Source: Dicyema japonicum
Taxonomy: Eukaryota > Animalia > Dicyemida
NCBI GenBank assembly: GCA_011109175.1
Contig: RDEW01000104.1
Location: 15,133 to 79,132 of the forward strand
Direction of reading: 5' to 3'
Length of the DNA stretch: 64,000 nt
Shown in pieces: positions 1-64,000 of this stretch (positions are counted from its first letter, which is position 1; every line of letters starts with the position of its first letter). The position numbers and the translations under genes were made by a program. The notes beneath the pieces were generated by a model. That model was not told the DNA's origin and ran no database searches. It saw only the letters and a list, made by a program, of their open reading frames with translations.

Positions 1-304
1 TTTATGTTGACCTATATCTATTATTTAACATAACTTTAGTGCAGATTGAAGTCATTAAATAACAAGAAAAAAAGTTATTTCAACAAAAGTGTTTGAAGGT
101 GATGATTTTATATTTGATTGATCTAATACGGAACAGTTAGATCATGAAATCCATAACAAATAGTTTGGTGTGTATGGGGGACGAAAAAACTGTCGAATGT
201 CTAGCTTTCATTCTATCAATCCAATTCGATATATTTTCCTAATAGCTGATGCTATTTTATTTGGCAATTGACTATGTACTGGATATTTAAGGACTGTGTT
301 GTGG

Positions 305-430
305 ACTATGCATCAGCATAATCAACTCGGATATCTTAATTAAATCCGACTTATTGATTGCAATAAGTTCATCAGCAGGCGCTTTATCATGTTCTTAGTG
401 GGAGAAGAATTTGGGAATAATAATTGAATT
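305..430 (+). repeat. Dispersed repeat ending in a (TAA)n-like tail, probably a retroelement 3' end; inverted homologue at ~2365-2480
   Basis: GACTATGCATCAGC...ACTCGGATATCTTAATTA...CAGCAGG...GGGAGA...GAATAATAATTGAA is shared with the reverse complement of 2365-2480. Confidence 0.6.
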
Positions 431-441
431 TGATGTAAATT

Positions 442-642
442 CTACATATCTTGTATTTTCCCTCTCGGGGGTTGTCTTTCGTCTATCATAAAATCTGAGA
501 CCATTTTGGAGAAGAAGTTTTCCATGGCCACGTTAGCGGAGAGATTTAGGTCTATTATTAATATATGTCCAAAGAGCCTCCACTGAGCTACCACAATTTT
601 AATAAAGGTTGGTAGTATCTCATCCTTTCGTGGATAGTTCAA
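442..642 (-). mobile_element. RTE-clade non-LTR retrotransposon, C-terminal ORF fragment
   Basis: QWRLFGHILIIDLNLSANVAME...RQPPRGK resembles the RTE C-terminal W.LFGH.L....RGRP motif; homologous to 4084-4338 and 6290-6840. Confidence 0.7.
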
Positions 643-1059
643 TTTAGTCAGTTACCCGGATCTTACTAACCCGGCTGCCATTAAACATCGAATGAGAATG
701 TTGGAGCTCAACATTGATAGTCTCGAATGAGCTGATTAATATTATCATCAAGCTTGTCAGGTGAGAAATGGTAAAACTCAGATCCATCTAAGAGGCAGAA
801 ACGTCCAGAGCAGATTTGCTACAGGATTTTTCCTTAATCTCTCTCGATGGTTTATCCCACGGGTAGAAAACATGCGGCTCTATTGGTGACTTTGACAAGC
901 ATAGTGCGGCTCGATTTAATGGCTATAAGACACATAAATCTGTAAAGATTTTATATAAACGTAAATATTTTATATATTACACAAAAAATTGTTATTTTTT
1001 ACATTTAATTAATTTTTTTTAATACTATTTGTTAATCTTGTTTTTCAATGTCACGTGCT

Positions 1060-1850
1060 TCTTCTAAAACCAGGAAACGGTATATGAACGATGGACGGAG
1101 AGTGCTTCAAGATAATTGAGAACTTGTCTATTTTTGCACACCGGTTGATGGAAAAATACACTGTTTGATATGTAACCAGTTTTTTCGCCATGCCGAAAGA
1201 ATATAACCTAAAAAGTCATTCTAATAATCGATCATTAATTATTAAGTTGCTTGTAGGACCAATGCGTGTTTCAAAGCAAATTGAATTGCGAAAAAATTAA
1301 ACTGCGTAACATCCACATTTCACAAAAGATCATAATCGAAGTTCTGTTTCAGTTAATGCAAGCTCTGAAATCAGCGGAATGCTTGCAGTGAATGGAAAAT
1401 AATATTGTGATGGTGATTTCATCAAGCAATAACTTGTAAAAACAGCAAAAATTATTTGTCCATATTCCATTTGTTTAACGATATTTTATTAACCAGAAAC
1501 ACTGTTGCCGAACACAAATTATGGATGTCTCAGCTATTAAATCATAATTTAGTTCATTTTCCTACGTGCAATGAACTCAGGAGTACTGTGGTGCATACTG
1601 TAAGGAATTTTTCCAAGTATGAAAGACAACTAGAATTGTTGCTAAAGGAATTTCAAAAAAGATTTACTGATTTCTCGGTTTTGAACAACAATTTTCATTA
1701 TTCACAGCACCATTCTCTTTTAATGTTTGTATTGCTGATGAAAGCTTACAAATGGATCTATTGGAGATCCAATCAGATTCTATACTTAAAGCTAAATATT
1801 TGGAGGTGGAATATCAGCTTTTTTCATATCTCCCTGAAAGTTTAAAAACT
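1060..1850 (+). mobile_element. hAT transposase remnant (SPIN/GTF2IRD2-like), internally deleted
   Basis: Frame-shifted FCTPVDGKIHCLICNQFFAMPKEYNLKSH (BED-like finger), CDGDFIKQ.LVKTAKIIC, LFNDILLTRNTVAEH, then a jump to C-terminal LLLKEFQKRFTDF. Confidence 0.8.
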
Positions 1851-2364
1851 ATAAACTGTCAACAGCCTTTTTGATTTTAAATTGACGCTTTGTATTATAA
1901 TGGAGACTGGATATGTAAGTTGTTAAGGTAATGTGGTGATGAATCTATATTGCACATAATGTCTGTTTGGCTAATGATGGACGACAAGAATATGATCTCT
2001 CTTCCTCATTTCTCTATGAACTAAATAGAGATACATCTGAAACCCGTATTGTTAAAAAAAACTTTGCATCGTTTTCTAAATTCAAATACCATTTTGTCGA
2101 AATTGAAAAAACTTCAGTCTATAGCAAATTATATTTTAAATTTTTTTGTTAATTGGAGTGCCTAAATTACTGAGTCTGATTCCTTTTAATCATCGGAAGC
2201 TCATAGAAGCATTCTCACTTTTAATTTCGTGTCATTCTTTGATCTTTCTTCGGCAGTCCTGCAAAGTCCCGATCAGCTTGATAAACTTTGCCGTGCTAAG
2301 GCCAAGCATATTGAAGAAAATGGAAACAGATCATTGATCATGTATTGGACAAGATATGAATAAT

Positions 2365-2480
2365 TTACATTATTCAATTATTATTATTCGCAAAATACAT
2401 CTCCCGAGGGATGAAGCTCCTGCTGACTGAACACAGACTTTATAATTAAGATATCTGAGTCGAGTGGCTGATGCATAGCC
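2365..2480 (-). repeat. Second copy of the 305-430 repeat
   Basis: Direct sequence similarity to 305-430 in reverse orientation. Confidence 0.6.
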
Positions 2481-2759
2481 AAAACACTGCCCTTGATTAT
2501 CCAGTACTTTTAGGCCACAGCCAAATGTCAAGGGCGATACCATAAGCTACTGGGAAAACCTATCGACTTGGATGGCATATTGGAAGATGCCATTCAGAAT
2601 TATTATAAATCCATACTTACCCAACCAAATGGTTGTAGCTTTCAAGAACTAACATTTTATATTTAACTGCTATAAAAATTTCCCTAACTATTACACTCAA
2701 ACAAACCAATCCTCATTAAACCAAAAAAACTGTTTCTTATTATTATCAACTGGTGATTA

Positions 2760-3637
2760 TTAGCAGTTCTTTAATTTTTTATATAAATATTTTAGAGAAT
2801 TTTTTGAATGATTTATTTTTGTGGCATAATCCTTTAATTCGCAAAAATTGGAAGCTTTTAAAAAGACGAATTTAGGATGAACAAATATTGGGATATTATT
2901 TTCAAATCTGCATAATCCTATTAAATCAGCCAATAATTTTACCAGTGAAATAAACGTCTTCCAAATGTAGTTTTATTAGGTTTTTACAGTTATTTAAAAT
3001 TAGAGGAATGGTCTGCTTAGACATCAAATACGTGAATCCACCACAAAAATCTGGGTAAGTTGAATTAGGATATTGATCTTTACTAATAAACCTTAATAAA
3101 GATAAAAGGTACCACTTGCTTTTGGGATCTCTTATTGGATATATTTTAGGGCACATTGAACAAAATATAAATGGAGTCAAGTAAAACTTTTTAGGTAAGC
3201 TTTTTTGTAGCAACAGGAAAAGATTTTCAACATTCAATAGGACATCGTCGTCAATTTTAATGAAGTAATCAAAATTTCTAAACTCATTCAATGCCCACGC
3301 GAGTGCATTTTCAACTTTTAAGGTCAAATTTGTGTAATCTTCGATAAAATTTTTACTAATGACAATGTCCTTATGCAATTTTTGTTCGTTCTCAATCAAC
3401 GACATTTTCCTACTCCTACTTTGTCCGACGAAGAAAAAATTTTAGAATTTAATTTTTCCATAGCATTACGTTTCCCCATGTTTTCCTTATGGCATTTCTT
3501 CTCTGCACGTTGTTCGGTTCTATCAATAATAAGTTTATTTAACCTGAAATACGACAAACAGAAACTTGTATTTTACCTGATAATCATTGAAGGTGAGTTT
3601 TGTGCGAAATAAAAAAATAAAATGATCGACTAGTCAT
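2760..3637 (-). pseudogene. Beta-1,3-glycosyltransferase (GT31/Galactosyl_T family), disrupted
   Basis: Motifs EPNNVQRRNAIRKTWG, DIVISKNFIEDYTNLTLK, KIDDDVLLN, YPDFCGGFTYLMS, LEDVYFTG; three apparent single-base frameshifts not explained by introns. Confidence 0.8.
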
Positions 3638-3949
3638 TAAATATTAAGTACAAGGATCATAATTCGAATTAATTCTTAAATTTTTGTCTAAGCAAAAATT
3701 TGCAACATCTCATGAGAAAATCTCGGTTTAAAATGAATGAATATTTGAATCAATAAATTGACGAATAAAATAATGAATGAAATAGTTATTGATAACAGAA
3801 TTAAATAGGTTTAAATTATAAATAGTTGAAATAACATGACCCTGCATCGACGGGTCTGGACTCCTCGGTGGCGTCTTTTTTATCCAGTCATCATCAGCAA
3901 GTTGTACATACGAAGACAGTAGATATTGTTAGTCGTAGTTAATTTCCTC

Positions 3950-4340
3950 ATATCTTCAATGAACTAATTATTTTCCTCAAACTCTGAACTTCCTATAACT
4001 CAAATTTACTTGACATTGTCATATCAAAATGAAACCTAGCATTCCATATTGCCGTCCGACTTTCTATATAAGAGCATGGCGATTTGTACAAGATCCTGGA
4101 TGGAAGTTTTGGGGCTTTTGGACATATATTTGGTCTTGATCTGGGGACCCTCGCGAACGTGGTCATGGGGGACTACTTTGTTTTAGATGCTCTGCATTTC
4201 CGTGGTCTACCGAGGATAACACTGCCGACCGTCTTTCATAAAGACGTTGAAAAAGTCGGGAGATGTCTTAAGGACGGGAAGGAAATTAACAGGTTAAAGG
4301 GTACCGAAAAGAGTCCCCAAAATGGAAAATTTAAATAGTA
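3950..4340 (+). mobile_element. RTE-clade retrotransposon C-terminal fragment
   Basis: FGHIFGLDLGTLANVVMGDYF...RGLPRITLPTVFHKD parallels RGRPRTTLPIVLQKD at ~6620. Confidence 0.75.
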
Positions 4341-4419
4341 CAATCGACCTCGATTTAAAACACAAAGCGTTGTTCCAAAAATTAAGGTTTAATTTAAAAA
4401 AAAAACTTCTGTCATGCAG

Positions 4420-4800
4420 ACGGAGCTCTTGGAGATTCCCCCGTCACACCATGTTTTAACTCGACAGTCATGAGAGCTATCGAATACGTCGAGCTTACTT
4501 GCTTTTGGAACCTGTCAGTCTTGACAGAGGTTATGACAAGAGAGTACTGCTGAAGAATTGAAAAGGAGGAAGTACCACGGCATCGTGGACCGGTTCGTTT
4601 TCCTGTCGATCAGCATTGAGACTTATGGCTTTATTAACCCGAGCACGTCTGAGTTTATCAGGTTAATCGGACGGCTTACGGGGAAGTAGAAAAGTGAACC
4701 TACAATGACGCGATGGCTTTTCCAGAACATTTGGCTCGCGATTATGAGAGGTAACTCCCATTGTGCATTCAATGCCTGCGGGGAAAGATAAAACAACTTG
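4420..4800 (+). mobile_element. CRE-like (RLE-type) non-LTR element 3' fragment, degenerate
   Basis: LEPVSLDRG...RFVFLSISIETYG...WLFQNIWLAIMRGNS matches the ORF at 13777-14400. Confidence 0.8.
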
Positions 4801-5259
4801 GCTTTAAATTTGGGGGATTCGAAGAATTTGGATAATGTTTATATCCAAAAAAACTGATAATGGCCTCATACAAGTCGACAACTCTTGTCAGAGCCCAACA
4901 TTAGAAAATCGTCTTACTTCTGCATAAAATAGCGAGATTGAGTGTTCAGAACAAAGTATTTGACCACGTATCGAGCCAAAGAAAGCTCAAGAAAAAAAGA
5001 AAATCTCAATTATATTGACATTTTCGACAAAATGTAAGTATAAAAACCAATTGAAAATTTGTTTTTGTATCTTTATTTGATACGCTTCACTGTGACAAAA
5101 TATAACCAGTCATGTGTTCGATATATCCCTCATTCGCGAGAGGAAGCTATTTAATTCATATCAGCTCCAAGAAGAATTTCTGCCATAGAGAGAACAGATT
5201 TTATTAGAAATTCACCACAAAAGTCTCAGTAATGTGAAGGCTTGATGGAATCAGACCCC

Positions 5260-6290
5260 GTTGAGAAACACTGATGTGAAACATTCCACTACTACCCACC
5301 TAACTAAACTGCCTGACTGTATCGCCAATGGATTCAATAACCATAAACAACCTCTCCGAACTGTTCTCGTCTCTATCGACCTATACAAAGCTGTTGATAG
5401 AACTTCACAACACGTGCTTTCTAACAAGATTATTTTAAACGTATTTTCTGTCTGGTAGAATCAGTCGAAATTTTGTGACGTCAAAGAAATCTCATACAGG
5501 AATTTAACAAACTTGGGTTCCACAAGGTTCTGTTTTCTCCCCCAGCCCGTTTAATTTTAATTTAAACAACATCCCTGAACAACAAGAAACCCTCATTCTA
5601 TCACGCTGATGATTTAATGTAGCATACCAGTACGGTTACACTAAATATTAGACTTTTATTTTGTATTAATAATAAAAATAATAAAGATCACTGACCTTGT
5701 TAAACAGAATCGGATCGCTCACCGCTAAGAGAAAAAGTTATAGAAGAGAAAGGTGCTGAGTAATTAGCGTATTTTCTTGCAAATCATCAAGGGAAATGCA
5801 TTCTCGATTATGAGAGTAGCCAGTAATTGCTAACTGTTAATTTTTGTCTTTGATTGGCTTCATAAATTTAAAAAATAAAAAAGAGGTCAAGTACTGTAAC
5901 GTTTATTTTATTGTAACCGTAATGGTATGTGAAATTTAACAATTGCTTCAAACTCTATGACATAGATGAAGCCTCGAACAGGTTACATGCAAATCTCGAT
6001 ATTCTAACAACATGGCTATTTGACAATCGACTTACTCATTTCCCGTCGAAATCCAGCATTACAGTATTTACTTACGATTGTCGACAGTTTTATGTTCAAC
6101 CTGAAGTGAAGATATTTGTAAAAGTTCTGAAACAGAAACTGTGAAAATACTTTGGATCATTTTTGATAAATCCCTTTCTTCTCGTCTCACGAGGACATGT
6201 CATCCTGAACATAAAGCTCTCCGTGCTGTTTCTGGAGTCAAATTCTAATTTTTGTTATTGTGAATTGCATCAATATGGCATGTTCATTAT
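5260..6290 (+). mobile_element. Jockey/I-like LINE reverse-transcriptase fragments
   Basis: HSTTTHLT...RTVLVSIDLYKAVD; GVPQGSVLSP-like segment near 5515; LHANLDILTTWLFDNRL..FPSKS. Confidence 0.75.
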
Positions 6291-6840
6291 AGATCAAAGA
6301 GGTATCGGCACGAAAATGAGAATCCTAATATACGACTCATTCATAAAACCCGTATTTTTATATAACCCTGGAACTTGGGAGACCTCACCAGCGGATATGG
6401 AAAAACTAGACTAGTTCCACAGAGGTCAGCTGAGAAAAATAACAGGAACTACTTGGCCTACGAGAATATCGAGAAATGCTTTATATAAGAAATGCAGCAC
6501 TAGACCTATCAGCTTAGAAGTACTGAAATCCCGATGAAAGCTCTTCGGACACGTGCTGAGGATGGAATTAACATCCCCACCGAACATATCTATGGAAACA
6601 TACTATGTTAATCAAGAAGCCCGCTATCGTGGAAGACCTAGAACAACACTGCCTATAGTTTTACAAAAAGACCTGGTCAATATTAAAAAAATCTAAAAAA
6701 TGCCGACGACCTGGACAGCATGAGAGTGTTGGCTAGGAAGAGGGGAGCATGGAAAAGGATGACATTAAACCTCGTTTTTTGCTGCACATGCGAGGTTATA
6801 ATTAGTATGGCTTTCGTGAAGTGCTTAAATAATAATAATG
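6290..6840 (+). mobile_element. RTE-clade retrotransposon 3' end with (TAA)n tail
   Basis: TKMRILIYDSFIKPVFLYN..TW, KLFGHVLRM, RGRPRTTLP; ends TTAAATAATAATAATG. Confidence 0.85.
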
Positions 6841-6849
6841 ATGTTCACT

Positions 6850-8810
6850 ATAGAGAGGGTTTTTTTAACTCAAGAACACCAACAGTTAATTTAATTACTA
6901 AATTAATTAAGTGATCTCGAAGGCCTCAATCTGAATTCTCATTTTCTCCTCGTGCGCCTTCTGGGATCCAACACAACTTCTCTGTGGGCGGGGTGGTTTC
7001 GGGAATAGGAATTGGAAAGGGGTGATGTATACCTTTCTCATAAAACACGTCGTGGCTGTGTATTGTTGAGAGTTGCACTGCTTGCACAGAAGTAGCAAAT
7101 CCTTTTCCATTTTGTCGGATCAGGTCTTCAAGTGATGAGGGTATTAGTTTTTCTAGTTTCCCGAGATTACTAATACTAGTGGCTGTTATGGCCTGAATGT
7201 CCCGGATTCTTTGTTTGTTAGTCCAGGACAGATTGATTCCCCATGACGTACAGGCATAGCTGACAGAAGGCTCAATGAATTGTTTGTACAACAGTTTCAA
7301 AGCTGGGAAAGAGGTTTTAATGCCACCGAAAATAGTTTTGATTATCCCTAGCTTTCTTGAGCAGCTTCCAGAGACCGCGTCGACGTGAGGTGAAAAAGAC
7401 ATGTGTGTGTCGAAGGTGATCCCTAAGATTTTCAGTTTCTTCGTGAAAGGTATTTTTGTCTGGTTGATAGAAATATCCACTCTCATTTGTCCAAGTCTTT
7501 TGTCTGAGGTAAATAAAGACGAAAAAGATTTTTCAGTAGATATATCAAGCCGGTTATAATTTAGCCAAATTTGAATCTTGTGAAGATATTCTTGTAGTCT
7601 TTCTGATGCCTTTGGGATATCTTGGTCTCAGGATCCGATTAATAAGTCATCAGCATATGAAAGGATGAAATCGTCTTTATTATCGGGTTGCGGTAAATCG
7701 GACATGTATAAGTTAAATAAGGCGGGTGATAAAGGGGAACCTTGTGGGACACCATTGGGTAGTAATCTTGAAATTGATTTGGTCCCATCCATGTATACCC
7801 TGTCCCTTCTACCATTTATGAAGTTATGAAGTTAGCAAGCCTATTGGTTAGGGTTAGGTTAGGGTTTTGTATTGGGGTTGACGGGGAGAGCAAACAATTT
7901 CCGGGTTAGGATTTTCTTTGAGACAGAGTCGAAGGCCTTTTGTAAATCGATCGAACAGACGACTGTTTTGAGGTGACGAGGATTTGTGTTAAAGCCTTCA
8001 ATGATAAATTGGTTGAGGGAAATTAGGTGGGTGGAAGTTGAATGACCCCTTCTAAATCCATGTTGTGAGGTCGAAAAAGGAAGGAACGGGGTTATAATGT
8101 TAAGAATCAATTTTTCCAATAACTTTGATAAGGTGCATAGTAACGAGATTGGACAAATGATGCAGGATTGTTTTTAGGCTTGCCAGGCTTAAGGATTGGG
8201 CGTAATATAGTACAGTATCCAGATAGTTGGAATTGTATTCATGTTTATTTAATATCACTGTGATTGCATCAATCGCAATAGGTCCAAGGTGTTTTAGTAT
8301 AATACCAGGGATAGAATCTGGCCCACATGAAAGGGAAGAATTTATCCTCTTCAAACCCTCACTGACTTCTGAATGAGGGATAAAGTTAATCGGCTTTGTT
8401 CTCTTCGGTCTTATTGAGGATAAAGAAGGCCCATCCATTTTCCTGAAAGGTTTGTGGCTTATATTGGCGTAATATTTCATGAGCTTGTTAAGATTGTGCT
8501 GATCCGTCTGTTGTCTTTTAAAATTTCCTTTTGGACCAAGTTGTTTAATTTCTCTCCATATCGTCTGAACAGATTTCTGAAATGGAAGGGAAGATACTAG
8601 TTTGTCCCATCTGTTGGCTTCTGTTTTTCTAATCCTTTTAGATATTTCGTCATTGAGAGTTTTTGTTTGATTTTTCTGTCCGGGAAAGGAAGGTACATGT
8701 CTTTTCAGGCGATTCCTTTCTTTAATTAATGATTTGGTGTTCTGATCAAGTTTTTCATTGTAGAATTTAAATGATCCACGCGGAATGAATGTTCTCCGCG
8801 CCAAGAGGGT
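6850..8810 (-). mobile_element. 5'-truncated jockey/I-like LINE (~1.9 kb): endonuclease-RT linker, RT and C-terminus, disrupted
   Basis: SCGPDSIPG, QHGFRRGHST, SIDLQKAFDSV, NGVPQGSPLSPALFNLYMSDLP, SYADDL, LKILGITFD; ends GAGATCAC-TTAATTAA. Confidence 0.92.
7846..7866 (+). repeat. Interstitial telomere-type repeat (TTAGGG/TTAGG) inside the LINE RT
   Basis: GGTTAGGGTTAGGTTAGGGTT; supplies the stop codon that ends ORF 7859-8119. Confidence 0.7.
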
Positions 8811-8922
8811 TCATTATAGAAAGGGTTAACTGTATTTTATTATTTAATTCGTAATTAAAATTTTATTTCTATTTAATTAAATTTAAATATATAAAGTTTT
8901 TGATTCTCGTGATAGTCTTGTG

Positions 8923-11378
8923 ATGGTTGAAGAATCTAATATGCCAAATTTTAGTGATGACAGTGACTTCGTGGATGAAATCTCTGATTCAGGTAATTAA
9001 CAAATTTCTACATCAGAATTAATTCCTGAAGTAATGTCCAAAAGGCCTACATTAAATACAAACTTTGACTCAATAATCGTCATAATTGGCCTCCCAAAGA
9101 CGGCAGTGGAACAAAAGGCTGTCCTCGAGAAGAATATCCGCAATAAGTTCCACCCTTTTGGAGACATTATCTGCGTCTTCATCCCTGTGGTCGATAACCA
9201 GACAAGTGGGTATTCCTCTTTCTAACAATAAGCTGCTGCTTCGTCGAATATGCTCAGTCCAAGGGTGCCATCAATTCAGTCTCCGCTATGGACTCTAAGA
9301 AACTCGGAAACAGCAAGATTTATGTGAGCTTATATTCCGACTTTGAGAGGTAATTGATCTCGTGGTTACTTCAGACTGAAAGATTATCATTTTCCCTCAG
9401 TTAACGTAGAAGAAGAAAACCGAAAAATTGAATCAGTAATTTCAGAGATAATCCCCAGATGAATTTCTACGGCTGGCTCTCAACCGACGAGGCTCAGTTC
9501 GCCGTGATCGATGGGACCTCAGTTCAGATCAAAGCTAACGACAGAAACTCCTCCAAACTTATCTCTTCCATCGAAGATGTTGGTGATTTGAAGTATCCTA
9601 GACAAGTCCCATTGAGAAGTTCCTATGGTCTCCGCGTGGGACGTTCCTGGTGACGTTTCAGCACCAAGGGGTCACCATTTACGGAAAGGACTCACTCGAA
9701 GTGATCTCTAGACTTCCTCACGAGGGAGTCAACTTTGTCCAGTTTTCCCCCACGGAGAGGTCAATTGATTTCTTACCTCTCAGATATGTGATAACCGCAT
9801 CTTTGACTGAGGACCACCGACCATCAGGAGAAGTCAGATGCTGGGTCACGTACTTTGGCACGGGGATCAAGTCTACAAAGATCACCAATGAGGTATGGCC
9901 CGTGTTCAAGTTCCACTACTTCTTTAAATTTATAGATTCAATCACTCCGAGGAGTACATTGCCAGGATAAGAAGCAAGTCTACCTTAACTGTCTTCACTA
10001 TGCCGGTTTTTCTTGTCGTTATAGATTAGGACTTCACCACGAAGCTGTCGTTGCCATGCTGTGCTGAGTATTTGTCTTTAAGCATTGTAGCCATTTTGAG
10101 TGGATTCCCTACCAAAACAATTTAGTTTACTTTGAGAAACACTCCTCAGGTGATATGAGGACCTTTAGAATCATCAACATTAACGGAGACAAAATCCTTT
10201 CCAAGGTTTACTCGACTCTGATTGACACTGTCGTCAGCTTCGACCTCAGTGGACACTTTATGATACTGCTGGCTCACATCAAGGCTCGTCAGGGATCTGT
10301 ATTTGCTGTTTCTGATGGTTAGGGTCGAAATCACGTGTTGAATTTGGTTAGGATGACGGAAACTGGATGCCCCATGGAACGAGTGGATCCCGGAGCAGGT
10401 TACATTGATTCTATATGTATAGGAAAGCATATATATTCGTTTGCGTTTGAAGCGAAGGGGGATCGGTTTTGTGTGCTTTCTGGAGACAGTGATTCCACCA
10501 TGCTAACACTTTATTCATGTGGGGCTTCGAAGTGCCGAGTTATTGGTTTTATTTTGTTTTTATATTGATTTTTAAAATTAATTTGAAATTTATTAGTTAA
10601 AAAATTAAATTTTTTTCTAATATTATTTTTGTCTTTAATATTTTTATTTTTTTATTTAGTGATTAACATTTGTATTTTTTAGAGTCAACAAAGTCGAGAG
10701 CTGGTTACAATGGTATCAGTTGGTCCCCCGAATCATCTGTGCTAGTTATTATAGACTTTAGAAGGTTTGGTTCAGCTTATATTCAGCCCGACGTTGGAAT
10801 TCTATGATGTTAGTAACCTGAAGAAAATTCGTCAAGTATCAGTGGACCGGAAGATCAGTTCACATGAGTGGGATCCTACCGGAAGGTACTTTGTGGTCTC
10901 CTCGTCTTCTAAATTCAATATTGTTGATAATATTTTTTATTTTAGAACCAAGCTGGCTATTCCATGTATTCGACCTCTGGGCGTCTTATTTACAACACCT
11001 ACTCTCGGATGTTCGTTCAAGCTGCCTTCAGACCTTCACCTCCATCTCCTTTGACTGCGGCACAGATAAAAGTACTCTTTGATCTTATTAGGCTATAAAT
11101 GACCGTTTTGAGTCTGAATCTGCCAATTTGAAAGACTTTGATGATAAATGCGATCAGGAAGCTTCTATCAAAAAACAAAAAATACGGAAAGTCCGTAGTC
11201 AAGTGCTAAAGTCGTGGCTAATTGATAATAAGGATAAAATGATTAAGACCCACAGGGAGTATATTGAAGCTAATGGTTTAAATTTTAATTATTCTTAGCG
11301 CCTCCTGACCGTGGACAACTTGTTGATGAGGAATATGAATTATTGATTAGTGTCGAGACTACCGTACTTGATGATTGA
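8923..11378 (+). CDS. EIF3B: Translation initiation factor 3 subunit B, ~16 introns (15 of 20-26 nt, one ~137 nt)
   Basis: Spliced MPNFSDDSDFVDEISDSELIPEVMSKRP..FDSIIVIIGLP (RRM), WSPRGTFL, FSPTERYVIT, WPVFKF, WDPTGRYFV; all in-frame stops removed by GT-AG introns (first 8993-9016). Confidence 0.93.
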
Positions 11379-12199
11379 TTTTTTCTTAATAAAATTTTGA
11401 TTTTTAATAGTAATACAAGATATACTCTTATTAGCAGGCACTCATTAAATCAACTCATTTTTAAGTTATTCTTGTTACAATTTCATTTATGTTAAATAGT
11501 TCGCACGTGGTGTACTGTAAAGTTGATCAGTCGGTACTGGTGCAGCATAGTACTTCCTGAGCACTTATAGTACATCCAGAAAATTAAACTCTCGAAAAAA
11601 TAACTTTGGAGCTAGGATTGACAAAGTGTGACGTATAAGATTGATGGTCCTCGGGTCTTTGGACGAAGTATGACCTAGATTTCTTATCATTTCTTTATGA
11701 ATCTGAAAATTCCTTCCCATTTTAGTTTGTATGAAGATTTGAACATAAGTTCTGACTCTTAATGTATGTTTTTTATGATAAAAAATATTAATTTTATGGG
11801 GTAATAGTGATTATAACTCTTAGTGATTAGTGCTGTCACATGTGTGTAAGTTCGATTCACACACCGCTACCTAAAAAATCGAGGGATTCTTTTATTCTGC
11901 TCTTTGTTATTTTCAAATCTTAAGAGTCCTCATATGATCCTCCTGTCACGAAAACGATCGGTGGCTACCCGGGATCAAAAAAGAAGATATCTCTCCCGTA
12001 TTTTATTGGAGGGGTTTTTAACAGCGGATTTGAATAAACTTGTCGCTTGGAATGACCGCATATCACTTCGTCGCGAGAACTGCTAGGCACTAGTTGACTC
12101 TTAATTTTTTTTGTATATAAATTCTAACACAAATTTATTTGACTATTATCGACTATTTGACTATTATCGACGGCATTTTATAAATAATAAATATAAGAA

Positions 12200-12700
12200 A
12201 AATTGTAAACTGACATAAAGAATCAAAGTAACGTGCCTATGCAGAGATAGTTCAGATTTCATACCTCTACATGGCATGACATGTGACTGATATGGACATC
12301 ATGGCCTTACAAGTCTAATAACCTCAGAAAGAGTTCCACGACAAAGCAATAAACGGATGCCGCTGCTAAAGCTGAGAAGGCATAGGGGTAGAAATACGAA
12401 AGACATCTTGACCAGACTGCTACACGTTCTATGCAGTCGTGGTTGAAACAATTGGATAAATAAATAGGAATTCATTTTCTCAAAACGGTTTAAACAATAG
12501 CAACACTCATAGGCCATAACGAACCTAAGACGAAATGACTTCTTCAGTTAATCTCAATTGCCATCGCTAAATTGAACCATATGGCTATTAGATTAAATAT
12601 CTCTTCCTTCTAGTGTTATTATCTGATCAACTTTAACTAGATGACGACAATAAAATGTATCGGGATCACGGGATTAGTTAGTTCGTGTTTACCTTTGGAA
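12200..12700 (+). mobile_element. Degenerate LINE 3' fragment
   Basis: RMPLLKLRRHRGRNTKDILT resembles the LINE C-terminal region; GGGATCAC-GGGATTAGTTAG near 12662. Confidence 0.55.
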
Positions 12701-13729
12701 TAATTCTATGGTGAGACATTGCGGGGACATTAAATTCTTCCAATTTGACCAATTATTTAAAGCTCTTGCAATGAAATTAAATATAAAAAATTAAAATAGT
12801 CTTTCATTTATTTTAGAAACCAAATTCGATGGCAAACTCAGAATCCATAAGAGAGAACTAGGGGGAACATCCCGTTAATGTAGATATTGCTAACATTAGT
12901 GATAAACTTCATTTATCAGACGTATAATTATTAAGTGAAATGTTCGGAGAAGAACAAGGGAATCCACTATGTTTATTTGTGGTGACCTGAAAATTAGCGA
13001 TCTTTCCTCAGACATCTGTCCCCCATTGATTTTCTTGAAAATTCTTTCGGTAAAACACAAATTATTCGACATGAAAATTATGGGCCAACCCACACGAGAT
13101 ATGTTAAACCTCAGGAAAACATTTTCCGTGATATCTTGCTTCATGCTAGTAACTAGTTCTTGAGGAATATGGTTGCTTCCGATATCCATACCGTTTTCTG
13201 TCTATCACCTAGCAAAATAGGGAGACGATACTAGGTATACATTCATTATGTAACCACCGTGAAAATAATCAGTAATAATTAATCGGTGGAGAAAGCTAGG
13301 CGCACGATACGTCTCTTAAGAGTAATTGCCCAGAACTTGATCGTGTTATGGTTTTCCGTATTTTTCTGTCAAATGGTACTCTCCGAATCATCAGCAATGA
13401 TGGAGGACCTATCCAATACAGCGTTCCAAACCAGTCCTCCGATGCCTTTGGTCGAGTTATTGTCAATTTTTTGAATTGGTTATTGTCAATTTTTCGGCTG
13501 AGTAATTTATGCCAGTTTAAAAACAACAGGTGCGTTATAGTAGAAATTATTGTACTTTAGTTCTTCGCTTGAGTCAAAAAATGGCAAAGGTGGTCTGGTT
13601 CCGAGGTTTAATTTAAGAATTAGAAGTTCCTCATACAGAGGTAATCCACTGGGGAATTTTGGTTTTCCAGTGTAAAAGATGTGACGATTTTCGATCCACA
13701 TCAAAAATAGTAATTATTTAATTTATTTA

Positions 13730-14450
13730 TTTTTTTTTTTTATAACAAAAATTTATTAACAATAAAATATTATTTATTAACTATGGGGGAGAGCGGCTGC
13801 TGACATCACGGAGTAAGCGTTTCCGCGAATAACAGCGATACCAATTCTTTGCCTCAGCCAGACCGCTTCCCGCACGTCTTTCTTGCGGTGGGCCAATTTT
13901 CCCCCGATTTCCTTTAGGAAAGAGGCTGTAATACTTCCAGCCGCACCAGACGTCTCGATTGCTATCGGTACAAAACGGTAGCGGTCTCCAATTTCGCCAT
14001 ATTTTTTAATCTTGATTTTTTCGGCCAGATCGGCTGCCGATCCAGCAGACTGCGCCGAGCTGAGCATCATCGAGTTCGAGAAAGAATCCACAACAGTGCA
14101 GTCCCATACGAGCGATTTTCCCTCAGTGAACGGAAAGACAGTTAACCCATCCGGTCTTTTCCCATCTCCGCGGTCCAATCCCACAGGTTCCAATACTGCC
14201 GGGAAGCCTGCCGCTTCAAGAGCTCGCAAGACAATGTTGTTCATAGCAGCATGGCGGGGTGCTCTGCCCGCACTCCTTTTGCACGAGAGCGGGTGCAGCC
14301 CTTTGGCATCGACGATCCCTCCACAGCGACATTGGTGTTCGACGCAAACATCAGCTCCCAGGCGTTGTGCGATTCCAATCCGAATACAGTCATCGTCCAA
14401 TAGGGTCCCCAGGGAGGAAGACGGGAGTGCATCCAGCCACGCTCCGTTTT
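13730..14450 (-). mobile_element. CRE-like non-LTR element, 5'-truncated, intact Zn-finger plus restriction-like endonuclease ORF, A-rich tail
   Basis: Open 207-aa ORF: HQCRCG..HPLSC (CCHC), RPDG, SLVWDCT, K.KKY, PIAIETSG, QRIGIAVIRGN; high GC suggests a young copy. Confidence 0.9.
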
Positions 14451-14545
14451 TTTATTAACAAAAATTTTTTTTTAACAATTAAACAAATGTCAGTTGAGGA
14501 AGCCTGCTGCGTGGATTGCGAACGAGTTCCCTCGGAGAGAGTTCC
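14450..14545 (-). mobile_element. ~90-nt 3' end of a second CRE-like subfamily fused to the 5' end of the previous element
   Basis: CTCCGAGGGAACTCGTTCGCAATCCACGCAGCAGGCTTCCTCAACTGACATTTGTTT is near-identical to 41940-42000 and 62940-63000. Confidence 0.85.
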
Positions 14546-16379
14546 TTTAATTTATTTAAATTATTGCGAACGAGTTCATTTAATTTATTTAAATTATTAA
14601 TTTTATAAATTTTTATTATAATAAAAAATAAAATTAATGAATTTTTACGTTATTTTTGATGGTGTCTAAGAATAGTGAATTCTAAGCAATTTTACTATTA
14701 GCTGATAAGTAGATTTCTTTCTAAACCTCATGAAGACTATGAAATATTTTGGGGTGATATTCATGATAATCAATCGAAAAAAGTATTCTAAACTGATTAT
14801 AATCATCTGAGCATTCACAAATGCTTAATCAGCTTAAACTTGGAAATTCCACAAATTTTAAATAACTAAACGTATAATTCCAAATCACTCAACAACTGAC
14901 AGAACTGGTTAGAGTCTTCGAGAAGACATAATCAATTGATTTTGACGTCATTTTAAGCTACCAGATTGTCTGTTACTTTTTTCATCTCCAACAAGAGCAA
15001 TGCAAATTGTGAGGTTTCTCTCCTAATTACCTCCCACAAACATAGTGATCCCGCGATTCTGTTAAATCAACGGAAAAAGTTTTAATTTTTTAATAGCAGA
15101 TCGAACGTCAAGCTCTTTAAAGAAGAACCTGAGACGAGGTCGAACAATGATAGTCCACAATAGAATCCAACAGAAAGGTTGCTTGTCTTTTAATCGAAGA
15201 CTGAGTAAATATGCTACCCACTCGAGGACGTCTCCAGGCGGAGAGAAAGGGTTAATGTCTATAATTTGATGAAGGTCTGGTTCGATTGTGAGATTAGTGC
15301 AAAGTCAGTCGGAGAAGGACATCAAGGCAGTCCTCGAATTGAACGAAGGCACTCTAAAGTCTGCCTTCAGTCTGACGGACTACGAGAGGGCAGTAATGAT
15401 AGCATGGACGTTGAAAGTGCCATGAACATGCAGATCGAGCTGAACAGACTGCAGTGTCTACAGGAAAGGTTTGAGAAGAAAGTCAGATTTACATCAAATA
15501 TATTATGATGGGCTAAATAGAAAGGACGATTGTTTTTGCACGAAGCCAGATCTTATTCTAATTTTATTTATAACAAAAAACGAGAATCACCTACAATTAA
15601 AAAAGAGTAGGGGCCGTCAGGTTAACCCGGACACTTTAAACAGCCATTTCATTCTTTCTCAATGCTCCTCCCAGTCCCGATACACTTCCTATATAGATGA
15701 ATCACTTTTTGAAAGTAGCTAAGACTTTCGATTTTTCTTTTTTCTCCATCTTTTTGAAAACAATCTATCATTTCTTGTTCCTTTATAAACTGCCACCTGC
15801 ATTAATTTCTATCATCAGTAATAAAACCATTGATTGCATCTATCTTTTAAATTTAATCAACAAGTGAATTATCAGGTTGATAATATTTACACTTGGCTGC
15901 CTAGAGTTGTTTATCATAAATTCACAGATTTCACATATTCACAGGTTATAAGAATTTTTGATGTATTTTTATTTCAATCAATCTTTTCTGTGCAATGGAA
16001 ATGTCCTTCCTTTTCGAGCCATGTGGCACTTTGGAAATTAAAATTTAAATTCAATTAAAAAAATAAATTAATGAGACTCATCACATCAATATCTGCCAAT
16101 GAGCGAACCAATCCACTGTAGTAGAAAGCGAGCGATCATTTTTAAATGCCGTAGTGGCACTGGGCAATTTTCTCGATTCACGTGGATCTCTATTGATGCT
16201 TAAGAATTAGAGAAAGCAAAAAAAGAAAGGATCCTTGTTAATGTAGGTGGAAGTGTAGGAATCTAACTCACAGCCAATCGTGAGTGAAAGCATTAACCAC
16301 TTTATTATTATCTAACATCGATAAAGGAATCATCAAAAAAGAAGGAGTTAACTATCAATTAAGAGACTTCGACAGAATG

Positions 16380-16600
16380 AGAGGTTTTTGCTGTGTTGCA
16401 TCATAGTACCACAGCTTTACTAAATCCAATCTTTATTCTTTAATAAGAATTTTAAAGAGGTGGGTTATTTTCCAAAATTTACGTGTTTTGTTGACTTGTA
16501 TAGCTGATTAGTAGAAACGATAGGATTCGGAGCCGCATAGTAATGAAGCTGGAATTATTTTTCAAGATTCTCACGTTGTCGAGTAATGGAGGAATAGTTA
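16380..16600 (-). mobile_element. LINE 3'-region fragment
   Basis: CATAGTACC(C)ACAGCTTT...GATCGGATTCGGAGC shared with 26250-26420 and 34450-34620. Confidence 0.65.
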
Positions 16601-16761
16601 AGGAGAGAAATTGATAATGTTAACTATATTTTCAATAATTAAAGATATTTAATAAAAATGGTAATGAAATATCTTTTCATAGATATTTAATATATAATTA
16701 TATCAAACAATTAAGATAAAAATTTAAAAAAATAAATTTGACCTAATAAAATTTAGACTAC

Positions 16762-18058
16762 ATGAACAGAACTATTTATTATATCATAATTATTCTGTTT
16801 AGCAAAATAGTCAAAATAAAATGTGATGAGAGATATATATTAATTAATTCATATGTAATTTTCAAGAATCCTTCAATAGTATATATTTCTTATACTTTAG
16901 GAATATAGTTATCAAGGTTACTTTCCGAGAAACATATAGATGTATGGCAAACTAATGGTACGGATTTGTCTTCTTTAACTAACATAAAATTTAAACTTAT
17001 TCCATACTTCTACAATGAGTTTTATACTATTGACTTAGTAACAGAAATTGATTATGGTACGTTTTTTTGTTGTACTTAAGCTGGTAAGCGATATACTAAT
17101 ATCACAAAGATTCCTAACACTAAATATGGGGAATACTACCGATGTGGTTATGCTTATATTAGTTTTCGAATAATATATCTGTTACATTTTATTCAATCAA
17201 GTTGCAATATCACGATAAAGGTTTTTTGCATCATTTTTTCAAAAAGGTTTTTATTAAAATTTATTTAGCTAATGACTGTAACCCAAATAATGACCCAAAT
17301 ACGCCGATTTGGTTTATATGTAACAAAAAGAGAATCCGAGCAGTAATAAGTGGAATTATCAAAATATCATATATTGACAATAGCGAAATTGTACACGTTT
17401 GCATTGATTCTTAGATACAGATGAACATTTCGATGATTATTACTATAATGTCTTAACACATAATTATAATGACAATAAATATATATTGTATGGTGATTAT
17501 TTTAAAATATCTATTACGGCGTATAAACAATATGGGAATGAATATCGTATTAATAGATTTTCTGTTTGTGTTGGTGATAAAAATGATAAATGTGTTTCAC
17601 TTAAAAAGCAATTTAAACAAATTAAAATGGGAGGATATAATCACTGTGGATCCATCTCACAAAACTATAAAAATGTGTCAATCGAAATTTCATCTTTTAA
17701 ATTACAATTTTTCCGTGATGATTTGATTTTTGAATTTATTGGAGATGGTAAATAAATCCGACTGAATTTTAGATGAAGGATGCTTTGAAGAACAAACATC
17801 GAATGAAATTAAAGACAAAAAAAACATATTAAACATCGTAATACTGTAAAACCGACTAAATTTTAGATAAAATAATTTTGACGAACTAATTTCGTCTGAA
17901 AGTAAACCCGTAAAAAAATTGACGAAAAATCAAATAATTGGAATCGTGTCTGGAGTTGTTGGACTAATATTCATATCTCTCACTGTCGCTATTTTATCAA
18001 ACTGAAATCACATACTGAAATACAGGAAAGCATTCCATTAATCTTTGTAACTAACTAA
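16762..18058 (+). CDS. LAMP-like type I membrane glycoprotein, lineage-specific, with mini-introns; possible frameshift near the C-terminus
   Basis: Signal peptide MNRTIYYIIIILFSKIVKIKC; DCNPNNDPNTPIWFI; GGYNHC...EISSFKLQFF...EGC; TM GIVSGVVGLIFISLTVAI; tail ...QESIPLI after a 1-nt shift; paralogous to 31778-32938. Confidence 0.6.
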
Positions 18059-18199
18059 TTTTAATTTGTAAACACTCTTCACTTTATTTGAATTTATTAA
18101 ATTATTTGAACAACAGTCGATATTCGAAAAACTTACAAAATTTTGAAATTTGACAATTGTAACAAAGTATACCAGATGATTTATCCTAACTTTGGCATC

Positions 18200-19230
18200 G
18201 GAAACCCCTTGTTCAACATAAAAGATCTTTGGCTAACAGGAGAAGACCAATTCGTCGAATCTGATAAATAATGAACAAGGTCCCAAGCATTATTATTCTA
18301 TGATCAATATTTCGGACATACTAACAAGACAACAATTTTCCCATTTATAATATAGGCTGCCTTTACAGTCCACTTCGCTCAAATAAATTAATAATGTGTA
18401 CCACAATAGCTTGTACGACTATGAGTAGTTATTTTTTATCATGTCAAGACCAATGTAAAAACCCATAACTACATTTAACTAGTACTGGACAGAAAACGGT
18501 CTTTTATCCTCATTGCAATACTCCGAAAGCGTCTGTGCTGGGCATTTTATTAGGGAAAACCAGTCTTCCGTTACTCTGTATGCCCTTTTCTTTTCGGCTT
18601 ATATCTAAAAATCAACACCAGGACTTTGGTTCCAGTTTCAAAATTCATATTGATAGTAATATTTCGGTTTTCTGAATACGTGCTTGTGCAGGGACGAGTA
18701 AGGAGCATCGGGCCAAACTAAGGTCCTGCTAGAACGAACTGGGATCACGTAATTAGTTTGTTTGTGTGATCGTGGTCTCTGGTGTTATTATTATTATTCC
18801 ACCTTATTAGTAGATTGACGAACTGTGATTGCAGAGGTGATGTCCATTCCTCTGCACTCGGATAAATCAGTCTAAATCAAGGTATTTCAAATGATGACTA
18901 TTTGGACAGGTATAGTGTGGTGGTTGTGGTGTCTTTCATGACAAGCTGAAATTTATATCCGACCAGTGCATCCACACAGTACCCGCTTACAAAATTCACT
19001 GGATAACCTGAACATTTTGATACGATGAACAAACTACACACAATTCAAAAAAATTCGTGCTCCATAATTTTTACTTCGAATAGAAGATTCTATGATGGTT
19101 TCGAAGTGGAGGTGGTTGGACGGTGTGAATTTGTTGCATCTGATTATTTTCGAATGACTCCATTTAAAACACAGAAGTTTTTAAATTTTTGCTCAGGAAT
19201 GCTAATTGACAAAATGTGAGATTAAACGTT
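18200..19230 (+). mobile_element. Two adjacent degenerate LINE fragments
   Basis: GGGATCAC-GTAATTAGTTTG 3' end at 18741 followed by an ATT-repeat tail; RT-like NSCSIIFTSNRRFY at 19050. Confidence 0.6.
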
Positions 19231-19479
19231 AAGATTTAGACCGGAAATATATTTGGGACATCAACAATTCTGAGATGTCTGAATTCAAGACTGGACAATG
19301 ATCATTCTTTAACGAACCTTTAATTCCTCGCATTTTGATCTAATCGTCGACTCTGTCTTGTTGTTGGTAATGCCCTTCTGATTATAAATAGAATTCATCA
19401 GGCATTTCCATAAACGTAGCAATTTTAAATAGCTGGGCAATCTGTTCAATATTATATTGTTAAGGAAACTTTCAATCTT

Positions 19480-19960
19480 ATATTTAATTATTTCTGATAC
19501 ACCGAGAAAAAAACATCAAATAACTAAAGAACAGGCCAATCTTAATCAGTGGATCATCTAACTACGGAAATAATTTTGCGACTCTGTTGATAGGCTTTGA
19601 AAAAAGCCATCGATTTACCTGATCATGATCGGGTTTTACTTCTTGTATAGGGTACTTGATAACTCTGCCTTCCCTACTGGAATGTAGATTTTGCGAAAAA
19701 CTTATTCACGAAATTGAAAATTAAGCGATTATTATTGTCAACCACAACCTAGGATCTCTTTTTTATGCAACTAACTATCTGCTGTTTATGGACGACCTAA
19801 AAATATTATCTCGAGAAGAAAGCACAACGATTGTGATCATGAAAATAATTTCTTCTTAGAAGCAGCTGAACCTGAATAAAATGTCGTAAAATATACAACT
19901 AATATGCTCGGTTTGGATATAAGGCTAATTTGCTTGACCGAATGGATAGATATCGGTGTG
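19480..19960 (+). mobile_element. R4/Dong-like RT fragment
   Basis: NYLLFMDDLKIL (R4-type xMDDLK motif) near 19780; upstream KKAxD-like segment. Confidence 0.65.
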
Positions 19961-20099
19961 TTAGAGCAGTTTTTTCTCAACAACGTCGATTCATACTTCA
20001 GGGGCAAATTTTATAGGTTAAGGAACTTTTTTTTCTTTCTGGAACTATTTTTGAATTAAAGAATTATGATATGTCTCAATCATAATAAATAATCTGTGA

Positions 20100-21290
20100 T
20101 ATTTTGTTAGTTGAGTAACACCGGCCTTTTTAACTTGTAAGAGGCAGCAGCTATTAAATAGGACGCTGAAGATAACGGTCGCTACCAATTTTCGATGTGG
20201 ATCAACCTCACGTCGAAAAAATTGGATACCAGTTTTAATCTGGCAACTGAGTAACCATAATTATTCCCTGTCAACATGTTCAACGACCTCGGGAATTCGA
20301 CTAGATATTGGCAGTTATTTATCGGTCGCATAGCCCCAGAAGTAAGAGAAATTCGCAGATAAATTAATTGCTGTTTGAAATTTAAAAATTGAATCAAACA
20401 TACTCTCCAAAGTCTTCCGTAACACTAGCGTCAGTATATGAGCTTTGAGCCTCTCCTCCACCTTGAGGGCATCCAAGTGGCCTTTGAAAAATCTCGAGAC
20501 AATTCCATCGACTGCGATGGGTACAAAAATTATTTTCATCTTTGCGTGATGGATAATATCAAGTCCGTTGGCCAGTAAGTCATACTTGTGGAACTTTTCT
20601 ACTGCGACCTGCTTGAGGCAGTTTTGCAAAGTGATCCCAATTTTAACTACAGTAATCGTATTTTTTGTCTTATCATAAACGATAATGTTGGGTTTATTAT
20701 TCGTTATAGCCGAATCCGTACTGATCGTTATGTCTACACGAATCTCCACAAATTCATTTGCGAAAACAGATGCAACCTGAATCATTCTCCACTTACTTTT
20801 CTCAGCGTTTTGTTAACCAAATTCAGACGAATCTTCCATTTTGTGACAAGTTTCCTAATAAACCTGACAATCAAGCATGGAAGACCAATTTTGTAATACC
20901 TGATGCAGAAACTGGTGGTCAACCGAGTCATAAGGTTTTATTTTACGTCAATCCAAGTGGAATTCAAACTGTTTACATTTTGTTGATTTACGGACTTGTT
21001 GACGATAGCCCGTTCTTATGCACCTTTGTGCATTTTTGCGTTCCCAGTTGATTATCAGTGATTAAGGCATATGATATAATGTATTCTGATAATTTTTTGT
21101 TCAAACACTTTGTCAATATTTTTATCAAATTAGGCATATAATCTTCTACATCTCCTCACAAAGATATCCATGAACAGGAAGTGAAGTTCTTGTTAAATAA
21201 AGTGGTAGACATCATCACAACCAGATGGCTTCCAATTTGGAAACATCTTGATAGTCTCGGTGATTTCCTCTCCATGCTAAAAATAAATTT
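20100..21290 (-). mobile_element. R4/Dong-like RLE non-LTR element with internal deletions
   Basis: PNWKPSGCDDVY, NQLG, WIDVK..YDSVDH, then directly the RLE domain TDSAITNNKPNIIVYDK...EKFHKYDLLAN...VLRKTLES. Confidence 0.85.
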
Positions 21291-21489
21291 TATTTTGTTA
21301 AAAAAATATAAAATAGATAAAATCTAATTATTTAAATAACTACTAAAATAACAAAACCTTTAACCAAAAATATTAAATTTAAGCCTTGTTCTTTTATCCA
21401 TATACGTGAAACTTTAACTCTAAACACTAACTCTTACAGAAAACCCTCAAAGTGTAAATTATTAAACATAATTTATTAATTAAATTATT

Positions 21490-22400
21490 TAGCGTTTTCG
21501 ATCACTTTAACTCGTGACCTGTGAATATTTTCATCCTCATTGTTATTGAGAAAACAATTATCTCCCTCAATTGTACGATGAGCTGGATTTTCGCCATGAT
21601 CTCCTCGTTTGAAGACCTTTTCACCAACTTTTAAAGTTTCTTCGTCGTTTCTCCATTTTTTCAATCATCTTTAGTGCTGCTACTTTGGTATATATTTGTG
21701 CCTCTTCCCTTGCTTCATCCACTCCATAAGACAGAAAATTAGACAAATCCTTCGAATTGCTTCATATGGATACTTACATCCCATATATATGAAGAATGTC
21801 ATTTGTTTCGTTGTCACGTGTATCGAATTGTTGTAATTAAAAACAATTTTTAAATGAAGAACATAACTCCCAAACTCCACTGGAAGCGGATGTAAAGGAA
21901 ATCCATTTTTTATTGATTGGTTAAATCTAAATTTGTAATTTCTTTTTTACCTCTCTACTTGACCTTGTATCCATGGATTTATTTTTAAATTCTTTTCCGA
22001 TATCCGTGTGTAGTAATAACGGGGGGCCACATGTATAAAAAATTTTTTTTAAAGTTTCAACTACTTCCTTTGAATTTTTTGAGTAGAGTTTCGACCATAC
22101 CATATTTGCTAAAGCAATCAACAACTGTCAAAAGCTACAGAAAATTAATGAGAAAAAATACCACTGTCAATAGATTTTATTATTCTTTTAGCATCCTTGT
22201 AACATCAAAGATATTTAAAAGTGGTCTTCATTTTTACATATCTCATTAAGTTTTGAAAAAAACCCAACTCAATTAATGGAACAATCACTGACTCTCCAAT
22301 CTATGGGAACAGCCTTTTTTCGAGACCAATTCAGATATTTTATAGGAGGTTTCCAGTCTTTACAAAAAAAACTAACTAAAATGCTAACAATTAGTTTGTG
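21490..22400 (-). mobile_element. DDE (rve) integrase-type transposon remnant (Ginger/IS481-like)
   Basis: LTVVDCFSKYGWSK.YSKNSKEVVETLKKIFYTCGPPLLLHTDIGKEFKN; C-terminal LKVGEKVF. Confidence 0.75.
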
Positions 22401-22429
22401 TTTTCTGTAGTTTTTTTGATTATAAGATT

Positions 22430-22758
22430 GTTAAAATAAATCTCCCTTAGTTTTCCAAGTATTTGATAGGTTTGTCAAGTTTAGACGAATGCCTGCTTCG
22501 CAAAATGCTGCAATATTCTTGATTGCTTCATTTGACAAAATAACATTGCATATTAAACAATAAGGGTTTGTTTCATTAATGGGAATAAGCTCAATAGAAT
22601 CTGCTTTGATAATTACGAACACCTTTTAATAATTTCTAAAATTGAGAGTTATTGAATTTTTATTTAATTAAATCTATTTTACTTTTTATTAATGCTTTCG
22701 TTTTTTCAATAAAAATTAAAAAAATCAATAATTCCATAGTTCAAGTTGAGAAGCACTG
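22430..22758 (-). mobile_element. hAT (Buster/Charlie) 5' end: TIR plus BED-finger fragment
   Basis: TIR CAGTGCTTCTCAAC at 22758-22745; PYCLICNVILSNEAIK. Confidence 0.75.
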
Positions 22759-23181
22759 ATATACGTACAGCCTTGCTGGATGATCATTAATGTTTATTCA
22801 ATTTGAGCTCCACCTAGAGCTTCTAATGTTCTCATCACTTCGTCCATGTTCATGAGAAAAAAAAAAGGGATTTCATCCATCACTAAGACAAGTAGTTATT
22901 CTCCCCCCATAAAATTACATAACCCCCAAATTTCCAACCAATTACCAAACAAAGCATACTCAAATACCCGTGCTAAATACAGCTTCAGGGAGTATATCAA
23001 TCCACCCAAGAAATGTTCAGAATGATGCACCACCTATCTAAGCTACACCACCATCAAAAGCATAATCTCCTATAAGATGATGCAGCAACTAAGCAATTTC
23101 ACAAAATACTTAAGAGGCAAGCAATACTTTCCCCACCAAGCATATTAAAAACAAAGAGAAAATCATAAATATTTTAAATAC

Positions 23182-24752
23182 TTAATCTTCTGTTTTTAAT
23201 AGAGAATCAGGCAAATCACTGATTGCACTACAATTTGAGAAATTTCTTAAATGATTTTGACCAAGAAAATCCTCGGCATTCAAAGTGTCTGATTTAGAAG
23301 CCAAAAGAACATTCTTTGGACCCTCAACCTCTTCAACATGCTGAGATATCGGCTTCGACATAATACTGCTAGAAAAAGAAACAGCGCTTCCATCCGAAAA
23401 ATTCCGAATGTGAGATTTATCGATTTTTAGTTTACTTGGAACTTTTTTTCCCGCCTTAAAAGCCTCAGCATGTTTATCCAATGTCTCAATGTAGCACTTC
23501 CTAGAGATCTCCTTCAAGGACTCAAGCCTCGCAACAGAAGGCTTCCTTGAGCTCACCAAGGATTACCTCAACCCCCGAATAATCAAAGACCCCGATGATT
23601 GAAGCAGGGATGCGGTTGCTGATGAGCTTCCCGAGACGATGGCGACTCAGGGCAAAGACATAGGGGACATTCTGCTCTCTGCACAACGTCAGCATCCTGT
23701 CAATGCAGTCATTCAGCCCACCTGACATTACACAGTAAATAAACCCTTATCCTTGATATTCTCGATATTAGGGGCAACCAGTAGCAGTCGTATTCTCTTG
23801 TTAGTGAGGTGTTTGATCACCTCCCGAATCCCAATTGTGAAGCGTAGTTTGGTTTTCGCCTAAATAGCAAGGACTCCCTACCTTATAAGAATTCTTCTGC
23901 ATATTCCTGTTCTGGAAGAACTTCAACCGTTCCACAATCTCTGAGACCACCTCATCGATCTCAATAGTCGTGAAGTGATCACAGTATCTGGGATAATCAC
24001 TTGAAGCTAACTCTCGGAATTTGTCACTGTGGATGACCTCTTTGGCCATCTTAATGAAGGTGAGGTCGTCGTTTGGTGGAATATCTTCTTCCCTGTCCTC
24101 ATTGGGCCTATTCCGCTCACGAATTATCACCAATTTAATGTTGAAAGCAAAATACCTTCTTTAATGTGGTCAGTCGGCCTTTCTCGGACTTTTTTCCGGG
24201 ATAACTTTTCGGCGCGGAAGAATCAAGAACATTTAACGGATTCTGGTGGTTTGCAGGCCTTAGAGTTGGTTTACTCGAGACTTTAACATATTTTGAAGGG
24301 TCCTTGGCTGTCTCTGGTAACTTTAACGGTTCCGGGTTCTGAAATACTAAAAAAACGTGAAATTACGAAAAAATCAACGAACTTCCCCCTTCTTGACTTT
24401 TCTCGTTTAAATTTGGGTTGTTCTAATTTTGTTGTGAGGTCACTCATTCCATTGGTGATCTCTTAACGTTATTTTAACGGAAGACCTTCGACTGCGGGAG
24501 GGGGAGCCACAGGGTCGGGAATTGGGGGAGAATTCTCATAAGTAGGACAATACTGACTTTGGGCTTGGTAGTAGAAGTACATGGGGTCATAGTAATATCC
24601 CCCATAATATATAAACGGCTGTTGGGGGTAAATATTTTGATAATAAAGTGGATTGGGAGCAGGAAAGGCATAATTGTTGGGACTTTAAGGTGAATTTGAA
24701 AATAAAACTTTTTGAAGCTCTCGTTGCCGTTATTCCCCTTTTCTGAGTTCAT
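23182..24752 (-). CDS. SECISBP2: SECIS-binding protein 2 (SID plus L7Ae domains), ~7 introns including a GT-TG intron
   Basis: Spliced NVLDSSAP..GKKSEKGRLTTLKKVIIRER (SID), KAKTKLRFTIGIREVIKHL..APNIE..GGLNDCI...EQNVPYVFALSRHRLG..SIIGVFDYSGVE (L7Ae). Confidence 0.88.
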
Positions 24753-26149
24753 TCTCTACTTTGGTAATGATTAATTGTGAATATTCATAATTTATTAGCA
24801 GAGTTTAGATAAACCGCAAAAATATTCGCATTAAAAAATACCACATCATAACATAATTAATTAAAAAATATATATTAATTTTTTGAAAATTTTTATTAAA
24901 TTAATATATTATATTTATATTCAAAAAACCTAAAATGAATGAAACAATATAACGAAGAAACTATTAAATTTATTTGATAGAAGGCCAGAAGTTAATCAAA
25001 AACTAAAATTTGCTTGTGAAAGCTTAAAAATCATAGAAACTCTATGTCTGATAACATCAAATCAGAATTGTTAGCGTGGCTTGTACGTTAAAATAGATAA
25101 TCTATTTAATTGTATGTTTTTGAAAACTGCACTCTGTCATTAACGACAGGACTATTGATTCACAATAGAAGACAAATAAGGGGAGGTTACTTGGAAAACT
25201 TAAGACCTGCTATTTTACGAGTTTTGGCAAAAATGTTTTGGAACTAATAAAGCCAATAAATTTTGTTTAAAAGCTAAGCGGATTTTGTTAAGGATAATTA
25301 ACCACTGAAATAGTCTGGAGTCATAGATGGATGTGCAACAGACCAAAGATACAAAATGCTGTTAGTATTCTTGGAATGCACAATCTAAAAATTCGTATTT
25401 CTTTTAGGAGACAGTGTATCATTAGAATAAATGTGTTGAATGCATAAGCTAATAAAATATTGGTTCAACTCAAATCCTTAGTGTTAAACTCATGAGAGAG
25501 TGGTACTACTCCTTCGGTTAAGCCGATATAAACTATGACTTGGTAGTTGAAACAACTGATGATTCCCTTCTTGTTTGGATGTACGAAATGATGGATTCAG
25601 GAGAAATAGGATACTAAAAATTTCGAATTGATGGATCGCTATACTGCTTTTGATTCGAATCTTGTTTGGTACAAAATATGGGGGAACTTGGACAAGACCG
25701 CCTTAAGGAGGAACAAGGGCGTTTTATATATTGAATTGAATCTATTGATTTGTTTGTAAAGGTAGACTATTTTCTATGGATCCTAGAATTTCTAATGACA
25801 AAAATTAAATACTTTTTTAGTATTAAAGGCAATTTATCTAAAAGGAGAGCAGCTTTGAAAAAACTCAGAAAATTAAATGGTTTATGATGGCAAATGACTG
25901 CTCCAGTTGATCACCGTTGCTATTGTGGGAGGAAAGCTACAGCAATAATGACGGTGGGGATTAATAGACTGATTAAATAATCTTAATGGAAAATTAAACC
26001 CATATTATCGCTTTTCACAACAACGGATTAAAACACGAAGATAATAATCTAACAATTAAAATATAAAGAATTTGTAATAAATTATGAATGAGCTGACATG
26101 AAGCAAAAGTAGCTCGAAATTCCAAATGAACTAAATTCTATGTGTTTGC

Positions 26150-26640
26150 ATATTTTATATTATTTCTGACCACGAAGGAAACACCAAGAATGAAGGAGAT
26201 AAACCATCTAATTAAGTGATCGGCAGACTTCAACAGGATCGAGAGCTTTTTGAAGTGCTCCTCCATAGTACCCACAGCTTTTCTGACTCGACGACGTTCC
26301 TCTTTCATGAGAATTTAGAAATGCGTGGTTTTATTTTCCAATTTGAGTGTATTGGGGGCTTCTACCTCTGATGGTAGAAGCGATCGGATTCGGAGCATCA
26401 GAAAGTGAGCCGAACCATTGTTCCGGATCACTGCGTTGTCGAGTATGAAACAATGGGTGAACAGAGAAACTTGTTTCGTGGACTACTTTTGCTCTTAGGA
26501 AATTTTGGTCCTGGGTTTTTGTCAATGTCTACAGAAAGCAAGATATTCAGAAGAGCAAGAACGCCTCACATTTCGAGTTGAGGTATACCATTGAGTCGAC
26601 TGGGTGGGAAAATAATTCTTTGGGTGTCTTTCCACTGAGC
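26150..26640 (-). mobile_element. LINE 3' fragment
   Basis: Ends CCGATCAC-TTAATTAG at ~26216; similar to 34340-34700. Confidence 0.75.
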
Positions 26641-26947
26641 GCACCACATAAGGTGAACCGCCTGACTCCACGCTAACATTCTTCATACTTTACTGCAGCA
26701 GCTAAAATCAGTACGTACTAATTTAATAATGAGATCACGAGTTAATGAACTTACGTAAATTTAATTAAATTTACTAGAAAATGATTATTTTTACACAAAA
26801 ATTTAGATCATTAAAATTTTAACTTATACTATTAGTATAACATTCCACAGAACGTATTTTTCAACTTCAGTTCAAATATTTAATATTTTAAAAATTAATA
26901 AAAATATAAATAATGTGATAAAAATTAAATAGATAACAATATTATTC

Positions 26948-29900
26948 ATGTCATCTGATAAGGCTCTGGGAAGTGTAATTTCTTTCCAAAAGTACCAGAT
27001 TAAACTATCTAAAGTAATCGCTCAGGGTAACTACTTGCTTTGGACAATTTTAGGGGGGTTTGGGGTTGTGTACTGCGGAGTAGACGTGAATACCAAAGAG
27101 AAATATGCTGTGAAGGTAAGTTGACCTATTTTACTGCCAGCGACTTATCACGACTCCATCAAGGAAGGAGGTGATCAAGAGAGAGGTCTTCTTTTCTGTT
27201 GTAACTTTATTTTGACTTTTTTAGCGACAGTTTGGGGACAGTCCTAATATTGTGAGGATGTATGAAGCCTGTGAGACCAAAATCGGTGGAATTAATCAAG
27301 TTTTCCTTATAAATGAACTCTGCTCTGGTTTTTTGAATTTTTAGGTTAGGTGGCACAATTTTGCAATACCTCAATTCAAATGGACGTTTTTCAGAGCAGG
27401 AGATAGCTTATATTTATATCCGTTTATTACAGGCTGTCAGTGTACTCCACAATTTTAATCCCCCGGTCATTCATCGAGACTTAAAGGTGGTGGAGTTTAT
27501 AATTTATAGATTGAAAATATTTTGGTCACAAAAAACGGGGAAATTAGGCTCTGTGACTTTGGAAGTGCCACCAATCAGTTCTATGATCTCTCCGATTACT
27601 CAGTACAGCAGATTAATTCCCTAGAAGATGAGGTTTGTAATTTCTTAGCAATAGATTGCTGAATTTACCACCCCACTGTACCGTTCCCCTGAAATGGCTG
27701 ATCTCTTCCAAAGAGGAGTCCTGGGATTGGGACAGGACACTTGGGTGAGCTTTCTCAGTTAAAATAGGCCCTTGGCTGTGTTCTTTACTGTTTTTGTTTC
27801 GGTCAACTTCCCTTCGTCTCCCCATTGGCTATCACCCGGATCAACTATACTCTGCCTGACCACCTTTTTTCTCCCCTCATCGGGAAGATTTTTGTACTTC
27901 TCCCAAGACCCTCAGTGTCTGAGATAACAGCCAGTTTTCTGGAAATTACAAAGCAATTCGATTTAAACCGCACGCCTGGCTTTTTAATCGAACAAAGAAA
28001 AGGTTATTTATTATAGCCAAGTCGTTTAGGCCGCATTAATTTCATGAGCAAGGCTAAGGACCAGTTGGAGCAACTGGGGGGCTCTATTCGCACAAACCTA
28101 AAGGACTATTCAAGCAAAATTGTCTCCAATTCAAACACAGAGACCTGCAAAATCGAAACGAAAGCAGTTACTTCCCGCATAATGGGTTTATCCCCCATAT
28201 AATCATAGTGTTCACATCTAGTGATGTGGATAAATCTACAATGAGTGAATGCGAGAAAATGATTGATGCCTTGAAAGCTAAAAATCAAGTTATTTTCGTC
28301 AATTTTCCCTCCACGTCAAATAAATTAGCAAATGTTTGAATTTCCCTCTTAAATTAGACCGCTGATATAACGTGGTTCAGACGCAGTGGTGATACCCTAT
28401 ATAACACATTGACCACGCTTTCTAGTGTCCACAAACGAATGATTTCTTCTCCCAACGTTATGTGCGTCCTTTATGGCAGAGTATTTGTCCTCAATAATTG
28501 GCAGCAACAAAGCTCCCCTCTCCACTTTTTTACATGTGCTTTGCTCATTTACTGTCGTCTGTTTGACAATGTCGAGGACGTCAATGAGTTTGTCTCCAAT
28601 AAGAAGGGTCCTGTGGTTCTCTCCGACCTCGAACGCGGGTTGTTTACTCTGATTATCCCTTAGACTCTTAAATTACATTGCTAGGATAATTTGCGACGCC
28701 GAAAAGTTCTCTTCTCATTACGACTGGCAGATCATTGAAGTGACTTTGACTCACTTACCAAAGCCGTATGATTTGGGTCATTTCAGTGCCTGCAAGTTAT
28801 ATATGAAGATCCTTGTCGACAATAAACGAGCATTTCCCAGTAACCAGTCGACCTGTCCGATTCCCTCGTCCAGCAAGGTGGAGGTCGACATTTCTGTACG
28901 TGGAGTCATCAAACTGGAAGTGTATTACCTATCGAAAGAACAAAATGTAACTTAAAATTAAAATTTCGCCAGATTTTGCCGCTCTTTTACCTTTTGTTGA
29001 ATACGGAAAAGCTGAAGAGTAACGTTACTTTCCACCGTTTTTCCAGGTTTCCGTCGCCGTGATTTAATTTAGGAATCACGTTAAATTTTCCGACTCAACT
29101 GCTCTCAGATTCGACAACTTTGAAGTCGTTTTGAAGATGACTCCGAGTGACAATGGACTGTCCTTCATAGACAATCGTTGGAGGGAAATTTCCACTAATT
29201 CTCTCTTCCCCTCCGCTGTTACTTCCTCCACTAATGAGATTTCCGTCATCTCTGACAACTTTAGTTGGATTTTCCTTAATTCGCAGATATTTCTGAATTA
29301 TCGAAAAAGCTTATAAGCAAGGAGTCGCCTGAAACAACGAACCCCAAACTAAAAAGGAAACCATCCCTTAAGACTGCTCCAAAGTCCGAAAAACCCATGA
29401 CTGAAGTTCTCTAGTAGTCCTAATTTGACAGGCTCAGCAAAATTTGTTTTCTTTTGAAGAACCGAATATTTCTGATGCGAAAGATGACTTGACTGAGTCA
29501 AAGAAAACTAGTGGAGATTTATTTAGCTTCCATAACGACAACGAAAGGACAAATATTTTTCAGGGAGACAAAAATGAGGACTTTTTACTTGACTTTGACG
29601 ACAAAGCCCAGCCTTTTCCTTTGCTAGTAGATCCCGTCATTTCGAATCCCGAGGAGGACCTCTTCAACATCCAAGGGAATAAACATCAGGATCTTTTCAA
29701 TTTCCAGCAGAATGAAGACTGGGATCCGGGTAACTTCCAACAAGATCAGAACAAGAACCCGTTTAATATTCAGAATATGCAGAATCAAGACTTGTTTGAT
29801 ATTCATGAGAATTGTAACGAGGATCTATTCAATATTAACTCGAAACAGCCTGATGACTTGTTGGATTTTCAACAAGACCATGTAGGGGACCCTTTTTATA

Positions 29901-30594
29901 TTCCTCAACCCCCAAACCAAGGCCCGTTTGATTGCCCGAATAAGAAGGATACGTTCATTGACCCCTTGGAAGGACTATCATTCTTTAAGGAACCTCAAAA
30001 AAGCCAGACTAAGGTTAGTCCCCAAAACCCGAGCCATGCTCCCTTCGAATCACAAAATACTAAGGAAAATAAAGAAAAGCCTTATCAGAGTAATATACCC
30101 ACCATGGAAGAAACCATGTTTACTGAGAAGACTCGGAGATCCGGAGGTTTGTCTCATCAAATGAGCTTAGCTTTTGATGATGTACTTGGTGGCTTCAAAA
30201 TGGACTCGTCGGTTCCGCCTCCTTCTCCACCAGTTCAAAAATCGATGAGGGAGTTGAAAGAGAGTGGTGCTGATCAGTCGTCTGCCACCCGGAAACGAGT
30301 AATAATTATGATGTATTCGAGGTAGCCCAATGGGCTCATGGAAAAGGGAAGAATATTCGTTTACTGTTGTCCACTCTTGGAGATGCTTTATGGGAGGATG
30401 CGCCATGGACTCCAGTCACGATGGGACATTTGATTACAGCTAATGATGTAAAGAAAGTGTATCGTCGTGCAGTTTTGGTGGTTCATCCAGACAAAATGAA
30501 ATCTGGGAAAACCGAGGAATTTGCTTCTCTGATATATTCAGAACTTAGTGAGGCCTGGTCATTGTTCACATCAACTGGAATGAAGGACCTATAA
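26948..30594 (+). CDS. GAK: Cyclin G-associated kinase / auxilin-2 (NAK kinase, PTEN-like, C2, clathrin-binding region, J domain), ~18 introns
   Basis: VIAQGGFGVVY, HRDLKIEN, LCDFGSA, TTPLYRSPEM, CALLIYCRLF, C-terminal KNIRLLLSTL..LW...VKKVYRRAVLVVHPDK J domain. Confidence 0.93.
29654..29950 (+). repeat. 33-bp (11-aa) coding tandem repeat, 9 units, in the GAK linker
   Basis: EDLFNIQGNKH/QDLFNFQQNED/WDPGNFQQDQN/KNPFNIQNMQN/QDLFDIHENCN/EDLFNINSKQP/DDLLDFQQDHV/GDPFYIPQPPN/QGPFDCPNKKD. Confidence 0.85.
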
Positions 30595-30769
30595 TATTTA
30601 TATTTGTTAGGATATACTATAAATTAATATTTTAAGTATTTTTTATTTTAAATTTTTATTGTAAAATTTAATATTAATTTCTTAGTAGTTTTACATAAAA
30701 AGCTTATCGAGAATATGGAAGGCCGATACTCATCTAGTTATGAGAAACATGTATAGGTAGTACATTTAG

Positions 30770-30990
30770 TCATGTTTCTCATGTGCATGCGCCTCGTGGA
30801 GACCTTCCATATCTTGGACGAATATGAGAAAGATTGAGGAAATGCAAAATAGGGTGTTCAGAGTTCCGGAGCGGTGGATTTGTAGTGAATATCGATCCAG
30901 ACCTATTCCTCTAGAAGCTCTTATGCAACTGGACTTGTGGATGTGACGCTGCGTCCCCGTTAATTAGGTTAGCTGCCCAGTACGAACAGC
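30770..30990 (+). mobile_element. LINE C-terminal fragment
   Basis: TTCTCATxTGCATGCGCCTCGTGG..ACC..ATATCTTGGA shared with 45640-45750 and 51350-51430. Confidence 0.75.
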
Positions 30991-31777
30991 GGTCAAGATG
31001 AGGACTTGACTATTTTTCATTTAATTTGTTAAAAATTCTAATTTTCCAGTAATATTTGCCGATTCTCTAATTGGTCAATATTTTTTTAGTAATTCCGAAG
31101 CAATACAAAATTGCTTTGAATTTAACAGATTAGAAAATGAATGAATTTGAAACAACCCAAAAACTGATTAAAAAATGGAATTTATGATCGAATTTCATAC
31201 AGCAATTGTTAGACACTGATTACATAGAAAATAATTTATTGATAAGCAAGACCCAGCAGAAGTATATTTTGCTATCAACAGTGGAGTTAGTTAACGAACT
31301 GCTCCCTCGATAAGTTTGTCTTTGGAGAATAGCCCACACATACTTAAATGCTTGCATTAAATACTTTTTTGATATGATTAGCAAAAGGTCCGAAAATCAA
31401 CGATCTGTTTCCATTGATGAACTCGCATAGTTACTGTTTGTTTTTATGTTACATCTGAGTTGCCAATAGCCACAAAAAACTTTCTGTTTCCTTGATTCAT
31501 TCAACTATTCTTATCTGGCGATTACTGTGTTGATATGTCTCAACCGTACGGATTTTTTTATACTCGCCCGGTTCTGAGAGACATCATTTGTCAAGATCCA
31601 AGTAACCTGCTAATCCAAAAATTATTTTAATAAATTTAAATTATTAAAAAATTAATATAAATTAAAAATAAATTCAGACCAAACAGGCGACCTAAATTGT
31701 AAGCATCGACGTGTTCATTTAGAATTCAATGTTGTTGGTAGTTTTGTTGTCTTTGACCACAAAAATTACTATTGGAA

Positions 31778-32938
31778 ATGGGATATTATTTTATGGAGAT
31801 TTTTTGTTGACCTATACAAATAAAAATGTATATTATAGATAACACTAATAGACGAGTGATTTATTCACTATCAAATTATTGAGTACGTTTGGTAATAAAT
31901 CGACTTATACAGAATTATACGAAAAAAATAATATAACTTTCAACTTTTTTATCACACCTTCGAAAAAATTCTACAGCATAAAAATAAAAATTATATTCTA
32001 TCCTTGTAATTTTATATTAAACACTCAAAGACGAGAATACACTAGTCCTCCCACAAATCAATAATGAAGAATATTACAGATGTGGATGCACTTACGTCAA
32101 CTTGGGAAATTATAATCTCACAATATATTCTTTGATGATACGATATTCCAGTGTAGAATTCAATTTACAATTTTCTGGAAAAGGTTTGAATCTAATTTAG
32201 TCAAGCTTATGACTGTGATCAATCTAACGATCCGAATGTTCCTATATGGTATTTTGTGGCAGAAAATAGACTCAAAGCTGTATTAAGTGGGAATATTGAA
32301 ATCATGTTTACTAGAAATAATGTTAGCTGTAAATTTTAAATGTAGATAAAACCTTACTTATTTGTTGAACCCACAATAATGACAAAAATCGATTTCGAAA
32401 ATGATGGAATTAAGTTGTATTTCAAAAGACCTGATTTTGAAATATTTTTTACATTTAATTCGACACGAAATAAATATTATATTTCAGAAATTGGTTTTAT
32501 CTCCAAGCACTCGTATATTGGGTCTTGGTCTTGGTACCCTAACAATCAGACATATATCGACATTGAAAATTACTATAAATGTGAAATGTTAAAGTTCTCG
32601 ATTCCTGGTAAATTCTATGCGGTTTTTTCTTCATTTAAGGCTCAAATATTTCGGAATGATTCAAATTTTTCGTTATATTGGAAGTGGTTTGAATAAAGGT
32701 GATTTTAGATTCTGGGTGTTTTGCAAGTGAAGACGCTACAAGAAACACTACTTCCAGTCTCTCACAGAATTATGAAATAATTCTAAGAAATGAAAAGTCT
32801 AATCATTCAAAAAATTATAAATTTATGGGAATTACCATCACCGTTGTAGTACTTACGATTATTGGGGTCACTTGGGTTGTCTATATTAAACGTCGAAGAA
32901 ATATAATAGAGCAAATGGAAAATATACCAATGCTTTAA
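31778..32938 (+). CDS. LAMP-like type I membrane glycoprotein, paralogue of 16762-18058 (start uncertain)
   Basis: AYDCDQSNDPNVPIWYFVAENRLKAVLSGNIEI; ENYYKC...FSSFKAQIFRND...SGC; TM FMGITITVVVLTIIGVTWVVYI; tail KRRRNIIEQMENIPML. Confidence 0.65.
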
Positions 32939-33199
32939 ATTGGGTAATGTTAATTTACTCGTTACCCAGTTTTAAAAATAGTTGTTTTATTTTTTTAAAT
33001 ATTTTGATATGGTTTAAATATAAATTAAAATTTAACTTTATTGCTTTTAAAATCCGATTAATTTAAATATCATACACATAAAAGGATGGTCCTCTTAAAC
33101 ACTTCTGTTCGAATGACAAAAATTCCTTAGGGTCTAGCCTTCTAATTAACTCTCTAATTAACGAAACGAAATTGAGCCATTGCAATATATTCCTCTACT

Positions 33200-33430
33200 T
33201 TTTAAGTTTATTAACCCCGAATACACCGAGTAAGAGTTAAAAGTAAACAACTTGTTAAGAGTACACAGATTCCTCTGCTACAGAAACAGAGTACATCCGG
33301 AACCATCATAAAGGTCCATTACTTTCAGTGGTGGAAACCCAATGATTTTTTTGTGCCAGCCTGGCACTAGTGCCACATGAGACATATGGATTACATGACG
33401 CCACTCTACTAAGTAGGGAAACTGTACAAT
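33200..33430 (-). mobile_element. LINE 3' end with GGGTTAATAA tail
   Basis: Homologous to 59890-60200 (TTATTAACCCCGxATACACCGAG...ACAGAAACA; ATGGATxACATGACGCCACTCTA). Confidence 0.7.
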
Positions 33431-33439
33431 AAATAATAT

Positions 33440-34250
33440 TAATTTGATCTGTCTTCCAAACTGAAACCTGAACATCTCGGAGTAGGCGTCCGCGGCGGGT
33501 GCGCATTGGCCGCACGTTCCTTTGTGAACTATTGTAAAGAGGATAACCCTGGGATTATTTTGAAGCTGGATGTTTGCCAACGCCTTGAATTTAGTGAGGA
33601 GGGACCATCTTCTGAAAACCGTTTTGAGGAGAGCTCTAGAATTATCCACATTATGAACCTCGCATACGGTACTCCAACCCATCTCGTTATTTGTGATGAT
33701 CTCATTAAATCCTCGACTGGGATCCAATAAGGTGATCCTTTTGCTCCGTTTCTTTTGCTTTGGCATTGGATGGGGGTGCCCGTTCGTGTGTGACGACGGC
33801 TTTCAATTATAGGTATTTGGAAGATGCTACGATAGGTGGATCTTCCGAAACGGTTTTGCAATTTTTTGGAATACTTCCCATTCTTAACAGTTATGGACTC
33901 GATATTAATGCAAGTAAATCTGATTTTTTTTAATTTAGACTCTCGCAAGAAAAATTTTTTAAATCACGTAGCAGGATCATGTCTTTTCTTTCCGTGCTGT
34001 TATTAACATTTTGGAACACCAATATGTATTGAGCTCCCCCATTTCCAAAGAGATTATCCTTCGTATTTTTAACTATAACTTTCAGAGATTAATGGTGGCA
34101 TTGTTAATCGTCTTGAACTTGATCCACATACTGCGCTTTTTCTCTTGAAGAAATAATTTTTCCTCCCAAGGTTAATGTTTTTGCCACGTTCCTCTCCTTA
34201 CCACCTCTTTCTGGAAATTTCATCATCTTATTTCCAAGAATAAAGAAAAA
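33440..34250 (+). mobile_element. CRE-like reverse transcriptase fragment
   Basis: LKPEHLGVGVRGG..AARSF..IILKLD, MNLAYGTPT..SSTGIQ*GDPFAPFL, LDPHTALFLLK..LPRL. Confidence 0.85.
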
Positions 34251-34339
34251 ACCAGTATTGGCGACAATTTCTGCAACTTTTTATGAATAACAAAATTCTG
34301 AATAGATTTTGGATCTGGGCTTTAGTAAATCATCGGATT

Positions 34340-34700
34340 TTATTATTATTATTTAACCCTGATAAAGGGAACTCGAAGAAAGGAGTTAAACTAACTAATT
34401 AAGTGATCCCGGTAGAACTCAACAGGATCGAGAACTTTTTACTGGGCTCCTCCATAGTACCCACAACTATTATGAATCCGCAAATCCTCTTTCATAGGAA
34501 TTTGGAAAGGCGTGGGATTTTTTTCTTAATTTACGTGATTGGTAGAAGAGATCGGACTCAGAATCGGAGAGTCATGAAGCAGAAACCATTATTCCGGATT
34601 GCCGCGTTGTGGAGTAATGGGAAAAATAATTGAGGAAAGAAATTGGTTATGCCGACCATTTTTACTCTCTTAAATAAATTATGATTGGATTACAACATTC
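34340..34700 (-). mobile_element. LINE 3' fragment with complete 3' UTR and (TAA)n tail
   Basis: GGGATCAC-TTAATTAGTTAG...CAGGGTTAAATAATAATAA on the minus strand. Confidence 0.8.
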
Positions 34701-35824
34701 ATGAAGCAAATATTCACAATATTTTACAATCCTCGGGGAATTCCATGTCTAATTAATGTACACCTCCTTACGACCATTCAAATACTTGCTTTTAGGTTTT
34801 AAGATCTCTCAAAGGTTAAATTGTTTGTCAATGATTTCGGCAGGATTTGACTGAATTTGGGGATCTTTATAAATTTCTTATCGTCCTTTGAATTCGGGAA
34901 TCTATTATAAATTTCTTGTCCGTGAATTTGGGGATTTTTTAAATGTCTCTGTGCTTCAAGAATCATATGAATATGCTATCAACATAAGAATCAATGAACG
35001 CTTACATCCAATGGTCGTTTTGGAGGACTCTAGTAAGTATGGCGACTGAACGCAAACATGTAATAAAAGTGTAGTAGTCACGTGCAAATTACAGAATAGT
35101 GTCTTCTTAACTATTTTAGTTAAATAAATCGTAAATTAATCATATTTGTAACAAATTATAATGAATTAAGAGAACTACGAAAAAGAGGACCTTGGATGAG
35201 ACTGGTACAAGGGTCGCGGTTGAGAACCATATCTGAATTATAAAACTCGAATCATGGTGAACTCTGTGTAAAAGACAAAAACGATCGACTGACCACATCT
35301 CAATCCAAATGAGCATACGGGACTATAAAATTCCGCTTAAGTGAAGCATGACATGTAAGCACTCAAAATGAAGATATTAAATATTTAGACCAATATCTCT
35401 ACCCATCTGAGAATATCTAAAAAAGGAAGAAACATCCAGTCTTCGCGGTTGTTGGAACCCATTCATTAAAGTAGGAGATAGAAATTAATATAATAAATTT
35501 TCATCACCCTGACATAGAGAGCTAGCTAAATAGATGAAATCTCATGACATCCGTCTAATAAAACAGAGAAAAAGAACTGGAGTAAGAAGATGGAAGCTTC
35601 GACCAACTAACCAGTGGTGGATCAAATCCACAGACCACGTTAGTGATGAGACACCGTAAACACGAATAATAATTTTTAACCACTAAGCTAAGCTAGAAGT
35701 ATATTTAAAATAACGAAATATTTAAATTAAAGAATATTATTTAAAATTAATATACTAAATAAAATAATTTATTTCAAATTTAAAAATTAAATTATTCATA
35801 ATATCATTGTTTTGAATTCCTAGT

Positions 35825-38522
35825 ATGTCACTTAAAAGTTCAGTAAAGGAGACTTTTCGGTCGATCCTAGAAATGAATACCCAGAAAATGATCAAAGGCA
35901 TCCGTTCATCTTCTGACGAATCAGCTTACATCTCAAAATGTATTGACGAGATTCGTGAGGAGCTTAAAAGCACAAAAATTGAGAGTAAAGCCAACGCCCT
36001 AAACAAACTTTCCTACGTTCGTTTGTTGTGCCTTACTATTAGCTCCAAATGCTCGGCTACAGCGTCAGCTGGTGTGCTTTCTCTATCGTGGAGGTCATGA
36101 GTTCTGAAAAGCTCCAAGTAAAGGTACAACTTTGTAAGCAACTTAAGAAAGTCGGGTATTTGGCTTCCTCCCTGATATTACATGAAGGGTTAGAAATCCT
36201 CCTTCTTCTCACAAATTTGCTGAAAAAGGTCATTTTGTGACAAATTCCTTAGGATTTGCACAACCGTAATCACTTGATAGCTAGCTGGGCTCTCCACGGA
36301 ATTTCCTGTTACTGCACCTCCGACATGGCCGTTATCCTCTTCGAGGACGTCATGACTCTGGTTGGCTTTGTTTAAGACGAGATTTCCTCAACTTCCAACG
36401 ACGTCATCCGTCAGCGTGCGATAATCGTCCTCCACAAGATATTCATCAAAAATCCCTTATCTCTCAAACATGCCTTTCCAAAGCTACAGGATCTCCTCAA
36501 CAACCCTAACGAAGGAGTACAAATGTCCACGATCACTCTCCTCGTCGAACTGGTTCGCCACAACCCCCACAATTATATACTCCTGGCTCCTTCCCTCTTT
36601 AATATGCTGAAGGATCCCCTGAGCTCGTGGGTTCACATAAAACTTTTGAGAATTGTAGCCTTACTTGATTCAGCCTAGTTTTCCTACCTCGTTAAGGCAG
36701 AACCCCGACTTTCGAAGAAGCTGTTCGACCCGATGATGTTCTGCCTCAAAAGGTTGGCTTTGTCTCTACGATTAGCCCCCAACCAATGTCCCTGACTTTT
36801 GAATGCATTAATACCGTTATTTCTACTGGTTTACTTAATTACTAAGCATAGATTTGTCAAATGAGTCCATAAAGGTCGTTTCCGTCATTTATTCCAGTTC
36901 TGTCTTCAAAGACTATCCCAATTGTTAAGGGACGATGACCCCAATCGTTAGCTTTCCCATTTACTTTAGTCCGGTACCTCAGCCTTCTCTGTATGTCTCG
37001 GATTCCTGTTCAATTTAACCACGTCTTGCTGGACTTCCACCAGTCGATCACGAACTGCTTAAATGAACTCGATCAGTCAATTCGCTACCGTGCTCTTGAG
37101 TTGATATGTCGGCTGGTATCCACGTGGCTTATTTCAAGGTCGATCGCAGCAATCTAGTAGTTTCCGTTGAATGTCTGAAGAAAAGTATCTCCCAATACAG
37201 AGGGGACTACTGTGGAAGACTCATTGCCGCGATTATTAACATCTGTAAGTTCAACGACTACGAAAACATTTCAAATTTCCACTGGTTAGCCGTTTAGGGT
37301 ATTTCAGGTATGTGGCCACTCTCGTTGACTTGGCTTCCTTCGAAAACGACGAAAACGTGGTCGAAATTGTGGACCAGTTGATGATCGTGGCTGTTCGTGT
37401 CAAATCTGCCAGAAAATTCATCGTCAAACAAATGGTCCCTTACTTTTATAATCCCAGACTATCCTTATTGCCAATGTTGTGAACTCTACCAACGTGCTTT
37501 TCGGTAGGAACTTCCACGTGGTCTCAGCCGCTGCTTGGATATGCTCGCAATACTCTGAGTTGTCTAATATTTTGAGTTTAGGCATTTAGACGACATTTTG
37601 GACACAATTAGACTGTTCAGTCGGATTGCCAGGTTGTGTACTTACACTGTGGAGTGCTTTGTCCACCAGAGTTGTGTGCAGGCTATGACCCGTCTGGTGG
37701 TGGAACTGATATGCAAGCATGGACGCTGTCCAGTCCTCTCTGTTGCTAGAAGTGAGTGGAGGGAGCTTCTACTTCCCTTCCACCAAAGCCAAATCATGGA
37801 AATCCAAGAAAGAGTGTATTTGTTAGGCGATTATGCTTTTATAGAGCTGTCTCTTGGAAGAACTCCTGGAAATTGTTTTTGACGTTGATTTGTTCACTGA
37901 AGAGGAAGTCATTGCCTGTTGGAAGCCTATCTTTGAGTCTGAGTTGAATCCAGTAATTAATCAGGTTCAAAAGAAAATCCCGATTCCTGATGGGTCGCTG
38001 ATTTTTGCTATTTAGACTCGATTTGGACAAGTGGATTAGCAAACCACTGGGAGAAAAGACTGAACGTAGGATTTTGAGCAAATTTGCTCCCACTTTGAAT
38101 CTTGAAGTACCTATTCCGATTGAAGATAAAGAATTTCCACTAACTCAGCCCAATGACACGATTTGTATGATTATTTTACCATTTTAGTGAAATTGGCTAA
38201 ACCTGAGGATTTTGTGGAAAATTTTGATATTCTGAATTTTGAGAATTTGAAGATGCCTAAGAAAAATGTGAAACTCACTTCCGTTGTGGCGAGTGAGCCA
38301 ATACAGGTTTCGAAGGTTGTTGACGTTCCTGAGGTTTTTCTGCTTACTATGGTAGGGGATTACTTTGTCTACCACGGAAAATCAACCGTGTGTTCAAAAC
38401 GAGTTTGCCTTCCTTGACTTGGATAAGATTACGGCAGAACCCAAAGTAAAGCCAATTCGTAAAAAACGCATAAAAAAGCCTAAAGTGCATCGACCTGATT
38501 ATTAAAGGGTGATGTGACTTAG
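35825..38522 (+). CDS. AP3D1: AP-3 complex subunit delta, ~18 introns, no C-terminal ear domain (stop at 38505, or 38522 if a final 23-nt intron is spliced)
   Basis: YISKCIDEIREELK, KANALNKLSYLQMLGY, LLLTNLLKKD, EPRLSKKL, IRYRALEL, ELNPVINQVQKKIPIPDGLDLDKWI, FLDLDK. Confidence 0.93.
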
Positions 38523-38619
38523 GATTTAAGTTTTATTATTAATTTAATATTGACAACTAATTTTCGTGATTATTGAATGATATTCTAAGACTTTGTCGAA
38601 TGAGTCCATAAAAGACTTT

Positions 38620-38900
38620 CACTTATGATTTAAATTGCTAGAACATGTAAAATACCCGATTATGTTAAGGCTTTCAGAGTAACGGAGCTTTGGATTTGTG
38701 GAGAACACCAGACCAATGCATCTGGAGGCTCTTATGAGACTAGACTCCAAATGCCAAAATGCGACCTCCTTAAATTCAGTTAGCCGTCATGTAGGAGAGA
38801 GGAACACCGGGAAAAGATGAGGTAACTTATGGAACGCATTGGGATCACATGATTGTTAGTTTAGTTTTACCGAGGTCATGGGATTTTACATATCAATAAA
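38620..38900 (+). mobile_element. LINE 3' fragment
   Basis: CTTATGAGACTAGACTCCA...GAACACCGGG shared with 45780-45900; GGGATCAC at 38841. Confidence 0.75.
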
Positions 38901-39277
38901 CTATTTGAATGCAATTATATGTCTAAGAATCATAATGTTAGAATTCCTTATAGAGAATTCATGTATGCTAAGATAGAGTTAGAATGAACATATTGGGTAC
39001 TACAAGTCTTAAGAATGCCTTAGAAACTTCAAGTCGTACCTTTATGTATTTTAATTCTCATTTTGTTAAAAATTTAAGCAAAATGTGGATACCGCCTATG
39101 TATCGAAATCAACAATGTTTAGAGTTAAAATGACTCTTATAACTCGTAAGAATGCCCAACATGCAATCTTCAGTGATACCAAGCATCTCCCTTAAACCCA
39201 TGATATCCATTTTAAGAATCACCAAGTCTACAGTAACACTGAAGACACGAGACCACAGAATAAAGTACATTTTACAA

Positions 39278-41332
39278 TCACTGATCAAGTGTAATTAAAT
39301 GTTTGATGGTTGGTCTACCATGAGGACAATTCTACCATAATTCACTCCTCTTACCCAAGGCTGGTCGATTGTGCCCAAATTATGGACAACGTCACGCATC
39401 TTCTTCACACTCAAAGTCATCCCAGCAAATATTGCACTGCGACAGGCACGTGAGGCCATATGTACCCTTACTTTGTCCCTCACTCCTCCAGCATGCAGCA
39501 TTTCTTCAACGTCTCCAAATACCACAACATCACCAACCTTGTATGGCAGAGTCCACACACAGAGAAGGGACACGAGTAACCAGAACATCGTCTTGAACTT
39601 AAAACAAGATAAACCCTCAGAAATCACAAAATCGAACCCACAAGAGTTAAAAATGCAGAGATTGTCTATCAAAGTCTGTTTATCCAAGGGACCGAGAACC
39701 AACCGTTGTGGACTACCGATATTTACATCCCCCAACCGTATCAGTGGCTGAGAGGATGTGTCTGCATGTGCAATTAATTGCTCAAATTTGAACTTTTCGT
39801 CAGCGGCATGCTGATCAATAATAAACAGACGAAGAGGACACTCTGGGAGGCGGACAATAATAAAGGAGGAATTGAACTGCCCAATCACTTCCATTCGAGC
39901 AAAATCGTCGCGTTTTAACTGACACAAGTCTATTTTCTCGTTAAACTCGTGATTTTCCAGAATAGTGGACATATACGAGAGTTTCTGAGAGACAGTATCA
40001 TCAGAAGTCACGGAAAAATTTACATCATCCACGTGGGGTGAATCTCCGAGGTAAGCATGAAAGATTTTGGTAAAATTTTGCTGAGTAGCAGAAACATGTC
40101 TCTTGTTGTCCCTTTTAATATCAGGAGTTGAACTTTGGGGGACGGAAAGGTCAAATTTTAGGCCCTTTTTGACGACGCTTCCCTGAGAAAGTCTGAAGCT
40201 CTTTTCCGTGGAAGGACGTTTACTTGAAAAAAGAGAGACTGGAGGAGAAGGATGAAATGAGTTGAGAAGATCAGACAAATGTTCCTGGTTGTGACACAAG
40301 AAAACTTTAAGAAAGGCCAGAAGCTCATCCTCGTGCGAGATCATGACTCCATCGGTCGTAAAGTCGACTTCTGACTTTGCTGCGATTACCAACAAAAATA
40401 CATTCAACGTCGAGGAACAGAAACGGGCAGTTAGAACCGTTTACTTCCCTGAAGATCCCGTTAACCAAATGGCGAACCTACAAACTCTTCAAACCCAAGA
40501 AACTCTGGGAAGGTCACAGGGACGTTTATTAACGCAGACAAAATGCCGACTTATCCGACCACGTGCAGATGAAGGGCGGGAAATAATGCCAGAAATTCAA
40601 AAATCAGAAAAAATTGAAACTTGAAATTGCTTTCCTGTTGAGGCTTGACAACTGTAATAGAATTGGCCACAGCCTCCCCAAACACAGATAAAATGACATC
40701 CAGCAAGTTCCCCCCATTTGTCTGGAGTAAAATATTTCCGTTGTTCTTCAAAGTAAATTTAATATGAGGAAAAGCAAGGAGGTAGGGGTGTAGAGCCTGA
40801 AGCACTGAGGAGATCCCACATGTGCGTAAGAGTTCTTTTCTACGCACAGGAATGGTTCCCTCGAACAGATCCCTGATTGTAACCGTGGTTCCGTAATTGC
40901 GGGAAGATTTTTCCACTTTACGGGAATCCTTGACAATTGTTAGCCGATATGAAAGTGAAGAGTCAACTCTACGACTGAGAACAGTGACCGATCTGAGGTT
41001 AAATCGTATGGAATACAGGCTTAGGTTGAATATAGCAGACAAGGCCATTCCGCGGAAGCCAAAAGTTCCCACGTGCTTCTTTTTGGATGTCCCTCCATCA
41101 CAAAGTAAGCCCAGGTCGTCTTCCGATATGCCTTCCCCGTCATCGGCGACCTCAATTATTCTACTGCCTCCTTCAGAGAGTGAAATGTCTATAATATAGT
41201 AGATGAGTCACTGATTGTCTTTGAATTGGCGTCAACACAGTTCTCAATTAGTTCTATAATAACTGAGGCAACACTCCTTGCAATTTGGCTGCTGGTAATT
41301 TCCTTTGCACAATCCGTGCTTAGTTTCTTCAT
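39278..41332 (-). CDS. PMS2: Mismatch-repair endonuclease PMS2 (MutL family), ~9 introns including a GT-TG intron and a GAG-acceptor intron
   Basis: ELIENCVDA, DDGEGI, TFGFRG, GTTVTI, NKRPCD; C-terminal GQFNSSFII, DQHAADEK, MASRACRSAI, NCPHGRPT. Confidence 0.93.
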
Positions 41333-41429
41333 TATTTTATTTAAATTTTCTTTAATTTAATTATTTTATTTATTTTTTGATTAAGTTTTTATTTAAATTT
41401 AAAATTTGATTTTTGTTTAAATTTCTCTT

Positions 41430-41920
41430 AACACTTGATCCAACAATCAATAATACCCAAGTATTCTCCCGACCATAGTTGGAGCTTCTATACAAACAAT
41501 TTGTTCTATCGAGTATCGAGTACTCCTGTGCGCATGGGTTGCACCACTATCGCTATCGGCACAGAACAAGCTGGAAGTGCTACAAAAACGATGTCTCAGA
41601 ATATTAATGAGATCATCCAAAAAAACACCCACGTCGTTACTACGAAGAAAACTAAACGTCCCCCCGATCATGGAATACTTTACGAAACACCACGAGACTT
41701 CCTCGAGATGGAAAAGTCTCCTGATCATCCTCTCTGGATGGGCATCGAACTATATCTGGACGCCTGTCCGAGATACGAGAAGAAACCTTTCCCGTTGTGA
41801 TGATTAATCCAGGACTCCAAAATTACCCTCAGGAAAAAAACTGGAATAGACACTGGGATCACTTAATTAGACGATAACTCTTGTCCTATTTCACGTATTT
41901 CCGGGATTAATAAATTATTA
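41430..41920 (+). mobile_element. LINE 3' fragment
   Basis: LQKRCLRILMRSSKKTPTSLLRRKLNVPP; GGGATCAC-TTAATTAGACGATAACTC shared with 48739. Confidence 0.8.
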
Positions 41921-41929
41921 ATAAAATTA

Positions 41930-42050
41930 TTGGAATGGCCATACTCCGAGGGAACTCATTAGCGATCCACGCAGCCTGCTTCCTCAACTAACATTTGTTT
42001 CTTTGTTAAATAATTGTCTTTAATAAATAAATAAATAAAAATAAAATTAA
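41930..42050 (+). mobile_element. CRE-like 3' end with A-rich tail
   Basis: GGAATGGCCATACTCCGAGGGAACTC (GMAILRGNS) near-identical to 62930-63000. Confidence 0.85.
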
Positions 42051-43233
42051 ACAATCAATAATACAAATTGACACGTGGTGCGATTTGGCTATTTGATTAA
42101 AGATCTCTCTTCCTGGGTTTCGTCGTTGAATCAACCTTACTTAACTGACAACCAAAGTCTGGCCGGCACTTAAAAGGATCCTTCAATTTATTCCACCGGG
42201 ATACAATTTCGCTCTCTGTCGACAAGTTCTGGAATCGACCTCCCCGGACAACGTCTTATGGATCAATTTGCTTGGGTGAAGGTTCTGCTGGAACACGTCA
42301 GTATCAAGGAATTAGTTTCGTTTTACCATGGTTTTTAAAGTAATTTAATAAGCCTGTTCTTCATGGTAGTTTTGGTATTCTCTTCAAAATTTGACAAGTT
42401 AAATTCAATCAGACGGAGAACTTCATGTTTTCTTCCGTATCAGTACTCCCTCATCACTCTCTTATCAGAGAATTCCGCGAGGAACCATGGCCACAGTTTC
42501 TGTGTTTATGCATAGAATCGGGAAACCCAATCGGACGATTATTTTATTTATTTTTTGACTAAGTACCGTGGTCTTGGGACTATTGCAGAGGAAAGTCGAT
42601 CGGTCCCAAGAAATACACCGTAATTGAGTTTGTTTGTAGCCACTAGCGAGTGCATACCGTTTTACAGTTGGGACACTGAAGGATCACGCAGTGAGACTCC
42701 ATGGAATATTAAAAGCTGGGATTATGTAATTAATTGTTTTTAACATCTTTGTGACCATAGAGTTTTCAAAAAATAATAACATTCAATTTGTATATTGATA
42801 ATGTCTTCATTTAATTTAAGAGGGAAACTTTATTATACTTCAAATTTGAAAAAAGTTTTAGTGGTGAATAAGTCTAAGATATGTTCTAAGTCAATAGATA
42901 AGTTTCTCATTCACTCCTTCACGCATTTTGACTGCCGGCTCAACTGAACGGATGGTATTGAAAAAATACCCACTCTTGTAGATCGCTTTTACATCCTCTC
43001 TTTAGAACAGTTGGGAATATAACTAAGGGAGTTAAGGAAATCAGGAGTGCAATTGCTGAGAGACGTTGAGACCCCTACGAACAGAGACGATTTCACAACT
43101 CATGATTCTGCCTAATGTCCTATGCAATACCCAATTACTCGGAGCTGGGGAATATTAAAATTATTAATTAATTTATTAAATAATATTTAAAATAATAATT
43201 TAATTTGATAACGTGCTTTTAGTGTGACTTGTA

Positions 43234-43994
43234 ATGTATTCAGATAATGCCATTTCATCAAAGAGACGTGTAATTATTTTTCTTTAACTAAAGTTTGTCT
43301 CAGAAGGTATACTGCTAACAGAAATAAGAGCAATCTTAATGAGATTACTCCGTGATGAGGGCCTTGCTGAAGTGACTATTCGTCATCATCCAAAGAGGCT
43401 AGAAGTCGTACTCAAAGCAACTCGTCCCCAGGTCATCGCTGCTGAAAAGGGACTAAAAATAAGGGAACTAAAAGGTATCATCTCTTCTCGCTTTGGGATT
43501 AAAATCGATCAAATTGAGGTTTTTACTTTATACAAGTTTAGGTCTCCGTGGAACGTTTGGCTGACAGGGGATTGAGTGCGTTGGCCCAAGTCGAAACTAT
43601 TCGTTACAAATTGATAACTGGCTTGGCTGTGAGAAGGGCAGCCCACTCGACAATTAAAACCTGCATGGGAGGAGGTGCCAAAGGAGTCGAGGTGGTGGTT
43701 TCCGGGAAACTGCGAGGACAGAGGGCTCGGACTGCCAAGTTTGTGGATGGCTATTTGATCCACTCTGGAGATGCCCCCAACTATTACCTTGATAAGGCGA
43801 CCACTGGAATTATGATGAAGTCCGGTTTACTGTTTGGCTGATTTTTAGGCACGATTGGGATTCAAGTGACTATAATGAAGCCTCATGATCCTACTGGAGT
43901 TAAGGGACCTAAACAACTGTTGCCTGATACGGTTATTATTATCCCACCTAAGGATCTTCTTGATGCTCCTGCTGGGCTCAGATCAAGGGCGTGA
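43234..43994 (+). CDS. RPS3: 40S ribosomal protein S3 (uS3), 3 introns of 23-24 nt
   Basis: [64 protein letters not shown]. Confidence 0.95.
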
Positions 43995-44499
43995 TTATAA
44001 TTGATTTTGTTAGCTCACTTTCGGTTCTTAAATAGTTTTTGCTTATTTTTTTAAAACCTTAAGTTCTTAACTAAGTAAGTCTCTGATGTACGAAGGATCT
44101 GGGCTAGAATCTCGTCCAGCCCGAGATTGAAATAACTTGGAGGATCATCTGTCAGAAACTGCTAATATTCTATGTTGTAAAATATCTATTGCATACATAT
44201 TGCTAAGAATAAATTTCAACTGACTTTTAAAACTGCACTTATACCCAAGAGTCCTGATGGCCCCTAGTTCGAATCCCGCTGCTGTAAATTTCTGTTAAAG
44301 GTTCCTCGCATCTATGATGCTTTGGATTGACGAGTGACGCCACCATCAGTAAAAATCGTGAAGCTAAAATGTCTGAAATATTAGTGTAATAATTGTGTAT
44401 ATATTTGTCACTCAAATTGGTAGCTAATGCTGCAATAGTGCTATAAATTAGTAAGCAACTTGAGTGATTGAGAGTGTATTCCCTGTTACAATTTGTATG

Positions 44500-47400
44500 G
44501 AAATGAGGTCTCAATCAGCTATTCCTCTTTTTGGTAGTCCTTCATTCTTTTCCTGTCGACGATCCGATGGCAGGTAGAGGATTCAAGAATTTTCTGAGTT
44601 TCAACTGGGGTGGCCTTGAAAACAAACTGTTCTTAAGGTCGCGTATTTTTTCTTACGGTTAGGATGGAAAAGTGAGGCACAAGAATGTGACCATATAAAT
44701 TGACGATGTTTGAAGAAATCCCAGAAATTCTATTTTGGATTATTTTAAGCATATTTAACGTAGTAGCCAAATATCTCCTTTTTCTGGATGATGTGATGTC
44801 TCATCCAGATTTTATCCATCTTTTTGTTGAATAAGATCTCCGGTTTATTATATTGGATTTTAAGCTCACTATGTATTTTCGCTCAAGTTTCGGCTGCTTT
44901 GATAGATGCTATTGTCTGTATTGAGTGGCCCTTTAATTTATTTGACTTTTCAAGGCCAACCGCCTGTATAGATTAAAGTGTATTCATTGTTCCCTCGTGT
45001 GTAATCAAACCGGCATAAATGTGACATAATCAGCTTTTTGAGATGTTAAATTGTCAATAAAATGCTGCTTTCTCAGTTAAAATTGATTTAACCACTTTTA
45101 CTGCAATACCTCTCAACAGGAGTCGTACAAAAATCCCCGATTGCTCCAGTATTGTTCAATTTATTCCTTAGTCATCTTCAGGCTTCAGATTTCCCAAATG
45201 CTATCCTTTTGTCTTACACGGGTGACCTCATACTAGCAGTGAGACATTGAAGACCCTAGGAGGAACCGAAACTCAAAGCAATAGTTATCTGCAGAGAATT
45301 GCTTCTTAAACATCGAAATTCCAAGCTTTTTGTTTAGAATTTTAATCCGGTCTTCATAAGAGTTGAAATCAACGGATATTTTGATTATTGCTTTATGACG
45401 AGGGGATGTTATAATTTTTTTCCTTTCTTGTTTAAAAAAGCTACCAAAACAAAGATTAAGACCCGTTAATTGGGTCTTCTATTTCAACTCGTACTTTGGT
45501 TTTTTAATATGAGTTATAGTACACTGAGAAGCATCGAGACGGACATTTCGCTAGAAGGAAGAATCGTAAAACTTTATTAAGGTAATAAACAAAACTATTA
45601 TAACCATCTTTTTATTCAAATAAAAAGTATTTCGCTCCCTGTTTTCTCATATGCATGCGCCTCGTGGGGACCGTTTATATCTTGGATGAATATGAGAAAA
45701 TCGAGGAAATGCAAAAAGAGGTCTTTCAGAGTAGCCAAGCGTTGGATTGGTGAAAATAATCACAGGACCGATGCCTCTAGAGGCCCTTATGAGACTAGAC
45801 TCCAGATCACGGGAATGTGTCCCTGAAAATCAGTCAACCGTCATGCGCGAGCACGAGGGAAGAACACCGGGCAATGATGATGTCTCTATTAGAATGCATC
45901 GGGATCACTAGATAATTAGTTTGGTTTTACTGTGGTCTTGAGTTGTTAAATAAAATTTTGCTCCCTGACGATGATTTCTGGTTTCGACCTTAGTTTCTCC
46001 AATAAAGTCCTTTGGATTATTGTGTCTGGATGTGGGCTATACTGTAAGCCATCAGGATCACTGGTTTAGTAAGTTTGGTTTTACTTTTGGTCTGTGGAAT
46101 AATTCTATTTATTTCGCACAGGAAACCTGTTGATTCTCTCTTCTCACAAACCCGACAGAAAGTTGTTTTCGTCTATATTTTAAGAAGGTCGAAGACCACC
46201 TATTCTCATGTCCGCCCAGAACACCGAACATAGTTCTGAATATTTGTTTTTATGGCATCGGAGTCTTAACACAAATTTTTAAACAGATTATGATTCCAAC
46301 TACCTGGAAACTTGCTGATATACAACCAATCCTAAAATATGGAAGACCCAAAAACCTCATGTCATCTTACAGGGCAACATCACTTCTTTGTTCTGCGACA
46401 AAAATACTGGACAAACCTGTTCTAGACTTTAGTCGTCAGTGAATCCAAGCGTTCTCTTCCAGCACGGATTCGTTAAGGGTTTTTCCACTACAACCGCCTA
46501 ACCTGCCTAACAAATTTCATCTCGGGTGGCCTGAAATTCAAACTGGAAAACGAGTCAGTTGTATACTCAATTAACATACAAGAGGCTTTCGACTAAGTCC
46601 TCAGGCAAACCAAGGAATGGATTGCTAACTTTCTCAGCAGCAAAAAATGAAGAGTTGGATCAATTTCTGCTAAGTGAATCACTAAATTTCTGCCCAACGG
46701 TGTCCCGCAAAGATCTTCCTTGTCACAGATCTTTTTCAAACTATTCTTGTCCACCGAATCCAGATAAGACAAATTAATTTGACCTACGACGAAGAGGTCA
46801 TATTTCCCCAGAGATCGGTATATCCTGACTGCTGCTCGACCGCCTAAGCTGATGACTGGAAGAGAATCGATTGTCAACTAGCGTTGATGAGTCGCGCTAT
46901 TCGTCTCAAAGAGGAGATTGACGTACTCTGCTCCCACCCTGACTATAAATGGGAGGCGAATCCATTGATTAAAAACATAAAGGTATTGGGAGTCACTTTC
47001 GACTCTAATGACTTTCGGGACACATGTAGACAAAAAGGTATTTTCTTGCCAACGAGAATTAACTTTATGAAGACGCCCCGGACAATAGAGGAACTCTCAG
47101 TTTTACGTTAGGAAATTTATGCTACAAATATATCGAGCCAACAATCATGTTAACAAATTTAGCTAAAACACACTAAAAAGATCTAAAACTTAACGGAACT
47201 TTAAAAAAGATCTCATTCTTTTTAGTATATTTGATTACCTTTGAGACCCTAATGAGGAGAACGGCGCGATGTTTATCTCTCGTAAACGCCTGCCTGTAGG
47301 AAGTGTGTGGAATTCCGTAAGGAACGTCGAGCTAAGATAAGGAGTCTACTAGAGAGTCCGGGATCACCCAATGGCTGTACTTTTTCTAAATTTTATTGGT

Positions 47401-48800
47401 GATTTCTGAGTCAAAAAATAAATTAATCAGAACATCATAACATGGGGATTTTTGGACCGAGAATTATGCTTCCTTGTAAGTTTGACAACACGGGAGAGAA
47501 GTATTTCTCGTTATGGTGGTTATCAACCTCGATAGTGTGTCGTGGGGGATTGTATTTTAGTTGGCTCAGTTAAATTGGAGTCGATTCTTTTAGTGAGTGT
47601 TAGATATTAAAAATAAGAAAGCTTATAAAGTATCTCCTGATCTAGAGGTAACTGACCTAGATGCTATTGTGAGGTGTTGTAATTATCACCACGTGTTGCT
47701 TTGTAGAGCTAATATGTAGATATCCTTCTTAGCTAAAAGATATGTAGTGGACAAGTGTAATTTTGGAACACCATTAAGAAAACGACTCAATTATTTTCCA
47801 CTACAGCTTTGTTCGTACGTCATTTTCCATTTACGTGAGTCAATGTGAACAAATACCTTTTATTTCCACGAACTATTTTTTGATCTTCTTTTCCTGAAAC
47901 TTTCTACGTTTTGGATGCCTCTAACGGAAATCGAAGTTCACAAAGATCTCTCCTGAGTGGGTAATGTTTAGACTGCTAAAAAGCTGGTAAGAGTTGACCT
48001 AACATTGTTGCATGAAAGGGATTATAACTGGGGTAGCGTTCAGATAATTTCTTGCGGAAAACTGGGTGAAGATCTTTTAAAAAGTCATCACTTAAAAACG
48101 ACTTGTTGCTTAAGGATCGCACAATAACTTTAGGGAATAGAAAAAAAGGTATTGGGGGAACAAAAGAGATTGGTGCCGTGGTGAGATGTTTCCGTTTATT
48201 AAACGTAGAATAAATCTGTCTGTAGAAGATTGACTTTCTTGGATAGAACTTTGGTTCAACTAAGGATATTTTCGACTTCTTCAAAATCGAAAGGTATGTA
48301 GACGGTGATAATCCAAATGACGTTGATGATTCAATCTTTTAGGATGGCTGATGTTAATGTCGCTGTTACTTTTTAATTTTTGAATGGTTCCTTGTTGATA
48401 CATCTTTTTTTGAAAAAAATAAAACAAGTAAAATCTTTTAGTAAAGAAGCCAGAATTGTGAACAGTTTCTCAACATCCTAATTGAATGATGCCATCACGT
48501 GGGTGAATCATGTGGCATTTTAGAACGGTTGCCTCAGTCTTATTACACTCGAAACGGGCATCTACTCTGCTGTTACGGAAAAAAATAAACGTCAGAAAGA
48601 TTTTCTTAAAATGGGGAAGTCTTCAGAGGAAAAGTCATACTATTTCATCAATCCTTTCCTAGATATGAGAGGAAGCCTTCTTTATGGGGATTAATTCAGG
48701 ATTCCAAGACAAATCATAGGAAGCTAGGTGTGGACACAGGGATCACTTAATTAGACGATAACTCTTATCCTCGTTGCTATGGTTCCCGGTGTTAATAAAT
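44500..48800. mobile_element. Dense cluster of LINE fragments in both orientations
   Basis: RT motifs WKLADIQPILK.G.P..SYRATSLL and QHGF (46290-46480); KVLGVTFD (46980); GATCAC ends at 45901, 46054, 47360, 48739. Confidence 0.75.
46580..46880 (-). mobile_element. CRE-like RT C-terminal fragment
   Basis: CGTPLG...LAEIDPTLHFLLLRKLAIHSLVCLRT parallels the CRE LGSP...IDPH.ALFLL motif. Confidence 0.6.
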
Positions 48801-50679
48801 TAAATGAAATGACTGACTTCTCAATTTTCCACAGCGAATTGAGAAGCCTTATCTGTTAACGACGAATCGCTGACTTTGCGATTTTTTAAAAATGTCATCT
48901 GAACATGAAATGGATGATTTTCAAGCATATGCACGATATTAAATCCTAAATCACTGGCCATCCTATATAAGCAAGAAAATGGTCATTCTGCCTCTCGATA
49001 GAAACCAACAGGTACCTCCCGTGATCGCAAGGATAATGGTATAAAAGAACCTGACTTCATCCATCGTATTCCTGCAAATTAGCATCAACAAAAGGCATAG
49101 TGCTGGGGCCAAGCACGATCAGTAAAAAATGGTAAATTGCCCTCAAGGTTGAGGTGGTTACATTCTCTACTACACAAAATGGCTCTTAGCTTTATGACTA
49201 TCATGATGTCTTCCTTCTCGAAATTATGGGTGAGGTGATATATTAGTGAGACACCAAAAACCGGAAGTTCTGTCAAATCAAATGTATGAGATGCAAATTC
49301 GAATCTCGTCCAACCAAAAATTAAAAAAACTTGAAAGATTACTTCTCTAAAGTTGTACATATATGATTATATATGTGTTGCTAGTAATAATTGTAGTTCC
49401 CCCATATGGGAGACCAATCCCTCATGATCAACCTGAAAGCCTTTGTTCAATAATATTGGGAATTACCTTAGATACATTGATTTCCCAGAAATGAAAAGAA
49501 TGCTTGTTTTTCGATAATTTTTATTAAAATAAAACAAGACACAGTCAGCCGAGAGTGATACCGCCCTGACTGACTGTGTGCTATTTCTTCTCAGGGAGGC
49601 TAGTGAGATTCCCTCAAATAGCCAGCTTGAAATGTGGTTATCGTGGTGTCTTGTGGCAAATCTGGAATGGTGTCACCCATTCCGGAAAGGAACGAAAAAA
49701 GCAACCAACTTCTCCTTACCTTGTGGGGGTTCCCTTAACCTATGTGTCTCCGACTCAGACTGGCGTCATCATTGTACTGGACTATTGATTCTCCTGTTGG
49801 CGACATTGAAACAAACCCTGTCCCATGATGGTTCTAAACATAGTTATTTATTCATCAACTTCCTTCTATCAACTCCGAAGACTAACTAAATGAGATGCAG
49901 TCACTAATCTTTCGGTCCTGTGTCTTATTTATCCAGAGAAGGTTGAATGTGGATAGTGAGAAGCGATCCAGCCTATAGCAACTCCCGGACTCTCATCTAG
50001 TGATCCGCCAGCGATCTCATCGCATTCCGAAACTATCTCAACAAATCTCTTAAAAGGAATTCTACCATTTTGTCTTTCTTCAGAACCGATCGAGATTCCT
50101 CCGCATGGGTAATCCTTTCCAAAAATGGATTTCCTGGTTTTTTTAGAAACACAAGAAATTTCTTGCATCCAAGGCATTGAAAATGTTTTTGACTTTTCGT
50201 TTTTTTCTTTTTGTCTGTGTGTGAGTCCCAGGAGACAATGTAGTTCCGCAGTGAAATGTTCACTGATGACGGCATCACTTGTCAACCAGAAGAATCGTAG
50301 ATGTGTGGAACTATCAACCGAATGGACAGCAGCGAGATTCGATGATTTGATTTTTTGTCGGAGGTGGCTCTTCTTTACTGTTCTTTGGAGATCAGTGAAT
50401 GTTCTCCGTATGTGTCTAAGGTTTGTGGATTTAAGCAATGGGAAGGTTGGATGATTCGGGTTAAAGTTCTTCATTTCAAGGTGGTCCCCAGAGGCAGGAT
50501 CTTCGACTTCCAATGTAAGTATCCGACGGGAGATGATTTCAAATCCAGTCAGAAAACAAAGTCAAATGTCTTTGGAGAGGCAAATTGAATGTTTTTTTCC
50601 GTGATGCAATAATAATGTCATCTTGTATGATAAGATGATCGTTTTCTGGGTCGTTGGGATGTCTCTGAGATATACGTTA

Positions 50680-51660
50680 GAGAACGGATCCCTGGAGAAC
50701 ATATCAAAAATAGGCCGCTTCAGTCTCGGACCCAAGTCATGATTCTATAAGAAAAGATGTTTTTTGTTAAATCAGAAATCTGAAGACGGTACTTTGTTCC
50801 GTGGACATTCACAAAGCGTTTGACTCCGAACTTAGGAAAAACTCAATTTGGAAAATATTACATTTGGAAATCCCAAGAAACCTTAAACTCTGGTTGGGTA
50901 ACTTTCTTTTTAATCGGAGGGCATGTCTGTTTTGGAGATTTAAGGTCGACATCACCACTTCTCCCGAATGGCGTCCCTCAAGGATCACTCCTATCCCTAT
51001 TATTGTTAGATGACAGATATTCAGGTTGCAACATCAAGATTGCACAACACGTGGACAATCTTAACGTTTGGTTAAATGACTACCGCCTATCAATTAGCCC
51101 AGAGAAATCAGTCTCCACATTCTTCACTTCCGTAGAAAGATTAAGCAGACGGACGGTGGAGCTAAAAGTAGATAATGGCGAACTCCCTTAGCGAAAACCA
51201 GAAAATTCTGGGAGTCACATTCGACATGCACGTGTGTTTATCACAGCATGCCGAAAACTATCATTAAATGCGAGAAAAAGGCTAACGTTCTGAAAATCAT
51301 CTCAGGGGTAGTGAAGACCAGTTTTGAACTCTCTCTACAAGCAGCACGTCGAACCATGCATCTCATATGCGTGTGCTTCCTGGAGCTCGTTTATCTCTTG
51401 GACAAATCCTATGAAACTCAAAGCTATCCAAAGAATGGTTTCAAGATTTCGAAACGATGGACTTCTGGAAAGTCCCACTCTCCAATGCCTCTGGAATCCT
51501 TAATACGTAATAACCGAAGAACGTGCCGTTGCGACTACGAGGAACCAGTTATACGGCTATGAGTACTAGCGTGTGCTCGAGGAAGTAACATCGTGCCAAG
51601 TCTCCCTTGAGTGCGCCGGGATCACACGATTAGTTAGTTTGGTGTTACCGTGCTCATTGG
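50680..51660 (+). mobile_element. 5'-truncated LINE (RT plus C-terminus, deletions)
   Basis: DIHKAFD, NGVPQGSLLS, SISPEKS, KILGVTFD; ends GGGATCAC-ACGATTAGTTAG at 51618. Confidence 0.85.
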
Positions 51661-52152
51661 AATCTGTTCATTTCATACATTACATAAAATCAATAATTCT
51701 GTCAACCCTCCAAATTCCCAAATTCGCCACTTTTTTGAAAGTCCCAAAAATGATGGATTCGAGAGGATTTACTGTAATTAAATTTTATAAAGTCCCGGAC
51801 GGATGTTTGCTGATCCCTGTTTTAAAGAAGCTCATTATGGTTACGGATACGATTCCGAGGAGTGTAGGCAATTAAACCCAAAATTATCCAATCTAATCTT
51901 TTTATGCCTACGTGGGTACTTGAATTGAATATTTTCCTCCTCTTCCCTTTTGGCTCCAGTTTTTTTCCAGTCCAAATCTAATGAAAAAAAATCTTACCCT
52001 AATTACAACCAGAAATTCATAAACTAGCCTAATTTCAATTAAAAAGTCTAATTTTAACCAAAAATTCATAAAACTAGCCTAATTTCAACCAAAAAGTAAT
52101 AAAATGTTAATTTAAATTAAGCAATCAAATCAGTACCGAATTAAAACTAAGT

Positions 52153-55100
52153 TTAAAGCAATTCAAAAGCTTCCACGTGCTTCTTTGTGTTATTGGCTCT
52201 AATCTTCTGCAGAGTCTTGTATTTGTTTCTCCCTGAAAGAACATTGGAACGATAAATGACATCATTTCGACTTTCCATCCCTTTTATTTTACTTTGATCC
52301 AACAATTCAACAAATTTCTACAAAATTATACTAACCCAACCTGAAATTCAACACGTGGGGCTATTTTTGCAGGTACACGCTCTTCGTGATTCGGCGTGGT
52401 GGGCATGGTGTCTTTGAAAACAATTTCAACTAAGCAAAATCAATCTCCAAGGATCAAACCTACGTCACCTGGAGAGGACACAGAAGCATCCACATTAATC
52501 TCAATTTTGGGATTTTCACGCACATCATTCATAGAGGATCTGTTCGATACAACAAAGTCTGATTTTAATGGAGAAATATCGAATCCCTTAACAACGTTCT
52601 GAGGGACTTCTTGGACATGGTGTATCGTTACGGGAGCGGGTGGCTCAGCACAAACTTGCTCAGTCCTGGAGTAGTCCATCGTTGCAGGAGCGGGTGGCTC
52701 AGCACAGACATGTTCAACTTGGACATATTCGATCGTTACAGGAGAGGGTACCTCAGCACAAACCTGCTCCGTTTGTGCCTCAGCCATGGATTCAGTCAGT
52801 CTATTGATTTCTGACTTTAATTGAGCTTCTTTAAGAGATTTTCTAGTTTTTTCTCTAAAATTGTCAATTTTAGCAAACTTTTCCATTCGAAGGATATTCT
52901 CCTGCTCACGTTCAGTTAGCTGCAACAACTCCTGGGCTTGTCGGAGTTCTTCCTCCAGGTTATTTATTTGATTTTGAATCCTTGCAGCCTCTGATCTCTT
53001 ATACTCCAAATCATCCTCCTAAAACATAGAAATAAAATAGGGACCATCATCTTGCGTGTATTTGAAGCCACGCTAGACGAATTGGACAAATCCTGCAAGA
53101 GACACTCCAATTGTTCCTTCTCGTCAACAAGGTTCCTCAGTTTAGCAGAAAGCTGGTTTATTTGAGGAATGTAGTTTTCGTATTCTAAGGGATCAGCCAT
53201 CATAGTAGTACTGGCAGTCAAATCATTTACTTGCTCGTTGAATTGGGCTTCGACCGACATCTGTTTCTCCCTCAGATCTTCAGCTTCCTTCTGACATCTA
53301 ATAAGTTCTTCAAGCTGCTTCTCAAGTTCATCTCTCTGCCTGCGAATGTCATCATAAAGTTTTCGCTTGTTATTCCGGTCTGGAATGCGATCGAAAAACT
53401 CACCTTCAATGAACTTCCCTTCCAACTGGGAGATTTTTATCTCCAAGTTTTCAAGAACATCCTCATCTCGGTAACTTGTTTCTGTATTAGCAGCCATGAC
53501 CGGTTCAACCACCTCTAGAGTCGGTTCAGAAGCTCTTTTGAGGTCACATGATCAAAATACCTGATATTATTTACCGGCATTCTGGTTCTTTCAAAATCCT
53601 CAACAAGTTCTGTAATTATCTGTTCTTTTTCATTGACCTGGTAATTCTTAGCCGCAAGTTCAGCTTCCTACAAGTAAAGGATGATAGAGCATACCATGTT
53701 GATTCGTTCTTCATCAGCAACGTTAATTTGGGAGAGTTTTTCCTCTAGTCTTAATTTTTCTGTCAGGAGCTCTTCTAATTGAGACGTCAGAAGATCCACT
53801 TTCTGTTTTAGTAAGTTGTAGTCTAAGAATCTCAACACAAAAGAACCTTCGCTGTCTTTATCCGAATATTCTCCATAACTTTGCACCTTCATAGACATTG
53901 TTCGCATTTTATTCTCCAAATCAATGACTTGTCTGCATTTCGTTGACAAATACATCCTTTAATGAGACATATAGGAACTACTTTTGTCTGCGGAGAATAT
54001 TCTGCTCCTTGGCGGACTGCCGTCTCAACATTTTAATCTCCTCTGTGTCTTCCTTTCTGTTCTGGAAATATAGATTCCTGTATTCCAGTATCATGTCGAC
54101 AACCATGGAAGCCTCTTGCTCGTCCTCCGTCCAAACACAAAATTCCTATCATTTTGATATTTTATTACGGAGTGGTTTGATTCGTGTTCACTGAGTTTCA
54201 ATTTCACTTTCTTATTCTTGATCGTCACAGATTTGATTTCTCCATAAGGAAATGAGGAGATGGGGGTGATACTACAGGAATGAAAGTCCCTAAACCTGTC
54301 ATCAGATTTATATATGTTGATTCCCATGGGAGATAACCCCAACAGTAGCTTTGTTTTGTTTTTGTTCATAATATTGGTGTAGTATACACCAAACATATCA
54401 AGATCCTGAGCATACTTCAGGTAGTAGGCTGCGGGGGAAATCTGATCCACATTTTTACAACTAAAAAATTCATAAAAAAATAAAACTAGTCATCGCTCAT
54501 TTGCTGGTGGAAATTAATAAGTATATTTTGCCAATCTGTTTTTGGGATGTCGTGGGCATTAAACATACTAAATGTAAACACAAGTGAATTTACTTCTGAG
54601 GAATGTAGTCATCTGGATCCATGTAGTTTCCAGTGTTGACTTGAGGATCATACATCCCATGGTCACAGAGGGAGGCTATTGACGCCAATAGGAGACAATT
54701 ATTGGAATCGGTATACAAGGTCCCTTCTTTAATGAGCTGTTTTACTGTATTGTAGAATAAATCCTAAAATGGCTAGAAAAACTTACGTATATAGGTTGAG
54801 TTATTATTCCAGTATTTACATCTTCTGGGTAAATATAAACGCAGATCATACAGTGCACATCGCCAGTCTGTTTTCCTATTGGTTGTGCCGACAGCTTAAG
54901 GATTCACTCAGAAGATTTACCTTGGAGCGTTTTCTCAAGTATAATGTTTCCGTTTTATTCCGCACGTTATAGCTGAGCGTCAAAAACCAGGACTCTCGCA
55001 AATTTAAAGCTGTGCTGACCTGAAATGGTAAAATGTGAGATATTCAAAAATGGTGGTTCAATGCAACAAAACAAAACACATTTGACCATAAAAATTCAAA

Positions 55101-55283
55101 TTATACCATTTCAACTACATCATGTCCAGTTTGATTAGTTTTCACGGGGAATTTAAGTCGTTCAGCGTAGCCTTTCAGCACGATGTTTAACTAAAAATAA
55201 AATTTTGACAATTTGTTATAAATTAGCATGAACTGACAAAATAGAATGATTCTATCAAAGTCGATACCAACCTGCTTGACCAT
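52153..55283 (-). CDS. Ezrin/radixin/moesin family protein (FERM, coiled coil, ERM C-terminal actin-binding tail), ~15 introns
   Basis: Exon 1 MVKQ then LNIV (cf. MPKP|IN); LNLRESWFLTL; YLKYAQDLDMFGVYY..NKNKTKLLLG; C-terminus GRNKYKTLQKIRANNTKKHVEAFELL*. Confidence 0.92.
52608..52769 (-). repeat. 54-bp (18-aa) coding repeat, 3 units, in the ERM linker
   Basis: EQVCAEVPSPVTIEYVQV / EHVCAEPPAPATMDYSRT / EQVCAEPPAPVTIHHVQE. Confidence 0.9.
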
Positions 55284-55563
55284 TGAGAGACAGAAACCGT
55301 GCGACATTACAATCTTAATGTTTTATACGCAGCAAATGCGCAACTTATTGCCGTGGTTACGCCGACTGATATAATTGACAAATTCATCAGATCAATATTA
55401 AAAGTATTGTGATTAAATAACAAATTTTTCCCTATTTTTTAATTTAATTTTAAGATTTCTCGAGTTTCCTTTGCGGTCGCTGAGAATCTAAAAAATGCGC
55501 ATTAAAAATGTGGTGAGATATTAAGAAGCCAAAAACAATGTTAGAAAATTGTAAATGATGACT

Positions 55564-58500
55564 TTATACGTTGTCAGGATTCACATAGGAAATATCATCC
55601 CAGGGATGTCGGTATAGGTCCTGTCGTAAGATCTTCTGATCGATATGATGCCCTACAGCGCTAGACAGCTAAAAGTACCTATAAGTCCTATGGATCTTCC
55701 AAGCACAAAAATTGCGTTGAGGACGCCAGCATTGATGTAATTGTACACTTCTTCACTAAAATCGCAATAAGCAAATGAATACTTAGTAAAGTAGTTTGTG
55801 AGCAACTCCACGAAACAGGCTCCAATCGCTCCATCAATATTCAGAATCAAATTAGGTCTCTAAATGTGTTTTAGTTAGGCTTAAATAATTGATAAATTGA
55901 AAAATCGACTAAATTGTTTCAATGAGTTTAAATAAATAGGCTAATCGATATTTTCACTGAGTTAACATGGGCATTAACTTACCTTTGTAGTGGTGATTGC
56001 TTCCACGTGTAGGGCAAAGTCCAATATGGGGGTCGACACAAAACTGTCCTTTACATAGTTTGTAAGTATCTTCACCCTTTTGTCTGGATTTCCCACCTAA
56101 TGGTCAAATCCATTTACAACTGATTTGACACGGTGTCCTATTCCCATAATATATTGATTATTCTTTCGCTTTGTTTGCACAAACTCATCAGGGGAGATCC
56201 CGGAGTTCACGGCATCGAAGAAACCCCTTCCTGCAGCATCTACTGCTCCCCCAAATCTGTCGCCCTAACAAAATGAGAAAGTCATTAACAATTGTCAGTA
56301 ATCCTGAACATAATGAAGAAACTAGGTCCTTTCCAGCTCGGGAGGACACGATCGTGTTCATTGCAGCAGAGACTGCTGGACCGTGGTCGGCTACAAGCAT
56401 AAGGGACATTTCTATGAATTCCGTGACTTTAGATGGTAGGCTAAAACGATAACAATAAGATTAACGGTTTCTTGAACCACAACAATGAAAGTACCCCGCC
56501 AATACCCATTTTCTGAGAAAGAATGTTGCTCACTGGAATCCCAGCGTAAAGGAGCTCGCATCCTCTTTCATCACAAATAGTCGAAGTCACTGTGGCTGGT
56601 TTTCGAATCAGTCCCAGTTCCTGATTAAAATTAAAACCATAATCAAACACGTGCCCATTGATAATCCATAGGAACTGGAGGTGGAGCAATATCCTTAACA
56701 GGAACAATACTCCCATTTTTGATATTCTCAGCATAAACATCCCTGAAATAAAATTTACACACGTGACCTAATCACCACAACGAGACTGTCGAAGCTGTCA
56801 GGCACAAATGCCCCTGCCTCAGCCAACGCCCTGTTTTTTGCAACAGCCATCTCTTCATCAGAGTGAACCGAGGACCCCGCGTGCCCAAATTGTACCTAAA
56901 ATGAGGAAGAAGACAAACATCCGTCTTAAAATAAGTTGAGCACGTGCCAATACACCAGGCAATAACAGGTTTGGTAATTCTTCCGCTTTTCAGTGCGTCA
57001 CAAATCAAGTATTCTTCTCGTCCCCCAACTTCGCCTAAGACAACAATCATCTTGGTGCTGGAATCCCTTTCAAATCTGTAGATGTGATCCATGAAAGTAG
57101 TACAGGGATATCTACACAATCATATGAGATCCTACCTGTCTCCTCCAATGGCAATTCCCTCATTGACCCCATCAGTGCATCGGGAGATGATGTTATTAAG
57201 CTCATTGGACATTCCGCCTGATTTGGACACATAAGAAACACTTAACGTAAAATTTCATGGAAAACCTGCCAGTTCGGTACAATTTGGAGGATAAAATGTT
57301 ATCCATCATTCCAGCGGTGTTTCCAATTTTGAAACAACCAGCTTTGACTCCTCCAACAGTGGCGGGACCGATTATATTTACTCGACCAAGTCGATTAGCT
57401 TCAGCAATAAGCTTGCGAGTCATATTCTCTGGAATTCCCTCAGCGATAATGGCGATTGTTCGAATCTAAGGGAATTAACCACAAATCCTGCCCTTGGGCA
57501 CTCCATAGCCTCCATTGTGACCGAATAAGCAGAACGGAAGGAGGCAAAGTTGATGAACACATCCACATCAACGTGCTTTTCAAAAGCATCAGTCAGTTTG
57601 CTATAAACAGGAATAAATATTTCCTTCTGTCCCCAATAAAAACGGTGACGGTAATCCTCCCTGAGACCGTTAAATGGAACATCAACACAAAAGGGTTAAC
57701 CAAGGCGGCAACAGAAGGTAGTTCCCTCGAGCACGAGTAGTCAAAATCAAGCATGCTCTGCACAGCAGTCTGTTGCATCCCCCAGACAACAGCACGTGTT
57801 TTAGATGTGAACAACTGGTTAGCGTTACCGTTGGAAGACGAAACATCAATGACTTCTTTATCTGATGCGGAGCTTGGCTTCTTCTTCCACTAGGAATATG
57901 AGGATATCATACACTCTCAAATCCAAAATTAAGCAGAAAGTTTGCCGTGGTAGTCGATTTCTCGAACTTGTAATCTCCCATAACGTCACGTGCTCCAAAT
58001 GCCATTCCAACTATGGCGGTCATGTGAGTTTCTGGTCCAAACACATAAAAGGGGACATCGATCCGTTCTCCCAACTCAACCATGTGTCTCAATCCCTCCT
58101 GATAGTTAGGCCCGCCTCTTCTAACAAATACAGACACGTTGTGAGCCTTCAAATCAACCACACTCATCTCCAATGATCTAATGATTCCCTTTATAGTAAC
58201 AATCCCCTTGAACCTTGAAAGTATCAGCCACGTTGGTAAAGTTTGCGATTCCACCCCCAATTATGAGCACCTTCCCTTTGTCCGAGTGAGGGGCTTTGAA
58301 CATCAGCTTAGTGATTGTGCAGGTATATTCGTATGTTTGCTGTTCTGAGGGAGCCCCAGAATATTCGCCATAGTTTGCCAGATCCTCGATTCCCCCATAC
58401 TCACAAATCGTGTCTCTAAAAGCCAATGTATTATACAGGATACGTGAACACGACTGAGGCCCCACCCCCAGCCACTAAGGTCCATATGCGACCACGTGGG

Positions 58501-59483
58501 TTTATCAGAGTGAGCTTCAGGGATGCTCCAGAAGAAGCGTTCATTTTTGCGATTGCTTCTTCCTATTAGTCATTTTTAAAGGCGAACCTCTGGATAGAGA
58601 TCTCTTCCGAACGGAGGAGGAAAGGTTACGTTCCCCCATAAATCCTTCATCAAGTACTGAGCACACTCATCCAGCTTAGCAGCAGCGTCAAGAACATATA
58701 CTTTGTCCCCTTCCTTTATTACTAAGATTCATAAACGAGGAGAAACACCGAGCGGATTTATTTCAAGGTAAGTGAAGTACAATCGCTTATATACTTCGTA
58801 TAAGTTTACTATAAAGGAGATGAGAGTCCTAAACAGTAAAAGCGGGAAAAACCGCTTAGTAGTTGGACACGTGACAAATTTTAGCAAAGTGTCGTTGATG
58901 TCTTCTTGGGACAGCTTCTGGGTGACAGGAATGTCGAGTTTGAAAGCCTTGGATAATTTATGCTTAAACCTTGGAATCGACGTCTCCCACGTCAACCCCT
59001 CCCTCGTGGTAAAACAGGATTGTATCACACTCCCTCGACGAATAAATACAAAGGTAATGTTCCTCATCCTTTAAATTTATTAAATTTAAAGAAAAACGTT
59101 TTTGTGGGGCAAAAATGGCTCAATTATGAAATTTCTTAGGCGCCCGGTTGCATTGCCAATCTAAAATAAAATAGACAAGAACCTTAACATCACTGACCAC
59201 GTGGTCACTTATCCAAGATAAAACTTTATCAAAATTCAAATCTATGCCAATGAGGCCAAGCTTGCCACGCCTTTTAATTCCTTGGTCAACTTTGACAACA
59301 AGACTCTAAAATTTGCATAATTTAATTAACCGAATTCAATAGCCATTGATTTTCTTTGCAGTCATTATGCAGCTTATCTTGCGACACAAATGAGTAGAAA
59401 CAACTTCTTTGAAAATTTAGGTCATTCAAATGCTGGTTAAGCAGACTTTTAGTTGTAGCCTCACTTATAGGTTTCGCCGACAT
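55564..59483 (-). CDS. ACLY: ATP-citrate synthase, single-chain animal type, ~23 introns including one GC-AG
   Basis: [86 protein letters not shown]; the halves are joined in frame across a 23-nt intron at ~57890-57912. Confidence 0.96.
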
Positions 59484-59889
59484 TTCGTAATTCAAATAAT
59501 ATGAACGCTTATTTATATAAAAATTGGGTTTGTTAGATAAATTAACTCACTTATGATAAAATAAAAATAATTTATATAAAAATAATTAAATATACCTTTC
59601 TTTAAAAAGAGGAGAGAATTCGGAAAAATGGTTGAGTTACGCTCAGAGCGATGTGGAAAAGCGCTGGTGGAATGGGGGTCCTTTAATCGGCTGGCTTCCT
59701 TTTCTGGGGTTCAATGAATTAGTTTTATATGAGAGGAATGTGAATGATTAAGTCGTACTGGATCATGAGACATTGCATGATTAAGTAGAGTGATTAGATT
59801 ACTGATAACTTCAATATTGATAAAATTAAAAATCGAATATAAAGTCATAAACTATTGCCTGTTAAAGTATTAAGGTACTAGCTAAGAGT

Positions 59890-60200
59890 TTTTGAAAGGC
59901 CGCGTGGTGCCAGCTTTATCGTGTTGCCATGTTCTTTCTTCTGTGCCACCTCTCCACTTTTCTACTAGAGTGGCGTCATGTGATCCATGTGTTAGGGTGG
60001 GACGAATAAAGATCATTTGTTCTCACCCACTCGACTGGAGGGGTTTCCACAACTGCAAGGAATGGACGTCTTCTACATTTTATGCTGGTTCTGGATGGAC
60101 TTGTGTGACCTTGAAGGGCTTGTTTCTGTGACAGTGGAAACTGAATACGCTTAATTACTTGTTAACTGAAACCTTTTTCTCGGTGTATCCGGGGTTAATA
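59890..60200 (+). mobile_element. LINE 3' end
   Basis: Homologue of 33200-33430; ends CCGGGGTTAATAATAG. Confidence 0.7.
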
Positions 60201-60439
60201 ATAGCTAAGAGTTTTAATATTATTTGTCCATTAGACTCCATTCATCTCATGCAACATCAATGAAAAATCTCCTTTTCTCTCACTCAGAATTTACTAACCC
60301 TCCTGACTTTAGCCTTTGAATTATTTCTGACTCACTATTTTATGGAGTTTTTCTACTTCAACAGACTTTATATTGTCCAGAGAAGTAACCACCATATCAA
60401 TCATCCAGATTCCTACATTTTTTTATTAAACTTCATTAA

Positions 60440-61370
60440 AAAACACGAAAGTCAATCAAAAATGATCATCGTCGACATAATAGACGTTGCCTTTCACGAT
60501 TGTAACAGAGATCAACTAGAGAAGGCAGACATTTTTGAGAATTTCGGAGGTGTCAATATGGGCTCCCGTTTCTTTACAAGTTCCTCGAAAGGAGATGATC
60601 TTAGCGGTGACGAGGAGAGCTATAGTTAATGTTGCTTGAAAGACATTGATCTCCTTCAGATTAATATTGGACAGGTTTGTTCCCGATGCAGAACAGACAT
60701 AACTGATTGTCGGTTGTATGTATTATAGAGTTGGGTTGAAGCAGCCTTTGTAGTGTCCAAGGAGTGTTTTTACAAAATTTAATTTCTTTGGGACGAGGAT
60801 ATGACGTTGTAATTGACCATTTGAAGGTCAATGTCAAGATGAAAGTTCAATCATACACCTAGTTTTTTTAATTATCCCCGGATATACTTGAAAAAGGTTT
60901 TTATCTGGTTCCCTCGGTCAGAATGAGAGCTAATATGTCTAAGCATTAGCCTCCACTGACCTAGGGAACAGAATGTCGTTCAGGCATTGGACGTCTCCTG
61001 AAATGGACTATAGATCGTCAGCTTGTAGATCCTTGGTGACCAGTCTCACACAGGTCCTTGTGACCTTTCTGATCATTGAGTCGATTTGATCCCTGTCGAC
61101 ATAATAGACGTTCCGTTGCCTTTCACGATTGTAACAGAGATCAATTAGAAAAGCCAATGAGTCTCACGTGCGTCGTGGTTTTTTAGTGTTCCAGCTTCTT
61201 GAAGAAAACGAAACGATTTCCCGCTTATTCCTCCAGGTGTCTCAACTACGATGGGGTGGAACGTGAACCGATCAATCAACACTGTATTTTTCTTCTTGAC
61301 TTTCATTGATTTTTCCGCGCATACAGTGTGTCTACCGCGTTTGTTGAATGAGAAAATATTCGATTTATTT
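60440..61370 (-). mobile_element. CRE-like 3' fragment interrupted by a ~570-bp LINE RT fragment
   Basis: DRFTFHPIVVETPGG...RETHWLF*LISVTIVKGN; the insert has QGS, ADDL and YIQPTISYVCS; ~55-bp direct repeats at 60471-60524 and 61095-61153. Confidence 0.75.
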
Positions 61371-61379
61371 TATTGAACT

Positions 61380-62100
61380 TTAACATCGTTTAAAAATCAT
61401 AAGCAAGACAATAAATAAACAAACAAGGTCAATTATATAAACTGACATAAACAAGGCCAATAATATTGCCCACGTGTGCAACGTTATGTCAGTGGTTGAA
61501 GATTTGTTTTGTTTTGTTCCTCCACTTTCCTTGTTCTCATAGAGCGGTGACGCCCAGTAGCAGGGTGGTATGAAAAAGGACAATTTACTCTCTCCCGCTC
61601 CACTTGAGAGGTTCTAACAACTACAAGAACTGGGAATTTTCTTCCTTTTTCGTTAGTTCTGTTGAAGTTGAAGCTTGCATTGGGTCCAGCCAGTGTTGTC
61701 AAAAAATGTTCAATAATTTCTCAATAGAAGACCAAAGTCACACGCCAATGATCTTCAATAGGTCCGAATCCGTAAAACACGGGACTGTCGGCAGTGAAAA
61801 ATGAGTCCTATATGATGAAAAGCGAGGTATGTGTGTCACAAAAGGTTACTTGTATTCTAGTGGTTAAACGTGAAATTCTGAAAAAAAAGATTGGAAAAAT
61901 TTTAACAATTTTATTCGCATAAATGAAATTCGGCAGTTGATTGAATTCAATCTCATAATTATTGTAATCACTGAAAATATGTTTTATTTCAATTTTTAAG
62001 GGTATACCAGAGAAAGTGAATGCGAACCACAAGAGAATATCTCTGGACGATAAAGCAAGTCGAATTTCGTCTTTTAATTGAATTAGATTTAATTCGACGA
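61380..62100 (-). pseudogene. Degenerate lineage-specific membrane protein gene (ectodomain with N-glycosylation sequons plus C-terminal TM)
   Basis: One reading frame of ~210 codons broken by two stops (NASF, NRTN sequons), then a frameshift to the TM segment WAILLALFMSVYIIDLVCLFIVLLMIF. Confidence 0.45.
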
Positions 62101-62694
62101 TTCAGTGAGGCAAAATGGCTAATAATCAGACTTCCATCATCAATTTATTTGAGATTTCTGTAACCGCCAATACCAACAGTCAACGACCTTTCAAGTTTTC
62201 AATCATAAAACTGCAATTTCCATCCAAAACTTTAATCCTTTTCTTTATACTCCCCAATGGATAACATTCTACATAAAGCGGAGGAGAGAAAACAATATTG
62301 TACCTTTCAGGTGGAAATAGCAATTATCAAGTTCCCTGAATAGTTTTCAGTCCTATTCACGTGACAGACTCTCGTTTAGTTGATCCTCAACGTATACTAA
62401 ACTATGACTTTACTCATGGATTTCTTTAAAGACAGTCTATACAAGGGAGCACACTGCTCCCTTCCCCAATTTTGTTCCAATCTTTGGAAAACAAACATGG
62501 GCATAAGTGACTTCATAAATTAGCTTATTACTTTTCGAAACGGATTTCCCCCGTTTAGTCTCCTGGATTTACGAAGAAATTCAGCAACTCAAATTTCCAC
62601 TCAATAAACTTATAACTTAGCGGTTGATTAAGGAAAACACACTCGTTCTCATACCTAATTACTCCTCCTATTCTTCAACCTCCATCGCTTAGGC

Positions 62695-64000
62695 CAGAGG
62701 TTTTCGACCTGGGTTCCGCGGAACCCTTATGCGCGAAATAATCTAGGGGTTCCGCGAAGTTCCAAAATTTTTTTTAATTTTTTTTGCCTTGGGGATCGCT
62801 ACCGATTTACTCCTGTTGCGACCGAATCATCGGGAGCCGTTAATCCAATGAGTTCTTGCGAGAGCTCGGAGGAATGCTTGCCAGAAAGAAAAGGGATCAA
62901 CGAGAAGGGTTATGGCTAAGACAAAAGATTGGAATGGCCATACTCCGAGGGAACTCGTTTGCAATCCACGCAGCAGGCTTCCTAAACTGACATTTGTTTA
63001 ATTGTTAAAAAATTATTTTGTTAAAAAAATTATTTTGTTAAAAAAAATTATTCTTTTAAAATTCTTTTGAAAAAAGAATAATTTTTCAAAACGAATTAAA
63101 TTAATTTGCGCGTGTCTAAATGGAGATTTGTGACAGTGCATATCTTAAAGTTCGATCGTATCGAGAAAGTTATATTGCCTTTGGTTTCACATGGACTGGG
63201 GGCATGGATTGCCCTCTACCACTTTGTGTTGTTTGCGGTGAAAAACTTGCGAATAGTGCTAAGGCTCCAACGAAACTTAGAGGTCATTTCTCCACCAAGC
63301 ACTCTGAACTTTCAAGAAAAAAAATATTTTATGCGGAAATTGGACCAGAATAAAGTTCAAGCATCCCGTTTTACAAAAAATCAAAATAAACGAAAAAACA
63401 CTGCATGCTAGTTATGCTGTTGCTGAGCTTACCACTAAAAAAATGTTCATATATTACAGGAAGAATGCAACTCCTTGTTTTCGTTCGATATATGAAGGAT
63501 GAATCCATTATTGAAGATTTATTTTGCTGCAAAGAGTTTCTCGGAACAACAAAGGACATTTTCAATCTTATAAATTCATATTTTGAGGATATAAAGTTGG
63601 ATTCGAATGCATGTGTGGGTATCTGCACTGATGGTGCTCCAGCAAGGCTTCGTTTCTAAAGAATCCGAACATTATTCACACGCATTGTTATATTCATCGC
63701 GAGCATTGGTCTCAAAAACTATTGGGCATGAACTTAAATGTGCTTTTGACATGATTGTAAAAATAATTATTTACATCAAATGAGGCCGTTCAAATTGCGA
63801 CAGTTTGGAAACTTTGTGAAAATGCATTCATTTTGATTTTGAATACTGAAGTAGAAGGCTCTCAAGGGAATCATGTCAATTCGTTTCTATGAACTAAGAC
63901 ATATGGATAACTCTCAAAGGAATCATGTCAATTCGTTTCTATGAACTAAGAAAAAATTCAATGCTCCAGTCCATGTGAAACCAAAGGCAATGTAACTTTC
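62695..64000 (+). mobile_element. hAT (Buster/ZBED5-8-like) element, degenerate, runs off the window
   Basis: TIR-like CAGAGGTTTTCGACCTGGGTTCCGCGGAACCC; RSYRESYIAFGFTW....PLCVVCGEKLANSA.APTKL; QLLVFVRY, CVGICTDGAPA, HCYIHREALV. Confidence 0.88.
62780..63100 (+). mobile_element. CRE-like 3' end nested in the hAT element
   Basis: GDRYRFTPVATESSG...WLRQKIGMAILRGNS..GFLN* followed by a repeated TTAAAAAATTATTTTG tail. Confidence 0.88.

Follow-up and report, generated by a model that had tools for sequence, protein, structure and literature searches.

A probable sole TG acceptor in an ancestral 23-nt intron of a PMS2 homolog from Dicyema japonicum

Introduction

Few signals of eukaryotic gene expression are as invariant as the AG that ends introns. 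In a PMS2 homolog of Dicyema japonicum, a parasite of octopuses, a 23-nt segment that interrupts the reading frame begins with GT and ends with TG. Is this segment an intron that the spliceosome removes at a TG, or does it mark a gene whose acceptor has been lost? According to published reports, the D. japonicum genome comprises 67.5 Mb with 36.7% GC and very short introns (PMC6736024), and dicyemids have kept ancestral intron positions while their introns shrank. The annotated splice signals are described as reduced to GTa and AG, the pyrimidine tract is absent, and the location of the conserved A residues depends on intron length (PMC13644364). To answer the question, we analyzed the window, that is, the whole 64,000-nt stretch of D. 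japonicum DNA (28-44% GC), and contigs from four genomic runs.

Results

Gene model of the PMS2 homolog

The segment lies in a gene model for the endonuclease subunit of MutL-alpha (Table 1). Based on similarity searches, the exon pieces match the N-terminal domains of MutL, MLH1, and PMS2 in the PDB as well as the Pfam families DNA_mis_repair and MutL_C. For exon 3, the PDB matches to MutL, MLH1, and PMS2 have E values of 3e-7 to 1e-5, and for exon 4, five of the five PDB matches are PMS2. Additionally, the 35-aa piece of exon 4 aligns with profile positions 25-56 of DNA_mis_repair at an E value of 0.0047, under the curated cut-off, and MutL_C is matched at 6.7e-8. The model combines an N-terminal GHKL ATPase with a DNA_mis_repair transducer, as expected of the MutL PMS2/PMS1 subfamily. 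The endonuclease motifs of these proteins are DQHA(X)2E(X)4E, ACR, and C(P/N)HGRP; all of them are present, as DQHAADEKFKFE, SRACRS, and NCPHGRPT, together with the MutL_C domain. The PDB and Pfam matches thereby support the placement of the intron in the MutL/PMS2 transducer domain by the preliminary description of this locus.

Table 1. Features discussed in the text, in positions of the window
Feature	Positions	Strand	Description
PMS2 (MutL-alpha endonuclease subunit) homolog	39278-41332	minus	ATG at 41332, stop TGA at 39280-39278; 8 exons, 629 aa (model)
Intron 1	41189-41211	minus	23 nt, GT-AG, phase 1
Intron 2	40993-41016	minus	24 nt, GT-AG, in frame; assigned by homology only (6-residue gap in the PDB MutL alignment)
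Exon 3	40621-40992	minus	ends ...VVKPQQESNF + AA
Intron 3	40598-40620	minus	23 nt, GT...TG, phase 2 (AA|A, Lys); T in 15 of 23 letters; ends ATTTTTG
Exon 4	40504-40597	minus	A + ISGIISRPSSARGRISRHFVCVNKRPCDLPR; aligns with human PMS2 residues 269-301
48 nt discarded under the first downstream AG	40550-40597	minus	third base of Lys codon + ISGIISRPSSARGRI + two bases of next Ser codon
Intron 4	40478-40503	minus	26 nt, GT-AG, phase 0, between R and V
Intron 5	40380-40401	minus	22 nt, GT-AG, phase 1
Intron 6	39713-39736	minus	24 nt, GT-AG, in frame (putative)
Intron 7	39332-39354	minus	23 nt, GT-AG; joins DQPW to NCPHGRPT
Second GT...TG candidate	24131-24155	minus	25 nt; removal joins ...GRLTTLKK to VIIRERNRPNED...

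The model contains seven introns, with lengths of 23, 24, 23, 26, 22, 24, and 23 nt in order; six of the seven have GT-AG ends, and these six span 22-26 nt. The in-frame 24-nt segments at 40993-41016 and 39713-39736 would leave the frame unbroken if they were not spliced. At the latter site, the unspliced reading has eight extra residues relative to what we take to be the human PMS2 sequence.

A HMMER search with exon 3 against 1.84 billion representative proteins returned nothing above 38% identity, and this protein library therefore holds no dicyemid PMS2. Among eukaryotic PMS2-like proteins, the closest (P0023, 927 aa) has an intronless gene that lies beside a DHHC gene on a 25-kb Logan contig (run SRR33927557). 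Its source is an intron-poor eukaryote, and because its gene has no introns, this protein is uninformative on intron position.

Frame and borders of the 23-nt segment

In a direct reading of the minus strand, the 23 letters from 40620 to 40598 contain no internal AG; they are preceded by TTCAA and followed by AATTTCTGGC, and their excision yields ...QQESNFKISGIISRPSSARGRISRHFVCVNKRPCDLPRV. When the segment is left in place, the upstream frame, which ends in ...VVKPQQESNF and then AA, continues for 22 more codons and then meets a TAA. In the downstream frame, the codon directly on the 5' side of ISGIISRP... is a TGA stop, composed of the terminal TG of the intron and the first letter of the exon, and this TGA pins the acceptor to one exact spot. 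The GT at 40620-40619 is the sole phase-compatible one, and among GT-started cuts, only the 23-nt removal joins ...ESNF-K to ISGIISRP.... Borders moved by one base were rejected; the ends then become AG..TT or TT..GA. Furthermore, the length equals that of two other introns in the same gene and is the modal length.

The first AG downstream of the TG lies 48 nt further on, at 40551-40550, in frame, and the exon would then begin at 40549. Its use would create a 71-nt intron and remove 16 residues, including ISGxIS. The letters thus bear out the earlier reading of this site, namely, a 23-nt GT...TG segment on the minus strand at 40598-40620, an unspliced frame that stops at TAA, and a nearest AG 48 nt away whose use would cost 16 conserved residues.

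With respect to intron class, the 5' end carries the GT/GC expected of a U2-type intron, whereas the 3' end lacks the expected AG and reads TG in the contigs of four DNA runs. A branch-site-like yUnAy motif is present as CTGAT at intron positions of about 13-17, with a putative branch adenosine at A17, six letters from the end; an A at position 17 is common to all three 23-nt introns of this PMS2 gene. U12-type minor introns tolerate varied terminal dinucleotides, and their consensus is RTATCCTT at the 5' end with the branch box TCCTTAAC. Judged against this consensus as generally known, the 5' end GTTTCAAT is unlike RTATCCTT, and no TCCTTAAC box occurs in the intron.

Genomic reads at the acceptor

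To examine the DNA at the site, the window was compared over 38300-41700 with contigs from four runs, all of them from one sample. The runs are genomic, as the contigs stay collinear with the window in every intron and in intergenic DNA, with 0 joints at canonical introns. At 40598-40620, no other letter appears in these contigs at depths of about 35-620; this reading holds at the contig level and for one sample, since contigs drop rare variants. An AG at 40598-40599 is accordingly not supported, and the agreement of the four runs speaks against a sequencing error.

The contigs differ from the window at 40507, 40686, 40707, 40812, and 40997. At 40812 and 40997, the letter differs in all four runs at full depth (partially in run X4 at 40997), so the predominant haplotype in this sample is not the assembled one. 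These two differences point to population heterogeneity in the parasite sample. Moreover, because the contigs that carry the TG differ from the window elsewhere in the gene, the TG is real DNA and belongs to a haplotype distinct from the assembled one.

Alignment of the alternative joins

Three splice models, using the TG, the distal AG, or an upstream GT...AG 23-mer, were aligned with eight eukaryotic PMS2-like proteins. The TG model is free of gaps, with ESNFKISGIISRP placed against PDYKIHGYISKV and its relatives. At the join itself, FKISGIIS stands opposite YKIHGYIS of eukaryotic PMS2, and beyond it, VNKRPCDLPRV stands opposite VNRKPCDLPRV. The preliminary description had predicted that the removal of 23 nt gives the MutL-like FKISGIISRP, and the gap-free alignment agrees. 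In contrast, the distal-AG model opens an 18-column gap inside a conserved PMS2 block.

A window-wide census of acceptor dinucleotides was also performed on ORF pairs with a codon-usage score and short exons; every dinucleotide "solved" most pairs, and the filters lost both known TG candidates.

Position of the intron relative to human PMS2

Downstream of the TG intron, the first residue is placed opposite I269 of human PMS2 in an ungapped alignment, and the end of exon 4 aligns with K301|V302. The split Lys codon (AA|A, phase 2) therefore corresponds to human Tyr268. The human exon borders were taken from the names of clinical variants: c.803+2T>G, c.804-2A>G, c.804-1G>T ("acceptor site of exon 8"), c.903G>T p.Lys301Asn, and c.903+84. 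As 803 equals 267×3+2, human intron 7 (c.803|c.804) lies in codon 268 in phase 2, and as 903 equals 301×3, human intron 8 (c.903|c.904) lies between codons 301 and 302. The Dicyema TG intron thus shares both codon and phase with human PMS2 intron 7, and the next intron also matches, with the 26-nt GT-AG intron 4 at the position of human intron 8. The human intron 7, unlike that of Dicyema, is long and ends in AG. Furthermore, Dicyema residue 41, at intron 1, aligns with human residue 55; with the human intron 2 border presumably at c.163|164, intron 1 probably occupies the position of human PMS2 intron 2.

Because the TG intron and the next intron sit exactly at human positions, the segment at 40598-40620 is an old intron rather than a random frame-breaking insertion. 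The shared positions are in line with the published retention of ancestral intron sites in dicyemids. Its codon and phase, together with an otherwise intact gene, support the earlier claim of an intron with GT and TG borders at this site.

As a separate observation, position 40599, the -2 letter of the acceptor, corresponds to human c.804-2, where A>G is a pathogenic splice variant; the Dicyema gene, which appears to work, has a letter other than A there.

A second candidate and the flanking DNA

The second GT...TG candidate in the window, at 24131-24155, gives ...TTLKK|VIIRERNR... upon removal. An in-frame AG lies 15 nt downstream, and its use would produce a 40-nt intron with the loss of VIIRE. 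Because of this AG, which falls within the 28-nt range of the TG-AG tandems known from human TG acceptors, the second candidate is weaker evidence for a sole TG acceptor. The earlier suggestion that TG is a constitutive acceptor in this organism goes beyond what this window can tell, as six of the seven PMS2 introns end in AG and the second candidate has an AG close by.

In the flanks of the PMS2 gene, 38642-38755 and 41378-41700 have word depths of about 30-130 times the single-copy value in the four DNA runs (for example, 2,375 versus 42 in run X1), and loose ends and divergent contigs are numerous there. These segments are high-copy repeats on both sides of the gene. At full depth, the contigs of all four runs contain an additional 20 letters after position 38664, and the assembly seems to lack these 20 nt at the repeat edge. 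Scans of the window for Rfam families and tRNAs gave no match.

Discussion

An ancestral micro-intron with a TG acceptor

The intron identity and the borders of 40598-40620 are well supported by the letters, the frame, and the alignment. We consider it probable that PMS2 is a working gene, that the segment is one of its ancestral spliceosomal micro-introns, with T instead of A as the -2 letter of the acceptor, and that the spliceosome still removes exactly 23 nt.

The most serious rival, which we regard as unlikely, is that a recent A-to-T mutation destroyed the acceptor. In this case, either the AG 48 nt downstream would be used or the intron would be retained up to the TAA, and PMS2 would be either impaired or a young pseudogene. 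In favor of this reading, the distal AG is in frame, and human AG>TG mutants are reported to activate neighboring AGs (PMC2374985). Additionally, human c.804-2A>G, in the same intron and at the same position, leads to a frameshift and disease, and a defect of mismatch repair could conceivably feed the fast evolution of dicyemids. Against such a lesion, however, the 48 nt that would be lost under the distal AG still encode ISGxIS and 10 more residues that align with PMS2. The remainder of the gene is also undecayed: apart from the TG acceptor, no feature is broken in the frame, the motifs, or the six canonical introns. The polymorphism is mostly silent as well. Within the gene, the runs depart from the window at six sites; three of these changes are synonymous, one turns Ile into Met, and two are intronic, one in each of the in-frame 24-nt introns (40993-41016 and 39713-39736). 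Under neutrality, with a chance of about 0.75 for each change to be non-synonymous, the probability of at most one such change among four coding changes is about 0.05 in this tiny sample. The mostly silent polymorphism is thus no more than suggestive.

It is very improbable that the TG is an assembly or sequencing error, or a minor allele, and that the true letters are AG. No support was found for this beyond the location of the site after a run of five T, and it is opposed by the four runs, whose contigs read TG and represent a haplotype with letters other than those of the window elsewhere in the gene (one sample, with rare alleles hidden at the contig level). We give equally little credence to the use of another canonical intron, the upstream GT...AG 23-mer at 40656-40634, followed by readthrough or recoding of the TGA before ISG. 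This 23-mer has GT-AG ends, the modal length, and the right frame, and would give ...SITQFQVSIFSDF-TGA-ISGIIS. However, a stop codon would have to be decoded in a gene whose own stop is TGA, and VVKPQQESNFK would be replaced; its final FK is matched by YK/YT in PMS2 relatives. Least probable of all is that there is no splicing, and that a ribosomal frame change (-1/+2) on the T-rich stretch, where a run of six T lies within the 23 nt, or a U-to-A editing of the RNA restores the frame: any shift before the TGA meets that stop, no slippery heptamer occurs in the upstream frame past the TGA, seven unrelated residues would be added at an ancestral intron position, and we know of no U-to-A RNA editing.

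Placement of the 3' end by geometry

Removal of intron 3 at its TG raises the question of how the 3' end could be selected. Published structures of the C* and P complexes show two pairings at the 3' end of the intron, one between its last G and G+1 of the 5' splice site and the other between A(-2) and the branch adenosine. In introns of 20-27 nt, the branch adenosine would lie about 6 nt from the 3' end, and because this distance is so short, geometry could bring the 3' end into the catalytic center. Distance would then be the main determinant of its placement. With a TG, the last G is kept, and the contact with G+1 of the 5' splice site would be kept with it; what would be lost is just the weaker contact of A(-2) with the branch adenosine. 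Early recognition of the AG by U2AF35 would also need to be dispensable for such introns.

We lean slightly towards a broader view, in which a minority of the 20-27-nt introns of D. japonicum are spliced at sole TG acceptors without a nearby AG. The 3' cut would be set by the distance from the branch point or from the 5' end together with a final G, and the early AG check by U2AF35 would be relaxed or lost in an animal.

Comparison with known splice sites

TG 3' splice sites have been verified in 36 human genes, in U2-type introns (Szafranski et al. 2007, PMC2374985), where they occur solely as alternatives at most 28 nt from an AG and never as the sole acceptor. Similar to these sites, the Dicyema intron begins with GT and ends with TG, the letter at -3 is a pyrimidine (TTG), the +1 letter is a purine (A), and the intron is otherwise ordinary. 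Unlike them, it contains no AG, no competing AG lies within 28 nt, and the nearest one is placed 48 nt downstream in conserved coding sequence. The preliminary description spoke of an undescribed splicing system; this was overstated, since TG acceptors are documented in human U2-type introns (PMC2374985), but a sole TG acceptor 48 nt from any AG would be new.

The canonical GT-AG micro-introns of D. japonicum, as characterized in three reports (PMC6736024, PMC2222250, PMC13644364), resemble PMS2 intron 3 in the length of 23, the GT start, an A near the 3' end, the lack of a pyrimidine-tract requirement, and the ancestral position; intron 3 differs from them in its terminal TG. No description of a sole TG acceptor was found in the available portions of the literature on Dicyema introns.

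Gene prediction may bear on this silence. Both TopHat and AUGUSTUS assume canonical intron ends. In the genome report, introns were called with TopHat and genes with AUGUSTUS (PMC6736024). GT-TG introns would have gone uncalled in the published annotation, because the tools and the logos assume AG.

Significance

If the TG is used, this sole TG acceptor would be a new variation on the known TG 3' splice sites. If a lone TG removes an ancestral intron in an animal, the locus would be a natural example of a 3' splice site chosen by geometry, and it would help to establish what the second catalytic step minimally requires. In addition, published Dicyema gene models, which were built with GT-AG-only tools, would truncate or mis-join such genes. 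Finally, whether PMS2 functions bears on the very fast sequence evolution of dicyemids.
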